Shown one piece after another: positions 1-64,000 of a DNA stretch of 64,000 nucleotides. The translations under genes and the position numbers were made by a program. Origin of the DNA: Hemiscyllium ocellatum (taxonomy: Eukaryota); assembly GCF_020745735.1 (NCBI RefSeq), contig NC_083407.1:70733857-70797856 (forward strand), in the 5' to 3' direction. The number at the start of each line of letters is the position of its first letter. The first letter of the stretch is position 1. Below the pieces are notes generated by a model, which did no database searches, was not told the DNA's origin, and saw nothing but the letters and a program-made list of their open reading frames with translations.

Positions 1-541
1 TCTTCAAATCGGTACTTGTTATTATCACCAGTTAAAACTCTGTCATTTTGGATCCATGTAACATCAGGAGTTGGCTCTCCAGAAATTAAACATTCAAACA
101 TTACGGATTCTCCTTCCGCACAACAAATCCTATCCAGTTCTTTCACAACCTGTGGCGGTTCAGAAATTACGTCAAAAGAGAAAGTAAATTTATGCTTTGC
201 AGTCTGTGAGAATGGTTCTTGAGATGAATCCTTGGAATCAAATTTATCTTCTTGCACTAACTGTTTATGCTCCTCATCTTGCTCTGGTGTTGGGGTTGGA
301 GCAGTTATTTTAATTTCAACAGGAGAAGAAAGTAAAGAAAAACCTCTTGGACAAGGTTTGGGCACTGAAGCTTTTGGTAATTGTAAGGTAGATCCTGTTT
401 TAGCAAATTCTGGAAAATATGATTCCATTTCATTTTCAATCAGCTGATCAACATTATCTTCTTCAGTCTTGTTCTCTGGTGCCTCAGTCACATGTATATC
501 AAACCTTTGCAAAGATTCTTCGAACAACTTTGCTTCTGGTT
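1..541 (-). CDS. TTN: Novex-3 second part (linker plus start of third novex-3 Ig), runs off the window
   Basis: Acceptor ttttccag at 543-542, phase 1; EPEAKLFEE...[15 protein letters not shown]...EPPQVVKEL...[18 protein letters not shown] resembles the novex-3 sequence I recall. Confidence 0.9.
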
Positions 542-3500
542 CTGGAAAATAAATGTTATTTTACCTTAATTGAAAATCCTAATTCATAAATATCTAATTA
601 CAACATATTTTAATTTTTTAAAAAGTTCATCAGTAAAGAATGGTGAATCTTACCTTGTATTGTAAGGGTCGCAAATGTGGATGCAGTTCCATATTGGTTG
701 AATATTACACATGCATATACTCCTTCATGTTCTTTGCAAGTGCACCCAATACTCATTGTAGATCTGTTTTCTGTGGAGTGAATATTATAGTCCCTATTTC
801 GAGAAATTGGGCATTCACCCTTATACCAAACTACAGTAGGTTGTGGGTGCCCATAAAACTGGCATTCAAGCTCACATGATTCTCCTTGCTTAATTTCAGA
901 AGATGCAATATGATGGAAAAATGCAGGTGGGCAATGGTTGACTGCAGAAGTCTCTTGTTTTAGAGGTCCTTCTGTCACTACAAATTCAGATTGGCTGCTT
1001 GGTACTTCTGTTGATGTCTCTTCCATGAATGAACTGATGAAACCTGATGTTTTGTTATCCTCTGTTGAGCAAGGCATTTTTCCTGTTTGGATTTTACTTT
1101 TGACTTTCCATTTTTGTTGTGATTCTTTCTGACTAATTTCAGATGTGCTAACCATTGCTGTTTCTCCATCTGTTGATTGATCAGTTGTTCCATGGCCATG
1201 TGCTTGGTTTTCTATCAGAAAGTCTTTGTGCATTCTGGTAACACTGTCAAAAGCTGTCTCATGGCCTTCCCTAAATTCTGTTTTGTCAGGTGATCCTATT
1301 TTGCCAATTGGAGATGGCTTTTTCAATGCACTAACATAGGTTAAAGTTTCCATTTCCTCTGATAAAGGAGAAGTTTTTATCATCCAGGGTGGACTCACAA
1401 TCTTTGCCTCATATTGTGGCTCTTTCTGTTTGATTTTAGCTACACCTATCATTTCAATGCGATTTTCTGCTGATTTGGATTGCTCATGTACATCATGACC
1501 TTCTTCAGGCTTCCCTGATTGCACATCCTCTTGTACATGGTCAAAACCTGCAATCTGTTGGTCAAAAGCTGTTTCATGGTCTTCCATAAGTTCAAATCCA
1601 TATCCAGGTTCTTTTGCATCAATCGCTGTTTTTTTTATCGATGAACTGAAAGAGGTTGGCTCAAGTTTGCTATCTGGCAAAGAAGGATGGAGTATTTGAA
1701 TAGTGTTTCTTGCCATACCTGCAGGTTGTAACTCTTTATGGGAGACTTTAGAAAAGATGGTTGTCTCTATTTGTTTTACCACTGGTTTTGACCTGTTGGA
1801 TGCAGGATGGGCATCTTTAGATATTTCTGCTACAAAATCTCTGTCAGGTACAGTAAAGACATCAGCAGATATTTCTGTTATAAAATCTGTGATAGGTATT
1901 CCATGGACATCGTCAGGTCTTTCTACGACAAAATCTCTGTCAGCTACAGGATGGGCATCTGCAGATATTTCTGTTACAAAATCTCTGTCAGGTATAGTAT
2001 GGACATCTTTACATATTTCTGTTAAAAAATCTCTATTGGGTACGATAGGGGCATCTTTAGTTATTTCTGTTACAACATCTCTGTCAGACACAGAATAGAC
2101 ACCTTCAGATATTTCTGTTATGACATTTCTGTCAGGTACGATGTGGACATCTTTAGATATTTCTGTTACAACATCTCTGACAGGTACAGAATGGACATCT
2201 TTAGATACTTCTGTTACAACATCTCTGTCGCGTGCAGAATAGACATCTTTAGATATTTCTGTTACAACATCTGTGTCGTGTACAGAATGGACATCTTTAG
2301 ATATTTCTGTTACAACATCTCTGTCAGGTACGAAATGGATATCTTTAGATATTTCTGTTACAACATCTGTGTCGCATACAGAATGGACATCAGCAGATAT
2401 TTCTGTTACAACATCTCTGTCGGGTACGATATGGACATCTTTAGATATTTCTGTTACAACATCTCTGTCAGGTATGAAATGAACATCTTTAGATATTTCT
2501 GTTACAACATCTCTGTCAGGTACGAAATGGATATCTTTAGATATTTCTGTTACAACATCTGTGTCGCATACAGAATGGACATCTTTTGATATTTCTGTCA
2601 CAACATCTCTGTCAGGTACGAAATGGACATCAGCAGATATTTCTGTTACAACATCTCTGTTGGGTACGAAATGAACATCTTTAGATATTTCTGTTACAAC
2701 ATCTCTGTCGGGTACGAAATGAACATCTTTAGGTATTTCTGTTACAACATCTCTGTCGGGTACGAAATGGACATCTTTAGATATATCTGTTACAACATCT
2801 CTGTCGCGTACTGAATAGACATCTTTAGATATTTCTGTTACAAAATCTGTGTCGCATACAAAATGGACATCAGCAGATATTTCTGTTACATCTCTGTTGG
2901 GTACGATATGGACATCTTTTGATATTTCTGTTACAACATCTCTGTCGGGTACGAAATGGACATCTTTAGATATTTCTGTTACAACATCTCTGTCGGGTAC
3001 GAAATGGACATCTTTTGATATTTCTGTTGCAACATCTCTGTCGGGTACGAAATGAACATCTTTAGATATTTCTGTTACAACATCTCTGTCGGGTACGAAA
3101 TGGATATCTTTAGATATATCTGTTACAACATCTCTGTCGCGTACTGAATAGACATCTTTAGATATTTCTGTTACAAAATCTGTGTCGCATACAAAATGGA
3201 CATCAGCAGATATTTCTGTTACATCTCTGTTGGGTACGAAATGGACATCTTTAGATATTTCTGTTACAACATCTGTGTCGCGTACAAAATGGACATCTTT
3301 AGATATTTCTGTTACAACATCTCTGTCGGGTACGAAATGGACATCTTTTGATATTTCTGTTGCAACATCTCTGTCGGGTACGAAATGGACATCTTTAGAT
3401 ATATCTGTTACAACATCTCTGTCGCGTACTGAATAGACATCTTTAGATATTTCTGTTACAAAATCTGTGTCGCATACAAAATGGACATCAGCAGATATTT

Positions 3501-6500
3501 CTGTTACATCTCTGTTGGGTACGAAATGGACATCTTTAGATATTTCTGTTACAATATCTCTGTCGGGTACGAAATGGACATCTTTAGGTATTTCTGGTAC
3601 AACATCTCTGTTGGCTATGAAATGGACATCTTTTGATATTTCTGTTATAACATCTCTGTCGGGTACGAAATGGACATCTTTAGATATTTCTGTTACAACA
3701 TCAGTGTCGGGTACGAAATGGACATCTTTAGATATTTCTGTTACAATATCTGTGTCGCGTACAAAATGGTCATCTTTAGATATTTCTGTTACAACATCTC
3801 TGTTGGGTACAGATTGGACACGTTGAGGTATTTCTGTTACAACATCTCTGTCAGCTACAAGATGGGCATCTTTAGATATTTCTGCCAGAAAATCTTTGTT
3901 GAGTGCAGTATGGGTATCTGTAGATATTTCTGTCACAAAATCCCTAGTAGCTATTCCATGGACTCCTTCAGAACTTTCTGTTACAAAATCTCTGTTGGCT
4001 GCAGGATGGGCAGCTGGACATATCTCTTTTACAAACTCCCTCATAGTGCTATCAAAATCTTCAACAAATATTTCTGGAGGTTTCGTGCCAATCTCCTCAA
4101 CATTGGATTTATAAAGAAATTCTTTTGCTTCTACTATTGTTTCACTTGCTGTTGAACTGACAAATGTTGCATTTTCTGTTTTGTTGAATTTACAAGAGGT
4201 TAGTGCTGAAGTGAAGTCTTTAACCTTCACTCCATACTGTTCTTTTTGGCTGAGTTTTGATGCACTAATCACCTCTGTGTGCTTTACTGCTGATCTGAAC
4301 TGATCAGGTATTTGGTTTGCATGGATATTTTCAGATGTTACTGCTGGAGTGTCCTTCTCTGCATGAAAGATACTTCCAAGATTTTTATCAGAAATTGACT
4401 CAGATTCTTCTTGAACATCAAATTCATTTGGAAAGTCTTTTGTTTCCATTGGGATTTGTTTTACCACTGTTCTGGCAAAAGTTGCTGTCCCTCTAGTTTT
4501 TGCTGTCAAGGGAGAATGTCTTAAAGCATGAATGGAAAATGTAAACGGTGTTTCATCTTGTGTTTCATTTTGCCTGTTTTGGGGTGTTCTAATTACCTCT
4601 GCCTGGCTAACTGCTGGTGCAGATTGAGCAGATATTCTATGACAATTCTCAGGTTTCTGAGTTGGTAAATCTCTCTGTACATGAATGAATCTCTCAGGTT
4701 GTTGTCCCAGAGGAGTCTCATGGTCTACCTTACTAGATTTATGTGCAGTATCTTTTACTTCTTTTGGTAGTTCTCTCATAAAAGAACTGACAAAACCTGA
4801 GGTTTCTTGCTCTCGTAAAATAGAGAATGTCATCAGTGGAGTAGAATCTTTAATTTGATCTTCATATTGTATGGCTTCATGATTGACTTTAGAGATGCTT
4901 GGCACATTTTCCTTCGATACTGGTTTTGTTTGATCAGTGATTAAATGGTCAAATCCAGACACCGGTTTTACTGAGACATTCCTAGCCCACTGGTCATGAA
5001 TTGCATTTGGATCTTCTTTGTCTTCAACTTGACACGTTTTGTTCTTTCCTATCATGTTAGCTTCTAATGATGTTCTGAAAATGGTTGAGATTTCTTCTTC
5101 CTCTAAGGAAGAAGGTTTCGGTTTTTGTGTACGTTCTCTCATTATCTCAGCTTTTTCATCAAAACTGGATACATTGACTTCAGTTGTTTTGGAACCATTA
5201 AACATTGACTGGCTATTTTCAATTTCCTTTGCTAGTGAGTTCTGCGTACTTATTAAACTTTCAGACTGCTTATCAGAAAGTAAGCCATGGTCTCCCTTCA
5301 AGTCGGACTTACTTGGATAGTCTTTTAATTCCACTGGAATTTGCTTTATCAGTGTTCTGGTGAATGTTGGGAAATCTGTCTTCCACAACATTTCCATATA
5401 CTCACTGTCTTCAGGCTGTGGTATTTCTTTAATTAACTTTGTTTCTTCAGCTGCTGGTGTGGAAGGTTTCAGAAAAATTCCCTCCTCTTTAGTTAGTAAA
5501 TACCTTTGCATATCATTAGTGGATCCAAACCATTGGTCAGAAAGTGCCTGTGGTTCTTCACAACATTCACTTTCTAGTTCTTCTCTTGTATCATATTCCT
5601 TTTGAAAATACCATTCATCAGTTTTCTGCTCTTCCAATCTATGCTGACTTTTCTGTGAGCATTCTGTCTCTTGAATCAAATTATCTTTCAGAACTTGCTC
5701 TCTGAGTGAATGTGTGTCTTTCATTCTGCAAGACTGCTTAATAATATTTTCTTCAGGAGCTCTCTGTGGTCCTACTTCATGTGAAGGAAGACCTAATATC
5801 CACTCCATTCGATATTTAAATTCAGGACATTCTCTCTGCAAATATTTACCAGATGATAATTCCTGTTCTTGCACAAAATTTGACTTATAACTATCAAAAT
5901 CCATGCGATCAAGGTCCCCCACACTTCTGCTGCGCCCTCTGTCCAAATCAGCATAATTGTATTTCAGATTGCCTTCAGTTGATGCTGTCTCCAAGTCAAA
6001 TGATGCTTCAGAAAATGCAAGAGAAAACCTTTTTCTCCTTTTAGCTTCTCGTAAAAGCTGTAATTTAATTTTAGTGTCTTCATCAATCAAGCTATCCATG
6101 CTGCGAATCCTCCTAAAAAACCTAGATGACTGTATTTCTGCAGAATCATCATTAAACAAATCATGTTTTATTGGCATTCTTTCAAAATACATTGTACGCA
6201 TCAGTTTGCTTTTAGAATTTGACTGCTTATGCAAAATTCCTGGAATCTGATATTTCTTATCAAAAGGAGATCCAACATGTCGGAGATCAACTCTAAGTCT
6301 TGCATTCCTTTTTTTAACTAAAGAGTCTATGCTCTTGTGAGCTATTTCTGATCTTTTCACAAAACTGATATAGTTTGCATTTTGCTCTTCTTTAAGGGCA
6401 ACAAGTAAAGATGCAGTTGCTTCTGCTGAACCCTCAGAATTTATTGCAAATATTCTGTAACTCCCTGAATCTTTCTCTTCTACATTATTGATTTCCAAAC

Positions 6501-9500
6501 TTGAGTTGTGAATATGCATCATGCTTTCTATTTTAATAATCCTTCTTGAATCTTTATGTATAGGTCTGTTGTTATGAAACCATGCAACTGTTGGTGCTGG
6601 ACTAGCAACCAGTTTGCATTTAAAAATAGCTTGCTCTCCTTCCATTACAGATTTGAATTTTAGCTTTTCAGTAAAAGATGGCCTGAAATTTTCAGACCAG
6701 GAACTTATAGAAGATGTTCTGCTTGCACAACGATCAGCAGAAACAAGTTCCTGATCTAAATAATCTTCAGCATCAGAAAAAGCTTCCCGCATGTTTTCTC
6801 TGTTCTCCAAATGTTCTCTCCCGTCACCAAAAAATAATTCTGCAAAAAAAGCATGAAGTTTCAGTTCAAACATTTTAAGAATTAAGTTTAGTACAAATCT
6901 GTAATACAGTGAAATGATGAATGTAATACATAAGCTTTTCCACAAATACTATAAAAATTCACTCACCATATTTGTTCGAATAAACGCAAGACCATTTTCT
7001 GTTTTAATGATTCTGAGCAGGAAAATCGCTCGTTCTTTGTTCCTTCTTCAGACTGTCGTAATTTCTTCTCAAAAATCATTAGAGCGTATGTTTTCAAAAA
7101 AACATAAAGTGATCTCATGACAGAATTTTGTTTTTGTTTTGTAATGTAAAATCTGTCCCTATAATGATTGGGGGATAGTTAGGTTATTACAAGATCTTAC
7201 CTGACTTGCAGACAGCAGAATAAACGCCCTTTCTGATCTTGCAGCATAGATAAATTGTACAGCCAGTTTGGTAAACAAAGTTTTAAAATTTTAATAAATA
7301 GAAGGAAATAAATTTATCTGTAACAGTAATCCTTCTAATTTGCATGAGAAGGCGTTTATTCGAACTAATATAGTTGCTAGATTCACAATGTTACGCAAAA
7401 CTGCCAGCGTACATGAACACATACTGCTATCTGCAAGCCAGTGTAAATACATGAAGATAGACTGATGTCATGTAAATGGAAAAACTAGACACAAAAATGA
7501 AAAATACCCTAACCAAGTTGCTTTAGCAAAATGTACCCTCCAGTCCTCCTAAATACCAGATGCAATTATTATTGTAAAACTTAATGGAAACTCAGAAATA
7601 AATGAGACAAACAAAAGTACTGATTCAAGTAATCACAATATAAACACATACTTCTGGCATTGAATCATTAACTGACAAATAATTGACATTTGAATTAAAT
7701 GCCTCATTATATACCTTATAATAGAACCCGACATGCATCTCAATATATTCCTGCTGCAGCATATTAATTATGATAATAAGCAATTCGAAATTGAAATTTA
7801 GCTGAATTATGAGGAACTAATAATAAAGTAAAGTTGCCTGTAATATAAATATTGAGGTTAAAGGATTATTTTATTTACATCAATATGAAAATGATGTTAA
7901 CAAACCAGACTTGTAAACAAATCAGATAGAAACAGATAACATGTGATTTTGATATTTTGCAATGCAACACAAGTTATTATGATGGCAAAATATCAATGCA
8001 TACAGGGCAGTAAACATTAGAACCTAAAATTGTTATAAAATTAAAGAAATTTTTATCAAATAATGATAAAAGTATTACCTCTCACTTCCATTTCTATTTG
8101 CTGTTCAATTTTGTCTTGAATCTTTTCCTTGACAGCTGCATGAAAATGAATAATATTAAATATCATAGCAAGTATGTAACACCCCTTTTCCATTCCTACA
8201 TTAAAAAAAATGCAAAACAAGAAAATAAAACTAAGAATACATGGACTATGCAAAGACATCCGAAACATACATGCAAAATTGTTACAGTATAGTTGCTAAT
8301 TAGGGTTTCCAGAAGGCTTTACCAGGCAACTGGTTGATTCACAAAGCGAATTCAGACAATTCAGGATTTTACAAAAAAAAGTTCATTCTCCATTTTGTTC
8401 TGTACCAAAACATCAAACATGCCTCAACATGCCTATTCTGATTTCAGGAAAAAAAGAAATGCAATAATCCACAGGTCAAAAGATGACTTTCTGCAAAGAA
8501 TCTTTCTATGAGATGTGCTGAGATGCATGATAGAGTCACATTGGGAAGGACCAAAGCATGCAATTGCCAACCTGTCACTCTAAGTAGTGTGTTGCACGCT
8601 GTTTCTCCAGCAGAGTTAACCGCTTTGCATGAATAAGTGCCACTGTGGCTTTGGCTGACTTTCTGTAACTTTAAACTGCATAGCAACCCATCATGTTTAA
8701 TGGAACACAATGAAGACTCTTCAACTATGCGTTGGTTGTACAGCCAAAGTACACAAGGTGATGGTACACCTTTTACAAGGCAAAACAGTAAAACATCTTC
8801 TCCATTTTGTGCAATGACTTCTGGTGGCAACTTTTCTAAGAACATCGGTGCTATGGCTCCAGTGTCTATCAGTTCATCGAAGGGCACTACGTCAGGATAA
8901 TAGTCGTGACTTCTTGGCTTCTCTCTTCCAATTGGCCTTTTGGTTGAAGATGGTGGTGGGCTTGATGGCTTCTTTAATACTTCTGGTTTGCTATCAGATG
9001 TAATGTGTGGCCTTTGTTCAGTTTTAGTGCTATCTGAATTGCTATCAGTGGGAATTTTTGCACCTGTTTTGGGTTGTGATTCTTCAGCTATGCAAGAATA
9101 AAATCAGGATAAATGTTAACTGTCTTATCAATTTCAGCAAAGTAAATATTTGTACAATTTTATAACAGCAAGACTCAGTGTTTGCAATAATACATGCATA
9201 TTGGTGTGATGAAATGTCTAGTGTTAAGTTTTATATAAATCACTAACTAAACATTTTTAATTAAAATTAAAAGGTAAATTTAGAATTTTCTTAACACGAT
9301 ACTAGACTTATTTGGGAAATGAAACAATGAAGTGGATGGATCTGGATTTTGTTTGTAAATAAAATTATAAACAACCACCTTCAACTATTAGTACAGCAGT
9401 AGTCTTCATTTCACCACCTTCATTTCTTGCAGTACAGCTGTACTGTCCCTGATCTTCTAAGTGCACATTAAGGATTGTGAGTGACATGACATTTCCAATC

Positions 9501-12500
9501 TGAGAAATCTTCAGTCTTTCTGATTCTTCCAGTCTTTTGCTTCTGTGACTCCAAATTACCTCTGAGAAAGGTTCCCCACTAAAAGAACAGATGAATTGTG
9601 CCACCTGACCAGCTTTCACCCTCAGATCACTAAGTTCAAGCAGAATCATAGGCATCTCAAGGGCAGGTTTAGCTGCAGTAACAGTTATTTCAGCTTCACA
9701 TTTAACCTCACCATAAAGATTTATAGCTTTACATCTATAGGTCCCTGTGTCTTTTTCTTGAACTTCTTGTATAATTAATTCAGATGATGTCAAGACTTCA
9801 TCCTCTGTTATAGTGATAATTTTCAATCCCTTAACTTCCGTAAGTTCTTGATCTTTTCTGTACCATTTTATTTCTGCTCTTGGGAATGCCAGGATTTGAC
9901 ATTTTAGAGATGCAGTTTCACCTAACAAAACTGTAACGCTATTCATATCTTGCAGGATTTTTGGTGAACTTTGGCAGCCACTTCTGACTGCTTCTGTCTT
10001 CGCAATTTTTTGGTGTTCTTCCCATCTTTCAGAAGAAACTGTTGTGCTCGATGAACTCATGGAAACACTTTCAAACATCTGAACATTGTAAGTATGTTCT
10101 TGCTGTGAACTGATTTCTTTTGCATAGTTCTTTGTATGCGTTATGGTCACAGGGGACTCCACATGCATTTCTGATACTTCAAAAGTCTTTGAAACGATGG
10201 ATTCCTCTACAGCTTTTCCAGAAGTTGTTATGCTCTGACTATCTATGCTTTGCACTTTGTAATCTGAGTAACAAAAGACAAAATATTAATCATGATATTA
10301 AATCATGACTGACAAAATAACAAAAGCAACAGCTCATGTTGTCCAAAGGGCAACCCAGCATGCTAGCCACATGCTCAAGAAGTGCAATTCACTTGATTGA
10401 GGAAAACTCCCATGTCCTTTTCCTCAATGTCATCTGCTACATTCTATTGGAGAAAACAGCATTCATGGAACAAAGATGAAGATTTAGTTCTTCTCTTGCA
10501 AATACTCAAGATGAAGATGAATGCATCTAAATATATGAAGATGAAAGGTTTTCCAAATAGTGTAAAAAGTGATCAGATTTTAGAAACATGAGGTGGTAGG
10601 AAGAATGAAACCAAAGCATAGTAGAAAAAAAGTCAGTGATAAAATATGCTCTCAAAAATAGCACAGAAAATCACATTTGTAGGATAAATTGTTTGAACTT
10701 CAATTACTGTACATTTAGTACCACTAGATTTTTCAGCAGCACCATTTATTTTGTTTGCATGTATATTGCCCGACATGAGCTGTACTTTGCTGAAATTGCT
10801 GAATAAGTTAACACTATCCTCATTTTATTCTTGCATCAAAGAAGGGTGGCATTGTTCTCAGAATTATCAAAATTAAGTACCAGGACTTTTCTAGGCTTCA
10901 TTAACTGTCCAATATGCAATCCTTAAGTTTCTGATTTGGGGACACCAGAAACTATTGCATAAAATTTGATTGCTGCCCCACACTTGCCTACTTAAAATGC
11001 TGTTAATAAAAGTAGGCAATTGTTTATGTTGCTCCTTCAGAAGAACCAAACGAGGACATACATAAGCTACTAAGTCATTGATGTAATCAATCTTTTTATA
11101 TCCTGGAAAGGAAATCAGGGTTTGAACTGTATGACTGGCATTATGAATGAAAAGCCAAAGCACAGACTTGTAACATTAAAAAAACAATATGTCTTTGTAT
11201 GATTGAATTACTTAGGTGCAACTGATAAAAACTTTCATCTTACTTTATAATTCTCTGGAAAAATCTAAAAATTGAAACCACTGCAAGAGAAGACCTAACC
11301 TTAATCAAAAAATCCAAACAAATGATTAAATTAAAAACTTTATTCCTTATTAAATTTACAGTTGTAACACGTTCTTTAAACAAAAGAGATTTATTTAATG
11401 ATAAAGGATGATCATGTTATGGTGGAATCCCACAGTGCACAGCAGATGGCCTCTGTTGTTTACTTCAGAGGTGGATGAGAGAACTGGCCATTAGATACTA
11501 TAGATGTGAAAAGAAATGTAGACTAGGTGAGTTGCTTGATGAGGTCTAAAGCTGATGAAAATGCTTCAACAAATGGGAGGTACAAAGGTAAGGTGGAATG
11601 GTGTTCAGCAGTACAAGCACAAAATGCACATGCTGTCCCGAGAAGTGAACACAGTTGCTGGCCGAATTGTGATGATGTTTAGAAAAGAATGATGCAGGCA
11701 ATGTCAAACAATGAGAACAACCACAGGCAGAAAAATGCTTCAAAGTTCATATCAGGAAAACAGAGATATAAAAATAATGAAAGATGTAGCAATGTAAAGC
11801 CAAAAATAATGATTAAATTAGTTTACCTTCCAGTTTTAAGTTTGCAGTACATGACACCTCTCCAGCAGAGTTGGATGCCACACATTTATAGATTCCTTCA
11901 TCCTCTGGGTAGACTTCAGCAATTTCCAGCTGATAAGTATCTTCAAACTGAACCATCTTGAAGAATCGTGATTGTTTGATCTCCTTCTGCTTACTGTACC
12001 ATGTAACCTTGAGATCTGAAGATATTTTTAAAATAAATGCATTTTCATCAAAACACATTGCCCCAAGTTGATCTTGGCAACAAATCCTAACTTTATGAAC
12101 TATGAGCCTAAATATGTCATAATTAAATTCACTATAATAGTACAGTATTTATAATTTGAAATATTGCAGCTGAAATATGAAAGAAGTAGGAGCATCCCAA
12201 AGATCTGTCGTGCATGTAAAGGAAGCAAGGGCAGAAAGTAGCATCCCATAAAAACAATGGGAATCTGAGCAGCAAAGAAAAATGTGGGGCATGAAGAAGC
12301 ACACTATAAAAAGAAATCTGCTGCTTAAATGTTAAATAACAGAAGAAAGAACATAAAATTGACATCATAGTCAGCACAGAATGGTATGCATTCGAGCCTT
12401 AGAATTACTGTTTGGTGTTTCCTGTGTTTTAGTTGTCTTAAACAATACAATTTAGGTTTTAAAAGAAGACAGATCAAATAGCCTTAATCAAGGATTTTTC

Positions 12501-15500
12501 ATTTGACTCTTTCATTGGCATGTGGGTGTTGCCGGCAAGACTGACATTTGTTTAAGTGTAAACCACATCTCTGAGGGTCTGCAGTCATATGTAGGCCAGA
12601 TCACAGAGGACAGATTCCCGCCCTAAAGGACATTAGTGAACCAGATGGGTTTTATGACAGTTGATGCAGTCACATCAGTCCAGCCTTTAGCTCCACACTT
12701 TTATTGAATTTAATTTTCACCACCTGTCAAGGTGGGTTTGAACCCATGTTTCCAGAGTATTAGCCTAAAACCTCTAGATTAGTCAGCCAGTGACATTACC
12801 ACAATGCCACCACCTCCACTAAGTAAATTAGGTGTAACGCAACCAATATTACCAATATCCAATTTTCACTGAATAAATGGCTGGCACATTTATATAATCC
12901 ATAAACATATGCTTAATTAAAATAAATAATTAACAAAATTGAAGTCGAATTGAATGCATCAACTGATTATAATCCAAACATCAGTTAATGCAATTCACAG
13001 TAAACACAAACCACTGCTGACCATAATGAATAAAGATTGTTGCAGCATAGACTGCATGTTGAAACTGCAGAATATGGGAACTTGTGGACACTAAGATTAG
13101 GAAATGTAGGATGTAGGAAACGATGTAGGAAGTGTATCCATCATGAGATGTCCCAGGTCAGTTTCCACGAGCATGACTGTAAAGTTCAGTCTGAAACACA
13201 GAGAGGGATAGAAACTTCTGGATGGAGCCCAGACACAGCTCCAAGGAAATTACACATGTAGAAGAACAACCGTATCATTTTCAGTCAGCATGGAAGGAGG
13301 AATGTAGGGGAAAAGTGGGGAAGTGCTCTGAAAATAGTGGCATTCGACATTGCAACATATCTGCTATTTGTGGGAGTAAAGATGAAGGCAGCAGTCACAA
13401 ATGTCAGAATGCTAACTGGACTATCATGGAGCAGGAAATTTCAAAAGGTAGGGAGTAAAAAAGGAAGAGAAAAGTCATCATCAGGGGCTACATGATAAGT
13501 AGGAAACAGTAGAATCTTTCATGGTCATAACAGAGCATCAAAAAGAATGTGTTGTCTGTGTCATAAAGGTTTTCTTCATGAACAACTGCAAAAGAAAATG
13601 CAGCAGAAATATTTTTTTCTTTCCACGTCACACCAATGTCATTGGCAAGGTCACTGAGCGGACCCTGCTTAATTAGTATCAGAGGTTAAGCTAAAAAGCA
13701 AAACTTCACTGATGCAAATTTCAGGATTGCGATCTGAGGTTGAATTGACCGGATCAGGAAGGTACATGAATGGCTGGAGAGTGGTGTGGGGAAGAAAGGG
13801 CCTCATTTAAATGGTACACTGCCAACAACAACCCATTTTTTATTTTTCACAGTTTGTGAATTGCACATCCCTAACTGCACTTGAGCAGGTGGGTGAAGGT
13901 GAGAGTAAAAGGCAGATCAAGGAAAGTAGTAAGGATTACATAAATGGTCAGGAACAGATAAAGTTACAGATTTTAAAATGTAAGTATAAATTATATCAGT
14001 ATAAAATAAATTGAAATTAGAGCAAGAGGGCAAGAAAGCAAATTAAAACTGTGAGTTAAACATATATAGTATCCAACACAAAACTAGGAATCTAGAGACA
14101 ATTCATTGAGTGGAACTAGATATAAGAGGAATAAATGAAACATAACTGCATTATGAACAGGAATGACACTGTCAGCCTCATCCCCTTTCTTAGTAATAGT
14201 CTGAAGGTGCCCCAGTCTGTTGCAACCTTAGTGTTGGTAGCTTTCAATCACATAACCACCTCATGAAGGATGCTTATATAGCCATAAGATATAGGAGACA
14301 TAAGACTTTCCCTCCACACCCTTCCGTGGCAATGAGTTCCATTGAATCAACCATCTCTGGCTGAAGAAGTTTCTTCTTATCTCCATTCTAAAGGATCTTC
14401 CTTTTACTCTAAAGCAATGCCCTCAAGTTCTAGCCTCTCCTGCTAATTCCCAACATCCACACCATCCAGGCCAATCGGTATTCTGTAAGTTTCAATTAGA
14501 TCCCCTCTCATCCTTCTAAACTCCATCGAGTATAGACCAGAGTCCTTAAATGTTCTTCATTTGTTAAGCCTTTCATTCCTGGGATCATTCTTATGAACCT
14601 CCTCTGGATCCGCTCCAAGGCCAGTACATCCTTCCTGGGGTATTGGGCCCAAAATTGCTCACAATACTCTAAATGTGATCTCAGCAGAGCTTTATATAGC
14701 CTCAGAAGTACATCCCGGTTTTTAATATTCTCGTCCTTTCAAAATTGTATTTGCTTTCCTAACTACCAACTCAATCTGCAAGTTAACCTTAAGAGAATCC
14801 TGGACTAGGACTCCCAAGTCTCTTTGCACTTCATACTCCTGAATTTTCTCCCCATTTAGAAAATAGTCCATGCCTCTCTTCTTCATACCAAGGTGCACAA
14901 TCTCACACTTTCCCATGTTGTACTCCATCTGCCATCTCTTTGCCGAGTTTACTAACCTGTCCAAATTTTTTCACAGCCTCCTTATCTCCTCAATACTATC
15001 GGTCTCTCTACCTATCTTTGTATGATCTGTAAACTTAGCCAGAATGCCCTCAGTTCCTTCATCTAATCATTAAGTACAATGTGAAAAGTTGTCCCAACAC
15101 TGAGCCTTGTGAAACACCACTAGTGACTGGTTTCCATCCCCACTCTCTGCTTTCTGCCAGATTGCCAAGTTTCTATCCACCTTGCCTCTGACACCATGGC
15201 CCCTTATCTTACTCAGCAGCCTCCTGTGTGGTACCTTGTCAAATGTCTTCTGGAAGTCCAAGTAGATAACATCCATTGGCTCTCCTTGGTCTAAACTGCT
15301 CATTACCTCCTCAAAAGATTCTAACAGATTTGTCAGGTATGACATCCCCTTGTTGAAACCATGCTGACTTTGCCCTATTTTATCATAAACTTTCAAGTAA
15401 TCAGAAATCTCATCCTTCACAACAGACTCCAAAATCTTACCAATGACCAAGGTCAGGCTTATTGACCTGTAATTTCTTTTCTTTTGCTTCACTCCTTTCT

Positions 15501-18500
15501 TAGATGGGGGGGGGCGGATTACATGAGTGATTTTCTGATAAGAAGAGGGATGGTAAATACAGAACTGAAGATGTTGTATCTAAACACACACAGTATATAA
15601 CATAAGGTAAATATCTCTGGGATCTTCCCTGAAAGATCACTACCGTGCCTCCACTATCTCTTCAGCTATCTCCTTCAGGTGAGGTGTAGCCCATCTGGTC
15701 CAGGTGATTTATCCATCTTCAGACCTTTCAGTTTTTCTAGCATCTTCTCCTTGGTGATGGTCACCATCCTCACCACTGCACCACACACCTCCACTCCCCC
15801 CCCCGCCAATTCTGTTGAATTTTTGGGATATTACTCGTGTCTTCCACAAGCTGCTCCAAAAAGCCATCTCGTAGATATTACACAAATACCTTTTCTTGTG
15901 ATCCATTGCCCAGCTAATTTTCCGAGTCCACCTGCATATTGAAATCCCCCATGACCACTTGCTTCTCTTACACACCTTTTCTATCTCCTGGTATTTCCTG
16001 TGCCCAACATCCTGTCGACTGTTTGAAGGCCTGTATATAACTCCCATTATGGGTTTTTTTTACCTTTGTGTTCCTCAACTCTACCCAAACAGATTCTACA
16101 TCATCTGACCCTATATTTCTTGCTATTGATTCAATTTCTTTTTTTTAACTAATAAAGCAACCCCAAACCCCTCTGCCCACCTGCCTGTCTTTTCGATAGG
16201 ATATTTAGCTCCAAATCCTGATCACTTGCAGCCATGTCTCCGTGATGCCCACCACATCGTACCTGCCAAATTCGATCTGTGTCACAAGCTCATTTACCTT
16301 ATGTTGTATACTCTGTGCACTGAGATACAACACCTTGAGTCCTGTATTTACCATCCCTCTTCTCATTGTCATCCCTTTATCCAGTGTGCTTGAAATTTGA
16401 TTCCTAACCCTTTCCAAGCACACTGTCCTATTTTGGGTTTTGAAGACTTTAATAACATCTCCTGAGTTTTCCTTTCTTTTCATTTTTTTCACTCGTTTCC
16501 ATGCAGTCAAATCCACTCACACAGATGTTAACCTGTTGCTTTGTTTCCTATTTACCAATATATTTCATGGAGTTTTACCCTTCCTTTCCCCACACTTATC
16601 AATTTAAAGTCCTGTTGACCACCCTATTTTCCCTCTCTGCTAGAACATTGGTCCCAGCTCGGTTCAGGTAGAGACAGTCTCAATGGTACAGACCCTTTCT
16701 GTTCCAATACTGATGCCAGCTGTCCTTGACAGCACTCAACACTCTGGCCCGGTGCAGTGGTCTCCCCATGTGGTGGTCTTGTCCAGGCATGGAGATTTCG
16801 ACCCCGTGTGGAGGTCTTCTTCAGCGTCACCTTGCAGGTATTCCAACGGCCTGCTGGGTGGTCTCGGCCCAGAGTGGTCGTCTTCTTCTGTGGAGGCTTC
16901 CGCCCCAATATTCTAGTGGCCAAGTGTGGTGGTCTCGTTCTGGCTGTGTCTTCCAGGTACTCCATTGCTGCTTAATTTGCTTTCCTCAAGGAAAGCCAGT
17001 TCCACCTTTAACAGAACTGTGATGATGTTTGTCGTAATTTCTTTTTTCTTATTACGTATGACTTCTGTCATTAATATAGACATCATGGTAGGGTGACTTG
17101 TAAAGTGATTCACTGTATTTTTTGTATAAAAGTACACAGGACAATAAATTTCTATTCTATTCTACCACTGCCTTAGCTCACTTGCTGTGGAAAAATTCAT
17201 TTATTCATTCTCTTGTTATTTCTAGCTCAGTACTTCGCAAACACTTTCCTTCTGAGACTCAATTTCAACACTTGATGATTGCTGTAAGCCCTCACTGAGA
17301 ACAGTGAGCGTGAAATTAGAGAGAGACAAGAGAGAAGTGGGACTGGGAGGAATGGACGTGTAACCAACTGCTATAATGTGATTAGAACTCCCATGGCAGC
17401 CATTAGTGCCTTTGAGTCCATGACCCCAAAATTCTCCAAAGCCCACTATGGGAAGCTCTTCTGTAGACTTTACCATGCCAATGCACTCCTGACCATCCTT
17501 CCACAAATCTCCATAAACATTCATCCAATTTTCTACTGTCCCTGTCCTAACTCACTCCTGCACTTACTAACCTACTATGTCTCCTTGTTGAGTTACATTT
17601 TGATCTTTAAATGCTATTATCAAATCCATTTATGGTTTTGCTCCACCGATACCTCTCCAGTCCTACGATCCTCTGAAATATCTGCGATCCTTTAAGTCAG
17701 ACTTTTTGAGCATTCCAAGTTTCAATGCTTTACCCATCGGTGATGGTGCCTTCTGCTTCCAGGGACATAAGCTCTGAAATTCCCTCACTTTGTCTGTTTG
17801 CGTGGAGTTTGCATATTCTCCCCGTGCCTGCGTGGGTTTCCTCCGGGTGCTCCAGTTTCCTCCCACAGTCCAAGGATGTGCAGGTCAGGTGAATTGGTCA
17901 TGCTAAATTGCCTGTAATGTTAGGGGCACTAGTCGGGTGAATGTAGAGGATGGGTCTAGGTGGGTCGCTCTGCAGAGAGTCGGTGTGGACTTGTTGGGCC
18001 GAAGGGCCTGTTTCCGCATTGTAGGGAATCTAATCTAATCTAATCTAATCTAATCATCTTTGTTTTCTTAAACATCACTTTGGCAATAGGTCATTGTTCC
18101 AATATATATTTTAAGGTGGTTTAGTGTGTTTTCTTATCATACTCCTGTTAAGTGCCTTGGCAGATTTTGCTGTGTTACAAACACAGTATAAATAAACTTT
18201 TGTCATTTAAATATTGCAGGTTATAATGTACATAGAAAGAAAAGAAACATTGGACCAGCTGTACTAAGTAGTGGTTAGAAAATGGCATTAGAGAAATAAA
18301 ACATAACTGCAGAAACAACCGGCAGTTAGAGTGGAATACCCTGGACACTGGCTGCAGGGATCATGATCTAAATGTTTATCCTGTAACCAATGAAAGCAAT
18401 ACAGGGAGTAGGCAAATTTCACACTGTAATATTAAAGTTTGGGGGCATGCAGTCCAGTGCTAAACGCACTGTTGAGGGGCTATATGTCTCAGTAGAGGCT

Positions 18501-21500
18501 ATGATTTAAACCTAATCTGCAGTATTTTGACTACAGCAGGGGCTTGAACTGGTTAAAGACAGTCAAAGATTAAGCAGAATCTATATAGTACAACAGGCCA
18601 ACGCTCTCAGATACCATGCTGAAGGTCTTGATTTTGGAGTTCACATTCAAACAAATTGCAAAGTCAGCGAGAACAACCTAGCCTTGAGCATTTGGATGCA
18701 GTGTCAAAATAAATCTAATATTCTCACATGTGAACAGTCAGGTTTGGAAACTTCAGCTTCAAATGTCATTTCCTAAGTGCCATCAGTCTCACACAATGTT
18801 CCTTTTACCACATTTCCTTCACTTGCCTACCAACAATCATGATCAACTAAAACTCATACCTCACGTTCACAATTGTAGCTCACCCTCATACCCTCTGAAG
18901 TCCTGTAAACCCCAAACTTACACGCTGCAGCTTGCACACACTGTCAGTTCTGTAATCTGCACCACATTCAAATAGTTTGTGCCACATTCACAATCACAGC
19001 TTCCACTCTTTGCAGGACATGGTGGCCTCTAATAGATAAGAAAGCAACTCAGTGAAGGCTGTGTGCAATGATGCATCTGCTCATCCCATAGAGGAGACAG
19101 TGCTTTCCACTACTGCAGTAGTGATCACTGAGGCAGTAACCAGCAGCAGGGCTAAAACCACTGAGGCTGACAGTAAATTCCAACTTAGTACCTTCTAAAT
19201 TCATACTTCACCCTCCACCAAAAAGGTTGAAGGTCACGCAGATAAAAATTCTTCATCCATGAGCACTGCCACACTCCCATTACTAATGGCAAGAAACATG
19301 AAGAGGTCGGATTCCAGATGGACTTTCCAGCAGAGTTTGCATTATATTTTTTCCAAAGGGGAAGTGGCAGCAAATCTGTGGACCCAACCATGAACCGTGT
19401 CTGAGACATCTTTGTTTCCATGGCAGCACAAGAAGGCTACACCCAGCATATCATATCACCAAATCTCAGTTTTCATGATGAAGGTTCAGAAAGTTGCCAT
19501 CACGGCTCCAGATACCAATACAGATACTGAAAGGGTTTTGCAGAGTCTCTCGATCCAACAATCCACCTTACAGCAGAGCCAGAGGATTGCCAAGGCACCA
19601 GCCCGAGGGAGTAGCATTGGACTGTGCAGCGCAAACCTGCTGTGCTTCCTCTGGATGTCAGCGTTCGTGCTCCAACCACTGCCATTCTGCCAGTGGCCCT
19701 GTTGCTTTTTCAGCCAGCCAGCTCAGTTTATCACTGAGCATGCTGAGGTGTGAAGCCAGGCTTTCAAATCCCAGTGCTGCTCCAGATTGCCCTGCAAGGC
19801 ATTTGCAAAGAGCCATTCTTCCATCAATTACTGTGCTGTCACTGAGGTAGAAATAAATAGTTGCACTAGGGCAGACCAAAGCACTTAGAAGATAGGCCCT
19901 AAGGAAATGCGCAAGGATGATTAATTCAAGTATTTGGATGCTATGTTGAACAAAGTTGTTGTAAGATGGTTACTTCCTGGTGGCTTTTATTTTAGGATTG
20001 AAGAAATTCTGATGATCCAGTAAAAACGGATGGAAGGCATGGGTTTTCTAAACAACGGAGATTAATTGTTTGATTCATGAGAAACAAAGTCAAATGATGC
20101 ACTTGAACAAAGCCCAGCTGGTACATTGGTGGGGCTGGCTTCTTGCTCCCTTTCTTCCATCTGCTTACTCCTTCTTCTGAGGTCCCTGCCATAACCCTGG
20201 TGGTAATTAAAGGCTGTGTCTTTATCATGACTAGGTTTTAAAGGAAGGAACAGATCAAACCAAGGTGGCTTCTTGCTCTGGCCAGTACAAAGGCTCCTGC
20301 AGAATGATCTCGACAGGGTAATCATTGTTTTAGCACTCTACTATCTGCATGATGATGGTCCACATTGCAACATGTTGACCTTGTGTGGTTGGTTTGCCAG
20401 GGGGTGTTATTAACAATGTAAAACTCATTGTCCTTGATTCCTGTCTCTGTTTTGGCTAAATGATTGTTGCAACTGAAGACTGACATAGAATAAATGCCTC
20501 ATGACTACACCCAGGATAGAAGCCATTCACTAGGATGATGTGTTGAATATGGTTACATAAGAAATCCGTATTGAATGAGTGGAAAACATAATGCTTTCAG
20601 TACGCATCATCACTGGGGTGCAGAGTTCACAAAGCCAGAACGGTGTGGTCGACTGAACCTGCATTATCCTGCAAAAAGCTATATGCATACTCCTCCTGTC
20701 TCCCTCAATTCGGAGGAATATGTTGAAGACAGAACCTCTGTCTTTTCTCTGATGCAGTACTGAATGACAAACTGGGAAATGTTAGCCATGTTCCCATGCT
20801 AGCCTGGAAGGATCTAGACCTGAACAAAGTGAATGCTATGGTCACCTTCATAGTCACTGAAAACCCTGGCCTCACCCTGATTGCAGGTTGCAGATCTGAA
20901 TCCAAGCTGTCACATACTTCTGTGATGATCTCTCTGGCGAACTGCAGGTGCCTCTTCCTGGCCTAGTTGCAGACAGGACAAATGCTGCCGTGTGATCATA
21001 ACTGTTAAGAGCTCCTTTTGAGAGCCTGTTCCCTATTCTCTCCTCAACGTTGCTACTCCACTGCTGTTGCATCTACACCATCTCCCTCTCACCCAGCAGT
21101 GCAGGGAAACGTCCCACAATTGGGAGAAAGTGGTGCTTAGGACCTCTGTGGACACATGTAATGCCTGACCCATATGCAGCACTCACTCTACGGATTTTAT
21201 CAACTCTTCCAAATGCTCAGCACTTCCAAAAATTTAAACAAGGTCAGTGTAATATGTTCATGACCTGTTTTAATAGCATTGTTGAGAATGCCTGACTTGC
21301 CACTGAGTATAATTTTGCCTGAGAATCTTGAATAAAATGCATTGAGGAGATGGTGATGTTGTCGTAATGGCACTGGAATCACAATCCAGTGGCCCCAAGC
21401 TAATGTTCTGGGGATGGAAACAAAAAATGCTGGAGAAGCTCATTAGGTCTTGAAGTAGAGAGACAAACATAGATAATGTTTTGAGTCTGATATGACTTCT

Positions 21501-24500
21501 TCGGACCATAGCTGGCAGTTGGTATAATTTAAATTTCATTCATAAAACTCTGAAAATGCAAGCTAGTGCCACTAACGATTACCATCACATGTCATAAAAA
21601 CCCATCTGATTCAATAATGTCCTTTAAAGAAGAAATTCTGTTGTCCTTACCTGGTCTTGTTCACATGTAAGTCTGGACCTACAGCAACGACTCTTAATGG
21701 CCCTCTGAAGTGACATATCAAACCATTTAGTTCAAGAGCAAGTAGGGAAGTGCAAAAAATGCTGGAATTATTAGTGATACCCAAAAAGAATGAAGAGGGA
21801 AATACAGCAGCAAGATTCAAAATGACATTGTTGGCATCAAGTCAGTGTTGTATGCAGAGAAACATTATGGTCTACCTTCTATCTATATGTCTATTACACA
21901 TATGAACATCCCACACTATCATATTCATATGTACATGTGCTCAACTGCCATGGATGTAGTAAAGGTCAAAGCACAGTGAATGTTGGAAATCTGAAATAAA
22001 CACAGAGACTGCTGAATATCAAACTCAGCAGGTCTGGCAGTATCTATAGAGGGATAGAGCTATGAAAAGATTAATCCTGTTTCTCCCTCACAGATGTGCC
22101 AGGGCTGCTGAGTTTCTCCGGCATTCTCTGTGTTTTGTCATGGAAAGAGTCTTGTCACTAAACCAGTATTCTCATGCTAAAATTACTGGTGCTATGTAGT
22201 CAAATTTTACATACCCTGCAGTGAATTTTATGTTATAAATATATGAACATCCAATCCAAAAACAAGAATAGATGACTCAGCCCTTTAAGCCTGCTCCACC
22301 ATTTAAGAAGGTCAAGGCTAATCTGATTTTTACCTCCACTGTACATGCCTGCATATCCAGAAGGCACTGCAGAGGAATACCAGCAAATAAAAGTTGACAC
22401 CAAATTCTGTACATCACAAGGGCCAGACAGAGAAGAAGGAATCATGGATTAGGATACATGGTAGGCCATTTCAAACTGAGATGAGGAAAAATGCCTTCAC
22501 TTGGAGGCATTGGGACCTTGGGAATTCTCTACCACACAATGATGTGGAGGTGAAGTCACCAAATATATTTAAGAAAGAAGTAGAAAGATGTGCAAGAACT
22601 CAAGGTGCCAACGGATATGGAGAGAGAAGAGGAATGTGACATTGAGGTAGAGTGTCAGCCATGACTATGTTGAATGGGCTTGATGTGCTGTATGGTTTTA
22701 TCCTAATCCTCCTTTCTTTTTGCTACATTTCCAGATGGTACTAAGTAAAGAAAAGATGGAAATTGTGGAGGCACTGGCCACAAGCCTTCTGAAATGAGAG
22801 GCAATGCCAGAGAATTGGAGAATTACCGTGCTGGAAAGGTTTCTTAGAGATGATAATCCAGCACAAAGTTAACAGTCACTTGGAAAAGAGTTTATCAATA
22901 AAAAACATGGAATATAAAGACAAAAAGATGCATATAAATCCACTGGCTTGGCCTCAGTAGGAGTATTGCAGTCAATTCTGGGCACCATATTTCAGGAAGG
23001 ATTCAAATTAGAATGGCATTGGGTAGATTATCAGGGCTGTGGGACTTTAGTAATGAAAGTAAATATGCAACAATAACAATGGCTCTCCTTGGACATAGAA
23101 GATCAAGAAGTGATTAAGTTACAGTTTTCAAGATAATGAAAGCATTAGAGAAAGCAAAGTTCTTCCTTCTGAGAAGTGAATCAATCACTAGAGCTGATGG
23201 TTCTAAACTCACTGGCAAAAGATCTAGAGGGAAGATGGGGAGAATGGTTTTCACTCACAGTTGTCAAAATCTGGAACTTTTTGACAGTACTAGAAGCTGA
23301 TTCCATAAGCATGTCTAAAAGGATTTGAGAATTGGAAGATTGGAATTTACAGGGCTATTGGCAAATGTGCTACTGGACTAAGCATAACTGGTCTATAAAT
23401 GAGGAAGCCCAGGCACAGCATCAGAAATAACCTCATTCGGTGCCATAATATATAAATGATTTGAGCACTCTGAAATAACAGACAATGTTGTGTTACCTTT
23501 TTGATTACTAAATACACTTTTGCATTTGTAATTTGTGTACATGGAAGCCTAAATTTCACCATTAAAATAGATTCTAATTTGTCTTTCTCATATCAAAATA
23601 TCTCACACTGAATATCACAGCTTTGACCACTCACACAGTGCCTGCCCCTTTTTAATGTGCTCTACTCTACATAACTCAATGTGCCTCTCAACTTGCTGTT
23701 ATGTGTAAACTCAAATATTTATAATTCTCATCTATGTCATTAATATACAGTGAAAAGGTGAGGAGCCAAGAAAAAATTTCTGGAATGTCATTGACACATC
23801 ATAAATTTGAAAATGTTTCTTTATCCCTCTCTCTGACACTAATCACCCAACCAACTACCAAACTATATTATATATGCTAAATTCACAAAATAAAGCACAA
23901 ACCTATTCATAAATGAGGCTCCAGTAATATCGCACATTCATTTCCAGAAATTACATCATAGATCCATTAGCATCTAAACATCTCAGATGCTTGATAGTCA
24001 CTTGCTTTCACATGTTTATGTTCCAGTAACCTGCCAAAGGTTGCTGTCCGTATTCATAAGTTTGGCAAACTCCCCCTTTGTAAAACAGTAGGAGTTGCTT
24101 GTATTTGTGAACTGTGTTCCAGTGGAAAGAACTCAAGATTTTTAGCAGGGATAAGGAGAAAATTAGCATGAAAGCTCATTTTTAAGAAATGAGAGAAATG
24201 TTCAGACAAGACATAAGAAATGGGAGGAGTAGGCCTTTCAGCCCAGCTTAGGAAGGAGAAAAACAACCAGGGATCCGTTGGTTTCAATCGCTAGTGATGT
24301 CTGTTGACTATCACTATTACACTAAGCTCCTTGCTGCAGCCATGAATAAATTCTACAAATTTATACAAAACATTGATCATGTGGAAAAGGGTTTGGAGAA
24401 AGCTGTCAATGGATCTGTTGGTCAATTGGAACTCAATTTGGAGAAGAAGTCAAGGTAATTGAGGAAGACCAATTAAGTAAGGGAATACAATTCTGAAAAA

Positions 24501-27500
24501 TGCAGAGAAACAGAATGACTTGGACAGTATGTAACACGTTCCTGAAAGAAATAGTACAGGTAAATAAGGTGATCAGGAAGGTATACTTCCCTTTATTGGC
24601 TGAGGTCAGAGTAAAGCCATAAGAGGTTTAACAGCTTTATAAAAAATTTGAATTAAGTTGCAGCTAAAGTATTGCTTACAATTCTGCTATGGGAGGAAGT
24701 GATTATACTACAAAGGCTAGAGAAGAGAGTTATCAGGAATTTGGCAGGAATTAAGAATTTTAGCCATGAGGAAAACTTGGATAAGTTAAGTTTGATTTCT
24801 TTCAGATCAGAGAATGCCAGATGGAAGTTGTTTTCTTTTTATTTATTCATTAAATGTGGGCATCACTGGCAGGGTCAACATGTTCTTATGAAAAGGACAG
24901 ACTAGAACTCCAGAAGGACATACAGCACATAGACAAGTTGGTGGAGTAGATAGATAGGAGGCGGATGAGTTTCAATGCGAAGAAGTAATGCAGCAGGAGA
25001 GAGGCAATGCATTTTGGAAGGAAGAACATTGAAAGTATAAAATAGGCAGTAAAATTCTGAGGTACAGAAGCAGGAGCATCTGGATATCTATGTGCACAGA
25101 TCATTGAAAATGCAGGACCGGTGGAGAGTGTTCTTGGCCTTATATGAATAGGGGTGTGGAGTACAAGAGCAAGGAAGTGAATTTGAACTTGTATAAAATA
25201 TTTTTTTTAGACCTCAGCTAGAGTGCTGTGTAAAGTTCTGGTATCACATTATATGAAAGGTGTGAAAACATTGAAGACAGTGCAGAAGAAGTATATTTGT
25301 TTGATACCAGGGATGAGAAACTTCAGTTATAAAGATAGATTGAAGAAGTTGGGACTGTTCTCCTTAGAGACAAGAAGACTGAGAGACGCTCTGATAGAGA
25401 CTTTCAAAACTATGTGTGAGTTGGATAGAGTAAATAGGGAGAAATTGCCACCACCTTGCAAAAAAAGCAAGCATAACAGGGCATAGATTTAAAGCGATGA
25501 GCAGAAGAAGCAAGGTTGAAGTGAGAATTTTCTCTTCATTCAGTCGTAGTTAGGGAGTGTGGTGGAGGCAAGTTTAATTGAAGTATTCAATAGGGCACTG
25601 GGTTAAAAACAATGTGAAAGGGTATGGGGAGAAAGCAGGAATGAGCATGATACAGCCAGAATGGGCTGAATGGTCTCCTTCAGTTCAATAACACTTCTAT
25701 GATTCTGTTAAATAGATTCTTGTTTACCAAGGTAATGAAAGGTTATCAGGATATGTAAGAATATAGAATTTGAGGTTAAAATCAGATCAGTCGTGACCTT
25801 ATTGAATAGTGGAGCAGGCTCAAAAGGGACAAGTGGTCTAATGCTGTTCCTTGTTCATATGTTCAAACAATGCTGCCAGATCTGCTGATTATCTCCAGAA
25901 CGTGCTGTTTTTATTTCACATTTCCAGCATTTTGCTTTTAAGCCACCTTTCCATGTTCCTTGCACAACATTTACAAATCTCATGCATTTTATTTAAAAAG
26001 CTGCTTCTTTATTCGTATTACCAAAATGAGTATCTCACACTTGTCCACTTCATATTTATCCACCTTGTTACGTACTCAAGCTCTCTATACCTCTTCACAT
26101 ATTTTACATTCTCATAAAGCTTTTCATTGTTACCAAACCTGGATACATTATTCTTGATTTCTTTATCTAAATAATCAACATAGATAGCTAAGACTGCAGC
26201 AATGATCCTTGCAGCATTCTACTAGTCATAGACTGCCAATTTTAAAATTTGATCCCTCCTCTCTGTTTCTTGTTGATTAACCAAACATCCAGCCATGTTA
26301 ATGTATTATCCCCAGCTCCATGAGTCCAATTGTAATTTAACTGAATTAAGTATTATTGAACCTCTATCAATTTTTCCAAACAGAATTCTCATTCACAATA
26401 TCAGATTGATTCTGTTTGCTTGTACTCTTATTTTCTAAGTGCAATATTGAGATTTCCTGAGAAATAGATTCCAGTATTTGTCTGATGATTTACACCAGGT
26501 TAACCGTCCTGTAGATTCTTGTTCTCTCTTGCTTCTTTTTTGAATTGCAGTAACGTTAGCTAGCTTTCAATTCACTGTTTCAGAATCTAGGGGCTTGTTT
26601 TTAAGAGTCATAACCAACATTGTGATGTCTCTGTTGAGATCTCTTTTAGAATGCCAGGATATAGGCCATCAGGTCTTCAGGATTTGTTGGCAGTTAGTCC
26701 TTAACATTCCATAACACTTTTTCCTCCTTCTGAATCATTGGTCTTTTCATGTTCCCACTGTATAAATGTTAAGTGACACTCTCTATGGCACAATATCTGA
26801 GTTCATACATATAAAATGGCTGAATGGGAGAAGTGCAGGAACACTGTAGATAACATCAGGACCCTAACTTGCTAAACACCAGCTCCTTCTAGTGGAAAGA
26901 GAAAACTGAAGCAAAAACAAGGATGTCCCTGAAATATAAACATGGAACATACCTGTCCCAGTAACACGGCACTGAAATTGAGCAGATTTTCCCTCAGTAG
27001 TAGAAGTGTCCTGTATTGGACTTAAGATGGTAGGTGGATAAACAGGTGCTTCAACCTCAGGAGAGACAATTTCTGGAACTGTAAACCATAAATAAATTCA
27101 CAACATGGATCTCACATCTCAGTTTATCAAAAGCATCATTTGAAACTTATATGAAGTAGAAGTAAATCTATTGATACACATTTACATTTAATAAAAAATG
27201 TTAATGGATGATTAAGACTTGTTGAAAAGCAAAATTATGAACTTCAAGTTGTTATTGACAGAAAGTTCCCAGCATTAAATATCTGCAGTCATACAAAAAG
27301 AGTGTTAAGAAAATAAGGAACATTTACAATAGGTGCAATTTTCTTCTCTGTTGCTTTCAAACAGGTTAATGATTCACCACTGGTCATATCACATCATAGC
27401 AATGAGCAACTTTAGCTCTCCCATTCCTATATATAACTAAAAATAGACAGTATTCACCATTAGGACATTACGTATATTAAAGTACATGCAAATAAATAAA

Positions 27501-30500
27501 TTACTTCAAGTATACCTTCAACATTAAGCGAAGCACCACTAGTAGCTAAACCAACTTCATTTCTTGCTTCGCAAGTGTAGATGCCTTCATCTTCAGGGAA
27601 TGCCTCAATCAGTAGCAAAGTGTACTGATTCTCATCATGAAGTAACTTGCGTTTGAATCCTGATGAGAGCTTTTGGCCATCCTTGAACCAAGATACTTCT
27701 AGTTTTGGTGTGCCAACTATTATCGCACAGAATCGAGCAGGTTCACCAGCTTTCACAACGCAAGGTTCCAACTCCAACTTAAAAGAAGGTGGTTCAAGAA
27801 CTAAAATAACAACAGAGAAGAATGTAGAAACATTGGTTTTCTGATTTCCACATACTAATTACTTCTGCTGTCTACAATCCAGTTGCCATACATACTTTTT
27901 CTTCACATCACGAGAGAGTAGTCTAACCAACAGCATGAAATACAGATCATTCTGCTATAGCGCGTGTTTCATTAATGTGAATTCGCTGAAACACTGTTGA
28001 TGAATTGTGGACATTGTTTCTGAAGCGCAGGCTTTTAAGATGTGTTTTGGTTGTAATGTGATTACATCCCCAACATGTTAAGCGTCATTTCTGAAGTGAG
28101 ATGTTTCTATAATGCAGGGTTACACAAGAACACAACCATCGCGTTATAGAAGAACTACCTGTACATTAAAAATATCCGAGGAAAAGAAACAATTAGGGAC
28201 TTTTTGAACAAAAGCTCAAAAATGTAACTTCCTTGGAAAGATTCCAATTGCCAAAGACTGAACATTATCACTGACTAGCTGGCAGAAAAGAATTAAGATC
28301 TTCTTAGATACAATTAGTCATTGGATACAGTAAACTGAAATTCAAATTTAACGGTGGAGTTTGAAACATGTTTGGTGTATAGATTGGAGGTAGGCAGACA
28401 AGCAATTTGATGCCACTGACCACTGCCATGAACCTAAATCTGTCTCATTACTGATCATGCTGCCATTGGGAACAAATCACTCCTGTGCTGCTCAATGGAG
28501 GCCAATTATTGTTAATCATAGGGCCTATAATGTGAGGACTCCAAAAAACTAGATCAACAACAGCTGCAGGCCATAGCCAATCTCCAGTTTCATGGTTCAC
28601 TAGCTATAATCTCTGAAAATTTTAAAATAAACTTCCCTTTACATATCCTCACAGTCTTCATTTTCAGATCAACAACTCTCAACTCAGTTTGTGCAGCTAC
28701 CAATCCCTGATGGTATCTTCACTCTCCTTCCTCCATTAGAAGGTGCTTGCTCTCTACAGCCAACCTAAGGCCAAAGGCCATAACATATTGGGGCAGATTT
28801 AGGCCATTCAACCCATCATGTCTGCTCCTCCATTCAATCATAGCTGAAGTGTATCTCAACTCTCTTTTCCTGCCTTCACCCCATAATCTTTGATCCCCTT
28901 ACTAATCAAGAATCTATCTATCGTTATTTAAATACTCTCAATGTACACTCCACAGCCTTCAATGGCAATGTGTTTCACTGATTCTTCATCCTCTGGTTGA
29001 AGAAATAACTCCTCGTCCCAGTTTTAAAGGGTCATCTTTTCACTCTGAGGCTGTCCCCACAAGTTCTACACTCTCCTACTAGTGGAAACATCTTCTCCAT
29101 GTCCACTCTATCCAGGCCTCTCAGCATTCTGTAAGGTTCAATGAGGACCCCCCTCATCCTTCTATACTCCATCGAGTCCAGACCAAGAATCCTCAACAGT
29201 TCCTCATACGACAAGCCTTTCACCTCTGGGTTCAATCTTGCAAACCTCCTCTGGACACCCTCCAAGGCCAGCACATCCTTCCTTAGATATGGGGCCCAAA
29301 ACTGCTCACAATATTCAAAATGCAGTCTGACCAGAGCATTATATTGTCTCAGTAGTACAAAACTGCTCTTGTATTCTAACTCTCTTGAAATAAATGCTAA
29401 CATTGCATTTGCCTTCCTAACTGCCAACTGAACCTGCATGTTAAACTTAAGAGGATTCTGAATTAGGACTTCTGAATCCTCTGTCCTTCAGATTTCTGAA
29501 GCCTTTCCCATTTAGAAAAAAGTCTATGTCTCTATTCTTCCTACCAAAATGCATAATCACATACTTTCCCAGAGTGTATTCCATCTACCATTTCTTTTGC
29601 CCACTCTCCAGTTCTGTTTAAATCCTTTTGCAGTCTCCTGCTACCTCAACACTACCTATTCCTCCCCTAATCTTTGTGTCATCTGTAAACCACAACAATG
29701 TCCTCAGTTCCTTCATCCAGATAGCTTATGTATAATGTCAAAAGTTGTGATCCCAACACTGATCCTACAGAACTAATCAGCCATTGGCTGCCAACTTGAA
29801 AAAGACTCCTTTACTTCCACTGTCTCCCTTCTGCCAGTCAGTCAATTCTCTATCTATGCCAGTACCTTGTCCCTATCACCATGGGCTCATATTTTGTTTT
29901 GACAACTTCCTGTGCAGCTTGTCACAGGCCTTCCTGAAATCCCAAAAATAGAATCATAGAATCCCTACAGTGTGAAAACAGGCCCTTTGGCCCAACAAGT
30001 CCTCACTGACCCTCCAAAGAGTAACTCACCTGGACCCATTCTGCTACCCTATTATCCTATATTTAACCCTGACCTAGCCCACACATTCCTGGACACTATG
30101 GGTAATTTAGCATGGCCAAATCACCTAACCTGTACATGTTTGGATTGTTGGAGGAAACCCAAAAACCCAGAGGAAACCCACGTAGACACTGGGAGAATGT
30201 GCAAACTGCACACAGATAGTCACCCAAGGCCTGATTCAAACCCGGGTCCCTGGCGCTATGAGGCAGCGGTGCTAACCACTGAACCAACATGCTACCATGT
30301 CCACTGGCTCTCCTCTAAATTGCTCATTACCTCCTCAAAGAATTCAAGCAGATTTGTCAGGCATGACCTCCCCTGACTCAGCCCTACTTCACCATGCACA
30401 TCCAAGTACTCCCCAATATCACTCTTAATAAATTAGTTGCACCTCTAGTTTCTTGCAAAAATATCTTCCTACCTTTCCACCCTCAACCTCCTCATCTGTT

Positions 30501-33500
30501 GATTCTTCTCCTGATTTCATGGTGCTGTCAACCTCCGCTTCACATCAGCTCCCTTAACCTCACAATCTATTCCTAGCTTTATGCTCCCATTTGATTATGA
30601 TCAACCATTTTCTTGTATCCCCACCACACACATTCGTCTATCAACTTCCATCCACGTATGCCCGGGTAAAGATGTCTGCCAAGCTACTTCTAATTACACT
30701 TGCACCACAGCTGGCTGATGTCTAAACTTGAACTCACTGTGCCATTTCTTTTAATAGCTGTAGTTTTAGCCCCAAGTTCTACAATATTCTTCCAACATCA
30801 CTGCCTCACTATTTTTTTCTCCTTTTAGACATTCATTAACACCCAACTTCTAACAAAATTGTTGCTCAACTCTCCTGGTATCTCCTGCTTTGGGCCAGCA
30901 TCCACGCTTGTCAGATTTCACCTTGAGAAGTGCTATTTATTTGTATCATAAAGGCATTTTGTGACAGCAAGTAATTGTTGCTTTGTATGTACCGTTAACA
31001 AGGAGATTCATAGAACTCCGATTCCTGCCAGCCACAAAGGTGTATTCGCCAGAATCAGAAACTCTGGTATCAGTGATGGTCATTCGATGTACGCGTCTTT
31101 GGATTATATATCTGTATCTTTGTTCAACTTCAAAGTTGATCTCAGTTCCATTCTTGAGCCATTGAGCTTCAACATCATCTTCATCAACTTCAAATTCAAA
31201 TATGGCTTTCTTTTTCTCAACGACCTGATTACAGAAAATTAGGTTTTGTTAAGATAATGTAGGAAAGTATAAAACTCAGTGATTTTCTTCTGTTTTCAAT
31301 TTCTACACTGTTCCTCATGATAACTGTAAAAACTGTTATTTTAAATAAAAAAGCAAATACATTATACCTGGATATCTGCATGAACAGGTTTTGAAATGAC
31401 AATGTGTCTTGCTTCCACGTACAATTTAGCAGTGGAAATATTTCCACCTGCAATTGCTGAATACTGGCCAGCATCAGACATTTTTGTAACAGGAATGGTG
31501 AGGCGATGAATAAATTTCTCACTGTGCATCTTAATTCTGTTAAAAAATAAGCAAAGAAAATAATTAAAATCAAACATTAAGCTTTTTGTAACACAGTTAG
31601 TGAACAAAATTGATTTATCAAATATTGTGCACATCTAACACCTACCTTTCCGAAACCTGGAGTTCCACACCATCCTTCATCCACTGTAATTCAATATTTG
31701 GTTCTGAAACTTCACACTCAAAGGTGGCTTTCTCCTTCTCGGTGACTTTGATATCCTTGATGTGCTTCCGGAATTCAATGTGCCGAGCTATAGAAGGACA
31801 TGCACTGATTATACACTGCATTGCATATATTAAACATCCAATTTTACAGTTAACTGTGCTATATAAACAAAACCACAAATAAATTACCTTCCACATATAA
31901 AGTTGCTGCAGACGATGCTGATCCAGCAACAAAACTGTACTCTGCTGCATCACCAAAGTGAATATTTCGGATTGAAAGTGTGTGTGTCAATTGCTTGGTT
32001 TTTACTTGTGTTCTCTCAGTTGATTTGATTTCTTTGCCATTCTTGAGCCATTTGTAAGTAATACCTTCATAATTCACTGTTACTTCAAAGGTAATTGTAT
32101 CTTTCTCTTGTGCATTCATATCCTTTAGCATGGATGTTATTAAAATTGCTAACAAAGGAAAACAATAATTTAGTTGCGGAAGAATATGATTGTCAATATA
32201 CACATTCCAATTAATATTAACGATTAGGTGCTTAGTTTGTCATCTGTAATTATGCAAGGTTAACTTAAACTTATGGATATATGGTACAGAAATGGATGAA
32301 GAAATCTTACGGTTTACTGTCAGAGTAGCCGACACTTTATTATTTCCACAGATAAAGGTGTATTCTGCAGAGTCCTCATGGCTTGTGTTCATTATAGTCA
32401 GCTGGTGGAGTTTGCCTTGCACAACTACTTTGAACTTATCGCTCATTTCTATTTCCACACCATTCTTTAACCAGGTCGATGGTACATTGAAATGAGACAC
32501 TTCGCACTGAAACATTGCATTTTTTGTCTCAGGAACTTCAATATTCTTCATAGTCTTGGTGATGTGCACAGCTTAAAAAATACATTTTGAAATATTAGAA
32601 TGCTGAAAATAGATACTATCTTTTGGGATGATGTATTATTTCAATTTTACATTAAAGTGCTGTGTTGTAATATATTATCACCAGAGGAATATATAATAAA
32701 TGCACTCACATTCAACATAAAGTTTTGCTTTGCATTCAAGTTGTCCAATAATGGCTGAATACTCCCCAGTTTGCGCTGGGGTGACATTCTCCAATACTAG
32801 TTTGTGAACTTTCCTCTGTGAAATAACTTTGCACTTGTCACTCGTCTTAAGCTCCACATTGTTGAACATCCATTTTACTGGCACATTATCATGTGATACA
32901 CTTAGTTCAAAAGTAGCAGTGGCATTTTCCATAGCTGTGATGTCCTTGGGTTTCTTAATTACTTTGATAACTAATGATATAAAATAAAATATTGTGTAAG
33001 TTCAGAAAATTCAAATAAACATTTTCATGACCCCACAATAATTACTAAAAGCTGAAGAAGGTATATTTTTATTATAATAATTTAAGCTACAAAATGTAAT
33101 TAGAAATGTGCAACTTAATTTACAATTAGCAAATATGAAAATAATTCATGGAAAATCAATATTGTGTTGTTAACACATCACTTGTTATCCACTAATTTAT
33201 ACAGTTATTCACATTATGTTGCATGTGTTAAGCTAATGCTCAAACTACATTGAGTTTTGTCATTGGGTTGAGCTGGACGCCAAAAGTGCACATTTTTAGG
33301 TGAATGAGCCAAGATATTGAAACTTGCTTGGCAATTCTGCAAGTCTGCATAGTGTTCCGATAAAAATATTTAATATGTATACTACAAGATTGTTTAGTAC
33401 TTATTAGCAAGGTTAAAATAGTTTCAAAATCTTTAAAGAAATTACTATCTACAGTAATGTGCTTTTAATAATTTGTATTATTAAGTGATATGAGATATAA

Positions 33501-36500
33501 ATTCCAGCTCTTACCTTCCACATGAAGTCTAGCATTAGCTGACAATCTGCCAAGTTTGAAGCTGTACACAGATTCATCTGAAAGTACACAATTCTTAATT
33601 CTTAGAGTATGTGTGACACCATCTACAGTAATCTCAAACTTGTCACTAGGTTTGATTTCTTCTCCATTTTTAATCCACTGGCCTCCAGTCACATCAGGAT
33701 GTGTAAGGTCCAAGGTAAAGACTGCATCATGTGTTTCTGTGACAGTCTGATTCTTCAATGTCTTCTTTATCTTGACAGCTGAGTTCAGAGAACAATTTTA
33801 TTGGAGTTATTTATTTATAATGCAATCTCATTTATCCATTGACTTACTGTTCACCTTATTAATTACCTGAAGGAAGGGGAAAGTATGATTTCTCAGTTGT
33901 ATTGCAGTCTTTTATAAGATTGAGTGAGACTGTGCAGTCTAATGCATCCCACAATCTGCCTGATTGCTTCTTTGTGCTGAGTCACAGGCTTCTAATCAAG
34001 TACTTTAATATTGTAAGGGTGATGATTTGATCTGGTACCCAAAAATGCATGGACAGTTCAATGACGTGTTCTTAGATATGAGCATGCAAGGAGAAGTTCT
34101 AGCCATGAGAATGGTCATAGGCCCTATGACCTGAAATTATTGTTTTTACTGTTTATTTCTTCTATATTTGGCCTACTCTGCAATTTCATATCTTTATTGT
34201 AATAGAATATCCTTATTCTTTTGATTACAAGTTTCAGTGCAAAACTATATAATTTAGTACATTTTACAATGGGAGAAAGTTAATACTGAGCAGAACTATG
34301 TTCAACCTATTGTTGGTTTGGCCCTCCAACACAACTCAGGTTTCTCATGTGGCCCCTTGGAAGAATTAATTGCCCACCCCTGTCGTCGGGGTTCTACCAG
34401 GAAAATGTTTTTACAATCAATTTACACTCTTATAAAAAGTTCACTTGACTAACTGCCTTGACTTTGAATAGACCTTTCCACCTTATTCCCCAATCACAAT
34501 TTTCCTTACTCATATTGTTAAATAATTCTGCATCTCATCCTCCTCCCTAATCTTGTATCCTCTTAATTGTATTGGACCATTCATTAGTCTCCCGTAACAA
34601 TTGTCAGAAATTGTAAAGCTCCCTTGGAACATGACAGCTCTTCCACCTTACACCTTAGCTGATGTCAAATTTATAACTTTCACCTTGGTGTAGAGTAATA
34701 GGACTAATTAGTTATGTTGATGCCATAATTTATAAAACACAGTATTCTTCCAATGAAATTGTTAAATGAATTTGATTTTAATAGTCAGAGATATGCAGTC
34801 AACTCTAGAGAGATGTATCTTATATAACCCAATGGAAAGTATTAAACTTCTGTCTATGCTTCCAATAATCTTCATTAAAAAAGCAACAGCATTTTAACTT
34901 TCTAGAATGTATTTATACCAGTTCTTTGGGGAGCAGTAAAACAATCAGCTTTCCCATATGTGGATGATTCTATAACACAGAAGCAAAACTCCTTCAAATG
35001 GAAGTACTAAACAGCTGTTCTACTTTTTCACAGGTATACTGTTATTGTACTATTTTGTCAGTAATTTTCCTTAAAAGTCAAACTTTGCCAATTAAAATTA
35101 TGAACTGAGAATAAAGGACAGTTAATTTGTTTACTTATATGTTTCTAACAGTTTCAAATTATTAAATTTTCCTTAATCATTGAACTAGCTGGCAATTCAA
35201 CAGTTCATTTTTGTAATGCATAAATGTTAAGATTCTCTTAATATTGCATATTAAATTCCAATATCACTCTTCTATCAAATCAGAAGTTCACTTTCATGTG
35301 CTTATAATATTGGAAAAGGTATTTATCTATTATTAATGGTTAAATAATATCAATTACACTCTACAATTTCTACTTATACGACATTATTATTTTTCTGTGA
35401 AACTATATTTGTTGCAATCTAATTCTTCAGCTTTGTGTCTAAACATAAATATATTTCATTTTTTGACTGTGATACCGACCTTCAACCTTCAGCTTAGCTG
35501 ATGTCTTGGAGTTTGCAACTTGGTATGAGTATTCAGCTGCATCTTCTGATTTAGTGATATCAATTATGAGACGCCGGGTAACTCCATCTACTTCACTTCG
35601 GACAATATTACTGAAGGTTATTGGCTTGCCATCCTTTGACCATATTCCCTCAGAGTCTGCATTAGCCACCAGACATTCAAAGACGGTTGGTTGTGATTCT
35701 GGAACTGTCTGATCCTTGAGAGGTTTGCTGATAGCACCACCTGAGGATTTATAAAAATACTGGAATAAACCAAAGCAAAAAAAGACCAACACAAACTACA
35801 TATGTCTTCATGCACACCGATGCTATGGCATCTAGTTGGAGTAACTTTAACAGTGTCTCTAAGCCTGATTAAATCTCTAATTTAGTTAGATGAAGATCTT
35901 AAAATGTAACTAAATTGCTCAATGAAAATGAACATATGTAAAAGTTTCTGTATTATTATTTAATAGTTTTAGTCTTTTGCTTAAGCTACAAACCCGGTCT
36001 CTTGAATTGATCATTCACAGAGTCTGGCACTGGTTATTAAAAAAAGTCTGGCTAGGACTAATTGAAGTCAGTTTTGAGGGTCTTTGAAGGTTTTAATTTT
36101 ATTGTGCTGTGAATATAGAAGTAGGAATTTGATTCAGCTGTTTGTCTCCATGTTGTAACAAAACAATATCAGAGAATGGCAGCTGTTTAATGTTCAATTG
36201 TAGGAGATCATATGTTGGTTCACCCTTGCACAATGGTGAGATCAAGAAACCAATGGCTAACAGATACATTGAGAAATAAAAGTGTTTTTAAATTTTCAAA
36301 TCAAAATCAATATAATTGAAATCATAATCAATTGATGAGATGTATGGTTGCAAGAAGGAAGACTGATAAGCTGTCAGCATGGGCATGGAAATTACAATAT
36401 CCTGTCTTAGAAGACGCTGAGGTTTCTGAAGTAAATATCAACAACAATTAAGTTTGAGTTAGGAAAATAATTGTAAAAGGTGTCATCTTTAATTTTCTAT

Positions 36501-39500
36501 GCTTGAAGCTTCTTTTTAAGTGCTGGATATATGACAGCGTAAGAAAGAAAAATAACAAATGAATGTTTTTTTTTAATTTGAGCGATCCAGTTAATTCTCA
36601 CAATCACAGAATTATGATTTATTTTGTTTAACAAGACACTTGCCAGACCTCAGCTGGAGTATTGTGTCCAGTTGTGATTATCATGTTATGATGTGAATGC
36701 ATTGCAAAGATTACAGAAGTAATTTATTAGAATGGTTCCAGAAGTGAGAAACTTCAATTATGAGGGATAGACTGAAGAAGTTGGACTGTAATCCTTGGAG
36801 AGTAGAAGATGCAGAGGAGATTTGATGGACTGTTTCAAATCATAAGAGTACTAGTTACGTAGGAAGAGGCTGCTCCCACTCATAAAAGATAAAAGCACAA
36901 GAAGGTACAGGTTTAAAATGATGTACAAAAAAAAGGCAAAGATGATGTGAGAAAAAAAAACTCTTCCATAAAGTGATTGGTTAGAGTATGAAATGGACTG
37001 CCTGGAAATGTGATGGAGGCAGGTTAAATGAGGCATTCAAGTGGTCATTGAATGCTTATTTAGATGGAGATGGTGTGCAGAGATACAGGGAAAAGAGGCA
37101 ACAGACCCAGTGAGGCACAATGGACCAAATGGCCTCCTTCTGCACCATAATACCTCTATGATTTCAACCATTTCAAACTTGTGCATAAAATAGCATTGAC
37201 ATGTGTTTACATCATTTTACAGTAAAAGTTTTAAAACATGCGTTACAGATAATTTACACTATTCACTTAGATATAAGCTTGCTATCTATTTTTATAAACA
37301 GCTACATTGATTTTTACTGCAAACAAATATTGGACAAGACTCTATTTAAGTTTGTTTATTCAGAGCAGCATTTAATTTCTTCATACCTGAAACTGTCAGA
37401 TTTGCCTTTGATGTCTTTTCACCAGCGGTAAATGTATACTCTCCTTCTTCATCTTTCATTATGTTCAGTACAGTCAATCTGTAAATTTTGCCCTTGGTCT
37501 CTATCTTGTATTTGGGGCCTGCTTTGAGCTCTTGCTTCCCAAATACCCAGCCTACATCAATTCCACTATGAGACAACTCTGCTTCAAAAGTAATACTCTG
37601 TGTCTCTGTGCATGTCACATCTTTAAGTCCTCTAATAATTTGAATTCCTGTAAGGCAAGGCATAAACCCAAGCTTCAGAAAACAAAACATCCAATAAACA
37701 AAATACAATTTCTTAAATCAGTTCATAGTATTTGGTCACGTACGTTCAATCGATAGATTGCAGCTTGTTTCAGTTTTACCAATGACAAGTTTATAGCAAC
37801 CTTCATCTGAGGCAAATGTCTTGCTGATTACCAAACGCTGTTTAGCTCCCTTTGCAACAGCCTGTATCCTGTCACCAAGTTGAACTGGTTGATCATTTAA
37901 GTACCATTTCACAGAAGTGATATGTGCAACTGAGACTTTGCACTCTAAAACTGCCTTTGTTCCCTCAATAACTGTAACGTCTTTAAGAGGGATCACAATA
38001 TCAATAGCTGGAAAATAAAAAAAACATGGTTGTCAGTTGGAAGTCTCTGAATAGGTTAGATGATGCCTATAACAGCACGAAACTCTATAAAATTGAAATG
38101 TTAGAAATTAAAATATTTACACCTACATTGTACAATTAAACGTCCAGAAGTTACGAGATCGAAATCAATGGCACGGAATGAATATCTGCCAGCATCTTTT
38201 TTAGTTGCATCTTCAATCAGCAACATATGTGATGTTTTGTCTATAACAATGTGAACACGTTCATTCGCCTCGATTTCTTGACCATCCTTCATCCAGACAC
38301 CTTCAACATTTTCCTGAGAAAATTTTACTTCAAGCTGGGCAATATCTCCTTCACAAACGGTCTGGTCTTCAAGATCCTGAAGGATTGTCACAGCACGTGC
38401 TACAAAAAAGCAAGGATAACCATGGTCAATAAACCCCTTAGAACATCTTTAAATCTGTTAAATGCAGACACTGATTGCATTGACTCAAATGCTTTGTTAA
38501 AAGTATTAATTAGAAAACAGAAGGCGAGTTAATCAATGTTGTTTTTCATTAAAAAAATTAACTTACGTTTCATCTTCAGATTACAACTTGTCTTTTTCCC
38601 TTCAATAACAAAACTGTATCTGCCCTGATCTTCCCTGATAACATCCTTGACTGTTAGAGTGTGCCGGCCACGACGAGAAGAAATATAGTATTTGCCACTG
38701 GGTTGGATCTCTACATCTCCTTTGTACCAGTTTCCCTCAGCATCTTCACTCGAAACAAAACATTCTAATTCACCTGAGAATAATTCTGGTACTTCTATAT
38801 CCGTAAGCTCTTTGATGAATTCAATAAGAGTACCTATACAGACATTGGAAAAAAGTTACAATTTAAATGACCACATCTTGACTATTTCATATCTTGATTT
38901 ACATAATCCAATTAAGAAGTAAATTCATCAATCCTGTGCCTCAAATGAAAGCATGCTTGAAGAAACAAGGGCTAGAGATAGAGCTACACCCTCATGGTAT
39001 AAATTATTCAACCCATTTGCATTTCAAATAGATTCTCTGCATGAATGCTGCATCAGTCTGCTTATCTATAAGTCAACGATATTATGCACTTAAATAGTAT
39101 CATTAAAGTAGCTAAATGTCATAGGGTACTTTATAGGGGGATTAGCAGGAAAAAAATGCGACACAAATCACATAAGACAATACTTGGAGAGATGAACAAC
39201 ACTTTAAGGAGCATTTTAAAGGTGATTACAAAGTTAGGCTAATTTAGGGGGAAAATGTTAAGATTTAGATTCTGGCAGCTGAAAACAGGGATACCAATGG
39301 AGGAATAAAGGAAATCAGAGTTGCACAAGTCGCTAGACTTGGAGTAATATCGAGCCCTTGGAGGGTTTAGAGATGGAGGATGTTAGAGAGATTGAAAGGT
39401 TGAGGACATGAAAAGATTTGAGAACCACTATGAAATGTTAAAATCAGAAGTGTTGCTTGACAAGAATAACAGGAGAATTAAACTTTCTGCAAGGATACGG

Positions 39501-42500
39501 GCAACAGAGTTTTGAATATGCTAAATTTTACACTGATTGGATGTAAGTGACTCCATGGGGAGTATTTATCTGAGTCTTAATATGTGCTTTAGCAGGATGT
39601 GGATGGAGATGAGAATGAAGAAGAGTGCAATTTATAAAACTGGAAGCAGGTGGCCTTGATGATGGAAAATGATGTGGAATCAGAACTAGGGTCATGGTTA
39701 AGTAGAATGTTGAAATGATGATTGTCTGATTCAGGCTCAGACAACGATCTGGGAGGGATGGAATTGGATGCTGGGGAATGAAGATTTTGGAATTGGAGAA
39801 AATTTCTGCTGTGCTAAGACTGGTCATGGGGCAATCAGTGTGACCAATCACATGCAACAGAGTGGCAAAGAGACTTAGTGTTTAGGAGTAACTGGGTATC
39901 ATCATTCTGAACATGAAACTTGGCATTGCATTTCATTCTTTTTCAACACTCATGTAGGAAAGGTTGAACAGGTTGAGCTGAGATTCATTGATTTAATAGA
40001 ATGAGAGGTGATATTACTGAAACGCATAAGAATCTGAGGGATCTTGACAAGGTAGATGCTGTTTCTTCTGATAAGGAAATTTAGAACAAGGGCAGAGTTT
40101 ATAAATATGGCACCTCTCATTTAAAACAGATAAGGAAGAATTTATTTTCTAAGAGTTACTCGTTTTCAAAGCTGTGGAGGTGGGGTCATCAAGCCTATTT
40201 AAGATTGCATTAGACAGAGTTTTGACCAATAAAGGAGTTAAGAGACACGGGGATAGACAGGAGAATGGAGTTAAGGCCACAATTAGGTTTATTGAATGGG
40301 GATAAATGAAATCTCAAAGGGTTGAATGACCTCCTCCTGCTTCATTTTCTTATAATCTATGAATATCAATGCTTTCATGTGTAGCAGGCAAAAGAAAAAT
40401 GTTCTTGTTATTGTCGGATAATCTTTTACTATGTGATAAATTATTTTGAAAGTAGATCTAAAAATATAATGTTAATATCGTTAATGTGCATTACGTATCG
40501 AATATCCATTATTTCTTGCTTGGTAACATAATCGATAGATGTTATGGAGAGAGGAGCAGCAAAATTCATCATAACTTGGCAGGAACAATCTTTGTACAAA
40601 ATCAGGATCTCTAATTTCAATTACAGTTTGCATCTGTCTATTGTGATACAGTCATTTCGTTATTGCTTTGCTGCTCAAGAACTTTTCTTACCTTCAACAA
40701 TAAGCTTAGCTGTTGATCTTATAGAAGGATCGTCAACAAGAGCACAAGTGTATTCTGCAGCATCATCCATACTAATTGTCAATACAGACATAAAGTGAAC
40801 TTTTCGGTCAGAATGCATTCGGTATTTGTCACCAGAGAAAATCTGCACATCGTTCTTAAACCATTCTACTTTTATAAATGGTTCTGACAGTTCACATTCA
40901 AAAGTTGCCATGGTGTCTTTCTCTTTTGCCCTGACATCATGCAATTCCTCAGAAAACGTAATCACTTGCTTGGCTGAAAATAAAAAAAAACACAAAACTG
41001 TAAGTACCAGATGAAAAGTTATTTTAAAAACATGCCCCAACCAATTAGTGAACAAAGTTAAATACCTTGTACAAGCAGGAAAGCATGGCTTGAGATTTCG
41101 CCAACCACATTGATAGCTTTCACCATTATGCTGGCAGAATCTTCAGGTACAACATCTCGAATTACAAGTTCGCAAACATTGTCTTCAGGCCAATACCAGT
41201 AAATTCGGTCAGATTTTTCAAGTTTCACCCCATTCTTAAACCATTGGCATTCAGGGTCTGGTTTGCCTACCACTCTAACACGGAAATGACTCTCATCTCC
41301 ACGAGCCACTGTCTGACTCTGAATACGTTCCAAAATTTTGGGGGCTTCCATACTTGGCGATAACTGAATCTTGTCTGGTTTAAAAGTTGGAATGGTGACA
41401 GTGCCTTGAGGAGGAAGTGGTTTCTTCTCCTCCTCAGGTACTTCTTTGGTCCAATGGAGAAGTTCTTCCTTTCTTTTTCTCAGCATTTCTTCATAAGCTT
41501 CATCCTTTCTACGTGATTTGAGTTCGACTGCTGTAATAGCTTCATAATAACCTTCCTCTTGTCTACGTTTAAACTTGCTACGCAGTTCTTCAGTCTCCTC
41601 TGTTTGTTTCTCATGAACAATTCTTTCAGCTTTTTTAAGTTTCACCACTTCTTTGGTTGCAGCATCTGCTGGTTTTTCTACCTTAACGACTTCAAAAAAT
41701 GGCTTGGCTGGTTCTGATGGGCCAATGTCAACTTTCTGTTCGGGGGCTCGTCGCAAAATCGACCTAAAATCTTCTCGTTCAGTTATTTCTAGTTTCACTG
41801 TATGTTCCACAACCCCTTCAGGATTTTCTGCTGTAACTTTGACATTACCTGAATCATATGATTTGCAGTCAACAATTTCTAGGTAATAAATACCATCATA
41901 CCTCAGCCTAAAGCGCTTGCTCTTACGAATAAGTTGTCCATTAAGATACCAGTTGACTTTTGGTTGAGGGTAGCCTATGACACGACACCGGTAGCGTGCT
42001 ATTTCACCTTCCATCACTCTTGCTGGTTCTGGGAACAAAACTATTTCAGGCTTTGTCTTCTCTTTTATCAGTTCTTCCGAAACACCTGTCAGTGCACCTT
42101 CATGGGCTAGTTTTTCAAGTTCTTCAATTCGCTGCATCCCTCTTCGGCCTTCAGGCAATTGAGATTCTTCAACAAGACTCTTTTCATCTTTTACGATGAG
42201 AGTTGCTGATGTCTGATCAGTACCATACTTGTTTGTAGCTCTACAGGTGATGATGCCACTATCCCGGGGATATGCTACTTCAAAGTCCAGACTGCAATAT
42301 CCAAATTCATTGATCATGCGTAGTCTGTTTGCTGCAGCAAGAGGCTTACTATCAAGTAACCACTCAACAACCATTGTTGGATCACCAATTGGTGTGAGTC
42401 TGCATTCAAAATGTGCTGGCCCAAAACATTTAAGCCTCACAGAACTGGTTTTCTTCTTGAAATGTGGTTTCTGTTGTTTTTCTTTATCATACAAATCACC

Positions 42501-45500
42501 TTCCTCCCACTGTTCCTGGCCATAACGTAAATGGAGCGGTTCTAGCTCTGGAGCTGATATCTCCTTCGCTTTATATGTTCCCTTTGGAATGATTAGCTTT
42601 CTTTCTGGTTCAGGTTCAGCAAATTCAAGTTCAACATTTACTTTACATCTTGTTGTGTCACGACCTGCTTTATTGATGGCAGTTGCAGTATACCAGGCAG
42701 CATCATAAATTGCCGCAGAAGCAATTTTAAGTGCTCCTTCCCCTTTAATACCCTCAATCCTAAAATACAAATAAGTAGAAATTATGATATAGCAAATAAT
42801 ATAAATGCATACATGCACATTGCAATTAATATTCATTAAGTTGTAATGCACTTACTTGATATGAGGATACTTGTGCTGGACAATTATATCACTATTTTTC
42901 AGCCATACAATATCAGGATTTGGGTTTCCAACAGCTTTCACTGCCATTGCAACAGGAGCACCCTCTTTAACACTGAGGTTTTTCAATTTCTCCACAAACT
43001 GTGGTCTCAACAAATGTTCTTTAGCTGTAAAGAAAATAATTAATTTTAAAACTGCTGCTCAAAAATATGAATATGCAACTACATACATAAACTCAAACTG
43101 TACTTAAAAATTGCATTTTGCCAATTTAATTGGTCAATAGGAGCACGATATTGATGTTCAATTTTCTGTTGGGTGAGGGCTACTGTATCACATTTTCGGT
43201 CCCCAACGTTACCATGCATAGCAAAAGCACAGACTGCAGCCAAAATGTTTGCTCAAAAAAGGAGAAACTCTTGTTGTCTCACTCTTGCATCTTGGGAGTT
43301 ATCAATTTTAAGTTATCAATGTCAAAACCTTGAAACCCCAGATCACTGTGCATCGTCTCCGCCTCAAAATGCAATGTAAAGACAGACAAATTTTATAAAA
43401 AGTTACAATTTCTCGATAAAATGTACAAAATAAGTTTTATAATATAATGTCAAATCTGCTATCTTGGCTTGTGACATACACTGGCTCTTGCTATATATAA
43501 GTATGGAAGTCTGAAGCTTATTGTATAATCCACTTGGAGCAAAGACAAGGAGTTGGATCACAAATCAGCTATGATCCTATTGAAAGGTGCATCAGACATA
43601 ACAGAACCTCGCTATCTTTCAAGCTCCATCTGAATAAAGGTCTGAGCAAAAAGGCATTAACTTGACATTCCCATCCCACCACTAATTCAGGCCTTGAATA
43701 GTCAGTCAATTAATGACCACTTATGGCCTATTCCCACCTTAGCTGCAAATAGTTTGGGTGGTTCCCCTGAGCTGCACTAACCTGAAGAATTGAGAGACTC
43801 AATACAGGGCAGGAGGATATTGAAAGTTACTGCTTGACCTTTCCTTCTGAAGCCAAGGATCCTGCTCCCCATGACTCGCAATTCCTGATATCTAACAACC
43901 ATCCCAAACAATAGTCATTTGATTCGTGGTCAGTCCTCCACCTGGGAGGATGGGGTAGGGGAGTTTGTACAGGCAGCTGTCAAAGCCATATCATTGGCAC
44001 TGCGGAGTATGAGAACTGCTGGCCTGTATTCAGTAAACAGCGTTTGAAAGCCAGGACATCCTTGATCAGGCTCCCATTACCATGAGAAAAGACCTTCAGT
44101 TGGGCTTTCACATCTTAACATGGCACAGGATTCTCTCTGCTAATGTCTCTGACTTTTGGGTTAAGTCTGAAAACAAAACGATTATACCTGTAGTTTCTAT
44201 GATTCTCTATATGGCCAGCTAGCTCAAATGCACATTGAGTTTTCAGGCACAGTGACACAACAGTCAGCAAGGCCATTTTAGTAAAATGTAGCTAACTTTG
44301 CAGTCATCCAGCTGTTGATTCACTTGCTCAGCACTTCATTCATGCATTACATGCTGCAAGGGAATTATATGACACTGGAAGGGAAGATCTGACAAAAGCA
44401 AACATTTTTTCAAGTTTGGGTAATCTGATACACCAGCAGAAAGACCCTCAATATGTCTTGCTCAGTATGTTGCCTTAAAAGACCCATTATAATCACATGC
44501 AATTCTCTTTCAACACTTGTTTATTCTAGTTGTTAGGCACTGGAAATCCTATTTCTATAGCTTAGTATGCTCTAAGAAATACACATGGAGCAAAGTATGA
44601 ATTGTAATGAACTAGATGTTTATATTTTGAAGCACACTCAGCTTATTCTTGGGCAGCTGCACAAAATACTGGAGCAGCATTCCTGATGCTGCTCATTATT
44701 CATCTCTATGAATATAATTCATCTCTTACAACAAACACAGAACCAATAAACAAAAGTCTTGCAGCACATTTGCCTCAAATAATTACTTTTGAATTTTTAT
44801 TAATTGACAAGACAGTCAAATATTGTGTACCTTCAACAGATAGTGTCATAGATACTGAGGTTTTGCCAGCTCTGTTTTGTGCCACAACAGTCCATTCACC
44901 AGAATCATTTGGCAGAGCAGGAACAATGATCAGGGACTGAATCCCATCTTCTTTCACTACTATTTTGTGTGTGTAATCATTTACAATCTGACGGCCTGTA
45001 ACAGAAGTGGATATTGAATTAGCTACCTCATTTCCCATATTATTTGCAGACAACAATGCAGAATATTACGACATGGCAAAACATTATTCTTACCATTGTG
45101 GAACCATAATGTCTCAGGCATGGGTCGACCAACAACTTTAAGGTCAAATCTAGCCGTCTGTCCCTCAGAACATTTAAATGATGTAGGTTTCAGAACAAAA
45201 ACGGGTTTGTACAGTCTCTCTAGTTGAGTCTCATCTGTATCCTCTAATCGACGAGCTGGTGAACGACTTGGAGACCGAGGAGACACGGAACTGCAAAAGG
45301 GGAAAAATAATTTAACATTATTTGAGATCACTAGCTAATCAATATTGACATTTTCTGAATTGTACAGAATGTAAGCACACCATATGAAATGAACACAAAG
45401 TAAATAGTGGTTAATAAATAGTACCGCATTCTCCTCATTATTTCTGTTGTCGGCAAATACACATGGCCTGTGGGAGCACCAATAGGTTCAATAAACAGCT

Positions 45501-48500
45501 TTCCAGAGCTAATAGCATTCCCCTTGGCATTGCTGGCAAACACTGTATAGATGCCTTCATCTTCTGGCAAAACTGTAGCAATACGCAGATTAGCTCTGCC
45601 ATCCTGAGAAATATCCATCTGGTAGTGCTGTCCATGTTTCAAGCGCTTACCATCTTTGAACCATACAACCTATAAGAATATAAAATGCACATCATCAAGA
45701 TGATCATTTTAAAAGATATATTCCCCAAAAGTAAAGTTTATACAGGCATTTTAAATTGTAAATACATGTCTTCATCCTTTCATTATCAACCATCATATCT
45801 TATTAGAAACAAATTTCATCTTAAATGTTCGTCATGGGAAATGTGGCTTCTGGTGAAAAGATTGTTTACCTTGGGCAATGGATAACCAGACACTTTACAA
45901 TGGAAAGTCACACCACTGCCATCAAGAGCTCTAAAACTTTTCAAAGTTGAATCAAATCCTGGTGCGATAGTTTCTTCTGCAGGAATATCCAACACCATTT
46001 CTTCACCATCCTCTTCAAGAAGTTCTTCCAAAGTAATCCTGATGATTCGCAACTCAATTTCTTTGATAAGTCGCTCTTCAAATGAAGAAATGTGGTATTC
46101 CTAAAAAAGAGAATTGCTTTCTGGTTGGTGATGAGCAATAGATTAAAATATTCGTAAACAATGCACAAAATAAGATTGGTCTCATCAACTACCTTTATAA
46201 AATGGTCACAGCACATAAACATAATTATGTAAAATTATAAAGATGATGTAAAATAACAAAGATGGAGGTGCAGAATTAACTTGATAAGGGAGTAGAGAAA
46301 CGGAGGCCTGGGGATTCAGTTGATATAATTCCTGAAATGTAAAAATCCAGGTAGAAATTTTAACATGTACAAATACAACATAATGAAAACCAAGAACTGT
46401 TCAGATAATACACGTTGCTGAACAGAGTACGAGAACAACAAAATCATTAATTGATACAAAAAAAATCTATTAGACCACAGTTACAGAGCTGTCTGCAGTA
46501 TTTGGAGTGTTATTATGGGAAGTCTTAAAGAATGTTTAGCTTATATAATCACCAGTAAGAGTCCAAGAACTGGAAACCATATAAATGAATGGAGACTTAA
46601 GATAATGAGAACAATCCAACTGAAGGAGGGAAAGCGAAGAGAACGTTTAAGGAATTTTTTAAACGTGTTCATGCAGGAAATAGCATAACACAATTTGCTC
46701 TTCCAAGGTGTGCTCTAGCAATTTTTGGAACTTTCACCTCTGAATGCATTGCCCTTTTCCCACAATCAATGCTTCCATAAAAATTCTTCTACTCACATTC
46801 ATGGTCATTTTCTAAACATAATTATAACCCATAGCTTTTAAATTGGCAATGTCTCAATCATTTCCAACTACTCATCTGCTTCTCACCATCATCATCTTCC
46901 TCCATTATAAATCTATTTATTAATCGAGGGAAAAGGACACCATCCACAAGTCCATTTTCAAACACCCAACCCCTGAGTGGATGAAATATTATAGTTGAAC
47001 TTCTAAAGAAGGCCTGCTGGTCATGATCTTTATTAATGAGCAAGGTTTTGGTGTACAGTGCACAATGACAAAGTATTGGATTGTGAAGAATGAGGAGGAC
47101 AGTGTGGAAGTTCAAAATGTTACAGAACAGTTGATGGAATGACAAGTCATAGAGTCATAGAGATGTACAGCATGGAAACAGACCCTTCAGTCCAACCTGT
47201 TCATGCCGACCAGATTTCCCATCCCAATCTAGTCCCACTGCCAGCATCCCTCCAAACCCTTCCTACTCATATACCCATCCAAATGCCTCTTAGATGTTGC
47301 AATTGTACCAGCCTCCACCACATCCTCTGGCAGCTCATTCCATACACGTACCACCCTCTGCGTGAAAAAGTTGCCCCTTAGGTCTCTTTTATATCTTTCC
47401 CCTCTCACCCTAAACCTATGCCCTCTAGTTCTGGACTCCCCGACCCCAGGGAAAAGATTTTGCCTATTTATCCTATCCATGCCCCTCTATAAGGTCACCC
47501 CTCGGCCTCCGACTCTCCAGGGAAAACAGCCCCAGCCTGTTCAGCCTCTCCCTATAGCTCAAACCCTCCAACCCTGGCAACATCCTTGTAAATCGTTTCT
47601 GAACCCTTTCAAAATTCACAACATCTTTCCGATAGGAAGGAGACCACAATTACATGCAATATTCCAACAGTGGCCTAACCAATGTCTTGTACAGTTGCAA
47701 CATGACCTCCCAATTCCTGTACTCAATACTCTGACCAATAAAGGAAAGCATACCAAGCCTTCTTCACTATCCTACCTACCTGCTACTCCATTTTCAAGGA
47801 GCAATGAACCTGCACTCCAAGGTCTCTTTGTTCAGCAACACTCCCTAGGGCCTTACCATTAAGTGTATAAGTCCTGCTAAGATTTGCTTTCCCAAAATGC
47901 AGCACCTCGCATTTATCTGAATTAAACTCCATCTGCCACTTCTCAGCCCATTGGCCCATCTGGTCCAGATCCTGTTGTAATCTGAGGTAACCCTCTTCAC
48001 TGTCCACTACACCTCCAATTTTGAAAACTTACTAACTGTACCTCTTATGCTCACATCCAAATCATTCATGTAAATGACAAAAAGTAGACGATCCAGCACC
48101 GATCGTTGTGGTACTCCACTGGTCACAGGCCTCCAGTCTGAAAAACAACCCTTCACCACCACCCTCTGTCTTCTACTTTTGAGACAGTTCTGTATCCAAA
48201 TGGCTAGTTCTCCCTGTATTCCATGAAATCGAACCTTGCTAATCAGTCTCCCATGGGGAACCTTGTCGAACGCTTTACTGAAGTCCATATAGATCACATC
48301 TACTGCTCTGCCTTCATCAATCTTCTTTGTTACTAATATTTAATAAATTAAAGATGAAGTTCAGTTTAATGCAGAAAACTAATTGATCTTTGGATGAAAA
48401 ATGTGAGGATGAATATAAAAGGTATAATTCTCAAGGCAGTGCTAGATTAGAGGAAAAGGGGATATATGTACACAATCACAGGAGATGGCAGGGGAGGCTG

Positions 48501-51500
48501 CGAGTGAAATTTAGGCCTTGAGTTTTATAAATAGAAACAGTGTTGAAAAGTAAACAAGTTATGATGAATCTGGATAAAACTGGATAAATAAATACTGGGC
48601 CTGTTCTCAGGAACACATTTTAGGAAGGAGGTGACAGCATTCAAGAGCATGCAGAAAAGGTTCACAATGGCTCTAGGGATAAGGAAATCAATTATATACA
48701 TAGATTGGAAAATTTGAGGTCTTCTCTTTTAAGAGAAGGTAGAGAGAATATTTGATAAGGATATTCAAAATCATGGTGGGTAGAGCCGATACGGAGAAAC
48801 TGCTCTGCAAGGTAGAGGGATAATTGGCCATTCAGCCCATCAAGTGTGCCTCAGCATTCAATTAAGTCATGTTGATCTGAAAGTCCTCAGGCTCGTTTTC
48901 CTGTATTTTTCCCATAACTGTTGAATCCCTTGCTGATTAAAAATCTGTCTTTCACTGTTTTGGATATAATTAACAGATAGCCTCAACAGCCCTCTGCAGT
49001 AAGGAATTGCACAAATTCACTACTCTCCAAAAAGAAATTCCTGCTTATTTCTGCCTTTGAGTGGAAACCTTATTCTGAGATTATGGCCTCTAAGCCTAGA
49101 CTCCCTTCAGTTGGTAGCATGACTCAGCATAGGAAAACCACAGAGGAGGGTGGAAGAGTGGCTCAGTGGTTAGCAATGCTGCCTCACAGCTTCAGGGATC
49201 TGGACTCAATTCCTCCCTCAAGTGACTGTGTGTGTGGAGTTTGCACATTCTCCCTATGACTGCATTAGCTTCTTCCGGGTGCTCTGGTTTCCTCCCAAAG
49301 GTGTGCAGGTTAGGTGGATTGGCCATGCTAAATTGCTCATAGTGTCCAGGGATGTGCAGGCTAGGTTGGTTAGCCATGGGAAATGCAGGGATGGGGTGAG
49401 TCCAGGTGGGACCATTTCAGAGGGTTGGTGTGAACTCAATGGGCTGAATGGCCTGCTTCCATACTGTGGGAATTCTATGAATACTGATGTAAGATGATTA
49501 GCCAAAAAAGGCAATAGAGACATTAGGAAATATGTTTTTTTTTAAACAGGAAGTAGTTTGGATCTGAAGTGTGTGACTTTAAAATGGTAACTCAATTATG
49601 ACTGCTCACCTGATTCAATTATCGCTCACTTTTTAATTCCACCTCACCTGAACACTCCACATAATTTTGACAATTTAATTTCCACAGCTGTAACACCATT
49701 AGCGTAGCTTTTCAAAAGTATAAAATCAATTTATGAAAGAGCTCCCAAACTGATGCATATATCAGGCTGCTTTATAATCACGCACTATTCTCTTCTGGTT
49801 GAGGTACATATTTAGAAAATAACTAAACGTATGTTTGTTCTATACACTCAACCAGACACAATCCCCATTCATGAAAACTGTAAAAGTGTAAGTGATACCC
49901 AGTTTTTAAAAAATTGTTGATAACTGCATAAATATTAAATTATACCATCTCTTCATCCATTGAACCATTTATCCGTACACCCCAATTGAAGAAGAATGCA
50001 AAAGCTTTTGAGAGATTACAGATTACATTTATGAGAACAGTTTCAGCCACGAAGGATTTCAGTTATTACAAAGATAATTTAGAGAAGCCGGTGTAGTTCT
50101 CCTTAGAGAATGTTGGGAGGAGTCTTGATTGAAGTATTCAAATATATGAAAGATCTAGCTGGAACAGATAGAGGGAAACTATTATCTGTGGCATAAGTGT
50201 CAAGTTCCAACCATCATAGATTTAGGTCACCGGCAAAGAAACCAGAAGTAATAGAAATAAAGGTGACCCATCATATGGTCAGGACCGGGAATACATTGTC
50301 TGTAAGGGTGATGAGGCAGATTCAATAGTGATTTTCACATGGAATTTAGGAAACACCTAAAGAAGTTTTAAAAAGTATAGGGTTCTGGGGCAAAGGCTGA
50401 GGTGTGAGACAGGCTGAATTATTCTTGCTGAGGATGATGTGAACTTGATCGGCCAAATACTTTCTTTCTATAGATAGATTCTATGATTCCATGAGGATAC
50501 TCCTGAGTACATTCCTCTTGGAACTAATATCATTTTATTTGGCCTGATATTATATTTGGTTCTATAATGTACCAGTGAAGTATATTTTGCTACATTAAAG
50601 ACACTTTGTAAACGTCAGTTGTCATCGTATTAGTCCATTCATTGTGCACATCAGCAAAGTTGAAAAAATTGAGGTAGAACATTGGTTGCTAAGACGAATT
50701 TATCCAAAGTTAAACAATAATAACGTAAGCTGTGTTCTCCTGTCATTTGAGAATGACTTAATTTAACCACAGCAATGAGGAAACAAGTCACCACTCAGCA
50801 TTACAAATCAAATGTGATAACTTCACGCTGCAGTTCTAAATGTAAACTATTTCTAAGATGGATCTCACCTGTTCTTCTGTCATGGTTTTCATCATGGCTG
50901 CACTTTTGCCCATTTTCTTCCTGATCAGTGCTTGCTCTTTTTCGTATTCGGTCATGAAAATTGTTGGTGCTACTTCTGCAACTTTGGGCTCTTGAACATA
51001 CTCTGTTACTAATTCTACCCGCTCAGTTATCTCCTCATGTTCCTTCATGTAAAGCTCGTAATCAGCTAAAAGTAAATTGCATAAGAATTAGAACAACATG
51101 GAAGTTATAAAAGCTCAAGCCATCAAATGGCAAATGAATACAGAGGTAAAAATGGTATGCTAATTATTTTCACAGTCGGTGGGATACAAACATTAAATAC
51201 AAACTGAAGAAGCCGGAAAACTGAGTAGGTCTGGCAACATCTGTGGAGAAACAGGAATAACCTTTGAGCCCAATATGACTTCTTCAGAATATTCTGATGA
51301 AGAGTCATTTCAGACTCAAAATATTAACTCTGTTTCTCCTTCCAGATGGTGCCAGACCTGCTGATTTTCTTCAGCATTCTTATATTTTTATTGAATATTT
51401 CCAACATCCGCAGTATTTTGCTTTTATTTGGGACATAAACAGGGGGTGCCCTGAAATCAGTATCAATATTGTCTGGCATGCTAGCAAATGTGGGTAAGGG

Positions 51501-54500
51501 GTTTCCCCTGGCTGGTGAATCTGAAACCAGGGGACATAATCTCAGGGTAAGAGGTAAGTAATTTAAGACTGAGATGAGGAGGAAGTTCTTCATTCTGAGT
51601 ATGCTGAATTTTTGGAATTCTCTACCTCAAACGGCAATGGAAGCTCAGGCATTGAGCATTTCAAGATGGGAATCAATGGATTTCTGGAGACTGATGACAT
51701 CATGGAATATGGAGATTGAACAGGAGAGTTGCTATGAGGTGGGTGAGCAACCAGGATGAATTGAATTGACAAGCAGGCTAGATAGGCCAAATAACCTAGC
51801 CCTATTTCTATGACTTGGAAGAAAGAGGAGTCCACAACTGTTTTTCTCTCTCCAGAGGACAACACTCACCCTCCCACTACTGGTGCTCCACCAGAACCCT
51901 AGCTATTTTGTGTCACCAAGCCAGCCAGCACAACTGTGATGGTGCTGCCTGCAGCTGGGCAAGTTGTCAAGGTCATCCTTCATGACTAGGCGTAATTTCT
52001 GACATTGAATTTCAACAGCAGAGGGTAACACTGCACAGGAGCACCAAGAGACGCAAAGGCTCAAGAAGAAACTCTAGCAAGGAATGTACACGAATAATTG
52101 TTGACCTCTACAAACAAATGGAATAAGGTGAATTGTAAATTTTGTCTGAAGTATTTATTTTTTGATGGTTTTTATTTCTACATTGAAGCCAGGTGGATGC
52201 TATCATAGTTACAGAGTGAAGAGAAAATGTAGACGGTTGGTGAATGGGGAATTGGGGTCATATCTATTGATATTGCACTCTGATGGCTTCTGCCTGGTCT
52301 GTCCATTAACAAAGTAGATTCTGAGGTTGACTCCTTTGTTCTTCCTGAGCTGCAAGTCAGATAGTTAATGAAAAGGAGTTGTCCTCTCATGATGGCAATA
52401 GTGTGCAGCATGCAGTGGATCATGACGATTCTTGACACTCACTCAATCTGTTATGGTAGGGTTCTTCCATACTGGCTCAGGTAGCATAGTAGTATGGACA
52501 TGTGTAGCACACATGTAAGTGGGTAGCACACCAGTGATTTCAGCCATGTGGTCAGTTATGGCCCTTGTGATCTAGTAGTGACCCTTTGTTGGTGTCAATG
52601 CAGCTGACATAGCAACCAAAATGGAAATAAGTTATAAGAATGACTACCATGGTAATGGGCTCCGACCTGCATGATTCTCTGCTAATGCTGGAGGCTATGG
52701 ACTTAAAATCTTTCATTTGCAGTTTAGAGCAATGTCAACGTAAGATGCACACAAAGTATTTATGTCTTAGCTGGAGTGTTGAGCTGTCTAACTTTCAGAA
52801 AGAATTCACTGAACATTTTGTTTATGCCCCCCACTGAAACGGTATCTAGTACAACTCATCCTAAAAATATTCAATCATGTCTAGAGTGCACAAGGAAGTG
52901 ACTCAGAAGATAAGCCTTGCAGATAATCAGCACATACATGATGGGATGCACGCCTTCCTTTTGTGCTGTAAAACTTTATGAATCTATGTACCCAGGAAAT
53001 TACAAACATAACAGGTATATTTGTTCAATATTAAAGCTAATTTAATTAAACTAAATGATTTTGTTATGACCTAAGTAATGTTTTAATCTCAAGAATAATT
53101 TGATCACCATAATTAAATATCACCACAGTGAAGCAGATTTAGTTATTGTCAAAAATTAGGTTCTTTTCATTATCATCTTTATGGTTACAAACCTTCCTCC
53201 AATAGCTGAGTTGATGCAGAAATTTCGCCGTGTTTATTCCGAACAACAATGGAATATTCGCCTGCATCATCGGCAAAAGTCATGGAAATCTCAAGTTTGC
53301 ATTCTCCCATTTCCCTGTTGTAACTTACTTTGTACCTAGAAGGAGGATAAAATACTTTAACAATAAATCTCAAGAATCAGAAAAAAGAAAAATCTTGATC
53401 AATATCTGTCCATTATTAAGATAGATTTCTGGCTTGATTCCTTTGTTTCTCCTGTGCTGCATGTCATACAGTTAATGAAACAGAGATTATGATGATGATA
53501 GAGTGCACCATACAATGGATCATGTCGATTTTTGGCACTCACTCAGTCTGTTATGGTAGGGTTCTTCCATATTGGCCTAATACACTATCCTTCCATACAG
53601 AACACAATGCTGTATCACAGATTATACCCAGCCCATTTAATTGCTAGCTTCAAAGAAGAGTCGTGTTGGACTTGAAACATTTTTCTCTCACCACAGTTGC
53701 TGCCTGACCCATTGATTTCCTCCAGCACTTTCTGATTTATTTCAGATCTCCAGCATCTGTAGTGCATTGCTTTCATTGAGTCACCTGGTTCTGCATTAAT
53801 CATCCATTGACATTATCTTTCATTGCCCCATCCCTTAAATTTGCCAAATTGCAATTTTAAGCATGATCAGAGAACTGGGTGACAATATTGCAGCTCTAAC
53901 TCCAAGTAGCATTTCTCCAACTACAGATGGTCACTCTGTGTTTGAGCAGTTAATTTTAAATATAAAAGTAAACATTTAGTTACATTTAGAGACAATCAGT
54001 TCAAGGAATACTGGGGATGCTGGCAATGGCCACATCCTACAGAGGAATTTTATTAAAAATCCTTTTTATTTGGACTCCATTAATATTGCAATGAGTAGTG
54101 AAAAATTAATTTATTTGGCACTCTATGGGTTTAAATTGAATGACCATGAAGATTCAAATGCCATTTAAACAGAATATTATACCTGTATCCAGTTGTTAAT
54201 GGAATTCCAGCTTTTTTCCAGTAGACATGTGGTATAGGGGTACCTCCAACCTGACAATCAAAAACAACACTTCCACCTTCAATGAGCTTCTGTATTATTG
54301 GTTTTCTAATAAAGAATGGAGCGACTCCGGCACCTTCTTCTACTGATTCAGGTGTAATACTGGCTCCTGATAGAGTTTCAACTTTCATTTCAACGCTGAG
54401 AATAAACAAATAACGAATTTAGATTGTGATTTGGTGAACCATAATGAATGACTTGGTTACTAGCATGTGTTTACATATATCTTTATACTGTTCATTAATT

Positions 54501-57500
54501 TCGGTTAAATGCACAGAACAACAGGTCCAAAGACATGAAGAAAGTATCAGAAACAAACAAAAATCAATAAGTAAGATTAATCCTTTTTGACAGTGATATC
54601 TAAAGATGGTAAGTACCGTTTCCTTTCAGAGACAGCTGGCTCTGATACTGCAAAGGTTTCTTCTCTGCCCTCAATCTCTTCTGACACTGCAAAAGTACAA
54701 ACAATAGGACATTTCAGTTATGCCTTGGACAGAATGGTGTTTGTCAAATTTCAATCACTTTTATTATTGCTACCAAAATGCATACCTTGAACAAGAAGGT
54801 AACATGAACTGCTAGCAGTACCAGCATCATTGGTGGCAGTACATGTGAAGCGGCCGCTGTCCTCTGCAAAGGCTTCCCTAATTGTTATGCTAGCGATACC
54901 TTTTTCAAAGGTTATGTGAAAATCAATGGAACTTTCAATGTGATAATCTTCCCTGAACCACATCACGGTTGGGGCAGGGTGTCCTGTGATTTCACATGAC
55001 AGGGTTACAGATTCACCTTCAATGACTGTCATGCTTTTCAAGCCCTGCAAAAATGTGATACAATTAATCATTGTTAAAAAGACAAATATAAAGAATACAA
55101 CATGCAAACTGGACCACTTAACACACATTGTAGTGTGAATTAATTACTTACAGAAACAAAACTTGGGGCAGTAAGAGGAATTGCTGCTGGAACTGGCACA
55201 GGGGCAGGTTCCATGATCTGAAAAGCAGAAAATAAATGAGAGAGTAAGAAAAGAAATTCAATTTTGCAATCTGTATTTACAAATTTATGAGAACCTGCTT
55301 TTGTTTATGTCATTTAATCTCTCCTGGATTACCCCATCCATTACTGATTCTACTATTTTGTCCTTCCTCTCACTCCTTTCCCTTATCTCTATAATTAATT
55401 AATATCTTACATTTCTAGTGTTTTTTCATTCTGTCTGAAAGTTATTAATCTGAAACATTAGTTCTGCTTCTCATCCTACAGAGACTGCCTGATCTGCTGT
55501 GTATTTCCACCATTTTATGCTGATATCTCATATTTCCGGCATCCGCAGCATTTTGCTTTTTCGTTACATTTCAGAGAACGTCACACATTAATTAGGAAGG
55601 TCAGAAAGATCATCCTGCAGAGGACTCATGTTGTGAGTCCTTTTTGATTATAATAGCGAGAACAGAGTTAATATGTGATAAAGGTTTTTCGATGAGGGGG
55701 GGCAAGATGTAAATGTTGTTAGCTGTGTTCTTGGTCAGGAAAAAAACTTTTTGCATGAATTGTTGTTGTTAATTTGTAGGGAACACACAAAGTTAGCATA
55801 TTTAGGGCACACTACTGGGTAATTAACAAACCTGTTCTTCTTCTGCTTCATATTCTTCCTCATGTTCAACATCAAAATCAGCTTCAAGTGAGCCTGTAAT
55901 ACTTAAGCCTAGACGTTTGTGCATCTCAGTATCAAAACGTGTCTCATACACATCAGTTCTTTCTCTAAATCGAGGGTGGAGAGAGACTCTCTCCTCTGTC
56001 ACAACTTTGGCCTCTTTTAACACAGGACGTTTCACTGGCTTGGTAACCTTCACAGCAGAAGACGCAGCCAACTCTTTTTCCAGATTAACAATGGCAGTTC
56101 CTGCTATAGAAACCTAACCAAGCCAAGAAGAATAAAGTTACATGATTTAGAAATTGTTTAAAGTTTTTTTTTAAATTAATGGTCACACAATGGGATGGTA
56201 TGGATTATTAGGTTAGCTAAATTAGATGGTCTTTTTAGAAAATGTTGTGAGAGATGAACAGGATCAATAGAATGATCAATACGGATACAGGAAACTTGTG
56301 GTTTAGAAAACATTGAGAGAGTAATATGAGGTACTCCAACTTGCTACCAATATGAAATGTTAGATGGCAGGAACTTGTAACTGTTAAAAATTAATCTATT
56401 AGTATAAATTATGGAGATAAAAATACAACTATGGAAATATAAAAATAACAAAGATAGCAAAAACACAATATAATGGCCCAGGAGTTGCTGTGTCTTGTAC
56501 ATTGCATATTTTTCCTCACCGCCTCAGCGCAAATAGTATTTTGTTCTCCGTATTATCGAAATTATGAAGTAATAACATTGGGCAATGTCAATGTGACATC
56601 TTGGAGCTTAGTATGAATCTCAAGAACAGGCTATTTCCTCAACCAATGCAAGAAAGAAACAATGTTAATGGTGGAAAAGGAAATAGATGACATCACCACA
56701 AACCCCAGGAACCCCATCCAGGAGAAATTTATAAATAGAAAGCAGGAGACAACAACTTCGCTTCACTTGGAGGTTGCCACTGATGATGTTACCTAGCCAG
56801 GTAGTGAAACGTCTGGATATCAAACCTACAGCTCAGCGAGCAAACCCACACCCTAAGGAAATAGATTGCATTGGAGTGAAATTAGATAGAGAAAGAAAAT
56901 CAAAAATGAATTAAATCAAAACAAAAAGGGAAAGGCAAAATAAGAATATCTTAAAATGCTAACTTTTAAATTTTAAAACCTCCAGAAGCAATACCTGGAG
57001 AAATAAGATTCTGAAGTTTCAATTGGTCCCTATCTAACCTGGAATGGTTGAGTGGCAATACAGAAAATTAAATGATGAATGAAAAGTGGTCTATTATTAA
57101 GTGTCAGCATTAATGTGCTGCAGACAACTTAATGCATTTTAATCATACAAAAGTAGCAATTTCTTGAAACTGGTGAGAATTTAATGAGTAGGTCCCATTT
57201 TCACAAGGTCCATGACAAAGCAATGCAAATTGTTCAACAATTTCAGTGATCCACAATTCAAAATTAATCTTCCTCATTACTAATCACATGCTTAACTAAT
57301 AACTATGTATGCATTAAAATTGCCAGTATTTTCCAAACAAATTCTGGGCCAGTATATTAAAAAAAAATTCTATTCATTCATCCATTAAAAATAATGATTA
57401 TGCTGTACGGCAGGGAAACTATTACTTCTAATGTGAGCTGTTAAGGATTTTCAAGAATAGCTTTAAGTATGATATCTGCCATCAGAGTAAAATTAGACAG

Positions 57501-60500
57501 TGGTGTCTGTAACTGATTTCTAAAATATTTCAAATGATTGGTTCATAGAAATGTTTTCTTGATATTTAATGAAGCGTTTTCTATAATGTAAATGACAAGA
57601 ATCTATGATTTCTGTTTTGGTAATATGTTTTAAGATGACAAATAATTTAGGTAATCCAGCTTCAAAACTAAAAGATTTAGAACTGTCAAATGAGATCAAA
57701 ATCCAAGTGCAAGAAACACATCCTGAATCCAAAATCTGCAACATCTATACCATAACATTTGCTTGGACTTTAATAACTATCCAAGTAATATAAGGAATTT
57801 AATATCTGGTTTGTGATGATCTAGAAAATTGTGTCAAGCCAAAATTGCTCCACACTGACATTTGAGATTTTCAAATAAAAATGTACAATTACTTTCTGCG
57901 GAGCTTGGCCAAGAACGATAATTTTCGGGTGGCACGGTGGCACAGTGGTTAGCACTGTTGCCTTACAGTGCAAGTATATAAGGAATTTATTATCTGGTTT
58001 GTGATGGTCTAGAAAATTGTGTCAAGCCAAGCTTGCTCCACACTGACATTTGGCGGCCAACAAAAATAAGATTTTCAAATAAAAATGTGCAATTACTTTC
58101 TGCGGAGCTTAGCCAAGAACGATAATTTTCGGGTGGCACGGTGGCACAGTGGTTAGCACTGCTGCCTTACAGTGCAAGTGACCCGGGTTCAATTCCTGCC
58201 TCAGGCAACTATCTGTGCGGAGTTTGCACATTTCTCTCTGTGTCTGCGTGGGTTTCCTCCGGGTTCTCCGGTTTCCTCCCACAATCCAAAAATGTATGCA
58301 TTAGGTGAATTGGCCACGCAAAATTGCCCATAGTGTTAAGTGAAGGGGTAAATGTAGGGGAATGGGTCTGGGTGGGTTGCTCTTCGGAGGGTCGGTGTGG
58401 ACTTGTTGGGCCGAAGGGCCTGTTTCCACACTGTAAGTATTCTAATCTAATCTAATTCTGTCTCCATCGTATATGCAATCATGGCCCCTCCTCTGTTGCC
58501 ACACTAACTAGCCCTCTTTTCCCACCAACCTCCCTCCACCACATTATACAATATTTTAAAAATAAGCTATCTGTGGAGATAAGCCACGAATTGCCTAAAT
58601 GACCTTACTAATTTTAAAGATTTAGTCTGGGTCTCAATGCTGAAGTTGAATCTGATGTAGTTTCAATCTAAGGGACTCTAACGTGTGTGTCAATCATGAT
58701 CAATGTCAATCACCAATGTCATTTGTACTTAATTATACGACTGTCTCTAACAGAATCTATCTACAGGCCTTTGTTTATCTGGTGAGAATTATGAGCAGTG
58801 TTCAAGAGTATTTCCCCTAAACTGATTAAACTAAAGATTAAACAAAGTGTATGGATTTTCTTTCCCAATTTAGGCAGCTCACTTTATAGTCCTGTCTGTT
58901 TACGATTAATTTTTTTTGTTGTTTATTTGCCTGCCATGCACAATTTGCACCCTTACCTCTTGGGTTGTTTCTGGTTTGGCTACAGTTATTTTTGAAACAG
59001 TGAAGTGAGGAATTGTACTGGCAACTTTGTGGTCCAGACGGATGGCAGATTCAGCTGCTCTTTCAATCTATAGTAATTAACAAAATCTTTATTATTATGT
59101 TTAATTCAGCATGTACTGATTAAAACATAGTTCTGGTAAGATGGTCTTCATAGTTACTATGAATAGCAGAATCTTTGTTAGTGTTAACTTTGTTGTTTTA
59201 TACATTAAATGATGTCTAACCTGTAAAATGCGTTTTTCATCTTGCACGCCATAGGAAATGTGTGTTTCAGTTGGCACAATAACTGTCCCTTTTCTGACAG
59301 TTGTGGTGACAACACGTTGTTCAGCTGGAACTGTTCGCTTTTCAGCAGAAAACTCAGTGGTAGTTTGAGATACACCCCGCTGTGCATATTCATACTCCAT
59401 TGATGCCTCTTCTGAATGCACTCCTTCAGCATACAGAGGATGTCTAGTACGTGCTTGATCCACAGCAGCCAACACCGTAGCCACAGCTTCAGCCTTTTTG
59501 CCAACTTCAATCTGCAGACAACAAGGGCTAAGTCTGCCAGAGCACTCATAGTCTAATCTTAAATTTCACAAGATTAACTATGACCTTCAAAAGCAATACC
59601 ACATTAAAAGGGCTTGATTGATGCATCACTTCAAGGTCTGAGAATTTAATATTGTTTACAACTTTCTGGAAGTTCATCTTCTTTTACAGACACCAATCCT
59701 TTTAAAGTTTGAGTATCTGTCAATCACCAAAACACTAGCTAAGAAATTTTAAAACTAAGAACTTTTTGGTTTCCATCCCTAACTGTCAATGAGTAAAGAT
59801 TTATTATGAAATAAATTGGTATTGCTTTTGACAGCAAAGATGCACACTACACATTAATGCATTTATAATCAGTACAAATTTTAAGCAAATCATCTAAAAT
59901 TACATGACATATACATGCAATTTACAAAAGAGTTGTGATGAAACTAAAATATGTCAAAATGAGAGTGTAGGGAGGTAACTAAGGGACAAGTGAGAAGTGA
60001 CAAACCTGAGGGAAGGAAGTACAAGGAATACTACTGAAACTAAGTGATACCACAACAGGGGAGAAGTGGCAAAATTAGGATGTATATAAAGATGTTTAAT
60101 TGTTAAATGACAATTTATTATGAGAGCAAAAGGTTATATGTTTGCAGCAAAAATTGAATTAGGAATTATTGTTCATTGTGATTCAAACTACCTGATCCTC
60201 AACCAGTTGTGCTTGTACTGTAAACACATGTTTCTCTGAAGTGCTTCTTTCTGTGGTAGTGGTTACAGTAACTGGTTGACGTACTCTCGCTTGGTCAACA
60301 GCAGCTACTACAGTAGCAACAGCTGCTGTTTTTTCTATGTCATGCTCTGTCTGAGTTTGTTGTAGCAAAAAAAAATGGATTTTGTTATGTATGCCATATA
60401 ATAAATTTTAAAAGTGCAGTTACATATATACACACACATCTGAAAAATATTTACTCTACAAGTTTTGATTACTAAATTTTTACAGGTAAAATATTTTTCG

Positions 60501-61534
60501 CATGCAACCAAGCAGGATTTTTTTTATTTTACACAGATCTATTTTAATCCCTTTGTACTCTGAATTTAAATTTTATTGAATATAATGTGTTAATTTCTGC
60601 TAGCATAAAAGAACCTGAATTATTAATGATGCTTTTCTTTGTAACTTGATCACACTGAATGAAAATGCAAAGGTGCCTTACCTCTTTGCCAGCAGCAACA
60701 CTGGTCACTCCGATAGCTGCAGCACCTCCTTCAACCGTAGCAACTCCAGCAGCACCAGCAGCTCCTTCCATTGTGGTTACTCTAGTCACTCGTTCAACTG
60801 TGGTAACTCTCGGGGCACCAGCAACTTGTTCAAGTGTAGTTATTCTAGTAACACCAGCAGCACCGACATCGCGTTCAACTGTTGTCATTCTAGCAGCACT
60901 AACACCTCCTTCAATTGTGGTTATTCCAACAGCTCCAGCAGCACCAGCAGCAGCAGCAGCTCGTTCAGCTGCGGTCATTCTTACAGCTCCAGCAGCTTCA
61001 GCAGCACCAGCAGCTCGTTCAACTGCGGTCATTCTTAAAGCTCCAGCAGCTTCAGCAGCACCAGCAGCTCGTTCAACTGCGGTCATTCTTACAGCTCCAG
61101 CAGCTTCAGCAGCACCAGCAGCTCGTTCAACTGCGGTCATTCTTACAGCTCCAGCAGCTTCAGCAGCACCAGCAGCTCGTTCAACTGCGGTCATTCTTAC
61201 AGCTCCAGCACCACCAGCAGCAGCAGCTCGTTCAACTGCGGTCATTCGCGCAGCTCCAGCAGCTTCAGCAGCACCAGCAGCTCCACTGATTGTTATCTGT
61301 CCATGGACTCCAATTCGCCGTTCCCATTTTTCTTCTCTGTGATCTTGTGTAGTACTTGCAATTAATTTGCTTTCTCTCTTTTGTGCTTCAGTTGCTGAAA
61401 CATAGCCTGGTTGCTTCCAAGGAGGTATAACTTCAGAAGTAACAACCGTGGTTGTCTGAAATTTACGAGTAAGAACTGGAGATTTGACAGATCTGATCGG
61501 TGATGTGGACAGTCTCCCAGCTGGGGATACAGAT
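1..61534 (-). CDS. TTN: Titin gene segment (Z-disc, proximal I-band Ig domains, novex exons); 38 coding exons, gene continues past both window edges
   Basis: Translations match hallmark titin sequences ([14 protein letters not shown]-repeats, [14 protein letters not shown]1, KPHFKKK Z8, novex-3 [14 protein letters not shown]); the exon chain has canonical AG/GT ends with continuous phase. Confidence 0.99.
654..6839 (-). CDS. TTN: Novex-3 first part (exon 48-like), 6186 bp, two Ig domains flanking a very long unique and repeat region
   Basis: Acceptor ttttttgcag at 6841-6840, donor gtaaga at 653; phase 1-1; [57 protein letters not shown]. Confidence 0.93.
1795..4025 (-). repeat. Coding tandem repeat, 48-bp unit ([16 protein letters not shown]), about 46 copies
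   Basis: Counted directly from the translation; plus-strand unit gacatctttagatatttctgttacaacatctctgtcgggtacgaaatg. Confidence 0.97.
6965..7440 (-). promoter_or_regulatory. Putative structured intronic RNA element with competing helices and two consensus 5' splice sites
   Basis: Helices 7440-7424/7218-7202 (17 bp), 7361-7351/7228-7218 (11 bp) and 7374-7352/6987-6965 (22 of 23 positions pair); donors CAG|GTAAGA at 7200 and ATG|GTGAGT at 6966. Confidence 0.6.
8079..8135 (-). CDS. TTN: Short exon 47-like ([19 protein letters not shown])
   Basis: 57 bp, AG/GT, phase 1-1, directly upstream of novex-3. Confidence 0.85.
8572..9087 (-). CDS. TTN: Additional novex-type exon: Pro/Ser/Lys-rich linker plus one Ig domain
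   Basis: 516 bp open phase 1-1 exon; [42 protein letters not shown]; weak donor gttggc. Confidence 0.82.
9379..10263 (-). CDS. TTN: Novex-2-like exon (exon 46-like) with two Ig domains
   Basis: 885 bp phase 1-1; [17 protein letters not shown] and [20 protein letters not shown] match recalled novex-2; weak donor gtggtt (alternative end 9376). Confidence 0.85.
10700..11102 (-). pseudogene. TTN: Decayed novex-1-like pseudo-exon (exon 45-like)
   Basis: Intact acceptor cctttccag, then Ig-like fragments in three frames ([13 protein letters not shown]; [13 protein letters not shown]; HVGQYTCK) with stops at 10925-10923 and 10838-10836; 3' end approximate. Confidence 0.7.
11827..12015 (-). CDS. TTN: Ig I15 second half (exon 44-like)
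   Basis: [41 protein letters not shown]; AG/GT, phase 1-1. Confidence 0.95.
12560..12815 (-). mobile_element. Deu-domain SINE-like element (SacSINE1-like)
   Basis: tRNA-like head ggtggcattgtggtaatgtcactgg and core aaaacccatctggttcactaatgtcctttaggg recalled from shark DeuSINE. Confidence 0.55.
14282..16720 (-). mobile_element. Degenerate CR1-clade LINE (endonuclease and RT remnants, internal deletion)
   Basis: ORF fragments [35 protein letters not shown] and [12 protein letters not shown]. Confidence 0.9.
17290..18210 (+). mobile_element. L2-clade LINE 3' remnant interrupted by a SINE
   Basis: ANALLTILP-type C-terminal remnant and L2-like 3' UTR continuing after 18055. Confidence 0.55.
17786..18054 (+). 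mobile_element. HE1/V-SINE-type SINE, 5'-truncated, with (ATCTA)n tail
   Basis: Core ggagtttgca..tgcgtgggtttcctccggg..tttcctcccacagtcc; 3' gggccgaagggcctgtttcc; five ATCTA units. Confidence 0.85.
19950..21150 (-). mobile_element. PIF/Harbinger transposase remnant (element may extend to about 18700)
   Basis: [35 protein letters not shown] and [11 protein letters not shown] resemble the HARBI1-type N-terminal helix and C-terminal LHN motifs. Confidence 0.6.
21345..21790 (+). mobile_element. Deu-domain SINE-like element with a nested Penelope-like insert (about 21415-21515)
   Basis: aaaacccatctgattcaataatgtcctttaaagaagaaattctg core; nested minus-strand copy of the ctgaagaag..gactc repeat. Confidence 0.5.
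24300..25810 (+). mobile_element. Old CR1 3' fragments
   Basis: [24 protein letters not shown] remnant and CR1 3' UTR motifs. Confidence 0.7.
26953..27078 (-). CDS. TTN: Ig I15 first half (exon 43-like)
   Basis: [42 protein letters not shown]; 126 bp, phase 1-1. Confidence 0.95.
27516..27800 (-). CDS. TTN: Ig I14 (exon 42-like)
   Basis: [28 protein letters not shown]; 285 bp, phase 1-1. Confidence 0.95.
27943..28161. mobile_element. Tc1/pogo-type MITE
   Basis: Terminal inverted repeats matching at 17 of 22 positions (cagatcattctgctatagcgcg / caggtagttcttctataacgcg), TA on both sides. Confidence 0.7.
28780..30400 (-). mobile_element. CR1-clade LINE 3' portion interrupted by a SINE
   Basis: ORF 29032-29439 [31 protein letters not shown]. 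Confidence 0.88.
29948..30294 (-). mobile_element. HE1/V-SINE-type tRNA-derived SINE
   Basis: A-box ttcagtggttagc, SINE core, ctatgattcta tail. Confidence 0.82.
30993..31224 (-). CDS. TTN: Ig I13 remainder (exon 41-like)
   Basis: [39 protein letters not shown]; phase 0-1. Confidence 0.95.
31368..31536 (-). CDS. TTN: Ig I12 end and I13 start (exon 40-like)
   Basis: [29 protein letters not shown]; phase 2-0. Confidence 0.93.
31646..31787 (-). CDS. TTN: Ig I12 first part (exon 39-like)
   Basis: [23 protein letters not shown]; phase 1-2. Confidence 0.95.
31888..32148 (-). CDS. TTN: Ig I11 (exon 38-like)
   Basis: [27 protein letters not shown]; 261 bp, phase 1-1. Confidence 0.96.
32311..32571 (-). 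CDS. TTN: Ig I10 (exon 37-like)
   Basis: [24 protein letters not shown]; 261 bp, phase 1-1. Confidence 0.96.
32710..32970 (-). CDS. TTN: Ig I9 (exon 36-like)
   Basis: [25 protein letters not shown]; 261 bp. Confidence 0.96.
33515..33778 (-). CDS. TTN: Ig I8 (exon 35-like)
   Basis: [33 protein letters not shown]; 264 bp. Confidence 0.96.
35480..35740 (-). CDS. TTN: Ig I7 (exon 34-like)
   Basis: [26 protein letters not shown]; 261 bp. Confidence 0.96.
36640..37165 (+). mobile_element. Old CR1 3' fragment
   Basis: ctggagtattgtgtccag..gaagaagttggactg and 3' gggccaaatggcctcc-type motifs. Confidence 0.65.
37387..37647 (-). CDS. TTN: Ig I6 (exon 33-like)
   Basis: [21 protein letters not shown]; 261 bp. 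Confidence 0.96.
37744..38007 (-). CDS. TTN: Ig I5 (exon 32-like)
   Basis: [21 protein letters not shown]; 264 bp. Confidence 0.96.
38127..38399 (-). CDS. TTN: Ig I4 (exon 31-like)
   Basis: [35 protein letters not shown]; 273 bp. Confidence 0.95.
38567..38833 (-). CDS. TTN: Ig I3 (exon 30-like)
   Basis: [36 protein letters not shown]; 267 bp. Confidence 0.95.
39150..39860 (-). mobile_element. Degenerate L2-clade LINE fragment
   Basis: [14 protein letters not shown] resembles the post-RT segment of shark L2. Confidence 0.5.
39940..40365 (+). mobile_element. Old CR1 3' fragment
   Basis: agaatgagaggtgatattactgaaacgcataag..ctgtggagg..ttaaggccacaatt motifs. Confidence 0.6.
40692..40973 (-). 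CDS. TTN: Ig I2 (exon 29-like)
   Basis: [39 protein letters not shown]; 282 bp. Confidence 0.96.
41066..42759 (-). CDS. TTN: Large exon 28-like: end of Z7, Z8, Z9, linker and I1
   Basis: 1694 bp, phase 2-1; [59 protein letters not shown]. Confidence 0.98.
42856..43024 (-). CDS. TTN: Ig Z7 first part (exon 27-like)
   Basis: [32 protein letters not shown]; phase 1-2. Confidence 0.95.
44831..44995 (-). CDS. TTN: Ig Z6 second part (exon 26-like)
   Basis: [30 protein letters not shown]; phase 1-1. Confidence 0.96.
45094..45290 (-). CDS. TTN: SP-motif linker and Ig Z6 first part (exon 25-like)
   Basis: [35 protein letters not shown]; phase 2-1. Confidence 0.96.
45425..45669 (-). CDS. TTN: Ig Z5 second part (exon 24-like)
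   Basis: [28 protein letters not shown]; phase 0-2. Confidence 0.96.
45870..46100 (-). CDS. TTN: Ig Z5 first part (exon 23-like)
   Basis: [35 protein letters not shown]; 231 bp. Confidence 0.96.
47146..48330 (-). mobile_element. CR1/HER1-type LINE, 5'-truncated, with ctatgact tail
   Basis: [36 protein letters not shown]; tail gtcatagagtcatagag on the plus strand. Confidence 0.92.
49149..49482 (+). mobile_element. HE1/V-SINE-type SINE
   Basis: gtggctcagtggttagc A box, SINE core, gggctgaatggcctgcttcc 3' end. Confidence 0.8.
50869..51065 (-). CDS. TTN: Z4-Z5 linker (exon 22-like)
   Basis: [28 protein letters not shown]; phase 1-0. Confidence 0.95.
51195..51430. repeat. Head-to-head inverted pair of Penelope-like terminal repeats with decayed hammerhead cores
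   Basis: Centre palindrome cagaatattctg; CTGATGA-gagtc..gactc-AAAA on plus, CTGAAGA on minus; mirrored cagatg.tgccagacct.ct arms. Confidence 0.65.
52298..52477 (-). mobile_element. Harbinger transposase C-terminal fragment, copy 1
   Basis: [21 protein letters not shown] resembles the CCMLHN-LAI-RGQPL motif. Confidence 0.6.
53193..53335 (-). CDS. TTN: Ig Z4 second part (exon 21-like)
   Basis: [27 protein letters not shown]; phase 2-1. Confidence 0.96.
53405..53577 (-). mobile_element. Harbinger fragment, copy 2 (direct repeat of 52298-52477)
   Basis: Shared cactcactca.tctgttatggtagggttcttccata and flanking similarity. Confidence 0.55.
54183..54395 (-). CDS. TTN: Ig Z4 first part (exon 20-like)
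   Basis: [34 protein letters not shown]; phase 2-2. Confidence 0.96.
54617..54686 (-). CDS. TTN: Short linker exon (exon 19-like)
   Basis: [24 protein letters not shown]; 70 bp, phase 1-2 fits both neighbours. Confidence 0.88.
54786..55044 (-). CDS. TTN: Ig Z3 (exon 18-like)
   Basis: [38 protein letters not shown]; phase 0-1. Confidence 0.97.
55152..55217 (-). CDS. TTN: Short Pro-rich exon (exon 17-like)
   Basis: [22 protein letters not shown]; 66 bp, cag/gtaagt. Confidence 0.9.
55832..56113 (-). CDS. TTN: Z-disc unique sequence exon (exon 16-like)
   Basis: [28 protein letters not shown]; 282 bp, phase 0-0. Confidence 0.92.
56680..56855 (+). mobile_element. Penelope-like element terminal repeat fragment
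   Basis: gacatcaccacaaacccc..ataaatag..cttcacttggagg followed by the hammerhead motif and cagctcagcgagcaaacc. Confidence 0.6.
56777..56816 (+). ncRNA. Minimal type I hammerhead ribozyme motif
   Basis: CCA-CTGATGA-t-gttacct(agcc)aggtagt-GAAA-C-GTC-TGG: intact core, 7-bp stem II, 3-bp stem I. Confidence 0.55.
57788..58179 (+). repeat. Tandem duplication (188 and 204 bp) that includes the SINE 5' head
   Basis: Two near-identical copies with junction at 57975/57976 and caagt microhomology. Confidence 0.92.
58131..58455 (+). mobile_element. Full-length HE1/V-SINE-type tRNA-derived SINE
   Basis: A box tggcacagtgg, B box ggttcaattcc, core, (TCTAA)n tail. Confidence 0.9.
58957..59067 (-). CDS. TTN: Zq-region exon (exon 15-like), not in the ORF track
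   Basis: [37 protein letters not shown]; 111 bp, tag/gtaagg. Confidence 0.92.
59221..59511 (-). CDS. TTN: Last Z-repeat (Zr7-like) plus flank (exon 14-like)
   Basis: [21 protein letters not shown]; 291 bp, phase 0-0. Confidence 0.95.
60192..60350 (-). CDS. TTN: First Z-repeat (Zr1-like, exon 8-like)
   Basis: [26 protein letters not shown]; 159 bp, phase 0-0. Confidence 0.93.
60682..61534 (-). CDS. TTN: Z-disc insertion exon (exon 7-like) with an Ala-rich repeat expansion
   Basis: [43 protein letters not shown]; 853 bp, phase 2-0. Confidence 0.95.
60908..61282 (-). repeat. Coding tandem repeat, 54-bp unit ([18 protein letters not shown]), 6 clear copies plus degenerate ones
   Basis: Plus-strand unit gctcgttcaactgcggtcattcttacagctccagcagcttcagcagcaccagca. 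Confidence 0.95.
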
Positions 61535-62109
61535 CTATACATAAACACAAAACAAAGCATTTAAGCATAATCATGCCTTTGTAATGTCAGATGCAGAGAT
61601 GCAGAGATCGTAGAATTCCCATTTTCCAAGTAGCAAACCTGCCTTTGATCAGAGCATATGCAAGTATTTATTTTAACCTTGAAAAGCAAGATTTTGTTGT
61701 GTATAGAACAAAAGCTCAATGAGTAATAATGAACTTTGCATGGAAGTTGGTGTATGCTATCATATGTACAATACTATGTAAGGAAAAATTATCCGTAACA
61801 CAGTATGACCAGCGCATATGTATAGACATAGCCAGTGATGTTACCTGGTGTGATAGAACAGACGGCAGTGACATAATCATGTTACAGGTATCGTGACATC
61901 GCATGCTGCTGACCAGGCCTTTGGGGAGTGAGGCTGAAGTTGGAGTCTCAGTGGGATCAAACAAAGCTTGGGAGTGGTGGGAGAGGGGGCTGAGAGAGGC
62001 GATGAAGGAGGGGTGTAAGTCAAATGTAGTCTCTATGGGAATTTAAGTTGTAGAAGATACTTTCTGGAATCCTGCATTGAGTAAGCATGACTCTGTCTCT
62101 GACTCAGTG

Positions 62110-62435
62110 TGTACCTGCGAACATACAACATTGACCAGTACACCACAAGGACATGCCTTTCGGCCCTTTCCGGATGTTGTGCCGAACATGACACCAAATC
62201 AAACTAAGGCCTTGGCTCATATCTCTCCATTCTTTGCATATTCGTGTGCTGACCTAAAAGTCCCTTAAACTTCCCTATCACACCTGCCTCCATCACCACC
62301 CTTGGCAGCGGGATCCACACTTCTCCCATTCTCTATGTAAAAAGTTTTCCCCCTCACATCCCCTTTGAACTTCTCGCCCTCTCACCTTAAATATGTGCTC
62401 TCTAGTATTAGAAATTCCAACTCTGGGACAAAAGC
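62110..62435 (-). mobile_element. CR1 3' fragment
   Basis: cttccctatcacacctg..ccaccacccttggcag..aaaagttttcccctcacatcccc motifs. Confidence 0.65.
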
Positions 62436-62438
62436 ACT

Positions 62439-62714
62439 GGCACAGTGGCTCAGTGGTGAGCACTGCTGCCTCACTGCGCCAGGGACCTGGGTTTGATTCC
62501 TGCCTTGGGTGACTGTGAGTCTGCACATTCTCCCCGTATCTGCGTGGATTTCCTCTGGGTCCTCTGGTTTCCTCCCACAATCCAATAATGTGCAGGTTAG
62601 GTGAATTGGTCATGCAAAATTGCCCACAGTGTTCAGGAATGTGTGGGTTAGGTGCATTAGTAAAGGGTAAATGTAGAGTAACAGGGAGGGAAAATTGGTC
62701 TGGGTGGCTTACTC
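62439..62714 (+). mobile_element. HE1/V-SINE-type SINE, 3' end truncated by the adjacent LINE
   Basis: ggcacagtggctcagtgg A box, ggtttgattcc B box, SINE core. Confidence 0.82.
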
Positions 62715-62715
62715 T

Positions 62716-64000
62716 TACAGCACGGAAACAGACCCTTCGGTCCAACTCGTCCATGCCGACCAGATATCCCAACCCAATCTAGTCCCACCTGCCAACACCT
62801 GGCCCATATCCCTCCAAACCCTTCCTATTCATATTCCCATCCAAATGCCTTTTAAATGTTGCAATTGCACTAGCCTTCACCACTTCCTCTGGCAGCTCAT
62901 TCCACACACGTACCACTCTCTGCATGAAAACTTTGCCCCTTGGGTCTCTTTTATATCTTTCCCCTCTCACCCTAAACCTATGCCCTCTAGTTCTGGACTC
63001 CCCCACGCCAGGGAAAAGATTTTGTCTATTTACCCTATCCATGCCCCTCATGATTTTATAAACCACTACAAGGTTACCTCTCAGCCTTTGACACTTCAGA
63101 GAAAACAGCCCTTGCCTATTCACCCTCTCCCTGTAGCTCAAATCTTCCAACCCTGGCAACATTCTTGTAAATCTTTTCTGAACCCTTTCAAGATTCACAA
63201 CATCCTTGTGATAGGAAGGAGATCAGAATTGCATGCAATATTCCAACAGTGGCCTAACCAATGTCCTGTACAGCTGCAACATGACCTCCCAACTCCTGTA
63301 CTCAGTACTCTGACCAGTGAAGGAAAGCATACCATCTGCAATGCCTCAGCCCATTGGCTCATCTGATCAAGATCCCATTGTAATCTGAGGTAACCTTCTT
63401 CGCTGTCCACTACACTTCCAATTTTGGTGACATCTGCAAACTTACTAACTATACCTCTTATGCTCACATCCAAATCATTTATATAAATGATGAAAAGTAA
63501 TGGACACAGCACTAGTCCTTGTGGTACTCCACAGGTCATGGGCCTCCAATCTGAAAAACAACCCTCCACCACCACTCTCTGTCTTCTACCTTTGAGCCAG
63601 TCTTGTATCCAGATGGCTCGTTCTCCCTGTATTCCATGAGATCTAACCTTGCTAACCAGTCTCCCATTCGGAATCTTGTTGAATGCCTTACTGGTCCATT
63701 TAAATCATGTCTACCACTCTGCCCTCATCAATCCTCGTTATTACTTCTCCAAAAAACCTCAATCAAGTTTGTGAGATATAATTTCCCACTCACAAAGCCA
63801 TGTTGACTATCCCTAATCAGTCCTTGCCTTATGTATATCCTGTCCCTCATGATTCCCTCTCACCACTGATATCAGACTCACTGGTCAATAGTTCCCTGGC
63901 TTGTCCTTACCACCTTTCTTAAATAGTGGCGCCATGTTAGCCTATCTCCAGTCTTCCAGCACCTCACCTGTGATTATCGATGATACAAATATCTAAGCAA
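62716..64000 (-). mobile_element. CR1/HER1-type LINE 3' portion (same family as 47146-48330)
   Basis: [37 protein letters not shown]. Confidence 0.92.

Follow-up and report, generated by a model that had tools for sequence, protein, structure and literature searches.

Mutually exclusive complementarities over two 5' splice sites in titin intron 47: a candidate RNA switch around the stop-carrying mini-exon 48'

The titin locus and its mini-exon

The window considered here is a 64-kb stretch of the Hemiscyllium ocellatum genome whose minus strand is the sense strand of titin, and all the elements described below are read on that strand. Its novex-3-like exon (610..6839), whose homologues are annotated as titin-like or unc-89-like, begins after the acceptor uuuuuuugcag|A at 6840/6839 and keeps an open frame to a stop at 610 (ORF 610..6945). 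The exon before it, which codes for an Ig domain and is exon 47 by position (8572..9087, the upstream boundary being approximate), ends in the donor CAG|GUUGGCAAUUGCA; since this is the last coding exon before novex-3, two further donors at 7200 and 6966 both lie inside intron 47. The orthologous exon 47 is found 1.4–2.1 kb upstream of the second of these donors in shark, rays, chimaera, frog, lizard, bird and lamprey.

The donor at 6966 (5' splice site 2, 6961..6969, AUG|GUGAGU, junction 6967/6966) closes a segment, 6967..7067, that can be identified as the homologue of exon 48', a conserved mini-exon of 85/100 bp with a 15-bp alternative segment established by RT-PCR and sequencing in eight vertebrates, where it was reportedly a minor product (Chen et al. 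2018, PMC5852582). The lengths here are 86 nt (7052-6967) or 101 nt (7067-6967), with two acceptors separated by the same 15-nt alternative segment. Gene models of NCBI carry an intron running from the exon 48' donor region to novex-3 in Mobula, Callorhinchus, Amblyraja and Chaetodon, the last with its donor apparently 4 nt downstream. Thus, the original prediction correctly placed a pairing element over this 5' splice site, but the donor belongs to a known mini-exon; likewise, its statement that no description was known stands for the RNA pairing and falls for the conserved region and exon 48', both of which are in Chen et al. (PMC5852582). That study treats the same locus, the same conserved block and the same donor, and offers mVISTA conservation and RT-PCR products only, without RNA pairing, a second buried donor, the early in-frame stop, or conservation in lamprey or cartilaginous fishes.

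Exon 47 ends in phase 1 with a final G, so that joining it to the proximal acceptor of exon 48' yields G+UC UGA, an immediate in-frame stop, whereas the distal acceptor yields GAA GAA AUU ACG ACA GUC UGA, again with an in-frame stop. In other species, the stop falls within the first 2–11 codons of exon 48', or, in Varanus, at the junction with novex-3 (exon 48). About 80 nt separate the stop from the 48'/48 junction downstream of it, and under the 50–55-nt rule a stop farther upstream of a junction than this distance predicts nonsense-mediated decay (NMD). Transcripts with exon 48' are accordingly predicted NMD targets, and the exon would qualify as a poison cassette exon as far as its premature stop is concerned. 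These features redirect the functional proposal: a switch deciding between novex-3 (tiny titin) and full-length titin is unsupported, and the target directly implied is whether the stop-carrying exon 48' is included. No known exon has its end at 7201; the donor at 7200 could be cryptic, or a decoy.

Complementary elements over the two donors

All the predicted pairings were recovered at their stated coordinates on the titin sense strand: a single docking element, D (7346..7374, ACUAUAUUAGUUCGAAUAAACGCCUUCUC), is complementary to two downstream selectors, each set on a 5' splice-site sequence. Selector 2 (S2, 6965..6987, GCGUUUAUUCGAACAAAUAUGGU) comprises the final 21 nt of exon 48' and the GU of its donor; it pairs with 7352-7374 over 23 nt at 91% complementarity (21 Watson–Crick pairs, one U-G and one A-A), bringing positions -3 to +2 of the donor within the helix. 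The 3' part of D is in turn complementary to selector 1 (S1, 7218..7233, GAAAGGGCGUUUAUUC), with an 11-bp core, GAAUAAACGCC/GGCGUUUAUUC, extendable to 16 nt. Both selectors have the core GCGUUUAUUC in common and both use D 7361-7352; as the same 10–11 nt of D are needed, the D/S1 and D/S2 pairings are mutually exclusive. Correspondingly, the 5' 13 nt of D are unpaired when D is held by S1 in the hairpin form and could serve as a toehold, with GAAUAAACGC being the core from which S2 could displace S1. The motif AAUAAA is also present inside the docking core.

The predicted 17-bp outer helix is contained in a longer pair (7201-7221 with 7421-7441) and reaches C7441-G7201. Its 5' arm, O5 (7424..7441, CUGGCUUGCAGAUAGCAG), pairs with O3 (7201..7218, CUGCUGUCUGCAAGUCAG), which is contiguous with S1 and ends at position -1 of 5' splice site 1 (7195..7203, CAG|GUAAGA, junction 7201/7200). 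After a small internal loop, the helix resumes for four further pairs, 7447-7444 with 7199-7196, which cover +2 to +5 of the 7200 donor. This short extension, H0, was seen in both the RNAalifold consensus and the pair table; its 5' arm (7444..7447) reads UUUA here and CUUA in most species, and a consensus donor thereby comes to lie inside the outer helix together with H0. The H0 5' arm and O5 together resemble the 5' end of U1 snRNA (CUUAC..CUGGC). The three wobbles are all G-U on the sense strand, and CpGs persist in each of the three elements (two apiece in the docking site and selector 2, one in selector 1), both as predicted.

A coding function of the region was rejected, as indels between species are not multiples of three and the exon 48' ORFs in NCBI models differ in frame. 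A scan of 6700-7700 against Rfam gave no family match, only snoRNA-like noise (E at least 0.45, 15–20 bits against gathering scores of 35–55). Searches for further selectors or docking copies near exon 47 and within and downstream of novex-3, made in all loci, returned only scattered, non-conserved matches with one mismatch. A protein search with short queries, aimed at contigs from close relatives, recovered a single 1.3-kb metagenome contig starting inside selector 2, and Logan proteins of skate-like species proved to be genomic ORFs rather than transcripts.

Conservation from lamprey to marsupial

The orthologous intron was collected from 11 other vertebrates, namely a shark, manta, skate, chimaera, two teleosts, a frog, lizard, bird, marsupial and lamprey; the conservation required by the prediction was found, with every element present and nearly invariant in all 11. 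Identity across the region is 93% in Stegostoma, about 80% in Mobula, Amblyraja and Callorhinchus, and 64–67% in teleosts, frog, lizard, bird and marsupial (E-values 1e-34 to 1e-58), while the lamprey intron can be aligned in core blocks only. Among the 521 alignment columns, 144 are invariant in the 11 gnathostomes, and 94 of these fall within the 111 helix columns. All five invariant blocks of at least 9 nt are helix arms, and an unbiased scan for conserved complementarity returned these same helices as its longest matches (14, 13, 12 and 8 nt); the only other conserved helices in that scan were four short G-U-rich pairings of 7–8 nt near the exon 48' donor.

Within the individual elements, D contains a 23-nt stretch invariant in the 11 gnathostomes, and the D/S2 helix is kept in all 12 species, with 22 of its 23 positions paired in 11 of them and 21 in Amblyraja. 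The S1 core does not vary among gnathostomes and has two wobbles and a mismatch in lamprey. The 12-bp core of the outer helix (7441-7430) is kept in 12/12 species, with the inner 6 bp of O5/O3 variable and often mismatched in bony vertebrates. At the splice sites themselves, 5' splice site 1 is invariant in gnathostomes and reads CAG|GCGAG in lamprey, and AAAUAUGGUGAGU at 5' splice site 2 is invariant in all 12 species.

The few substitutions in the helices are, helix ends excepted, pairing-compatible or compensated. The internal D/S2 changes consist solely of A to G opposite U, giving G-U on the sense strand and C-A on the antisense. Compensatory double changes occur twice, both in lamprey: C-G to U-A at 7352/6987 in D/S2 and A-U to G-C at 7444/7199 in H0. 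These two are too few for a statistical test and far below what R-scape needs; elements this close to invariant leave little covariation to observe. Such invariance, being stricter than base pairing needs, points to an added or alternative constraint, for which protein binding, U1 binding and a DNA-level function are candidates. The lamprey and gnathostome lineages are estimated to have separated some 500 million years ago.

Chance expectation and folding

The D/S2 pair stands out against the background. Inverted repeats of its class (23-nt arms, at least 21 Watson–Crick pairs, loop of at most 600 nt) occur once in the 64-kb window, as this pair itself, and in none of 12 dinucleotide shuffles. 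The classes to which the two smaller helices belong are by themselves common, with 13 real instances versus 4.6 in shuffles for the 17/15 class and 27 versus 14 for the 11/11 class, and these helices are distinctive only through their contiguous 3' arms and the common docking core. The 501-nt region folds better than shuffled sequences on both strands (z -3.1 sense, z -4.2 antisense); thermodynamics alone does not choose the strand, whereas the substitution pattern does.

Computed duplex energies are -26 to -30 kcal/mol for D/S2 and -21 for D/S1 (-14.3 in lamprey). Nested folding gives the hairpin form as its minimum-energy structure in nine of the 12 species, and in two others the hairpin lies within 1.5 kcal/mol of the minimum; the hairpin form dominates the nested ensemble, with a probability of about 1 in most species. 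In that ensemble, the probability that 5' splice site 1 is unpaired is 0.01–0.28 in 11 species and 0.53 in Stegostoma. In gnathostomes, O5/O3 combined with D/S2 is estimated to lie 3–13 kcal/mol lower when no loop penalty is applied; it requires a pseudoknot, the cost of which is left out of this estimate. The computed energies are thus close, and a balance between the hairpin and D/S2 forms is plausible.

A proposed switch and its rivals

Taken together, these observations favor, with somewhat better than even confidence, the view that titin intron 47 contains a structural RNA module that acts in cis around the stop-carrying mini-exon 48' and sets the inclusion of that exon. We infer that its helices form in vivo and alter the use of the splice sites. 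Several observations speak against this view: the covariation is sparse and the invariance stricter than pairing needs, the hairpin form dominates nested folding while D/S2 alongside O5/O3 requires a pseudoknot, the inner third of O5/O3 is lost in bony vertebrates, and the antisense strand folds at least as well as the sense strand. Given that transcription produces O5, D, S1 and O3 in this order, followed by S2, the hairpin can form first: O5/O3 and H0 would bury 5' splice site 1 (7200), with D paired to S1, leaving the exon 48' donor (6966) exposed. Once S2 is made, its 3' half would join the 5' half of D that is still unpaired; S2 would then displace S1 from the common core, and the resulting 23-bp helix would span the exon 48' donor from -21 to +2. 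This helix would block U1 binding and favor skipping of exon 48', so that the balance of the two forms would determine the fraction of transcripts with the exon. Those including it would acquire the premature stop and be truncated or become the predicted NMD targets; the remainder would give productive novex-3 (47-48) or full-length (47-49) mRNA. The fuller version of this proposal is a two-state switch predating the lamprey–gnathostome split, in which S2 invades the donor-burying hairpin via the 13-nt toehold and so meters, during transcription, unproductive exon 48' transcripts at the novex-3 branch point; this we advance tentatively, at a little under even confidence.

The same elements could instead form one static structure: D/S2 might permanently repress the donor of the poison exon, or the hairpin might silence the strong cryptic donor at 7200. 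The second complementarity would then be a by-product of how the elements originated, for example by selector duplication. The dominance of the hairpin form in the nested ensemble of most species would suit this, as would the much weaker D/S1 pairing of lamprey, where D/S2 and O5/O3 remain strong, and the report of exon 48' as a minor product (PMC5852582). However, it leaves the S1 core invariant in 11/11 gnathostomes despite being intronic and having no other known role, and it sits poorly with the closeness of the two forms in computed energy and with the fusion of S1 to O3, by which the opening of one helix affects the other; we regard it as rather unlikely. The near-total invariance, which suits sequence-specific recognition better than helices that tolerate covariation, might alternatively mean that the blocks are kept as single-stranded recognition sequences—two U1 sites, a repeated GCGUUUAUUC motif and the complement of that motif, all targets of proteins or snRNPs—with the complementarity secondary. 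Both selectors do adjoin consensus donors; yet D lies far (150 to 380 nt) from the nearest splice sites and is nonetheless the complement of S2 across 23 nt and of S1 across 11–16 nt, O5 is complementary to O3 over 12–18 nt, the invariant blocks coincide exactly with the arms of the helices, and substitutions away from helix ends preserve or restore pairing, which together make this explanation unlikely to a greater degree.

A constraint on the DNA itself, as an enhancer or as an internal promoter from which novex-3-only transcripts start, with factor sites arranged as inverted repeats, would be in keeping with the frequent enhancer role of ultraconserved non-coding blocks, with the many species in which NCBI novex-3-only genes start in or next to the region, and with the retained CpGs. 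Against it stand the strand-asymmetric variation (A to G opposite U, making G-U in sense RNA and C-A on the other strand), the consensus 5' splice sites and experimentally spliced exon (PMC5852582), and the presence of 23-nt inverted repeats 364 nt apart, which is atypical of factor sites, and we consider it quite improbable. The layout does resemble terminal inverted repeats, but a transposon or foldback (MITE) relic, or a functionless chance inverted repeat, has next to no probability: the core is single-copy in the window, no target-site duplication was found at the helix ends, the shuffles yielded no equivalent, and the conserved elements at the orthologous position in all 11 other vertebrates, lamprey included, rule out either origin. 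The original prediction thus passes the multicopy-element check that was set for it.

Comparison with known systems

Helices that limit U1 access by covering a donor from -3 to +2 or +6 are familiar from the MAPT exon 10 stem-loop and TSL2 of SMN2 exon 7. Those are short, local, single-state hairpins, whereas in titin one long-range helix with a 364-nt loop competes with a second. The arrangement of one docking element and two core-sharing selectors drawing on the same nucleotides would place the titin elements in the docking/selector class. In this it parallels exon 6 of insect Dscam1 and related clusters (PMC4691838, PMC3535345), which also have one docking element, several core-sharing selectors and mutually exclusive pairings conserved over hundreds of millions of years. 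In Dscam, however, each variant exon has its selector upstream, and pairing turns that exon on within a mutually exclusive cluster; titin has two selectors only, placed over 5' splice sites, where pairing should occlude, and its target is a stop-carrying cassette rather than a coding array.

Among vertebrates, a parallel might be drawn with ATE1 (PMC7797038), in which conserved, complementary boxes in introns or exons compete for a common partner (R1/R4 for R3), and with the unproductive splicing of BRD2/BRD3 (PMC10789245), in which RNA structures gate a poison exon (BRD2 exon 3b) as proposed here. These cases concern other genes and sequences and have mutational proof, whereas the proposed titin module is known from sequence; it has in turn far deeper conservation and a self-occluded consensus donor. 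Exon 48' also recalls the poison exons of splicing factors (PMC13228269, PMC11357089) in being an alternative exon with a premature stop inside an ultraconserved non-coding block, with the difference that titin is no splicing factor, no autoregulatory loop is evident and the downstream exon is itself terminal. TTN was not found in the supplementary text of a catalogue of human conserved complementary regions (PMC8052449), from which the full catalogue may differ.

Implications for titin

Among dilated-cardiomyopathy genes, titin is the principal one, and recent work ties novex-3 to the proliferation of fetal cardiomyocytes (PMC6098106, PMC11178842); Chen et al. 2018 (PMC5852582) reported the novex-3 branch as RBM20-independent. 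A three-way complementarity that is almost letter-perfect from lamprey to marsupial offers a mutable target of about 25 nt per element, and would explain why intron 47 holds an ultraconserved non-coding block. It also flags intronic positions, outside the annotated exons, at which human variants could alter the inclusion of exon 48'. If the proposed switch is real, it would give vertebrate sarcomeric genes their first described mechanism of the docking/selector type and would provide a handle on novex-3 dosage.

Competing pairings inside titin intron 47

The original prediction described a docking element (D) complementary to two downstream selectors (S1 and S2), and both direct inspection of the sequence and an inverted-repeat search confirm these complementarities at the locus, with all the pairings found as described on the minus (titin sense) strand. 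D pairs with S2 (7374-7352 with 6987-6965) through 21 Watson-Crick pairs, one U-G pair and one A-A mismatch, and with S1 through an 11-bp helix (7361-7351 with 7228-7218) that can be extended to 16 nt at 88%. The two arms of an outer helix, O5 and O3 (7441-7424 with 7218-7201), form 16 Watson-Crick and two G-U pairs, to which RNAalifold adds four pairs past a small internal loop (H0; 7447-7444 with 7199-7196), leaving the CAG|GUAAG of the 5' splice site at 7200 (donor 1) wholly base-paired. The 64-kb window contains a single inverted repeat of the D/S2 class, and 12 dinucleotide shuffles contain none; D/S1 and O5/O3, taken singly, represent common inverted-repeat classes when the window is set against the shuffles. 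Folding of the 501-nt region beats shuffles on both strands (z -3.1 sense, -4.2 antisense). Read on the sense strand, the docking core (7352-7361, minus) includes the canonical hexamer AAUAAA; both selectors are complementary to it, and their pairing might mask a cryptic intronic poly(A) signal.

Downstream of these elements, the novex-3-like exon comprises a 2111-codon open frame (610-6945, minus) with the acceptor uuuuuuugcag|A at 6840/6839 (minus), and a protein search returns homologues annotated as titin-like, unc-89-like or obscurin from sharks, rays, chimaera, frogs, lizard, birds, a marsupial, teleosts and lamprey. Upstream on the same strand are an Ig-domain exon (8572-9087, 3' end at 8572) with the phase 1 donor CAG|GUUGGC and, before it, a two-Ig exon (about 9368-10200); the window has no coding exon between 8572 and 6840. 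Orthologues of the Ig-domain exon (52-63% identity in bird, frog and lizard, 70-95% in cartilaginous fishes, 43% in lamprey) are the last coding exon in bird, lizard, frog, chimaera, rays, shark and lamprey, lying 1.4-2.1 kb upstream of the helix elements in those vertebrates. With no later coding exon ahead of novex-3, this exon is by position exon 47, and the helix elements lie inside intron 47. Its donor (8559-8579, minus) is non-consensus, and CAG|GUUGGC and the following 13 nt of the intron (GUUGGCAAYUGCA) are kept from lamprey to bird and lizard (loci L002, L004-L008, L010 and L012); such a weak yet conserved donor is compatible with a regulated branch point. The UGCAAUUGCA at this donor is a 10-nt palindrome in the sharks and rays compared.

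Conservation and substitution pattern

To gather orthologues, the novex-3 N-terminus served as query in a protein search; the exhaustive representative search that followed led to gene models in annotated genomes, and orthologous DNA was taken around 11 of these. Identity to window 7500-6830 is 93% in Stegostoma tigrinum, 79-81% in Mobula, Amblyraja and Callorhinchus, and 64-67% (E 1e-34 to 1e-58) in Scleropages, Chaetodon, Xenopus, Varanus, Melospiza and Trichosurus, with Petromyzon alignable in the core blocks only. Against the refuting outcomes that the original prediction had named on this point, the resulting 12-species alignment (A2) places the element in orthologous introns and shows it to be no lineage-specific repeat, which excludes a transposon relic or chance. 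Flanks and spacers vary freely, with many indels, and five blocks are invariant in 11 of 11 gnathostomes: CUUGCAGAU in O5, UAUUAGUUCGAAUAAACGCCUUC in D, GGCGUUUAUUC in S1, UGCAAGUCAGGUAAG covering O3 and donor 1, and UUGCGUUUAUUCGAACAAAUAUGGUGAGUG covering S2 and donor 2. Helix columns, 111 of 521, hold 94 of the 144 columns invariant in the gnathostomes. When all column pairs were scanned for stretches pairable in 10 or more of the 11 gnathostomes, the longest hits were D/S2 (split into 14 and 8), D/S1 (13) and O5/O3 (12), the remainder being only four short G-U-rich pairings of 7-8 nt near the exon 48' donor. A semi-conserved UUGCAUAACAYUGU between O5 and D (7385-7405, minus; A2 columns 148-163) is present in all gnathostomes, and no conserved pairing partner was found for it. 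On this sequence comparison, the helix module is one of the titin gene's most deeply conserved non-coding features.

Variation within the helices is scant, and what exists in the 12-species pair tables fits RNA pairing. At D/S2 positions 7374 and 7371, A and G interchange opposite an invariant U. The sense RNA has an A-U or G-U pair there; on the antisense strand the change would leave a C-A mismatch. The lamprey carries a double change in D/S2, C7352 to U with G6987 to A (C-G to U-A), in which the U at 7352 still wobbles with S1; the constant A-A mismatch is G-A in this species, and the sole disruptive D/S2 change, seen in the skate, affects the terminal pair. O5/O3 has three changes in the skate, each pairing-compatible, and in the lamprey U-G becomes C-G alongside one G-G mismatch; its inner six pairs are often broken in bony vertebrates, and thus the conserved helix consists only of the outer 12 bp and H0. 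Within H0, the lamprey shows a further double change (donor 1 +2 U to C with partner A to G). Two compensatory events from a single branch and about six wobble-compatible transitions make a tally far too small for a formal covariation test, and the pattern is suggestive of RNA pairing. The stronger argument is that mutually complementary arms make up nearly all of the ultraconserved sequence in intron 47.

Two rival readings take the pairing as incidental. Conservation of the blocks as single-stranded recognition sites for proteins or U1 is quite improbable; the helix arms may nonetheless be under further constraint beyond pairing, the main argument for which is their strict invariance. A DNA-level enhancer or internal promoter is very improbable; it is on the sense RNA that the transitions at 7374 and 7371 preserve pairs.

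Exon 48' and its donors

Exon 48', a mini-exon of intron 47, has been described as novex-3-frame-shifting and RBM20-independent, with size variants differing by 15 bp through an alternative segment; RNA structure is unmentioned in that report (Chen et al., PMC5852582). In the window (minus strand) it has two acceptors separated by 15 nt, at 7069-7068 and 7054-7053, and the donor AUG|GUGAGU (donor 2) at 6967/6966. Its length is 101 or 86 nt both here and in Stegostoma, with 1 nt less in Mobula and Callorhinchus. NCBI models from Mobula, Callorhinchus, Amblyraja and Chaetodon have an intron from the exon 48' donor region to the novex-3 acceptor. Joined to the final codon base G of exon 47, the proximal acceptor gives GUC UGA and the distal one GAA GAA AUU ACG ACA GUC UGA; in other species a stop likewise falls within the first 2-11 codons, with the exception of Varanus, where it falls at the novex-3 junction. 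The stop precedes the 48'/48 junction by ~80 nt, for which the 50-55-nt rule predicts NMD of exon 48'-containing transcripts.

Two overlapping donors, AUG|GUGAGU and AUGGUGA|GUGAAU, lie 4 nt from each other in the invariant AUGGUGAGUGAA (6956-6971, minus). Use of the latter, which the first residues of the NCBI Chaetodon model (P0001) seem to reflect, puts the invariant AUG in the novex-3 frame (M-V-K-L-F-F...), and a novex-3-only protein started internally at this AUG is conceivable. In the Amblyraja radiata assembly (L007, ~5150-5175, early novex-3), an A-run is one A longer than in Logan contigs of a close relative (against protein P0026), shifting the novex-3 frame. The extra A, whether an assembly indel or a true difference, probably explains why the NCBI Amblyraja model starts at the AUG ending exon 48'.

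A candidate RNA switch

From the complementarities and energies we infer how the module might operate. The elements follow one another in the RNA as H0/O5, D, S1-O3-donor 1, the exon 48' acceptors and S2-donor 2, and a hairpin of O5/O3 and H0 with D/S1 could arise ahead of S2 transcription. Among nested structures this hairpin has the lowest energy in 9 of 12 species and in two others comes within 1.5 kcal/mol of the minimum, and donor 1 is buried in it (unpaired probability 0.01-0.28 in 11 species, 0.53 in Stegostoma). The 5' 13 nt of D are unpaired with S1 in the hairpin, and since S2 complements exactly these together with the core, it could nucleate there and then displace S1. The D/S2 duplex is estimated at -26 to -30 kcal/mol and D/S1 at -21 kcal/mol (-14 in lamprey); swapping S1 for S2 with O5/O3 kept improves the estimate by 3-13 kcal/mol in gnathostomes before any pseudoknot or long-loop penalty, and thus the two states are plausibly near each other in energy in these models. 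One static helix with no switch is unlikely. In the switch, D/S2 spans the donor of exon 48' from -21 to +2, and, by analogy with the stem-occluded donors of MAPT exon 10 and SMN2 exon 7, should lower U1 binding at donor 2 and favour skipping of exon 48'.

Full-text literature searches found no papers linking docking/selector pairing or long-range RNA structure to titin, and TTN is absent from the supplementary text examined for a catalogue of human conserved complementary regions (PMC8052449). The original prediction knew of no description of the switch; the conserved region and exon 48' are already published (PMC5852582), and novelty appears confined to the pairing architecture, which is apparently undescribed. 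Its reading as competing pairings over two 5' splice sites is structurally well founded, with setting and target corrected: the setting is intron 47 around exon 48', and the direct target is likely to be inclusion of this stop-carrying exon instead of the proposed choice between entry into novex-3 and full-length titin. The module is classed with splicing control by competing RNA structures.
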